Of a stretch of DNA of 64,000 nucleotides, positions 1-64,000 are shown piece by piece. How positions within the stretch are numbered: position 1 is the first letter of the stretch; each line of letters starts with the position of its first letter. Below the pieces are notes generated by a model. It had not been told where the DNA came from. It did not search any database and saw nothing but the letters and a program-made list of their open reading frames with translations. Where the stretch lies: the NCBI GenBank assembly GCA_951406725.2, contig OX597823.1, forward strand, positions 31,062,001 through 31,126,000. Direction: 5' to 3'. The stretch comes from Octopus vulgaris. Its lineage: Eukaryota. The position numbers were made by a program, and so were the translations under genes.

Positions 1-30760: not shown

Positions 30761-32059
30761 GCGTGTGTGTGTTTGTGTGTCTGTGTTTGTCCCCCTAGCA
30801 TTGCTTGACAACCGATGCTGGTGTGTTTATGTCCCCGTTACTTAGCGGCAAAAGAGACCGATAGAATAAGTACTGGGCTTACAAAAGAATAAGTCCCGGG
30901 GTCGATTTGCTCGATTAAAGGCGGTGCTCCAGCATGGCCGCAGTCAGATGACTGAAACAAGTAAAAGAGTAAAGAGTATATTTTATATAATTTCATTAAT
31001 CTCTTATTGAGAGATTTAGAAGTAATAATATTTCCATCGTGTTTGGTTAACAAATACATTGTATATGGTTGCTGTAAATATAAATCACACATATCAAGGC
31101 TGCGCTGGAGGTTTTGTGATTCAATCTTGGCTTGTCAATCCCCCCACATTATGTAATTTTCTTTATACTAGTCCGAATGTTCACATTATACCTATCAGAA
31201 TATACATCCTTAGTAAGAGCAGGAAATATATTTTCTTAATAGAAGGTGAGGTCTAAAGAGATATGAAACTAGAAGAAAATCAAAACTCGTGTGATTTATT
31301 GATCATTAGTTCCTGTGGCTTATTCAAGGGATATATTTTCGCAGAAAGAATATATATTAGTTTATTAAATATACTGTACATCAGTCGTTCCAAATTTGGG
31401 AACCACTGATATACACTGGTGGTCCGCAAATGTTGTACTAGGAGTCTGAGAACTAAATTCAAAATTTCATATATTCTCCCGGATTTTAACAGCCAAGGGA
31501 AGTAACCATTTATTTTCCTAAATTATTTAGTATAAATCAAATTGAGTATTCTCATTTCTGAGTATTTGAACTATTAGATTATTTTCGCAATTTATCCAGT
31601 ACAACAATTAAACAAGTAAACAGTATTTTCCTAAACAATAGATACTCTTATTTGGGTTAATGACTTATTCACGAATATACCAGCACTAGCGCCCCTGGGG
31701 GTAATATTATCTGGGAACTCACAAAAGACCTTTTCAGAGCTATTTACTTTGAATTGGCTTGTTATTACGTAGCATGCTTTACGAATTTAGTATACATACA
31801 TTATTAGCATTTCCGCCAAAGTTCTATATACTCTGGGAACGCATTAAAGCCCTTTTCGGGACTACTTATTTGAATTCTTAATATCGAGTAACTAATTTTA
31901 TGTTATTATATGACCGACTTCACAATTTGGGTATTCATAACTTATTGGGAATTCCTTAAAACAAGGTCATGTGTAAGACAGTACGGTGTTCTCAATAAAT
32001 GCACAAAAAACGTTTTGAGGGCCACATACTTTGTATTGTTGTTATTGGATTAGCGAAAC

Positions 32060-32124
32060 AATTATGACAACGGAACCAAGGGATAAGCCCCGCTTTCCCA
32101 GGAATTACCAGGTACGTCAGCTAG
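32060..32124 (+). mobile_element. Possible Helitron 3' end
   Basis: GC-richer segment ending CAGCTAG|T; the 5' end was not located. Confidence 0.3.
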
Positions 32125-32128
32125 TATA

Positions 32129-32186
<58 letters not shown>

Positions 32187-32245
32187 TGCAAACAAACAAC
32201 TTGCACATGCAAGTGCTACCAGTTAAAAGCTCCGTATATCGGAAG

Positions 32246-32356
32246 CTAGCAAGTGTATGGGGTCATCAGGAGAGAATGCGCGCCGTTTCGGGGCCTACCT
32301 CTCGACGGCATCAATGCGCACCGGCCCCCTCACTGATATGAGGCCCCGCTTGCTAG
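32246..32356 (-). ncRNA. Non-circularly permuted hammerhead-like motif, family B (intact core)
   Basis: Minus strand: P0 CUAGCAAG-C-GGGG; hairpin CUCA..UGAG; II GGGGCC; III-distal GUGCGC; III GCCG; UC; I GAGAGG; UA; II' GGCCCC; GAAA; III' CGGC; III-distal' GCGCAU; I' UCUCUC; CUGAUGA; P0' CCCC..CUUGCUAG. The element (32184-32404) has (TA)n on both sides. Confidence 0.8.
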
Positions 32357-32403
32357 ATCAGCTGGTTATGATGAACTCAATATACTTCTAGCCATCGCTC
32401 ATC

Positions 32404-32521
<118 letters not shown>

Positions 32522-32539
32522 GTGTGTGTGTGTGTGTGT

Positions 32540-32832
32540 GGAGGCGCAATGGCCCAGTGGTTAGGGCAGCGGACTCGCAGTCGTGGGATCGCGGTTTCGA
32601 TTGCCAGACCGGGCGTTGTGTGTGTTTATTGAGCGAAAACACCTAAAAGCTCGACGAGGCTCCGGCAGTGAGTGGTGATCCTTGCTGTACTCTTTCCCTC
32701 TTTCTTCTGTTGGCCTGCTCGCTTAGCCAGCGGGGTGGCGTCGTTCGAAGGCTGAAACAATGCCAACGCATTGTGACCAGCGATGTGTACCAACATCTGA
32801 TGGTCTGGTCGGTCACGTGACGTTATCACGTG
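32540..32832 (+). mobile_element. tRNA-headed SINE (family 4)
   Basis: GGCGCAATGGCCCAGTGGTTAGGGCAGCGG..GTTTCGATT head; lies between microsatellites. Confidence 0.78.
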
Positions 32833-32889
<57 letters not shown>

Positions 32890-33057
32890 ATAGTGATACA
32901 ACAATGCAGCAAAACTCACTTAAATATAATAATTAGGAACCATTGTTGGAAACCGCTGTGCAAAGGTTGGGAACCACTGCTGAATATTATTGACTGTATA
33001 TATTCTTATTTATAACCACATTGTGTGTTGATACTTTTGTATGTGTGTATGTGTCTG

Positions 33058-33094
<37 letters not shown>

Positions 33095-34112
33095 CGGTCC
33101 TTTGGATATATATAACACATTGCTCAAATGCCAATCTTCAGAGGTTAGGCTTCTCAAAGCTAATTCGAAGCCTACAGATCCAATCCATCACTTGAACTGT
33201 AAAACTCTGTAAAATTTTCATGAGGTTTATCTTTTGAATATTTATGAGCATGTCTACATATGCAAATATATGCATGAGAAGGCATACATAAAATATATAA
33301 ATCTGCACATACATATATACATACATACATACATAATACATACATGCATACATACATACATGCATACAAACATACATACATACATACATACAACATACAT
33401 ACATACATACATACATACATACATACATACATACATACATACATACATACAAACATACAAACATACATACAAACATACAAACATACATACAAACATACAT
33501 ACATACATACATACAAACATACATACATACATACATACATACAAACATACATACATACATACAAACATACACACACACATACATACATACATACATACAT
33601 ACATACATACATACATACATACATACATACATACATGCGTACCCTGTTGTTGATGTCGAAATTCCAATGAAGGAGCCTTCCATCTAGGTTAGAAACCGGT
33701 TCTTTCTCTATTGGCAAGAAATCTTGAAATAAACTGAATAATGACATACACACATACATACATACATACATATGTGACTTTGTGTATGTGTGTGTGTGTG
33801 CGTGTGTGTGTGTGTGTATGCGTGTGTGTGCGTGTGTACAGTGATGGATTCAAGGGTTTCGTTTATTTACGAAATGATTTTTTAATTCCATCGTTTTAGG
33901 CTTCTAATCCTCTTTAAGTCAAACACTTACAAAGCTTAATTCAGTTCAATTAAAAAACATGAGTAAGCAACACATTATAAGCCACACTATGATTTGCGAA
34001 AAGATTTATCTATGCGCAGGGTATGCACCGCCCCCGCCGATGCCTTTCTTATTAATTTCAATTTTGTGTTTTGTAATCTTGTTGATTTTAGTGTTTATGT
34101 TATACTGGTGTA

Positions 34113-34214
<102 letters not shown>

Positions 34215-34959
34215 TACTTCTGTTGACAAGCTACTTGTGACTTCAGGTCATTGACCGAACAAACAAAAACACATGCCCCTCCTTTCTTTTAATTCCGTGA
34301 ACTGGCCGATGTATAAGTGCGTAAATCTGTGTGTGTATGTGTGTGTGAGAGAGAGAGCGAGAGAGAGAGAGAGAGAGCTAGAGACAAAGTGAGAGAGAGT
34401 GGCGGGGAGAGAGTGCTTCTTGTTTTTCCACACCAGGTTTTTATTAAAAAGAGTTTCGTCTATTATTTTATTACAGGGAACAAAGTCCTTCATAAATGAC
34501 CTCCACCCCACTTCACTTAGGTAGGAAATGCATTCTTTGAGCTGGACAATTGTTGATAAACCTCTCAATGTATAACAAGCCCAAGAACACGTGAAGTGGT
34601 TGGGATAGTTGTTTTATTGGAGTTTAGCAGTTTCAGCTGGTGTTTAGATGATGTTTAGCATGTGATCAACTGGTGTTTAGATGGTGTTTAGTGACGGTGT
34701 TTAGCTATACACAATAAAATTAACGGAGAACAAGAGTGCGTTGTTGTAGACTTTATTTTGTTACATTCGGTTTTATACAGTTAGGGGGAAAGCGATCGGC
34801 CAGCGCATACTTCGGAAAAGTCCCGCTTAACCGGAAGTTCCCTTCACTAAAGACCAGTTCACTAGTTAGCCCGTAGTGAAGTTCCTCTCTATAGTTCATC
34901 TGTGATAAGTCCTTGGGCAGTGCCCTACAACGGTTTATTATTATTTTGCTTTCCGAAAG

Positions 34960-35378
34960 GAGCTGCGAGCAGGCAGGCAGAAGCGTTAACACGCCGGGCG
35001 AAATGCATAGCCGGGGTCGACTTTGCCTTTCATCCTTTCGGGGTCGATAAATCAAGTATCAGTTGCGTAGTGGTGTCGATCTAATCGACTGGCCCCCACC
35101 CCCAAAATTTCAGGCCTTTTGCCTCGAGTAGAAAAGATTTCTATTTTGTTTTCCGATAAAAGGTGGCGAGCTGGCAGAATTGTTAGCACCTCGGGCGAAA
35201 TGCTTAGCGGCATTTCGTCTGTCTTTACGTTCTGAGTTCAAATTTCGCCGTGGTTGACTTTGTCTTTCATTCTTTCAGGGTCGATAAATCAAGTACCAGT
35301 TGTGTACAGGGGGTCGATTTAATCGGCTGACCACCTCCCATCAATTTTCGGGCTTTGTGCCTAGAGTAGAAAAGATTT
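34960..35378 (+). mobile_element. Two tandem SINE family 2 copies
   Basis: Two GGCGAGCTGGCAGAA...GTAGAAAAGA-type units separated by a repeated TTTCTATTTTGTTTTCCGA segment. Confidence 0.88.
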
Positions 35379-35529
35379 CTATTTTGTTTTCCGAATGCAG
35401 CCACGGCAATTCTATCAAATTGTTGTTCGTTGAGAAGATTACTAAAAAAAATTTCAAATTTTTGCACAAGGCCGGCAATTTTAGGGACGTGGATAAGTCG
35501 ATGACATCGAAGGACACTCAAAAACTGCG

Positions 35530-35752
35530 TTTCTTTTATTCTTTTGCTTGTTTCAGTCATTTGACTGCGGCCATGCACGACACCGCCTTTAGTCGAACAA
35601 ATCGATCCCACGACATGTTCTTCGTAAGCTTAGTACTTATTCTATTGGTCTGTTTTACCGAACCGCTAAGTTACGGGGACGTAAACACACCAGCATCGGT
35701 TGTCAAGCGATGATGGGGGACACACACAATGACACATACACAAATACACACA

Positions 35753-35830
<78 letters not shown>

Positions 35831-36430
35831 CTCTTTACTCTTTTACTTATTTCAGTCATTTGACTGCGGCCATGCTGGAGCACCACCTTTAGTCGAGCAT
35901 ATCGACCCCGGGACTTATTCTTCGTAAGCCTAGTACTTAGTCTATCGGTCTCTTTTGCCGAACCGCTAAGTTACAGGGACATTAACACACCAGCATCGGT
36001 TGTTAAGCAATGCTAGGAGGACAAACATACACACACTTATATATACATATATACGACGGGCTTCTTCAGTTTCCGTCTACCAAATCCACTCGGCTCGAGT
36101 AGAAAACACTTGCCCAAGGTGCCACGCAATGGGACCGAACCCGGAGCCATGTGGTTGGGAAGCAAGCATTCACTTTTCATCTCTTCCTTGATTTTTCGAG
36201 GGGACGATCTGATGAAAATTGCTTAATTTCGATCCTTTAATTCGAGATTACTGTCTGTTGTTTTACATGCTTCAGTTATTGGACTGCGGCCACGCGAGAG
36301 CACAGTCTTCATGTGTTGTAGCCGAATGCATCGACACCAGTCCTTGTTATTAAATTGGTCCCTTTTGCCGAACTGTTAAGTTACAAGGACGTAAACAATC
36401 TAACACCTGTTGGTGTGAGGAATAAACACA
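35530..36430 (-). mobile_element. Cluster of SINE family 1 copies
   Basis: Three tail segments and one head segment. Confidence 0.85.
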
Positions 36431-36568
36431 AACACAAACATATATGTGTGTGTGCATGAGTATATATATATATATGCAAACATAAAAACATACAAATACA
36501 CACACAAACACACATACATATATACATTTGTGTAACTTTGTCCGTTTTTTCGTCTTTGTTTTTGTATA

Positions 36569-36704
36569 CATTCGTTGCTTTCTTCCAAGAAATCTAAAGC
36601 TTAGTTTTTCCTTGGGGCTACCCAAATTCAAGCAATCTCAAGAATAATCAGCCGAAATTGCGAGGATAATTTGGTGCTTGACTGAGGATAGAGGGCTTCG
36701 AATG
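36569..36704 (+). ncRNA. Non-circularly permuted hammerhead-like motif, family A copy 2 (intact core)
   Basis: II GGCU 36616-19; III-distal CCAAAUU; GCAA 36632-35; UC 36636-37; I UCAAG 36638-42; II' AGCC; GAAA 36654-57; UUGC; AAUUUGG; I' CUUGA 36677-81; CUGAGGA 36682-88. P0 is CAUUCG../..CGAAUG. Host element is about 36515-36810. Confidence 0.78.
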
Positions 36705-36803
36705 ACCCGTCCTTGTTTTCTTTGTATCGTCTATCTGGATGTTTTGTTGTCTCTTTTTTTATCACCTAGCTGTCCGGATGTTTTGCGTTCTTGTCCCATT
36801 TTG

Positions 36804-36844
<41 letters not shown>

Positions 36845-37136
36845 TAGATATAGATATAGATATATATACATATACACATACATACGTATACACACTGAAG
36901 ACGGACCTCCTTCAGCTTCCGTCCTCCAAATTCCCCCACACGTATGCAATGCTCGCGCGCGTATGTGTATATATTCATGTATATATGTATGTATATGTGT
37001 GTGTAATTTTGTGTTTGTGTTCGCATTCATCATGCCACTTTATAACCAGCAGTTGTCTATTTACGTCCTCGTAACTTAGCGGTTCGGCAACAACTGATCG
37101 ATAGAATAAGAGCCAGAGTTTAAAACTAAGTAAGAA

Positions 37137-37975
37137 GAGGGTCAGTCGATTATATCAACCCCAGTACGCAACTGGTACTTAATTTATTGACCCCGAAAGG
37201 ATGAAAAGCAAAGTTGACCTCGGCGGAATTTGAACTCAGAACGTAGAGATAGACGAAATACCGCTAAATATTTCGTCCGGCGCGCTAACGATTCCGCCAG
37301 CTCACCGCCTTTGTTGCTAAATTAATAATCTTTTCTACTCTAGGCACAAGGCCGAAATTCTGGGGGAGGGGGCCAGTCGATTAGATCGACCTCAGTACGC
37401 AACTGGTACTGAATTTATCGACCCCGAAAGTATGAAAGGCAAAGTCGACCTTGGCAGAATTTGAACTCAGAACGTATCGGCTGACGAAATACCGCTAAGC
37501 ATTTCACGCCTTTGTTTCTAAATTAATAATGATGAAGAATGTGTCACAAAAACACACGCATACACACAAGCATTCACATTCCTCCTTTTTACGCGCACAC
37601 ACATATACTCACACAAAGTTGAAGCGCTGTTTTTATTTTTGTTTCACCGTTGACTTTTTACCCTCCCACTTCCATCGGTGGATCACCCCGTCCTTTCTCA
37701 TTCATATGTTGTGACGGAGAAATATACAAAATTATAGATTATAAGGCGGCGAGCTGGCAGAAACGTTAGCACGTCAGGCGAAATGCTTAGTGGTAATTCG
37801 TCTGCCGTTAAATTCTGAGTTCAAATTTCGCCGATGTCGACTTTGCTTTTCATCCTTTCAGGGTAAATTAAATAAGTACCAGTTACGCATTGGGGTCGAT
37901 TTAATCGAATTAATCCCTTTGTCTGTTCTTGTTTGTCCCGTCTATGTTTAGCCCCCGTTGGGCAATAAAGAAATA
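37137..37975. mobile_element. SINE family 2 cluster (two minus copies, one plus copy)
   Basis: 37137-37310 (-), 37328-37506 (-), 37743-37975 (+). Other copies lie at about 1728-1940, 7522-7650, 11855-12058, 18318-18470, 26195-26408 and 44743-44933. Confidence 0.88.
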
Positions 37976-38528
37976 ATTATACTAGATTATTATAGTAGAA
38001 GCTACACGACGCTCTCTTTTCTACTTCCTCTCTCTCGTTCCTGTTACTATCACTCCCTCACAGTCATGGCTATTACTCTCACTACTTCTCCTTCACTGAA
38101 TTATTATTTTCTCTCCTCTTCCTTCACCATTCACTCCTACTGCGTGATTTTATATATATATATATATATGTACACAATTATATAAAAATACTACGCTCAT
38201 TATTATATTAGGATGTATATATATATATATATCTGTGTGTGTGTGTGTAATTAATTGAATGTTTGTCCCCGTCACACCGCTTAGTGTTTCGGCAAAGGAC
38301 CATAATAAATTAAGAGTTAAAAATTGCTGGGTTCGATCTGTCCAACTAAAACACTTCAAAGCGGTGCCCCAGCATGGCCGCAGCCACACGACAGAAGCAA
38401 GTAAAAGATGAAAGATGAAAGTATCCCATGGGATTGTCTGAACAGGCATGCCTTTCTCCCTATAATAATCCTGGACGGACTATTTTCCTAAATCAGAAAC
38501 CATTGGACTGAGTTGGGACTTCGGAGTT

Positions 38529-38581
<53 letters not shown>

Positions 38582-38857
38582 TGTGTGTGTGCGTGTGTGG
38601 AAAGTGAAATATATTAGGCGAGGTGCAGAGAGATGGCATGGCAAATTCAAGTGGAGAGCGGCTGTTCCATTCTACGTATTTAACGAGCAATGATTACAGC
38701 TATAACTACTATAATAACCAGGTCGTTCGACCTCCTGCTCGAAATAACAGCCAAATCTCTCTCAGCTCGAATCCTGCCGCCTTGAATAATGAAAGAATAT
38801 GTCCCGGCTGGAAGGCTTTCGATTATAGATTTCCTCTACGAGGAAAAAGGGAAGGGA

Positions 38858-38908
<51 letters not shown>

Positions 38909-38948
38909 TGAGAGGAAGATAGACAGAGATAGATAGATACATATATAC

Positions 38949-39031
<83 letters not shown>

Positions 39032-39126
39032 TACAGGGGAAGTGGAGTGAGAAGAGAGGGGAAAGAAATAGGAAAAAGAGAGAGGAAGAGGAAAGAGAGA
39101 CAGAGAGAGAGAGGGAGAGAGAAAGG

Positions 39127-39162
<36 letters not shown>

Positions 39163-39187
39163 CAGACAGATAGATAGATAGATAGAT

Positions 39188-39607
39188 ATGTTTCTTTATT
39201 AGCCACACAGGGCTGCACACAGACAGGACAAATTACAAGGTAGAGCTTTTCTTTTGGGGGTAAAAAAAGGGGGTTTGGTTTTCGATCAAAAGGGATCGTA
39301 AAGGGAAAGAAAGAGGACAAAAAAGGGGGGGGGGGGAATAAAATTTAAAAAAAAAAGTGGGGGCGAAGGGAAAGGACAAAAAATTTATCAATAGGGATCG
39401 TTATCACAGAAATGTCATTATGAAGTGTAAAGGGGAGGACAGGTGAGGTTTACCCGTGGAAAGAAAAGCCTACGGAAAAGACCACGGTAACCTCGGTCAA
39501 TGAAGTCACATGTTATATTTCTTTTTCTTTTTTTTTTTTTGCAAATAAGCAACTCTGTATTAATTTTTACGGTTCATAGAATCATAGTCAAGGTGGCTTC
39601 GTCATTC

Positions 39608-39608
<1 letters not shown>
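39188..39608 (-). mobile_element. Probable LINE 3' UTR (AATAAA-ended) inserted in (GATA)n
   Basis: The minus strand ends ...GGCTAATAAAGAAAC; both flanks are (GATA)n. Family assignment is uncertain. Confidence 0.4.
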
Positions 39609-39693
<85 letters not shown>

Positions 39694-39702
39694 GGATAGA
39701 TG

Positions 39703-39751
<49 letters not shown>

Positions 39752-40666
39752 AGATAGATAGACAGAGAGATAGATAGAGAGGGAGCGAAAGAGTGGGGAA
39801 GTGGGAGGGATGGGGAGGGATGTCAATTGAACGGCGTTGTTGTTGAGATGGTTGTAAAAGGTATGAGAACAGTGTGCAGGGATTCGAAACCGGACCTGTA
39901 AAATCACGAAGCAGCAACATTTATAAAGTGAGGTTGCGGGGTGAGTAGAGGTGATAGTGGTGGTGGGGAACAACTTGGTAGTGGGGTGATGGAGGTGGGG
40001 AAGATGGTAATGGTAAGGAGGATGGTGTAAGGGGAGTGGAGTGATGGTGGTGGTGGTCGCGATGGTGGGGATGGCGGTGATGATATTATTAGTGATTGTC
40101 GCGTTGATGGTGGCAGGAAAGATGGTTGTGGTGACGGTGGCTGTGTTATTGTTGTTGTTGTGGTGGTAGTTGTGGTGGTGGTGGTGGTGGTGATGGCGTC
40201 AGTAGTGACAAAAGTGATGGTTGATACGATGATGATTATGGCGGTATGGCGACGGTAATGGTGGTGAGACGGGTGGGATGACAATATTTGATTTTTCGAT
40301 GGAGGTGGTAGTGATGATGATGATGATGATGATGATGGTAGTAGCTGTGGAGGTGATGATGCTAAAAAGCAATAAATGAATTAAAAAACACTAGGTGTGT
40401 ATGAATGTATGTTTTAGTGTGTCTGTATAAATATATATGTATATATACATACATATATACATACATGCATACATACACACACACACACACATATATATAT
40501 ATATGTATACACTTGCATTCGTACATGTGCGTGTATCACTGTGTGTGTGTGTGTGCGCGCGTGCAAGTCAGTGTATCTGCGTGTGTGCATGATTATGTAT
40601 ATACACACGTGTGTATATATATATATATATATGTATGTATGTCTGTGTATATATATGTATATATAC

Positions 40667-40725
<59 letters not shown>

Positions 40726-40745
40726 CATGTGTGTTTGTGCATGAT

Positions 40746-40849
<104 letters not shown>

Positions 40850-41739
40850 GGTGGTGTATAAGTGAATATGTGTATACGTGTGAGTGTTTGTGGGTCGAGT
40901 GACTTGCCGAAGCTGTTAGTTCTCATTAAGAAGAGACACACCAAGCCAACAGCAATCATACCAATGAGATTTTGATTTCGACTAAGCGGTGCTAATAAGT
41001 ACGCATGTTTGGATTAGTAGCTGGGTCACGTGGGCTGGGTGTGGCTAATGGACGTGTGTTTGTGGTGGTAGTGGTGGTGGTGGGCCGGGGAGGAGCGGCG
41101 ATTGAATTAGTTTTATCTCGGAGGGGATGAAAATTGAAGGAAGACAATCACGGCGAAGTCAGTAATTAACTTCCAACAACACTAGCAACGTTATTACTAC
41201 AACAGCAACAGCAACAACAACAGCAACAACAACAACGAATACGAAAGAAACGAAATTAACAGCAATAACAGAGATATATACCAGCAATAACAATTACACG
41301 AACAACATCAACGTTTTCATTGCCATTATCATTATTGATGTCGTCGTCGTCGCCTTCTTCTTCCTCCTCCTTCTCTTCCTCTTCCTCTTCCTCTTCCCCT
41401 TTTCCTTCTTTCTCCTTTTCTTTCCCCTCTTCTTCAATCCACCCCTTCTCCATTTCCTCCCCGTCTCCACCCTCCTCTTTTGCATCCTCCTCCCTTTTCC
41501 TCCTCCTCCTTTAATCCTTCCTCCCCCTCCTTTCTCCTCCCCTTCTTCTGCCTTTTATTCTTCCTTCTTCTTCTTCTTCTTCTTCTTCTTCTTCTTCTTC
41601 TTCTTCTTCTTTCTCCTCATCATCATCGTCATCATTATCATCATCATCTTCATCATCATCATCATCATCATTATCCTCCTCCTCCTCCTCCTCCTCATCA
41701 TCATCATCATCGTCATCATCATCAGTCATCACAGCTAAT

Positions 41740-42010
41740 ACTGTCCATGGCTTTGGCATCACTTGATGAGCTTTCTCCATACTGGCCGGCATCTTCGCCT
41801 TGTGGTTCCCATTTATTATGGATCAATTCCTTTCCACTTCATCCTCTTTTTTGCAGCATCTTTGAATATCAGTCTACATCTTCCATGGTTTCTTTTACTC
41901 TTTACATAGTTGGGAGTAAAGGAGTTGTGTGGTCAGTTTGCTGTTGTCCATCCTCTGGACGTGGCCCATCCAACGTAAGTTTCTATCAGAAAAGAAAATT
42001 TCCATCGTAA
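41740..42010 (-). mobile_element. RTE-like LINE ORF2 C-terminal relic
   Basis: Decayed RNHGRCRLIFKD..GID..RPVWRKLI motif followed by a (TGA)n tail. Confidence 0.4.
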
Positions 42011-42529
42011 GCGGCAGACCAGCACGACAACAGACATAACGTCAACAAGCACATAAACGCCACTACCACAACCACAACTACCACCACTACCATCACCACA
42101 ACCCACCACTGCCACCACCACCACTATCACTGCAACCTCCACAATGCCACCACCACCACCACCGCCGCTACCACCACCACCATCATCACCACTACCATTA
42201 CAACCACCACCAACACACCACCAGCACCGCCACCGCCGCCGCCACTACCACCATCACCACTACTACCACCACCACCGCCGCCACTGCCATCACAACCACC
42301 ACCATCATCATTAACAATTAACAGCGAATATCCTGACAGAACAACCACAATAAGTTAAACAACTACAACAACAACAACAACAACAACAACGAAACCACAT
42401 CAGCAGCAACAATCAACTACTACTACTACTACAATAAAAAGAACGATAACAACAATATTGATGTAAAAACGATTAACGCATGAGATATATAATAAAAACA
42501 ACAAAATGTTAGAATAATGAAGGAAATTG

Positions 42530-43440
42530 TTGTACACAGTGCTCAGGTGCACTACAAAAAAACCAAAAATAAAAAAACAAAAAACAAAGAAATAAAAAGA
42601 CCATCAGGTGTACTGTTGGCAGATTTCAGGAAGCATGGAAGTTTTGAAGGACGTAGTGTCTTGACAGCTAATGACTAATGCAGGTAGTTTATTCCATGCT
42701 TCAGCAATTCTGAGAGTGAAAAAAATGTTTCCGAAAGACATGGGTGCTGTGTTGTTGTTTTGATTTTATAAGCATGTCTGCGAGTGTTTGTCATATGGAA
42801 TTCAAAAAGGTTCCCAAGGTTGTTGTTGGAAAGATGGTGGATAATCTTATGGGCGTCAACCTAAGTCAGTTGCCAGACATCTGAGCTTCAATGTATCCAT
42901 GCCCAGGGAAACAACACATTCAGAGTATGGTAAGATGTCTGACGGTGGGTATTCCTTTTGCTGCACGTTTCTGAACAGTTTCCTGGAGAGTTATATACTG
43001 AGCAAGATTGGGGTTCCAGACTGGCGATGCAAATTCCAAGTGTGGATGGACCATTGTCGTATACAATTTTAAATAGGTAGCTGGAGAGCGGCTGATAAAG
43101 GTCTTACTGAGTGATGCTTGCACCCCCTCAGCCTTCTTTACAGTCTTAGAGATGTGGTTTGTCCAACGCAGATCGTTGTTTACAATAATGCCCAGATCAG
43201 GTCCGTTGGAAGACTTCTTGAGATTGGTGTTGCTGAGGGAGTATGTAAAGGCTAGATTTTCCATCATAAAATGCATGGTGATGCACTTGTCCACAGCTAG
43301 CTTGAGTTGCCAGTCAGAGATCCATGCAATGCTGCATTGTATCCAGGACTGATTGCAGGAAAGATCTATAGCGCATAGGATCTGTTCTTTTTATTTCGAG
43401 GTACAGCTTGACGTCATCTGCATATTTCAGCACTGTTAAG
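42530..43440 (-). mobile_element. Second, more diverged CR1/L2-group LINE fragment of the same family
   Basis: ORF 42920-43294 (DLGIIV..HLEFASPVWNP), with KYADDVKL at about 43405-43430; alignable with 20600-21430. Confidence 0.9.
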
Positions 43441-44116
43441 ATTGGCACAAAATATTCATTTTTCTTTTCCTATTTTCGACTTCCAAATTCGGGTTGGCCA
43501 CATCGTTAACACATCAGATAACATGCTTTGCGATATTCCTTTCGGTTCAAATCGCACTGAAGTCAACTTTGCATTCCCTTCCTTCAGGATGGTGAAATTA
43601 AAATACCAGATGTGTATTGAGCTCCTTAATATCGACCTCTCTTCCTCTCATAATTGCTGGCCTGGTGCAAAATTTTGAATTCAGAAATGGAACCACCTGG
43701 TTGTAAAACGAACTTCTTACATATTTGGACATTCAACCATGCTGCACTTTCAATAAATACGTTCACTCGTTTGTGGTATACATGCAAATAGAATAGAGAG
43801 TATTTGCTGATGTGCAACAACGTTGGGAAAAGAAAATTGTAAATTTTAAGTTGCTGTAATAACGCAAAGATTATCCAGGGTCACTCGAGTACACGGTGCT
43901 GAGGAACTGCAAAATGCATCGAAATATCGACATCCACCGTTCTCTACGGATCGAGTTGTCTCGCCTGGTTTGAGCTTGACGTCTTCAAGGTATATTTCCT
44001 CTGGTGCTATCCTGCAGTTAGTGTTTGAATAATTGGAGCTGCTAACAATTCATTACACACATACACACACATGCGCATATACATACATACATACATACAT
44101 ACATACATACATACAT

Positions 44117-44152
<36 letters not shown>

Positions 44153-44255
44153 GTGTGTGTGTAGAATGGATTAGGTGGCATTACATTTATTGCATGGTTT
44201 ACAATCGTTTCATCAACGTGTGGGTGACAAATCAAACATCATGTCCATTACATAC

Positions 44256-44380
44256 CGACGTACGCACAGATATATTCCCTGTTCCTAGGAAACGGGCAGG
44301 AGGAATTGTTTTTGTCCTGATCACATAGGATATCTTTGATGTCAGTCTCTAGCCCCATTATCCTATTTCGTAGTTTCTCT
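44256..44380 (-). CDS. Candidate host exon, unknown product
   Basis: Acceptor TTTGTCAG; the single open frame reads EKLRNRIMGLETDIKDILCDQDKNNSSCPFPRNREYICA(YV). Donors are GTACGT (after 44264) or GTATGT (after 44256). No recognised homology. Confidence 0.3.
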
Positions 44381-45066
44381 CTGACAAAGCATTATTCCTA
44401 TACAACTAAAATTTGAGCGGGTTTTTTCTTAGGTCCAGAGTTTTTCTTTCATTTTAGTATTTCTTGTTGACGGATTTGCTTCACTCAATATGTCTTAAGT
44501 AATGAAGGATACTGGTCGTGAAATGAAGTTCCGATTCAGTTTTTATTTAAAATTTTATTTGATTTTAACGTATTTTATTTCTATTTTTTTTCAATTATTT
44601 TTTAATCTGCAAATATTTCCTTTATCTTTTATCTAATTTACTTTGTTTTTCAGTACAAAAAACTTCAAGCTTGTACTTTAATATTTTCCTTATCTACTGA
44701 GAGACATTTTGACGCCCATATTCCATTATTATATTTATTTGCAAGGCGGCGAGCTGCCAGAAACGTTAGCACACCGGGCAAAATGCTTAGCAGTATTTCG
44801 TTCAAATTCCGCCGAGGTCGACTTTGCCTGTCATCCCTTCGAGGTCGATAAATTAAGTACCAGTTGCATACTGGGGATCGATCTAATCGACTTACCCATC
44901 CCAAAATTTCAGGCCTTGTGCCTACAGTAGAAAATTTTATATTTATTTGCCTATATTTGATTGGTTATGAGTATTTTCGTAGTAAACTGGATTACCTTTA
45001 TCTGTATACATTATTTACATTATTTACATTATGTACATTAGATTTATCCTCATCTTGCTTGTTTTT

Positions 45067-45112
45067 AACACAACGTCTCGGCTGATAAACCCTCCAGCGT
45101 TCATCAGGTGTC
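45067..45112 (-). ncRNA. Degenerate minimal type I hammerhead
   Basis: GACAC-CUGAUGA-ac-GCUG..CAGC-c-GAGA-CG-UU-GUGUU. GAAA is mutated to GAGA; stem III is the ACGU palindrome. Confidence 0.65.
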
Positions 45113-45169
45113 TTGGGGAAATTTCGAACCTAGTTTCTCATTCCTAAGGTATTCCGAACTTTGTATGGT

Positions 45170-45940
45170 AGATTCCCAAAGGTATTAGCAGCAAATAGTA
45201 GAAGTGAGACATGGTTATGGATGCAGAAAGGAAGGCTGAAAAGGGGGGGGGGGCAGTAAGTCTGTTAGTAGCAGCGCAAGATCAAGCATTAAGGACTAAG
45301 TGAATAAAAGCCCAGATAAGACAAAAACCAAGTAGATTCCCAATGTAGGCTATGCAAATCAAAAGAGGAAAGTGTTACTCAAATAGTAAGTGGTGAAGAA
45401 GAAGAAGAAGAAGAAGAAGGAGGAGGAGGAAGAGGTGGAGAAATTGGATCGCTAATCATAGCTGGGCAGGAAGAAACCATCAGAATGAACTCGATAAAGG
45501 CAAGACTAATGAAATTCAATCAGGCAGCAATTGAAGAAAGAGTCGAAAGAACTAACTAAGCGAGCACAGTAAGCTAAGGCAAAAGAATTCATTGAGATAT
45601 CTGTGTCGGTAAAGTAGTTTACTGAATGTTAATCAAGGCCGTAGTTTACTGAATGTTAGTTGAGACCGTAGATTTGAGGTGGCGAATATATAGTATGAAC
45701 ACGAGGTCAATGACAATTACAGAAGTTTATGCGATTTCTCCATATAGACTGATCATATTACTGAAACAAGTGGACCAGATTCATTCGTGAAAGACAGAAA
45801 ATAGGAACATCTCCCATACGAGAGGAGAGTGGATATTTCTGAAGCTGAGGACATTGAGAAATATCAAGATTTATCCAGAGAAGATTGTGTAACATTAGGG
45901 TAAAAATGTTCATAAGATAAGTGGTGCACCGAGCACAACC
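45170..45940 (+). mobile_element. R4/Dong-type LINE relic
   Basis: TWLWMQKGRLK, LLVAAQDQALRT, CRLCKSKEESVTQIVSG. Confidence 0.7.
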
Positions 45941-46149
45941 TCTAAAATGCTATCTCTACAAGAGGAACAGTGAGAGTTAGTGACAAGAAAGGGAGAAGAC
46001 ATTGAGTATTCTCTTTCAAAGAAAATAGTAATTTAATCTTCGAACCCAAGAAAACAAATTTTAGCAAAAGATAAACAATTGAAAAAGATGATAAATAGAT
46101 TAAAAAGAAGATAAACGAGGAAAATGACAATAAATCAAACAGATAAATC

Positions 46150-47400
46150 TTCAAGTTACAGACGATTTAAAATCTGAAAACGCAAATTGGCACGACATAA
46201 CCAACAGCAGCAGCAAAAGCGACCACAATGACGATGACGACAACGACAATGTACACACGCTTTTTGTCAAAGGAGTAACTAAATTGAAAGCAATTTCCGC
46301 TCAATCTACGTTGCCAGTGGCAAAGAGATTTTGAAAGGTGTCCACGGAGCCGAGAAAAAATAGTTTGCGAAAGTTTTGTAACCAAGAAGGGCGTTTATTT
46401 ACCCTTATTTACCAAAACCTTTCATTCAAATGAGTATTTCAGTTTGAGAAACAGTAGACAAATTACCGACCTCAGTATCGTCAAAAACCGGAGTTAAATA
46501 GACGTCAACAAACGTCTATTTAAGCTAACAAAAGAATATTTAGAAGTAGTCCTGGTTAATATGTCAGAAAATATCTCCTCTATCAACCAGCGGAAAAGTT
46601 AAAGAACTGGATGTGAAGTTTTTCAAAGCTGAAGATACGGTGAAGAAGAAAAACAAGCTGTTGTATCATTCTGCTTTCCATACATTTGTATCACAATACT
46701 CGGGTCGGGTATTCACTACAATGTTCTCCCTAGGCTTGACGTCTCTTTTGTGGTACGTTATGAGCAGGTTATAAGTGCGGAGGCAGTCAAGAATATATAG
46801 ACAAGTGGAGAATCAATGGACAAAGATGTTCTAATGATACCGGAAGACCACTGACCCAACACAAAGCTGTGTCCCGTCAAGGGAGAATAGGAGAAGGTCA
46901 TTAGACTGGTCATGCAAAATAGAAACGTCTAGGTGCTACACTTGTGGCAGTAAGCACCATATGAGGGCTATTTCCTAAGTAAAAATCTAGAAACAGAAAA
47001 ATGAGCAGCAGAGGAAGCATCAACAACGTCAACTTACACAGATTTCTGCTTCAACAACATAACGAATTATACTACAGGTTATATCGTCGACGATAACCCG
47101 AAAACGTGCCTCGTCTTCAATCTCAAAATCCCGCTGATAATGAAGCAGACAACCAGGAAAGTAAGGAGTTCAATACAGTAGTACAACCTCATTTTCTTGT
47201 GACAAAGAGAAGAGGAACAAGGATTAGATTATAAAACTACCAGAAACATTTAAAAGGCCACAAACTCCTCAATGCATCCAAAAGGAAAATAACCGAAGGG
47301 GAAGACAAGGAAATGCCCAATGTTATTGTCTATATAGTCGTATTCTAGATTGGATGAATATGTTATTTAGCTTTTCTAGTGTACATTGTCTTACTTCGTA
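46150..47400 (+). mobile_element. L1/Tx1-type ORF1 relic
   Basis: CYTCGSKHH zinc-knuckle-like motif at about 46934-46960 in A-rich decayed coding-like sequence. Confidence 0.4.
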
Positions 47401-47936
47401 TGATCAGATCCATTGCAGTATTCCAAGTTTACACCAAAAGCGTATTATTATTTTTTTCTAAACCTAGGTAAAATAATTGCAGAAAAAAAAACAGGATCTT
47501 TAGTTTTGAAGGCATATTCGTAAATGTAACATAAATTATAGTCTCCTCAGATTTATATTCCAACCCTGGACATGCTTCAAGCAATTTTCAGCCTGTGCAA
47601 GGGGTTGCAATTTTAGTTCTAGTTTTATGGTTAGACATTGGTAGATCATGTGTATTCTTTTACTTTTTGTGTGTGATTTTGTCGTTTTCACCCTATCAAT
47701 CTATATAAACTGTGCACTTCATGTAGCCTTAAGGGTCTTAACCCTTATTTCTGGCAATACAGGTGCTATTCAACATAGTCACTCACAATTAAAGATAGTT
47801 AAATTTTCCGTTTTGACTTCATATTGCGCCTAGCTGCTTATATCAATTTTTAGTATATACATGAACATTTCGCTAAATCCGCCATAAATTTAAGTAGTAA
47901 AAATATATATACAGACAGATGTCTGTCTATCCATCC

Positions 47937-48034
<98 letters not shown>

Positions 48035-48324
48035 TTATTTGGCACTGTGGACGAGTGTGAAACTAACAGAGGAAACCGGTCCAGTGATCCTAGCTTTGCT
48101 AAGGGGCGGTTATCACCCCTGTCAGTGTATATAAATTGTGCACATTATGTAGCCTTAAGGATTCTGATTCTCATTTCTTGCAGTATAGGTGCTACTCAGC
48201 ACGCCCAGTCACAATTAGTGCGATTATACATACATACATACATACATACATACATACATACATACATACATACATGCATGCATGCATGCGCGCATACATA
48301 CATATTCATATATATATATCGATA

Positions 48325-48373
<49 letters not shown>

Positions 48374-49048
48374 TTGTGTATTATATATATATAATCGCAC
48401 TATATATATATAGAACAAAAGCGCAATAGAGGACAATAAAACATTCGGACAGATAGACGATATATAGGCGGACAGGAGAAACAACAATTAGAAGTACAGG
48501 CAAAAAAAGACGGGTAATTCGTATTTACGTCCCCGTAATTTAGCGGTTCGGCAAAAGAGTAATAATAGAATAAGTAGTAGGCTTACAAAGAATAAGTCCT
48601 GGGGTCGATCTGCATAGCCGCAGTCAAATGACTGAAACAAGTAAAAGAATAAAAGAATATATATACATATATATATATAGAAAGGTAGATAGATAGATAG
48701 ACACAGACAGACAGACATAGATAAATAGATAGATAGATAGATAGACAGACAGACTGACAGACAGATAAATAGCTAGCTGGCTAGCTCGTTAGATAGATAG
48801 ATAGATAGATAGTTAGATAAATAGATAGACTGACAGACAGATAAACAGGTAGATCGATAGATAGACAGATAGAGAGAGAGAGAGATACATACATACATAC
48901 ACACATACATACATACATACATACATAAACAGATGTTTTATATATGGATATAAACTATGCATATACACGTACACACTCCAACACACATATCTATGTACAC
49001 ACACGCACATACATATATGTGTGTGTGTTTATATGTATATGTATATGT

Positions 49049-49081
<33 letters not shown>

Positions 49082-49281
49082 GATATGCACACACATATAT
49101 ATACGTACAAGAGTGAGCGAGAAAGACAGACAGAGAAAACATGTTAAGAAGATCAGTAACAATAACGATAAACATTAACCTCAGCATCAGCATGAGCATC
49201 AGCAGCATCATCAAAACAATACCAAGAACAACAACAAGAAATAACATCATCAATTTTAAGAACTGTAGCAGAGTGACGTAG

Positions 49282-49322
<41 letters not shown>

Positions 49323-49756
49323 CACACACGCACACACACACACACAAAGGCAGCCATGTATGTGAGCCACATAGACAGAGGCACACAAATACACACACAC
49401 TCACATATACATATATGTACGCCAACTTGCTGCAGTGACAGTGAACGGTGTGTAGACGATTAAAGCAGAATGCACCGAGTCAACTCTGGGAAACCGAACG
49501 GAATCGAATGAGATGGCGGAGGCGGGGGGGGATGAAAGGAGCGGGGGGCGACGGGGAGAGGAAGGAATATAAGCGACGGTGGGAGTGAGGGAGTGGAATA
49601 TATAGCGGAGGTGGTTATGGTAGTGGTGGTGGTGAGTGTGTGGGGGAGATTAAATGTGGGGCAGAACACATTTATTTCTGTTTCACAGTCATTGTATTAG
49701 AGACACACTGACGCATTGATTGATAGATAGACACATAGCTAGCTAAGATAGATAGG

Positions 49757-49824
<68 letters not shown>

Positions 49825-50047
49825 CTGGTAGATAGATAGATAGATAGATAGACAGATAGATAGATAATTAGATAGATAGATAGATAAAAGAAGAAAGAAA
49901 GAAAGAAAGAAAGAAAAGAGAGAGAGATAGGCAGATAGATAGATAGACAGAGATGGATAGATACATACATTACATATATACATTACATACATACATACAT
50001 AGGTAGGCTGAGTGAAAGACTGATGGTCAAAAAGATGCAGAGGTAGG

Positions 50048-50139
<92 letters not shown>

Positions 50140-50234
50140 CAAATGGGACAAGAACGCAAAATATCCTGACAAGTGATACAAAAATGGGACAGCAAAACAA
50201 CTAGATAGACGATACAAAGAAAATAAGGACAGAT

Positions 50235-50376
50235 CATTCGGAGTTTTCTTTCCTCGGTCGAGTTCCAGATTATCTTTACAATTTCGGCTGGTTATATTCG
50301 AGATTGCTCCAACTGGCCAGCGTCAAGGAAAAACTAAGTTAAGGGCATTAGATTCCTTGGAAGAAAGCAGCGGATG
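50235..50376 (-). ncRNA. Non-circularly permuted hammerhead-like motif, family A copy 3 (core U4C)
   Basis: Same layout as copies 1 and 2. Stem I is UCGA/UCGA here versus UCAA/UUGA in copy 2, a compensatory change. Core reads CCGAGGA; GAAA and AUC are retained. Host element is about 50140-50415. Confidence 0.7.
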
Positions 50377-50466
50377 TATACGAAAACAGGAGGGAAAAAA
50401 TACGGAGAATGTTACACATACATACATACATACATACATACATACATACATACATACATACATACA

Positions 50467-50498
<32 letters not shown>

Positions 50499-50519
50499 CA
50501 TACATATACATACATATAC

Positions 50520-50554
<35 letters not shown>

Positions 50555-50565
<11 letters not shown>

Positions 50566-50872
50566 GGCAAAATGTCTGTCTGTGTGTGTATCCCTTATAC
50601 AAATCCACAATTTTTCAGTTAGAGGGCTTGTACTTTCTATGGTCATTCAAAACCGTCCAAGGGTGGTAGTGCACATATTTACATTTCCCCAGTCACCCCG
50701 CAAAGCCATTAAAAAATCAATAGAAGTGACTTTTTTGTGAATTTTCCATCAAAAACCCAATCAAAATGCCCGAAACTTGATACGCCAATTGAATGCCAGC
50801 TACCTGTATGTGATTGGTCAGAGATTTGGACAGTACTCGCGTGTATGTGCGCACTCCGGGTCATAGTGCTAG
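50555..50872 (+). mobile_element. Probable non-autonomous Helitron
   Basis: Starts TATATAAA..TGTCTGTCTGTG and ends with a GC-rich segment followed by CTAG|T (50869-73). Confidence 0.5.
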
Positions 50873-50958
50873 TATTTATATATATAAATATATATAAATA
50901 TATATAAATATATATACATGTATCTGTGTGTGTATGTATGCATGTAAGTATATATATG

Positions 50959-51002
<44 letters not shown>

Positions 51003-51011
51003 CACATAAAT

Positions 51012-51225
51012 TTTACTCTTTTACTTGTTTCAGTCATTTGACTGCGGCCATGCTGGAGCACCACCTTTTGTCGAGCAAATCGACCCCAGGACTTATTCTT
51101 TGGAAGCCTAGAACTTATTCTATCGGTTGCTTTTGCCGAACCAGTAAGTTACGGGGGACGTAAACCCACCAGCATCTGTTGTCAGGCAATGCGGGAAGGA
51201 TGGGGGGACAAACACAGATGCACAA

Positions 51226-51297
<72 letters not shown>

Positions 51298-51466
51298 GAC
51301 GGGCTACTTTCAGTTTCCGTCTAACAAATCCACTCACAAGGCTTAGGTCAGCCCGAGGCTATAGTAGAAGACTGATACTGGCTCAACAAGGTGCCATGCA
51401 GTGGGACTGAACGCAGAACCATGTGGTTGGTAAGCAAGCTACTCACCACACAACCACTCCTACGCC
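51012..51466 (-). mobile_element. SINE family 1 copy
   Basis: Full-length similarity to family 1. Confidence 0.9.
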
Positions 51467-51643
51467 TATTTGTGTATTTATATATATATTATTGTGTCTG
51501 AAGGAATACATGTTACACCTTTGATGGGTGATGGCGATTATATAATATGTTGATTAAATCATCTCACCGATGTACTACGAGTGCAAAAATATGTCGAAAG
51601 AATTTCAAATGATTTGAAATAAAGAATGCCGGATAATGCATTC

Positions 51644-51704
<61 letters not shown>

Positions 51705-51705
51705 A

Positions 51706-51751
<46 letters not shown>

Positions 51752-51788
51752 GCTAGCTAGCTAGCTTGCTATCTACCTATTTATCTAG

Positions 51789-51831
<43 letters not shown>

Positions 51832-52060
51832 ATTCGTATATAGAAATTTGTGTGTGTGTGTGAGTTGTGTTTTCTGCATCCAATGGAAGACATGTCATGA
51901 ACGCTTAAGTTACGTAAATGTATGTAACAAACGCGATTTTAATGTAATCTTCCATTTTACGAAGTTTCCTGGGAAGTGGCATGTACATGTCTGTACCTTA
52001 CGTGAATTTTAAGGATTTTTGTATTTGAATATCCTTCCCTTGGCTTAAGTAGATCCGTAG

Positions 52061-52273
<213 letters not shown>

Positions 52274-52542
52274 TAGGTGTATGTGTGCATGTATGTGTTT
52301 CACGCGAGTGTGATTGATCATATGCATAAAGACACATGTACGTGGGTTTGCGAGCGCGCATGTGTATGTACGTACATGCGCGCATTTGCGTTTTCTATGA
52401 GCATTTTTTCTTTTTTACTTTCTCCTCTTCGGTTTTTTTTCCTTATTTCACGGTCATTCTAATAGCACTTTTATCTTAATAACGGTCAATTACATAGTAA
52501 TTTCCCTTTGTTTAACGGTCATTTTCATAGGATTTTTTGATT

Positions 52543-52612
52543 CCCTTGATAACTGACGAGATGCCGGAGCAGATTTCCGCTCCAACATCCGAAACTCGGA
52601 GTTTTATTATGG
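52543..52612 (+). ncRNA. Type I hammerhead ribozyme with long stem II and minimal stem III
   Basis: UGAUAA-CUGACGA-GAUG..GGAGC..GCUCC..CAUC-c-GAAA-CUCGGAG-UU-UUAUUA. Host element is about 52390-52712 and ends at (TA)n. Confidence 0.7.
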
Positions 52613-52707
52613 CAGCCGAATAATTGTCACATTTATATTACAGATAAATTCCTCTATTTACATAATATCGAGGTCTCATTCATGTTTTTGTTATCATACC
52701 ATTACTA

Positions 52708-52786
<79 letters not shown>

Positions 52787-53018
52787 CATGTGTGTACTCA
52801 GTATTCGAACTCAATGCTGGGAGCACTGCCTTGAGGGGTTTACTTGAACAAATCGACCCTAGTACAACTTTTTAAAGCCCGGAACTTATTCTATCGGTAT
52901 CGTTTACCGAACCGCTAGTTGGCGGGGTCGTAATCAATCCAACACTGGTTGTCAAGTGGTGCGGGCGGGGAGCACACACACAAAGATACACACACACACA
53001 CATACACACGCACAAACA

Positions 53019-53080
<62 letters not shown>

Positions 53081-53224
53081 CGACGTGCTTCTCTCAGTTT
53101 CCGTCTACTAAATCCACTCACAAGGTTTTTGTTGGCCCGAGGCTACAGTTGAAGATACCTGCCCAAGGTGCCATGCAGTAAGACTGAACCTGAAAACACG
53201 TGGTTGGAAAGTATATTTACCAAA

Positions 53225-54490
53225 ATTACATAAAAATATCTTGAAATACTAAAGAGTAAATTTATTCAATAAATTTGCCTTTGGTTTTAACCACGGCCGC
53301 CAGACGATTTCTGAATCTCCTGCAACTCTTCTTGACGGTCTCCTTGTTTAAGTTGGTGAACGCTGCCATAATCCTTGCCTTCAGTTCATATTTGGTGTTA
53401 CAAGGAGTTTTGTTGGTCTCTTGCTCAACTGCGTCCCGCACAATAATCAAGGTTTTGCAGTCTGGGGAGTTAGGTGACTAGATGTTAGTGGTATGTGGTC
53501 GTAGCAATTGTCTGACAGCCATGATTGGATTCTCCTGCTTGTGTGATATGATGCAGAGTCCTGTTGCCAGACATAGGGTGTTCCAGTAGCCACCCTCTTG
53601 ACTAAGGACAACACTACCTCCTCCAGGCACTTGATGTAGGCCTCCGTGTTGAGTCTGAGGTCGTGTGGGAGGCATAACGTCGCTATCACTAGTGATCACT
53701 CCAAACACCATGATGTTGACTGGATGTTTAATTTTCATCACTCTCGGTACATGTGTTAGGGACAAAGCAAGCCAACGGTTGTTCTGTGTGTTCACCATCT
53801 GATACTGGCAGAAATTTTTCTCTTCTGAGAAAAACCAAAGCATGTTATCTTGGAGGGGCTCCTTGAGTTTGTTCAAAAGCTTCGTAGAGCGGTATTTCCT
53901 CTTGCCCTTGATGGCTTGAGATCAAAATTGGCCCTTTCTGATGTTGTATGAGGAATACCGAATGTCTTCTTGCAATACCTGCCTGATAAGAAACTCAGAC
54001 ACTTCCATGTCCATGGTAATGGACCTGATTGACTTGGAGGGATCGTTGTCAACCATGGTAGGGATCTCACCAACAAATTCAGGAGTTCTTTTCTTATCAG
54101 AACGATCAGAGTGTTTTCCAAACTGCCGTACTTTCATAGTCACCATTAGACTCATCCAACTCTTTCCGAATCCTCTACATTGTTCTCAGACTGACACCCA
54201 AATACTCTAAAATGTTCGAATTGGAGCTTCCGGCAGGAATGCCAAGCAGTACAGCATATCGTTTCCAAATTTCTGGCAGAGTGAATGGTGTGTCATGCTG
54301 CTGTTTTTCTCACAGACGGTGCCAACTAATCCTACTATACTGTGTAGCTTTCATATCTTTGATAGGCTTCGGCCAGTATAGACCCAGGCCATGTCTAACT
54401 CAATAGCACCTCTGTAGTCGATAAAATCAAAACTAAACAATACGCATGCGCGAAATTCAAAATATAAAATGGCAACAGTTTACCCAACAT
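53225..54490 (-). mobile_element. maT/DD37D-like Tc1/mariner transposon relic
   Basis: FFSEEKNF..NTQNNRW, KHPVNIMVFGVITSD, YVWQQDSASYHTS, PNSPDCKP and C-terminal CRRFRNRLAAVV..G.FIE. N-terminal VDNDPSKSIR helix-turn-helix region. Confidence 0.85.
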
Positions 54491-54526
54491 GTGTATATAT
54501 GCACATACACACATACACCCCCCCAC

Positions 54527-54576
<50 letters not shown>

Positions 54577-55344
54577 GAGAAGGCTTCTTTCAATTTGCAC
54601 CTACGAATTCCACTTACAAGGCTTTGGTCAGTCTGAGGTTAAAGTAGAAGACACTCCCCCACGGTTCCACGCAGTGAGACTGAAACCAGAACCACGTGAT
54701 TGGGAAGCAAGCTTCTTTACCACACAGCGACGCCAGGTAGATAGTGAGAAAGTGAGAGTGTGAGAGAGAGAGAAAGAGAAAGAAAGAAAGAAAGAAAGGA
54801 AGAAAGAAAGAAAGAAAGAAAGAAAAAAGGAAGAAAGAAAGAAGGAAAGAAAGAAAGGGAAATTATAGCGACAAGGGAAAATAACAAAGTAAGTGTGAAG
54901 TGCGTAGAATAAGTGCAACACAATGCAATATATTGCACTGACTGCACATTAAAATTGATTATGTAACTTGGTCGGTGAGATGGTAAGACGTACTAATCGA
55001 TGGTCAGATAGATCGATAGCCCTAGATATTATATGACAAACAGAACAATCAGAAAAGGCGGGTAAGGTCAGTAGAGTTGGTTAACAAGTCTACATTGCAA
55101 TCTGTTACTCATCCAGCCGATAGGTTTTTACCCCCCAACCCAGTCTTACTCACCACTTGGTAAACGGAAGCTTTAGACAATGCTAATTAATACATGATAT
55201 TCGTGTGAAATGCTGCAGGTGCCAATCCCGAAACCCAGTCTTCAGTGAAGCTCTATATTATTACGTTAATAAAAAAAATCTGATAGGCTGTAATTGTTGC
55301 TATATAATTTCCAACTTGTATAGCAGTTTTGTATTATCTCGTCG

Positions 55345-55376
<32 letters not shown>

Positions 55377-56162
55377 TGTATGTATGTATGTATGTATGTA
55401 TGTATGTATGTATGTATGTATGTATGTATGTATGTATGTATGTGTGTGTGTATGTATGTATGTATGTATGTATCTATGTATCTATGTACGTATGTATGTA
55501 TGTATGTATGTGTATGTATGTATGTATGCATGTATGTATGTATATATATAAATATGTATGTATGTATTTATGCATGTATATATGTATGCATGGATGTGTG
55601 TGCATGTATGTATGTATGCATGTATGTATCCATGTATGTATATATGCATGTATGTATGTATGCATATATGTATGCATGTATGCATGTATGTATGCTTGAA
55701 TATATGCATGCATGTATGCAAGTATGTATGTATGTATTATGCATGTATGTATCTATGTGTGCATGCATGTATACATGTATGTATGTATGTATGTATGTAT
55801 GTATGTATGTATGTATGTATGTATGTATGTATGTATGTATGTATGTATGTATGTATGCATGTATACATATACATAAACATGTTTGTATGAGTGTGTGGGT
55901 ATATATATATATGTATGTGTGTATGTAAGAAATAATTGAGATTCAGATGAATTAAGTACTTAGGCTGAAACACCAAATCAGTGCGTTTTTTTCGTACAAC
56001 TCAAACTAAGGTGAATAAAATCAAAATAATCAACAGGATATCACCTCTTGATATCCTTTTGCTTGTTTCGATTATATATGTATGTATTTATATATGTATA
56101 TATGCATATATGTATGTATGTATGCATATATATATATATATATATACATACATATATATATA

Positions 56163-56209
<47 letters not shown>

Positions 56210-57121
56210 AGAGAGAGAGTAGAGAGAGAGAAAGGAGAGAAAAACATATGACTGCAATATGCTTGTGAGTTTGTGTCCTTCGTTAAAAATATTTATTGTA
56301 AATTTTATGTATGCACGCTCACGGGCGCATGCTCAGACACACATGCATATTCATATCCGCATATACATTAAGATTCAAGATAATAATTACTGTAGAATCA
56401 TTTGTCGTTTTTTTTCAATTGTACTGAGAAACCTTTCAAAATATATTGCGTATATAATGTTGTTTAAGGAGTGAGTAAGCGGGAGAGGTTGTAGAAAGGG
56501 AGAGAAGAATGAAACGAAAAGTCGAAAAGTGAAGAAAGTGGAAGGAAGAAAAGTTGTCTAGATTTTTGAGCGAAATGCTATTTCGGTGAAATACTTTTCC
56601 TGCAGACATGGTGTGCGTATTTATGACAGTGCAGAGATTTTGACTTTAAAAACACGTATTTCACTCTCAAGGACCATGAAGCATTTTACAATCTACCCCT
56701 TCGATTTTCTTTTCATTCTTACCAAAAGAGATATTAGGATTTGTATGATTTCAGAACTTCACTATGCTGCGCTTACTTCTTAGAGATATCACTATTCGAA
56801 TGATCAATTGGTTTAAACCCCACTCTACCAAAAACAGAAAATAGGTTTATTGAATTAGACAACTTTAATTTTCGAACCTCTCTTGATTGATGCACTCATT
56901 ATTTCAAAGAAGCCTATTACTGAGTCTGAGACTAACATAATTCAATGCACAAGAAAATTCATAATATTCTAAGTTAATAGCGACTGGATATAAAAAAAAG
57001 ACAAAGTAAATCTAACCGTCATACTATTTTATGTGATTATAGGGTGCAGAGTTTCGAGTGAATCTGGTGCTATTGATGTATTATGTTTTAAACCGTCTGC
57101 AGTCTGAGATTACTCATACTC

Positions 57122-57344
57122 CTTTACTCTTTACTCTTTTACTTGTTTCAGTCATATGACTGCGGCCATGCTGGAGCACCGCCTTTAATCGAGCAACTCG
57201 ACCCCGGGACTTATTCTTTTGTAAGCCCAGTACTTATTCTATCGGTCTCTTTTGCCGAACCGCTAGGTAACGGGGACATATACACACCAGCATCGGTTGT
57301 CAAGCAATGCTAGGGGGACAAACACAGACACACAAACACACACA

Positions 57345-57390
<46 letters not shown>

Positions 57391-57556
57391 ATACGACGGG
57401 CTTCTTTCAGTTTCCGTCTACCAAAACCACTCACAAGGCTTTGGTCGGCCCGAGGCTATAGTAGAAGACACTTGTCCAAGGTGCCACGCAGTGGGACTGA
57501 ACCCGGAACCGTGTGGTTGGTAAACAAGCTACTTACCACACAGCCACTCCTGCGCC
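57122..57556 (-). mobile_element. SINE family 1 copy
   Basis: Full-length similarity. Further copies lie at about 2283-2590, 7655-7925, 29995-30062, 30770-30975, 48510-48660, 52810-53210 and 54575-54735. Confidence 0.9.
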
Positions 57557-57579
57557 TATTCTTTTCCTTTTAGAAACAT

Positions 57580-58573
57580 TAAGAAGGAGCTGATGCTAAC
57601 TTCTCAAATACATATGGTCGCTAAGTGGTAGTCAGTGGGATCAAGATCGGCTGAGCATGGTGGATGATGGAGAACTTCCAACTTCAACTCTTGTAGTTTT
57701 GCCAATGTCATTTTTGCGATGTGTGGTCTGGAATATGTCTTAAAATAAAATAGGAGTGGATCTATTGACTAATCTAGGTTTTTTTGTAAGTTTCTGCATA
57801 AGATGGTCCAGTTGGCTGCAGTATACTTCGGCCGTGACTGATGAGCCAGGTTTAATGAAATCATAATGGCTCGCACCTGTGCCAGACCACCAAATACACA
57901 CCATCAGCTTCTTTTGATGAATTTTGCTTTTTGAGCTGTGTTTTGGTGGCTCGTCTTTGTCCAACCATTGTGTTGAACGTTTACGGTTTTGTTGTATTGA
58001 ATGTATTTCTCATCACATGTTACAATTCAATTAAAAAATGATTCACTTTTGTGACGAGAAAGTAGCATAATGAAGGCTTCCAAACGTTGCTGTTTCTGAT
58101 TTTCATTGTGTGCATGTGGAACCCACTTATCCAACTTTTTCACTTTACTGATTTGAACTAGGCGAGTCAATATTGTTTGCTTGCTAACACCAAACAACTC
58201 GACCGCGGCTTTCAGTTCGTCATCATCCACCTTTGTTTCTGGTTGACCGCGTTGCTCATTTGTAAGATCAAAGTTACCAGAACGAAATTTTACAAACCAA
58301 TTTGATACTGTCTGCTGAGTAAAAACATTAGAAAGAAATACTCCATTAATATCCCGAGCTGTCTGTGATGCTGTATTTGCAAGAAAGAACTGATATTTCA
58401 AAACTGTACGAATTTCCGACTTATCCACCTCTAAACAAAAATATCAAAAAACGATTTATAAAATGAGTTAATATAAAAAAATTAGATGTGTCAGCTTTCT
58501 AACAAAATGTAGGGTCAAAATATAATAATGACGCAAAATGAGCAGCTGCCAAAGTTTATACTTGATTTCCTAA
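57580..58573 (-). mobile_element. Mariner (DD34D) transposon relic
   Basis: MDKSEIR..WFVKFRSGNFDL..KWVPH, VTCDE, KLMVCIWW, HPPCSADLDPTDYHL. A TA-TTAGG.. terminal sequence lies at 58569-58575. Confidence 0.9.
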
Positions 58574-58591
58574 TATATATGTATATATACG

Positions 58592-58623
<32 letters not shown>

Positions 58624-58863
58624 TGTATGTATGTATGTATGTATCTATGTATGTATGTATGTATGTATGTATGTACGTACGTACGTACGTACGTATGTAT
58701 GTATGTATGTATGTATGTATGTATGTATGTATGTATGTATGTATGCATGCATGCATGCATGCATGTATGTATATATATGTATATATAGTGAAAATTTACA
58801 AAAAAGAAAAACAAAAGACGAAGACGGGTGTGTATTAGTTTAACGCTCGGGAAGTGAGAAAGA

Positions 58864-58899
58864 CTTTTATGTTTCGAGCCTACGCTCTTCGACAGAAAG
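58864..58899 (-). ncRNA. Hammerhead-like variant with CUGUCGA core (family D)
   Basis: CUUU-CUGUCGA-a-GAGC-GUAG-GCUC-GAAA-CA-UA-AAAG. Related copies lie at about 18702-18736 (+) and 59927-59961 (-). Confidence 0.5.
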
Positions 58900-58905
58900 G
58901 AACAC

Positions 58906-58961
<56 letters not shown>

Positions 58962-59564
58962 GTGTGTATAAAATTACACACGGGGAGGAGAACGACTAGG
59001 TGGTCATCTTGCATGCTAGAAACTGATGTCAAATCCCAAAACCACAAAAAATACATTCTTAGCACGTTGACTGTCAGCGGACAAGACAATCTGAAAAAAA
59101 TTAAAAAGACCAGTTAATGTTATACTCTGAGGTTTCATCACTAATTATAAATAATATTAACAGTGGATCTTCAGTAGAACCTGCTGGGGATATATAATTA
59201 TAAAACTCAAATACATACCATATCCAAAAATACACACGTGCATATCGAGTGTTATCGTTCCACATCTTGAATTCAATTCAAATGTCTTCAACCAACGTGC
59301 CAAGCCAGAATAAATCAGCAGTTAATAAAATTCAGCAGTGAATCATCCGACTTAAGAATATATATATATATAATAAATATTAGGGAATAAATCCAAATTT
59401 ACAAGGAAAAATCAGATTTAAGATTGAATCCAATTTTATAATAAAATATTATATTATAATAAATTAGAGACAAAACCACTATTATGCAAATCAAACAAAG
59501 AAAGACTTAAGCCAGTACATAAAATATAAAATAATTTATATAAATTAAAATTTAACAAATGAAT

Positions 59565-59616
59565 AACCACTACGATCGTTTCGTGTCAGCACATCTTAGA
59601 CATTCTTCAGGTGGTT
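59565..59616 (-). ncRNA. Minimal type I hammerhead ribozyme, inverted identical copy
   Basis: Exact reverse complement of 59652-59703. Confidence 0.85.
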
Positions 59617-59651
59617 CCTTCATAGTTTATAACTCGCTAAGAAGGTTTAGA

Positions 59652-59703
59652 AACCACCTGAAGAATGTCTAAGATGTGCTGACACGAAACGATCGTAGTG
59701 GTT
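59652..59703 (+). ncRNA. Minimal type I hammerhead ribozyme (Penelope-like-element type)
   Basis: AACCAC-CUGAAGA-a-UGUC..GACA-c-GAAA-CGAUCG-UA-GUGGUU: 6-bp stem I and a palindromic stem III (ACGAUCGU). Confidence 0.85.
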
Positions 59704-60192
59704 ATTCATTTGTTAAATTTTAATTTATATAAATTATTTTATATTTTATGTATTGGCTTAAGTCTTTCTTTGTTTGATTTGCATAATAGTGGTTTTGTCT
59801 CTAATTTATTATAATATATATATATATATATAGTTCAAATTTACAGAAAACAAAAGACGAAGACAAGTGTACAAGTGTAGGAATAACAAGGTGATGTATT
59901 AGTTTAACGAGAAAATTGGAAAAGTATTTTACGTTTCGAGCCTAAACTCTTTGAAAGAAAGTATTAACAGGAAAAAAATGGAGAGAGAGTAAAAAAAAAC
60001 GAGAAAGAAAAACTGTTTAAAAAAGAGTTTAGCAGTCCAGTATGGCGGCATGACTGGAGAAAAGGAGGTTGAATGAAAGGGAGATAATAGTAAAAACGGA
60101 AATAGTGACCCCAACGACCCAAGGTGCGTGGGCGTTTGTGTGTATATGAGGATGTATTTGAGCGTGTATATGTGAAGGGGGCGAGTGAGTTT

Positions 60193-60240
<48 letters not shown>

Positions 60241-60280
60241 TGTGCGTGTGCGTGTGCGTGTGTGTAGCAGTTAATGTGTG

Positions 60281-60596
60281 CTGGTAGCTGTGTACAGTCG
60301 CCTGAATGTCGCCCAGATCGAGCTCTGGTCGCCATAGCGTCGACTGTGGGCTGGTAGCTGTGTACAGTCGCCTCAATGGCGCCCAGAGCGAGATCTAGTC
60401 GCCATAGCGTCGATTGTGGGCTTGTAGCTGTGTACAGTCGCCTGAATGTCGCCCAGAGCGAGCTGTGGTCCCCATAGCGTCGACTGTGGGATGGTAGCTG
60501 TGTACAGTCGCCTCAATGGCGCCCAGAGCGAGCTCTGGTCGCCATAGCGTCGATTGTGGGCTGGTAGCTGTGTACAGTCGCCTCAATGTCGCCCAG
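60281..60596. repeat. GC/CpG-rich 70-bp tandem repeat, about 4.5 copies
   Basis: Units start at 60281, 60351, 60421, 60491 and 60561 (CTGGTAGCTGTGTACAGTCGCC...). Alternating variants suggest a 140-bp higher-order unit. Confidence 0.95.
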
Positions 60597-60775
60597 TGAA
60601 ATAATGGAGAAGATATGATACTGCTGTGGGTGATATGATATTGCTGTACATGGACCCTAAGTATGGCATGTGTAAAAGTTGAATGAAATTGTTTGTGTAG
60701 TTCCCAAGTTTTAGGGATTCACACAGACAGACACACAATCTCAGTTTTATATATGTAGATACATACATATCTACA

Positions 60776-60821
<46 letters not shown>

Positions 60822-61327
60822 GAAACATACATACATATGCATATATATAGATATATATATATAAAGATACATGCATAAATATATACATACATGCATGCAA
60901 GAATACAAGCAAATATATGTGTATGTAATTGTTTTTTGTGTGTGTGTGTACATACGTAGGTACATACACATACTTTACCAACGATATATTGCCAACACAG
61001 TAAAGATATATTATAAATTCATTAATACAAAGTATTCACCTTCTTCTCAAAATACCCACCCAGCATGACGTCACATATCACATGACTAGTTTTGTTTCTC
61101 TTAATGGCTTCTCTTCGTATCCACTGATGAACATTATCATCCAGTCTGTTTTCTTAATTACATAGGTAACTATATAATTAAGCTTATGATATAGGTTTAA
61201 CTATAGAGTTACCTCCTCGCGTATACGGACAGATACACAACATACATACATACATACAATATGGGTGTGTACACTGTAATAATATAAAGATACGTATGTA
61301 TATTTTTAGAGGGAAATATATACATAT

Positions 61328-61411
<84 letters not shown>

Positions 61412-62067
61412 GTATAGATATAGAGATGTATGTCTGTATATATAAAACATGCACACACTAACATATATGCCTATATATACATAAACACGTATACATACGT
61501 ATATACACATATAGACATACATGCATATATATGTGTATGTATTGATATATGTAGTTACGTGCATGAATGCTCAGATATACGCATATGTGTGTATGTCTGT
61601 GTGTGTGTGTATGTGTACCCATGTAGGGCTGTACCTCTTTTCTATCATGCTGGAAGGAGAAATCACTTTCTTTGTTTAGAGACGTGATAGAGATACAGTA
61701 TTGAAAAGAGTGATTGATCAGATAAGGAGGGAGGAAAAGAAAGAAGGAAGGAAGGAAAGAAGGAAAGAAGGAAGGAAGGAAGGAAGGAAGGAAGGAAGGA
61801 AGGAAAGAAGGAAGGAAGGAAAGGAGGAAGGAAGGAAGGAAGGAAGGAAGGAAGGAAGGACAGAAAGATATGTAACCAAGGAGCATAGTTATTTCTCCCT
61901 CTTAAGTCTTCAGCAAGAAGGCCGTGAGTGAGGTGTTATCACTCGCAAAGAGGTGAAGAGATTCTGTCCAAATTATGCGTTAGCGAATGGATTACGAAAA
62001 AATATACAAACATACACAGACACATATATGTAATATATGTCTACAGATTTGTGTATGTCACCGTGCC

Positions 62068-62158
<91 letters not shown>

Positions 62159-62250
62159 CTGTGTGTATACATACATGCATACATAAATACATACATATCT
62201 ACCTACCTATCTTTTTCTATCTATCTATATATATTATACATACATACATA

Positions 62251-62380
<130 letters not shown>

Positions 62381-62720
62381 CTATATGTGTGTGTGTGTAT
62401 ACATTGATGCATGCATATGGAAATATGTATGAGTGTGTATTCAGTTTCATGGGTGCATAAGACTCACAAGTTTCAGGAAGTTTCATAGTTTCAAACTCCG
62501 CAAAGTTTGATGGCTGCTGAGGACATGGCCATCTCATCAGATGCTAAGAGCAGAGTGGGAAATGTAAAAGAAATTCGAGAATGCTTTTAGATTTTACCTT
62601 GACTAAAGCACTAGATGTTGTTAGACACATAACTATGAAGTGAATGCGTTAAGAACTAGGTTTCTGGATTGATTGCATTATCTTTAGCCAAACTCATCAA
62701 GACTTTTTATCTTCAGGAAT

Positions 62721-62784
<64 letters not shown>

Positions 62785-62789
62785 GTACG

Positions 62790-63246
62790 TTTATATATTT
62801 GTCGTGCAAGATTTTTTATGTGAAGTCGTGTGTTGAAACAGATATTGTTATATTTCGGAATGGTCATTTTGCCAGTTTAGCCAATAAAAACACACGCACT
62901 ATATATTTGGTGTTATTTTGCTTCAGTTTTATTTATTTTTTTACATTAATCTTAATCTTATTTCGGCCACACTAAATAAACATAGACGCACATAGAGATA
63001 TAAGCACGTGCAAATGAAGACATACCATAGAAATACAAAATGGCTGAATTAGTAAGGAGAGACACAAATAAGAAAGAAGAAAACAAAGGACCACTGATGC
63101 GGTCATAGGAGTGTGATGAAAGAACTCTGGCCGAAATAAGATTAAGATTAATGTAAAAAATAAATAACACTGAAGCAAAATAACACCAAATATATAGTGC
63201 ATGTGTTTTTATTGGCTAAACTGGCAAAATCACCATTCCGAAATAT

Positions 63247-63254
<8 letters not shown>
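62790..63254. repeat. Asymmetric inverted repeat (about 128-bp arms, 158-bp spacer)
   Basis: 62842-62969 versus 63128-63254, with few mismatches; flanked by (TA)n. Confidence 0.85.
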
Positions 63255-63308
<54 letters not shown>

Positions 63309-63329
63309 ATACATATATTCTTTTATTTT

Positions 63330-63537
63330 TTGTATTCTTTTACTTGTTTCAGTCGTTTGACTTTAGCCATGCTGCAGCACCGCCTTGTAGTTGAACAAAT
63401 CAACCCTAGGACTTATTCTTTGTAAGCCTAGTACTTATTTTATCGGTGTCTTTTTGCCGAGCAGCCAAGTTACGGGAAGGTAAACACACCAACATTGGTT
63501 GTCAAGCGATGATGGCGGGATAAATACAGACACACAA

Positions 63538-63570
<33 letters not shown>

Positions 63571-63731
63571 AAAGAATATATATACGACGGGCTTCTTTCA
63601 GTTTCCGTCTACAAAATCCAGTCACAAGGCTTTGGTTGACCTGAGGTTATAGTGGAAGGCACCTGTCCAAAGTACCACGCAGTGAGACTGAACCTGGATC
63701 CATGTGGTTGGGAAGCAACATAGCCATGCTT

Positions 63732-63735
<4 letters not shown>
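63330..63735 (-). mobile_element. SINE family 1 copy
   Basis: Full-length similarity to family 1. Confidence 0.88.
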
Positions 63736-63775
<40 letters not shown>

Positions 63776-63961
63776 ATAAAGAACTTATAAATAAATTATA
63801 TGGTAAATGGACATTATGTCCAGTTTTCGGCATATTTGGCATTAGGAAATTTTTTCGTTTGCCCTTATTTATAAGTTGTTTATAATTTAACCTTTAAAGG
63901 TACTTTTTAATATGCTGGCCAATGATTAAATTTTTTTTCGAAAAAATTTTATCCTACATTA

Positions 63962-64000
<39 letters not shown>

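Follow-up and report, generated by a model that had tools for sequence, protein, structure and literature searches.

A hammerhead ribozyme with a core divided into two parts is predicted on the minus strand at 32246-32356 of the window, the whole 64,000-nt stretch of octopus DNA analysed here. We think it fairly likely that this split-core hammerhead cuts as a single taut molecule and releases a unit-length RNA of its host element, which is predicted to be circularised and copied. The core nucleotides of the hammerhead ribozyme (CUGANGA, GAAA and NUH) are all present. The nested three-way junction of hammerhead types I-III is absent and the stems cross instead. Rfam models at gathering score gave no match in the window.

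All coordinates of the ribozyme below refer to the minus strand. Its blocks run in the order S (III-UC-I), G (II'-GAAA-III') and C (I'-CUGAUGA), and a G-rich strand that precedes block S pairs with II'. The 5' strands of stems II (32328-32323, from G10.1), III (32309-32305) and I (32303-32298) come first, and the partners follow in the same order, II' at 32295-32290, III' at 32285-32282 plus A15.1, and I' at 32274-32270. Block S (32298-32309) contains the stem III 5' strand, U16.1 (32305), C17 (32304) and the stem I strand, and the predicted cut falls between 32304 and 32303, where 5' ends of genomic copies accumulate. Block G (32282-32295) carries GAAA at 32289-32286 between the 3' strands of stems II and III. 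The stem I partner and CUGAUGA (32269-32263) together form the 5' half of a split block C (32263-32274): the core is opened between A9 and G10.1, and the stem II partner is supplied from upstream of the cleavage block.

Four further helices complete the fold. Helix X (32344-32347 with 32262-32259) has its 3' strand immediately after CUGAUGA and bridges the A9/G10.1 break, and an outer closing helix (32349-32356 with 32253-32246) extends X past an internal loop. Hairpin Y (32329-32342) has 5 bp and an AUCA loop here and is longer in most relatives. Helix D (32316-32322 with 32281-32275) is separated from stem III by a one-sided 6-nt bulge (32310-32315), which we refer to as the hinge. Two extra hairpins at 32243-32231 and 32214-32199 (32199-32243 overall) lie between the ribozyme and the insertion junction, and the first is also present at loci L123 and L124.

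An earlier note, made from the letters of this stretch, had described mutually crossing stems (ABCABC), and our fold bears this out, since each 5' strand precedes all partners in the order II, III, I. The very short links that it reported also stand: II to D is GG and D to I is UU, 2 nt each or 0 when G.U pairs are counted, and the links are equally short in the family A copies at +36637, -23291 and -50302. Its nested hairpin, whose loop does expose H-I-UA-II'-GAA as claimed, is the minimum-energy fold, but its stability is no better than that of shuffled sequences (z -0.86). Two other elements of that description need revision. Helix D had been read as a distal extension of stem III, whereas the 6-nt one-sided bulge lies between them here and a kink-turn consensus occupies this place in 15 of 28 clusters of relatives. 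Helices X and Y, which close the core break, were missing from it, and a third family that it listed, C, was located neither by a relaxed parser nor by a covariance model.

The ribozyme belongs to the 3' end of a mobile element, family B. The window copy (32182-32404, minus) is a 5'-truncated 3' end inserted in (TA)n; BLAST against the full unit covers 32405-32178 at 98% identity. It is truncated about 100 nt above the cut, retains the last codons of the open reading frame with the stop at 32379-32377, and ends at a 3' insertion junction (32182-32189) about 120 nt beyond the cut, the point at which tandem copies continue into the 5' end of the next unit. The earlier placement in a long terminal repeat is contradicted by this arrangement, in which the sole copy in the window is the truncated end of a non-LTR element. 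An LTR retrotransposon or LTR retrozyme was rejected more generally, because the repeats vary from 46 to 1855 nt past the cut and Pfam finds RVT_1 only; a Penelope identity for family B was likewise rejected.

Across the surrounding genome (2.8 Gb, microsatellite-rich), a 219-nt piece of the window gave 2334 candidates, 40 of which were scored and are about 100% identical, while an 18-nt core occurs at 838 places and a 20-nt anchor at 1127. One unit measures 3737-3738 nt; in long copies, units are joined into partial head-to-tail tandems that have a ribozyme at both ends. Longer copies encode a single 1175-aa ORF with RVT_1, and its best matches among solved structures (PDB) are R2 proteins. 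By eye, the ORF carries what we take to be an N-terminal zinc finger, a CCHC knuckle and a restriction-like endonuclease of the PD-(D/E)xK type. HERO-like is our presumptive label, assigned from C-terminal motifs and from fish and amphioxus homologues. Judged from its sequence, by ORF layout and by fixed 3' and variable 5' ends, family B is an R2-superfamily (RLE) non-LTR retrotransposon. Internally deleted units of about 565-1450 nt that retain the ribozyme and the unit junction (L302, L303, L309, L310) are likely non-autonomous derivatives. Candidate target-site duplications were found in 3 of 98 sampled copies; at locus L014, inside a different retroelement-like ORF, a direct repeat of about 60 nt seen by eye flanks the insertion at both junctions.

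Family A, present in the window at 23229-23361 (minus), 36575-36699 (plus) and 50240-50370 (minus), shares the split-core fold, here with a kink-turn. Its unit of about 750-850 nt is non-coding, with no ORF found, forms partial tandems and gave 4786 candidates in the genome. A covariance model built from metagenomic HERO-like relatives alone detects the window copies of family A (E 2e-5 and 3e-4), and family B itself scores weakly on it (E 0.27).

The window holds other repeats. A tRNA-like SINE with A and B box-like motifs, seen by eye, occupies 32520-32830 (plus) directly after the microsatellite that adjoins the ribozyme. At about 45070-45140 (minus) lies a conventional type I Penelope-like hammerhead remnant, whose upstream motif dominates the genome match listing, so that its family must be very abundant in this genome. 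At 59594-59675 there is a near-perfect inverted repeat; both of its strands contain CUGAAGA, and it has the look of a Penelope-like end with an inverted 5' duplication. By eye, 20012-20494 (plus), 20605-21604 (minus) and 42920-43390 (minus) hold pieces of an integrase-like ORF and of ORFs for CR1/L2-like reverse transcriptase.

Related elements in metagenomes provided the evidence for the fold. From a scan that returned 161 related loci, we kept the best 80, which are 32-56% identical in the endonuclease, and parsed the 420 nt from the ORF end with the pattern X-Y-II-D-III-UH-I / II'-GAAA-III'-D'-I'-CUGANGA-X'. The parser matched 51 of the 80 relatives and none of the controls (0/80 reverse complements, 0/80 upstream stretches, 0/800 shuffles; 0/960 in total). 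Of the 29 unparsed relatives, 18 were matched by a covariance model, 15 of them shortly downstream of the ORF and 3 elsewhere. Neither method found the motif in the remaining 11 of 80, some being cut-off contigs; eight loci with no match have long downstream sequence (L133, L138, L141, L146, L161, L185, L186, L200). Relatives of this kind may have lost the ribozyme or may use a different one. Searches of viral contigs and of prokaryote genomes found no relatives.

Grouping at 80% identity gave 28 clusters, among which the upstream strand pairs with II' in 24-28 at each position, with G-C at 10.1-11.1 in 24. The canonical SGC pairing of stem II, with the strand directly after CUGANGA, was considered and rejected: that strand pairs with II' in only 5 of 28 clusters at the first position and in 12-15 at the next four. 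For an alignment with MAFFT we chose 21 relatives similar in length, leaving out the bulge class because MAFFT misaligned it. Of the paired cells in this alignment, 91.9% are complementary, against 33-42% in slid controls. Both sides change in 32 of 39 pairs, including all 10 pairs of helix X, and stems I, II and III covary; stem III is non-palindromic and 4-6 bp long. X, Y, D and III also emerge from RNAalifold without guidance. Neither CUGANGA nor GAAA varies in the alignment, all 28 clusters have NUH as the cleavage triplet (which is partly built into the parser), and the top pairs of helix D are among the most conserved. Older copies within the genome (20 loci) show decay and no covariation.

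The crossing stems raise the question of whether one molecule can form every helix. The earlier note had argued that it cannot and that the loop of one nested hairpin must dock into the multiloop of another, giving an obligate, domain-swapped dimer. We examined this with an idealised, straight A-form stack of stem II, core and stem III, using phosphate coordinates and 7 Å per free nucleotide. The pairing of that note needs 37 Å where the reach is at most 33 Å, a 4 Å shortfall, and with all possible pairs formed the mismatch grows to 38 Å needed against 22 Å. Under strict pairing the claim of impossibility holds in this model, but a single frayed pair relieves it: with pair 10.6 freed, 35 Å must be spanned and 40 Å is available, and with one hinge pair freed the two values are 37 Å and 38 Å. 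In the kink-turn class the shortfall is on the other strand; it amounts to 8 Å (42 Å needed against 34 Å) and disappears with a 4-bp stem II (38 Å against 41 Å). On this crude model the cage is taut, with a margin of about one base pair.

Features of the hinge bear on how that tension is met. A kink-turn consists of a 3-nt bulge followed by tandem G.A/A.G pairs between a canonical and a second helix. The hinge fits this consensus in 34 of 53 sequences and 15 of 28 clusters, family A among them, and in further lineages it was seen there by eye. Family B has no kink-turn and carries the one-sided 6-nt bulge instead; its closest relatives have a 3-7-nt bulge on the strand opposite to that of the kink-turn. 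Even though the bulge is not always on the same strand, the two strands of the strut add up to 40-46 nt in 27 of 28 clusters. A conserved bend and a fixed strut length favour an arm that folds back on its own core, and they are also compatible with a symmetric dimer ring. Because the top pairs of D are conserved, fraying sits poorly as the explanation.

A precedent is SGC-3, one of the type-SGC hammerheads of Eckert et al. 2023 (PMC10085705), which cleaves during transcription at 0.13-0.19 per min and requires all four helices. Judged by eye from its oligonucleotides, SGC-3 has the same zero-nt link from stem III to D and the same 7 nt from stem III to stem I, and the puzzle posed by the zero-nt link was already raised by those authors. 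SGC-3 could itself be dimeric; the accessible text of that paper reports no test of concentration dependence.

We consider obligate docking of two copies improbable. In its favour, apart from the distances, full-length elements do hold two ribozyme copies, and the available parts of the literature describe dimer-dependent hammerheads in Penelope elements and amphibian retrozymes. However, one frayed pair removes the shortfall, SGC-3 cleaves with the same link, the window copy stands alone, and the LTR premise from which the second copy had been derived is wrong. The two copies of a unit are identical and 3.7 kb apart, and the intramolecular partner is always closer. We conclude that the ribozyme probably works as a single molecule and does not need two copies. 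The fallback offered in the earlier note, partial melting with cleavage of the monomer, comes close to the reading that we prefer.

Loop Y offers a separate route to pairing between copies. Of the 28 clusters, 17 have a self-complementary hexamer at the middle of this loop, against a mean of 2.3 and a maximum of 9 in 20000 shuffles; the observed count includes the L142 hairpin re-parsed by eye. Most are UGAUCA or UGGCCA, with UGUACA, AGUACU and CAUAUG once each. Switching between palindromes requires both central bases to change, and such double changes, which preserve the palindrome, speak for a dimer. Non-palindromic variants occur in several copies of three lineages (UGACCA 3, UGAUCC 2, UGACCC 1, UGUCCA 1), and family B, whose loop is plain AUCA, lacks the palindrome along with its closest relatives, which counts against two-copy docking. 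A quick protein tree (145 columns, many open forks) places most palindrome carriers in one weakly supported group; the set that has both kink-turn and palindrome is thus largely one group, and their co-occurrence is not independent evidence. By sequence, the palindromic loop could pair two copies in relatives, a lead that does not extend to the window locus. It is possible, though unlikely, that two split-core hammerheads kiss through this loop in most relatives and swap halves, that cutting and circle closure need two copies per transcript, and that the autonomous LINE-type element replicates through the resulting circular RNA. Such kissing would resemble a retroviral dimerisation signal, and the paired hammerheads would, if this were true, act as a copy-counting switch.

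The ends of genomic copies bear on whether the ribozyme cleaves in vivo. Of the first 100 core places listed we examined 98 (2 belong to L040). Four of these copies start exactly at G1.1, against about 31 breaks, in part internal deletions, in the 126 nt that follow. A second site, -122, is the start of 3 copies, so the cut is not the only place where ends accumulate. Filtering the whole genome for copies whose upstream sequence is lost between +4 and -7 returned 15 rows, 3 of which keep upstream element with internal indels. Among the remaining 12, the break lies exactly at the cut in 8, with flank beyond it in 7 and a distant part of the ORF in 1; the others break within one base of the cut (1), at -2 (2) and at -7 (1). 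Eight of 12 at one of 12 equal positions has a binomial probability of 8e-7. In a control window of 15 nt just downstream, 32 rows contain about 15-17 scattered breaks, roughly 1 per position by eye. This exact accumulation of 5' ends supports cleavage in vivo at the predicted site, indirectly but specifically. At two loci (L330, L331) a distant part of the ORF adjoins the cut site directly, a junction that resembles the product of a template jump from a cleaved 5' end.

This accumulation, the invariance of CUGANGA and GAAA and the NUH triplet in 28 of 28 clusters (in part a product of the parser's construction) all argue against the fold being kept mainly as a protein-binding 3' RNA for target-primed reverse transcription, with catalysis vestigial. 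The fold does lie 70-120 nt from the priming point, where R2-type proteins bind their RNA. We regard this reading as very improbable.

How often the ribozyme cuts is a further matter. About 95% of copies run through the cut site, a figure that is also compatible with a slow ribozyme on an uncut tandem transcript. The ribozyme might be slow or mostly silent, so that few transcripts are cut, partial tandems are read through and longer copies arise by template jumps of the reverse transcriptase. The R2 reverse transcriptase jumps between templates, the two loci that join the cut site to the distant ORF resemble such jumping, and the site is intact in most copies. Against this, the cut-site junction is precise in the sampled crossing copies, and extensions that vary in length, up to half a unit beyond full, need a circle or repeated exact jumps. 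A slow or silent ribozyme of this kind seems to us rather unlikely.

The tandem structure bears on the preferred reading, in which cut RNA is closed into a circle. The 3' ends of 94 of 98 sampled copies fall at +104 to +131 from the cut. The unit junction is crossed at 23 genomic places, at the same point as the 3' insertion end, and we examined 23 junction-crossing loci, 20 of those places and 3 further loci. Seventeen of them continue past the first cut by 46-1855 nt, which suggests a circular template; another 2 begin at +1 or +2 and 4 begin downstream. Where the sampled crossing copies differ at the cut-site junction, the differences are substitutions, mostly at CpG. Six relatives also continue from the ribozyme into an N-terminal ORF. 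At the start of the next unit, a CCAGUGAC-like motif is conserved across distant relatives, together with GGAAAGAC repeats at intervals (L040:4922-5100, L130, L136, L140, L147, L149, L152, L154, L159, L164), possibly promoter or translation signals; L138 and L141, which have no ribozyme match, still continue into GGAAAGAC repeats. In one run, presumed to be RNA, a 1283-nt assembled contig forms a loop that spans the ribozyme and the unit junction at a depth of 76 of about 100; a tandem transcript or DNA would yield the same loop, and we therefore do not count this contig as evidence. Contigs assembled from sequencing runs do not reveal ends.

We propose the following sequence of events. X and Y would stack on one another, and a four-way junction of these two helices, the core and stem II would keep A9 beside G10.1. 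The tops of stems I and II would be held together by helix D, as they are in type-SGC ribozymes; the kink-turn or bulge would turn D back so that it runs along the II/III stack, and either about one terminal pair would fray or the stack would bend. Both ribozymes of a partial-tandem transcript would then cut, the ends of the released unit would re-pair through X, II, D and III (about 20-30 bp), and RtcB or the reverse reaction would seal the nick; closure by RtcB has been shown for retrozymes, as described in the accessible part of PMC7229834. Priming by the element's protein about 120 nt past the cut, followed by copying through the sealed site, would produce copies that are 5'-truncated, of unit length or longer than a unit, and unsealed templates would yield 120-nt copies that start at the cut. 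Because the priming point is near the 5' end of a doubly cut unit, copying of the ORF needs the site to be sealed, uncut or jumped. A circular template is most likely, and uncut or jumped linear templates are its main rival. Two copies would matter for releasing the unit, which takes two cuts, and each single cut need not involve both. Circles were already proposed for Penelope tandems by Cervera and de la Peña (PMC4209133, in the text available).

If this reading is true, the connectivity lies outside the six hammerhead permutations of 2023, since a block assumed to be indivisible is split. As given in the accessible sections of PMC10085705, Eckert et al. assumed an uninterruptible block C when they defined those permutations, and their SGC and CSG examples come from metatranscriptomes and metagenomes only, none from the genome of a known organism. 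The split means that descriptor searches and Rfam miss the motif. Non-circular hammerheads would occur in animal genomes at over a thousand copies, and an autonomous R2-superfamily element would join a circle-templated path proposed mainly for Penelope elements and retrozymes. An open structural question, that of a linker-less helix on stem III that also clamps stems I and II, would become testable; natural variants solve the clamp geometry by a kink-turn or by a bulge on the opposite strand. Our literature search, with subscription papers, Repbase reports and bioRxiv supplements outside its reach, found no publication on this motif. In Naiad elements, Craig et al. (PMC8557442) noted half cores that are unexplained.

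Among known ribozymes, the nearest are the type-SGC hammerheads as described in the accessible text of PMC10085705. Shared features are the S-G-C order, crossing stems, complete core nucleotides, a link of 2-3 nt between stems I and II, a helix that joins the far ends of I and II, and a link of sometimes zero nt from this interaction helix to stem III; helix D corresponds to the circled-I interaction helix of stems I and II. The motif here differs from type SGC and CSG in its split block C, as the strand after CUGANGA forms X and the stem II strand comes from upstream, and from type SGC in that both strands of D join stem III, through a kink-turn or bulge. It thus has the order, the short I-II linker and the interaction helix of type SGC, but not an uninterrupted block C.

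Penelope hammerheads with their pseudo-LTRs, as the available portions of PMC4209133 and PMC8557442 present them, are similar in having a terminal-repeat ribozyme that arises from partial head-to-tail tandems, in the proposal of circles as templates for more-than-unit copies, and in accepting one extra nucleotide that falls between position 9 and position 10.1. Those motifs are type I and dimerise through a short palindromic stem III, whereas stem III here is a full, non-palindromic helix of 5-6 bp, and the host here combines a reverse transcriptase with a C-terminal CCHC and restriction-like endonuclease where Penelope-like elements have GIY-YIG. Metazoan non-LTR retrozymes (PMC7229834, from the text accessible) share hammerhead-cut tandem units and circles that form mostly via RtcB. 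They are non-coding, 170-400 nt long and equipped with type I hammerheads, unlike the 3.7-kb autonomous family B; family A is nearer to them. R2 elements with a 5' HDV-like ribozyme, as set out in the accessible part of PMC6765202, likewise have a single ORF, belong to the same superfamily and use a ribozyme to define the 5' end of the RNA. The ribozyme here is of another class, and every insertion has it upstream of the priming point; more-than-unit copies also occur.

Follow-up and report, generated by a model that had tools for sequence, protein, structure and literature searches.

Family A, a repeat family of the Octopus vulgaris genome, is quite probably a non-coding Penelope-like retroelement whose RNA is predicted to form a self-cleaving hammerhead with its blocks in the order S-G-C and a core interrupted between A9 and G10.1, the source elements likely cutting their RNA at the site that this fold predicts. 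Three copies lie within the window, the stretch of 64,000 nucleotides that was analysed (contig OX597823.1, positions 31,062,001 to 31,126,000, assembly GCA_951406725.2), and all three are dead, decayed products. Copy 1 (about 23150..23455, minus strand) belongs to a younger subfamily, is about 97% identical to its best relatives and bears a private mismatch in stem I. Copy 2 (36527..36806, plus strand) is a decayed, 5'-truncated, non-autonomous Penelope-like unit that ends in (TA)n, and copy 3 (50138..50418, minus strand), from a subfamily with G-C in stem I, is decayed as well, carrying a U4C change in the core and a private A-C mismatch at the fifth pair of stem I. The 3' part of family A has a fourth match in the window, more divergent (71%), at 48331-48521 on the minus strand. 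Other short interspersed repeats, which recur beside many loci, flank copy 2 at 35560-36400 and 37040-37520.

The arrangement of the motif can be followed along the plus strand of copy 2. The 5' strand of P0 (36569..36584) pairs with its 3' strand at 36689-36704, the two P0 helices being 94% and 80% paired, and leads into the hairpin P1 (36585..36615), which has a 7-nt deletion in this copy and ends directly before the 5' strand of stem II (36616..36620). This strand starts with G10.1, lies upstream of the core and has lost its fifth pair in copy 2. It is followed by the 5' strand of distal stem III together with the non-bulged strand of a predicted kink-turn (36622..36631), where both G of the G-G-A consensus are changed, and by block S (36632..36642), comprising a stem III strand, U16.1 (36636), C17 (36637) and the 3' strand of stem I, with the predicted scissile bond of this copy at 36637/36638. 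Block G (36649..36661) holds the 3' strand of stem II ending in C11.1, then GAAA and the other stem III strand, and the segment of the predicted kink-turn bulge (36662..36674) consists of 3 variable nucleotides, an invariant GA, a U and the 3' strand of distal stem III. Block C (36677..36688) is made up of the 5' strand of stem I and CUGANGA, with no stem II strand after A9; the 3' strand of P0 (36689..36704) begins directly after that base. At 36793..36806 the fixed 3' end of the unit is joined to (TA)n, and the 20-mer from this end has 6,768 exact matches across the 2.8 Gb assembly.

The structure of family A is a real, selected RNA structure. It was assessed on an alignment of 260 copies, a few of which may be one locus counted twice; 242 of them fall into 13 subfamilies of 3 or more members, and 18, including copy 2 of the window, stand outside these. 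Across the 13 subfamily consensuses, stems I and III are each paired in 65/65 cells, these figures being those obtained after the register was corrected in two subfamilies whose stem III is longer by one pair. On the consensus tree, stem I shows 6 double changes and stem III 5, against 0.9 and 0.3 expected, and random re-pairing reached the observed number in 0/20,000 trials for either stem. The hammerhead core of CUGANGA, GAAA and UH is conserved in every one of the 13 consensuses, CUGA, GA, GAAA, U16.1 and C11.1 being invariant, while N7, N17 and the linkers vary between subfamilies and H17 is C or A. The full structure model is 90.6% paired on 41 distinct real copies and falls to 26-46% with slid partners. 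In uncurated columns, stem II has 2 double changes (p 0.06) and distal stem III 3 (p 0.12), neither of them significant. The minimum-energy fold of one copy from the youngest subfamily includes P0, P1 and the upstream stem II (z -3.1), and RNAalifold, on its own, recovers P1 and stem I only, missing the pseudoknotted helices. This last outcome would suit the view that common descent and chance produced the covariation in a repeat that evolved neutrally, as would the finding that two of the three examples put forward in the original prediction are private mutations. The tree-based counts for stems I and III, the slid-partner controls and the recurrence of the same wiring in sequence-unrelated families make that view scarcely credible, however, and leave a selected structure as the preferred reading.

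The original prediction had been drawn from the three window copies, in which all the strings that it quoted are found, and had read their differences as the pattern expected of source elements under structural selection. Its compensatory A-U to G-C change in stem I is borne out and is not private, the third pair being G-C in 36/41 members of the subfamily that includes copy 3, against A-U in 27/29 and 37/39 members of two others. Core position 7, described there as free, does vary (A, G or U between subfamilies), but the CCGAGGA offered as an instance is a U4-to-C change at a conserved core position, seen in 3/41 copies of copy 3's subfamily, and represents decay. Distal stem III, which was said to vary while staying mostly paired, gives a similarly divided result: the CCAAAUU/AAUUUGG of copy 2 is private, with both sides changed in 1/260 copies, the 5' side alone in 5 others and the 3' side alone in 1, whereas a change between AGAUU/AAUCU and (A/G)GAUC/GAUCC is real at the level of consensuses. 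Privacy of the change, which together with a lack of covariation in the consensuses had been named as counting against compensation, was thus found for the copy 2 distal example and for CCGAGGA and not for stem I, so that the prediction held in its conclusion while some of the changes cited for it were decay. The upstream partner of stem II, the open core, the kink-turn and the peak of 5' ends described below do not figure in it. The caution that three copies are too few for statistics was apt, CYGANGA occurs in the window at chance frequency (39 vs 33 expected), and the subfamily consensuses from many copies that had been suggested in its place carry a structural signal far above chance. Structural selection on the source elements is accordingly upheld by the consensus covariation, with two of the three examples set aside as private; the core still decays inside subfamilies, at 2.8% vs 4.3% at other non-CpG sites, a pattern to be expected of selection that acted mainly on the source elements.

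In family A the cleavage site comes first, GAAA second and CUGANGA third, which is the block order of type SGC. The position of stem II is unusual. Over the 41 distinct real copies an upstream stem II is 91% paired, with changes on both sides in 3/5 pairs, whereas a standard stem II after A9 was rejected, its pairing (13%) being equal to that of shuffles. The partner strand is located 37-39 nt before G12 in 13/13 subfamilies, ahead of the extended stem III. When curated registers are used, which were picked by the analyst family by family, the upstream stem II is Watson-Crick in 64/65 consensus cells, one family needing one bulge; four of the five pairs change type and G10.1-C11.1 is fixed. 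Because the 5' strand of stem II lies upstream and not after A9, the backbone does not link A9 to G10.1: A9 runs into P0, the other P0 strand ends at the hairpin P1, and P1 ends at G10.1. The family A fold is the SGC fold opened inside block C.

This places the motif outside the established classes. The nested, circularly permuted order of types I, II and III is absent, the order being S-G-C, and the uninterrupted block C and the helix joining stems I and II, which define type SGC in the strict sense, are absent as well. Stem II does not directly follow A9, as it does in a hammerhead, and G10.1 is supplied by the upstream strand; stems I and III do flank the core and covary. Family A thus falls outside types I-III and strict SGC but most likely works as a hammerhead. 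An Rfam scan of the 64-kb window gave no match at gathering score, and a search of the open-access literature returned no hammerhead without an A9-G10.1 link and no match to the split-core wiring. A reading as type III or minimal type I, by way of a GAA after block C, was rejected because that GAA sits in P0 and the covariation of stem III points to the upstream GAAA.

It is very unlikely that the RNA cuts through an ordinary fold instead, be it one with a downstream stem II after a short insertion, one with no stem II or one in which tandem units act as a dimer. Five bases after A9, a stretch of 4 nt complementary to the 3' strand of stem II occurs in some subfamilies, but this complement is missing from the subfamily of copy 3 and is paired within P0 in others, and neither the shuffle-level pairing of the standard register nor the covarying upstream partner, 37-39 nt before G12 in all 13 subfamilies, agrees with a downstream stem II. 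A dimer might be expected from the occurrence of family A units in tandem and from the description of Penelope hammerheads as dimers in passages of PMC6765202, and the sequence is compatible with the same pairs forming between two molecules; stem III, however, is long and not palindromic, which argues against it. The split core with its upstream stem II remains the preferred reading.

Kink-turns have a consensus of a 3-nt bulge followed by G-A, opposed by G-A, and then U-G or U-U. In 12/13 subfamilies of family A, a 3-nt bulge of variable sequence, a GA that is fixed and another GA opposite it stand between stem III and its distal extension, the bulge letters varying freely and the GA staying fixed across subfamilies as in the kink-turn sequence pattern. 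The youngest subfamily departs from this, with U at the kink-turn position G2n and a bulge of 4 nt. Given this match to the consensus, we infer a kink-turn between stem III and the distal helix, which in the model would bend the extended stem III. Folding it back in this way would bring stems I, II and distal III together at their outer ends, with linkers of about 1, 2-3 and 5-6 nt, those by which the distal helix would reach stems I and II being just 1-3 nt long, and this meeting would replace the usual contact between loop I and loop II. To our knowledge, kink-turns are not known from hammerheads, and a literature search for a kink-turn in hammerheads found no relevant paper.

Family A units are about 700-860 nt long, pyrimidine-rich and show no evident ORF or reverse transcriptase match. 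Their 3' end is fixed and lies in a (TA)n microsatellite, their 5' ends are truncated to varying extents, and partial tandems and inverted pieces from the 5' side occur, features that match the Penelope-like hallmarks described in the passages of PMC8557442 on such elements. Judged by these features, family A is a non-coding Penelope-like passenger that has been recently active, copies of the youngest subfamily being 99-100% identical and occurring in arrays of up to 6 units. Such arrays fit an RNA circle or an uncut multimer. Non-LTR retrozymes carry a type-I hammerhead in each unit, and the motif in family A units is not of type I. The pattern GAAA, 21-27 nt, CUGANGA has 14,063 matches in the genome, compared with 301 for the reversed control. 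In the units of three loci (L032, L035 and L130), a small hairpin, its loop of the GAAA type, is kept across subfamilies at about 170-200 nt ahead of the cleavage site. One tandem (L464, G000:C1:183958000-183960300), in which the upstream piece has the core of another subfamily and the downstream anchor is of the youngest subfamily, is a possible template switch or recombinant. A search of RNA records with a query holding only about 120 nt of family A gave no RNA record among the matches listed; contigs of runs X9, X11, X16 and X17 (organisms B-E) cover the motif, such contigs being unable to show ends, strand or expression.

Where the insertions begin offers a view of the RNA that was copied. 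In the youngest subfamily, 25/66 insertion 5' ends lie at 0..+19 of the predicted scissile bond, with about 1.6 expected, and 7/66 fall exactly at 0 (0.07 expected), one of these having the core of another subfamily; one further insertion with its 5' end at about -19, added by hand, makes the first figure 25/67. The rate of 5' ends is 0.018 per base in this peak vs about 0.001 elsewhere, and from +20 to +79 it is at background. In a mixed sample, 23/95 5' ends are at the predicted bond or up to 19 nt after it and 2 are in the 40 nt before; this sample is made up of 96 consecutive anchors among the matches listed, of which 1 was unaligned, one locus was counted twice and one had an internal deletion. 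Genome-wide, (TA)4 junctions on the minus strand number 73 before, 362 at and 29 after the predicted site, the three junction anchors covering different subfamilies, and unequally. The 5' ends are scattered across roughly 20 nt, with a preference for TA microhomology that shapes their positions inside the peak, and TA-containing bases just upstream of the site are not enriched for 5' ends in the youngest subfamily. Also in that subfamily, 26 read-throughs of the predicted site were counted, so that cutting would be incomplete or the template circular.

The peak of 5' ends may be taken as genomic signs of cutting. A real fold that makes no cut in vivo would have to explain the peak as an internal transcription start or a stall of the reverse transcriptase, with the structure serving to bind a protein. 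Penelope pseudo-LTRs do carry promoters, according to passages of PMC6765202, a transcription start at the same base is compatible with the DNA, and both the spread of the 5' ends and the many templates that were read through sit well with this explanation. For a Penelope element of the anole, the relevant passages of PMC11167929 state that insertion in vitro did not depend on cleavage by the ribozyme and that no reads ended at the site, so that ribozyme activity was dispensable there. Yet the peak starts at the very bond that had been predicted independently from the structure, the 3' edges of the helices (+20..+79) show none of the excess that stalling would leave, and the catalytic letters are all invariant in the 13 subfamilies and in unrelated families. 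An uncut template is therefore unlikely, and cutting at the predicted bond is favoured.

A link to the Naiad elements was looked into because the methods passage on half-cores in Craig et al. 2021 (PMC8557442), where the octopus Naiad consensus is flagged HHR_half_core, suggested one; the same paper, in the passages at hand, reports Naiads to be without canonical hammerheads. By eye, 4/6 complete Naiad 3' ends in two parts of its supplement, that of the octopus Naiad among them, have the same wiring, with the same succession of upstream stem II, distal III, stems I and III and core, and apart from the core no likeness in primary sequence between family A and this Naiad tail was seen there by eye. 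The Naiad motif has 448 matches in the octopus assembly. Stems I and III were kept at 6/19 loci tested, with the upstream stem II present in 6/6 of these and the standard stem II in 0/6; loci retrieved with a loose pattern kept stems I and III in 11/30 cases, and 9/11 of these have the upstream stem II, two sequence-unrelated families included. Those two high-copy families with split-core wiring, represented by L493, L494 and L507 and by L503 and L511, are unrelated in sequence to family A, and many of their copies start between the S and G blocks. Two Naiad-motif copies (L489/L490) start exactly at the predicted cleavage site, where they meet (TA)n and show TA microhomology.

Copies with the Naiad motif are 73-89% identical to each other and old, in contrast to the youngest subfamily of family A. 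No ORF motifs were present in the 20 copies examined of the 448 matches, and a back-translated pattern of Naiad protein motifs had 0 matches in the assembly. As to an autonomous partner, none of the 35 GIY-YIG matches examined, out of 148, adjoins family A, and most of them are Neptune-like; reverse transcriptase remnants near family A copies were rejected as a partner, being separate insertions. One locus (L430) has a GIY-YIG domain of a Penelope type other than Neptune-like. Four loci (L140:2209 and, on the minus strand, L141, L138 and L049) hold Penelope elements of the Neptune-like kind, in some of which a 781-aa ORF is intact; the elements end in a minimal type-I-like hammerhead whose core is the variant UGAUAA and whose 4-nt stem III is palindromic.

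Taken together, a reverse transcriptase of the Penelope type, probably Naiad-type, would be supplied in trans and would prime at the AU-rich 3' end of family A RNA from nicked (TA)n. Copying back to a cut RNA end would produce short copies, and reading through uncut or circular RNA would produce tandem arrays. A wider proposal, held with only slightly better than even confidence, is that Naiads and their non-coding passengers share a seventh natural hammerhead wiring, an SGC core open at A9/G10.1, with a four-way junction to close it and a kink-turn to brace it, that this hammerhead cuts as a monomer in vivo, the cut being recorded by thousands of 5' junctions, and that the arrays are copies of RNA circles. 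If true, a hammerhead that is not circularly permuted would be present over ten thousand times in the genome of an animal, beyond the six orders thought possible, and the backbone link between A9 and G10.1 would be dispensable. It would also explain why descriptor searches called Naiads hammerhead-free, and the pile-up of 5' ends at the predicted bond would bear directly on the question of template cutting by Penelope ribozymes in vivo.

Minimal hammerheads of type I from Penelope-like elements and from non-LTR retrozymes were reportedly described by Cervera in 2014 and by Lunse in 2017. Family A shares with them, as portrayed in passages of PMC6765202 and bioRxiv 10.64898/2026.07.22.740005, a hammerhead located close to the 3' end of the Penelope-type repeat, non-coding tandem units and probable mobilisation in trans. 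In the same passages those hammerheads are of type I, function as dimers and have a stem III that is short and palindromic, whereas the family A motif is not circularly permuted and has long stems. Naiad, as characterised in parts of PMC8557442, resembles family A in its (TA)n targets and its tandem and inverted insertions, with the difference that family A has no ORF. Type SGC is an order named by Eckert et al. 2023 (PMC10085705), who, in passages of that paper, found no SGC RNA in the genomes of known organisms and assume that block C cannot be interrupted. In common with HRIMA-1 and its variants as presented there, family A has the order of cleavage site, GAAA and CUGANGA, a pseudoknotted core and a short linker that joins the 3' strand of stem I to the 3' strand of stem II. 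In the type-SGC RNAs of those passages, however, block C is continuous with stem II, whereas in family A the 5' strand of stem II is upstream, P0 and P1 are inserted at A9/G10.1, and the extended stem III with its predicted kink-turn stands in for the I-II helix.
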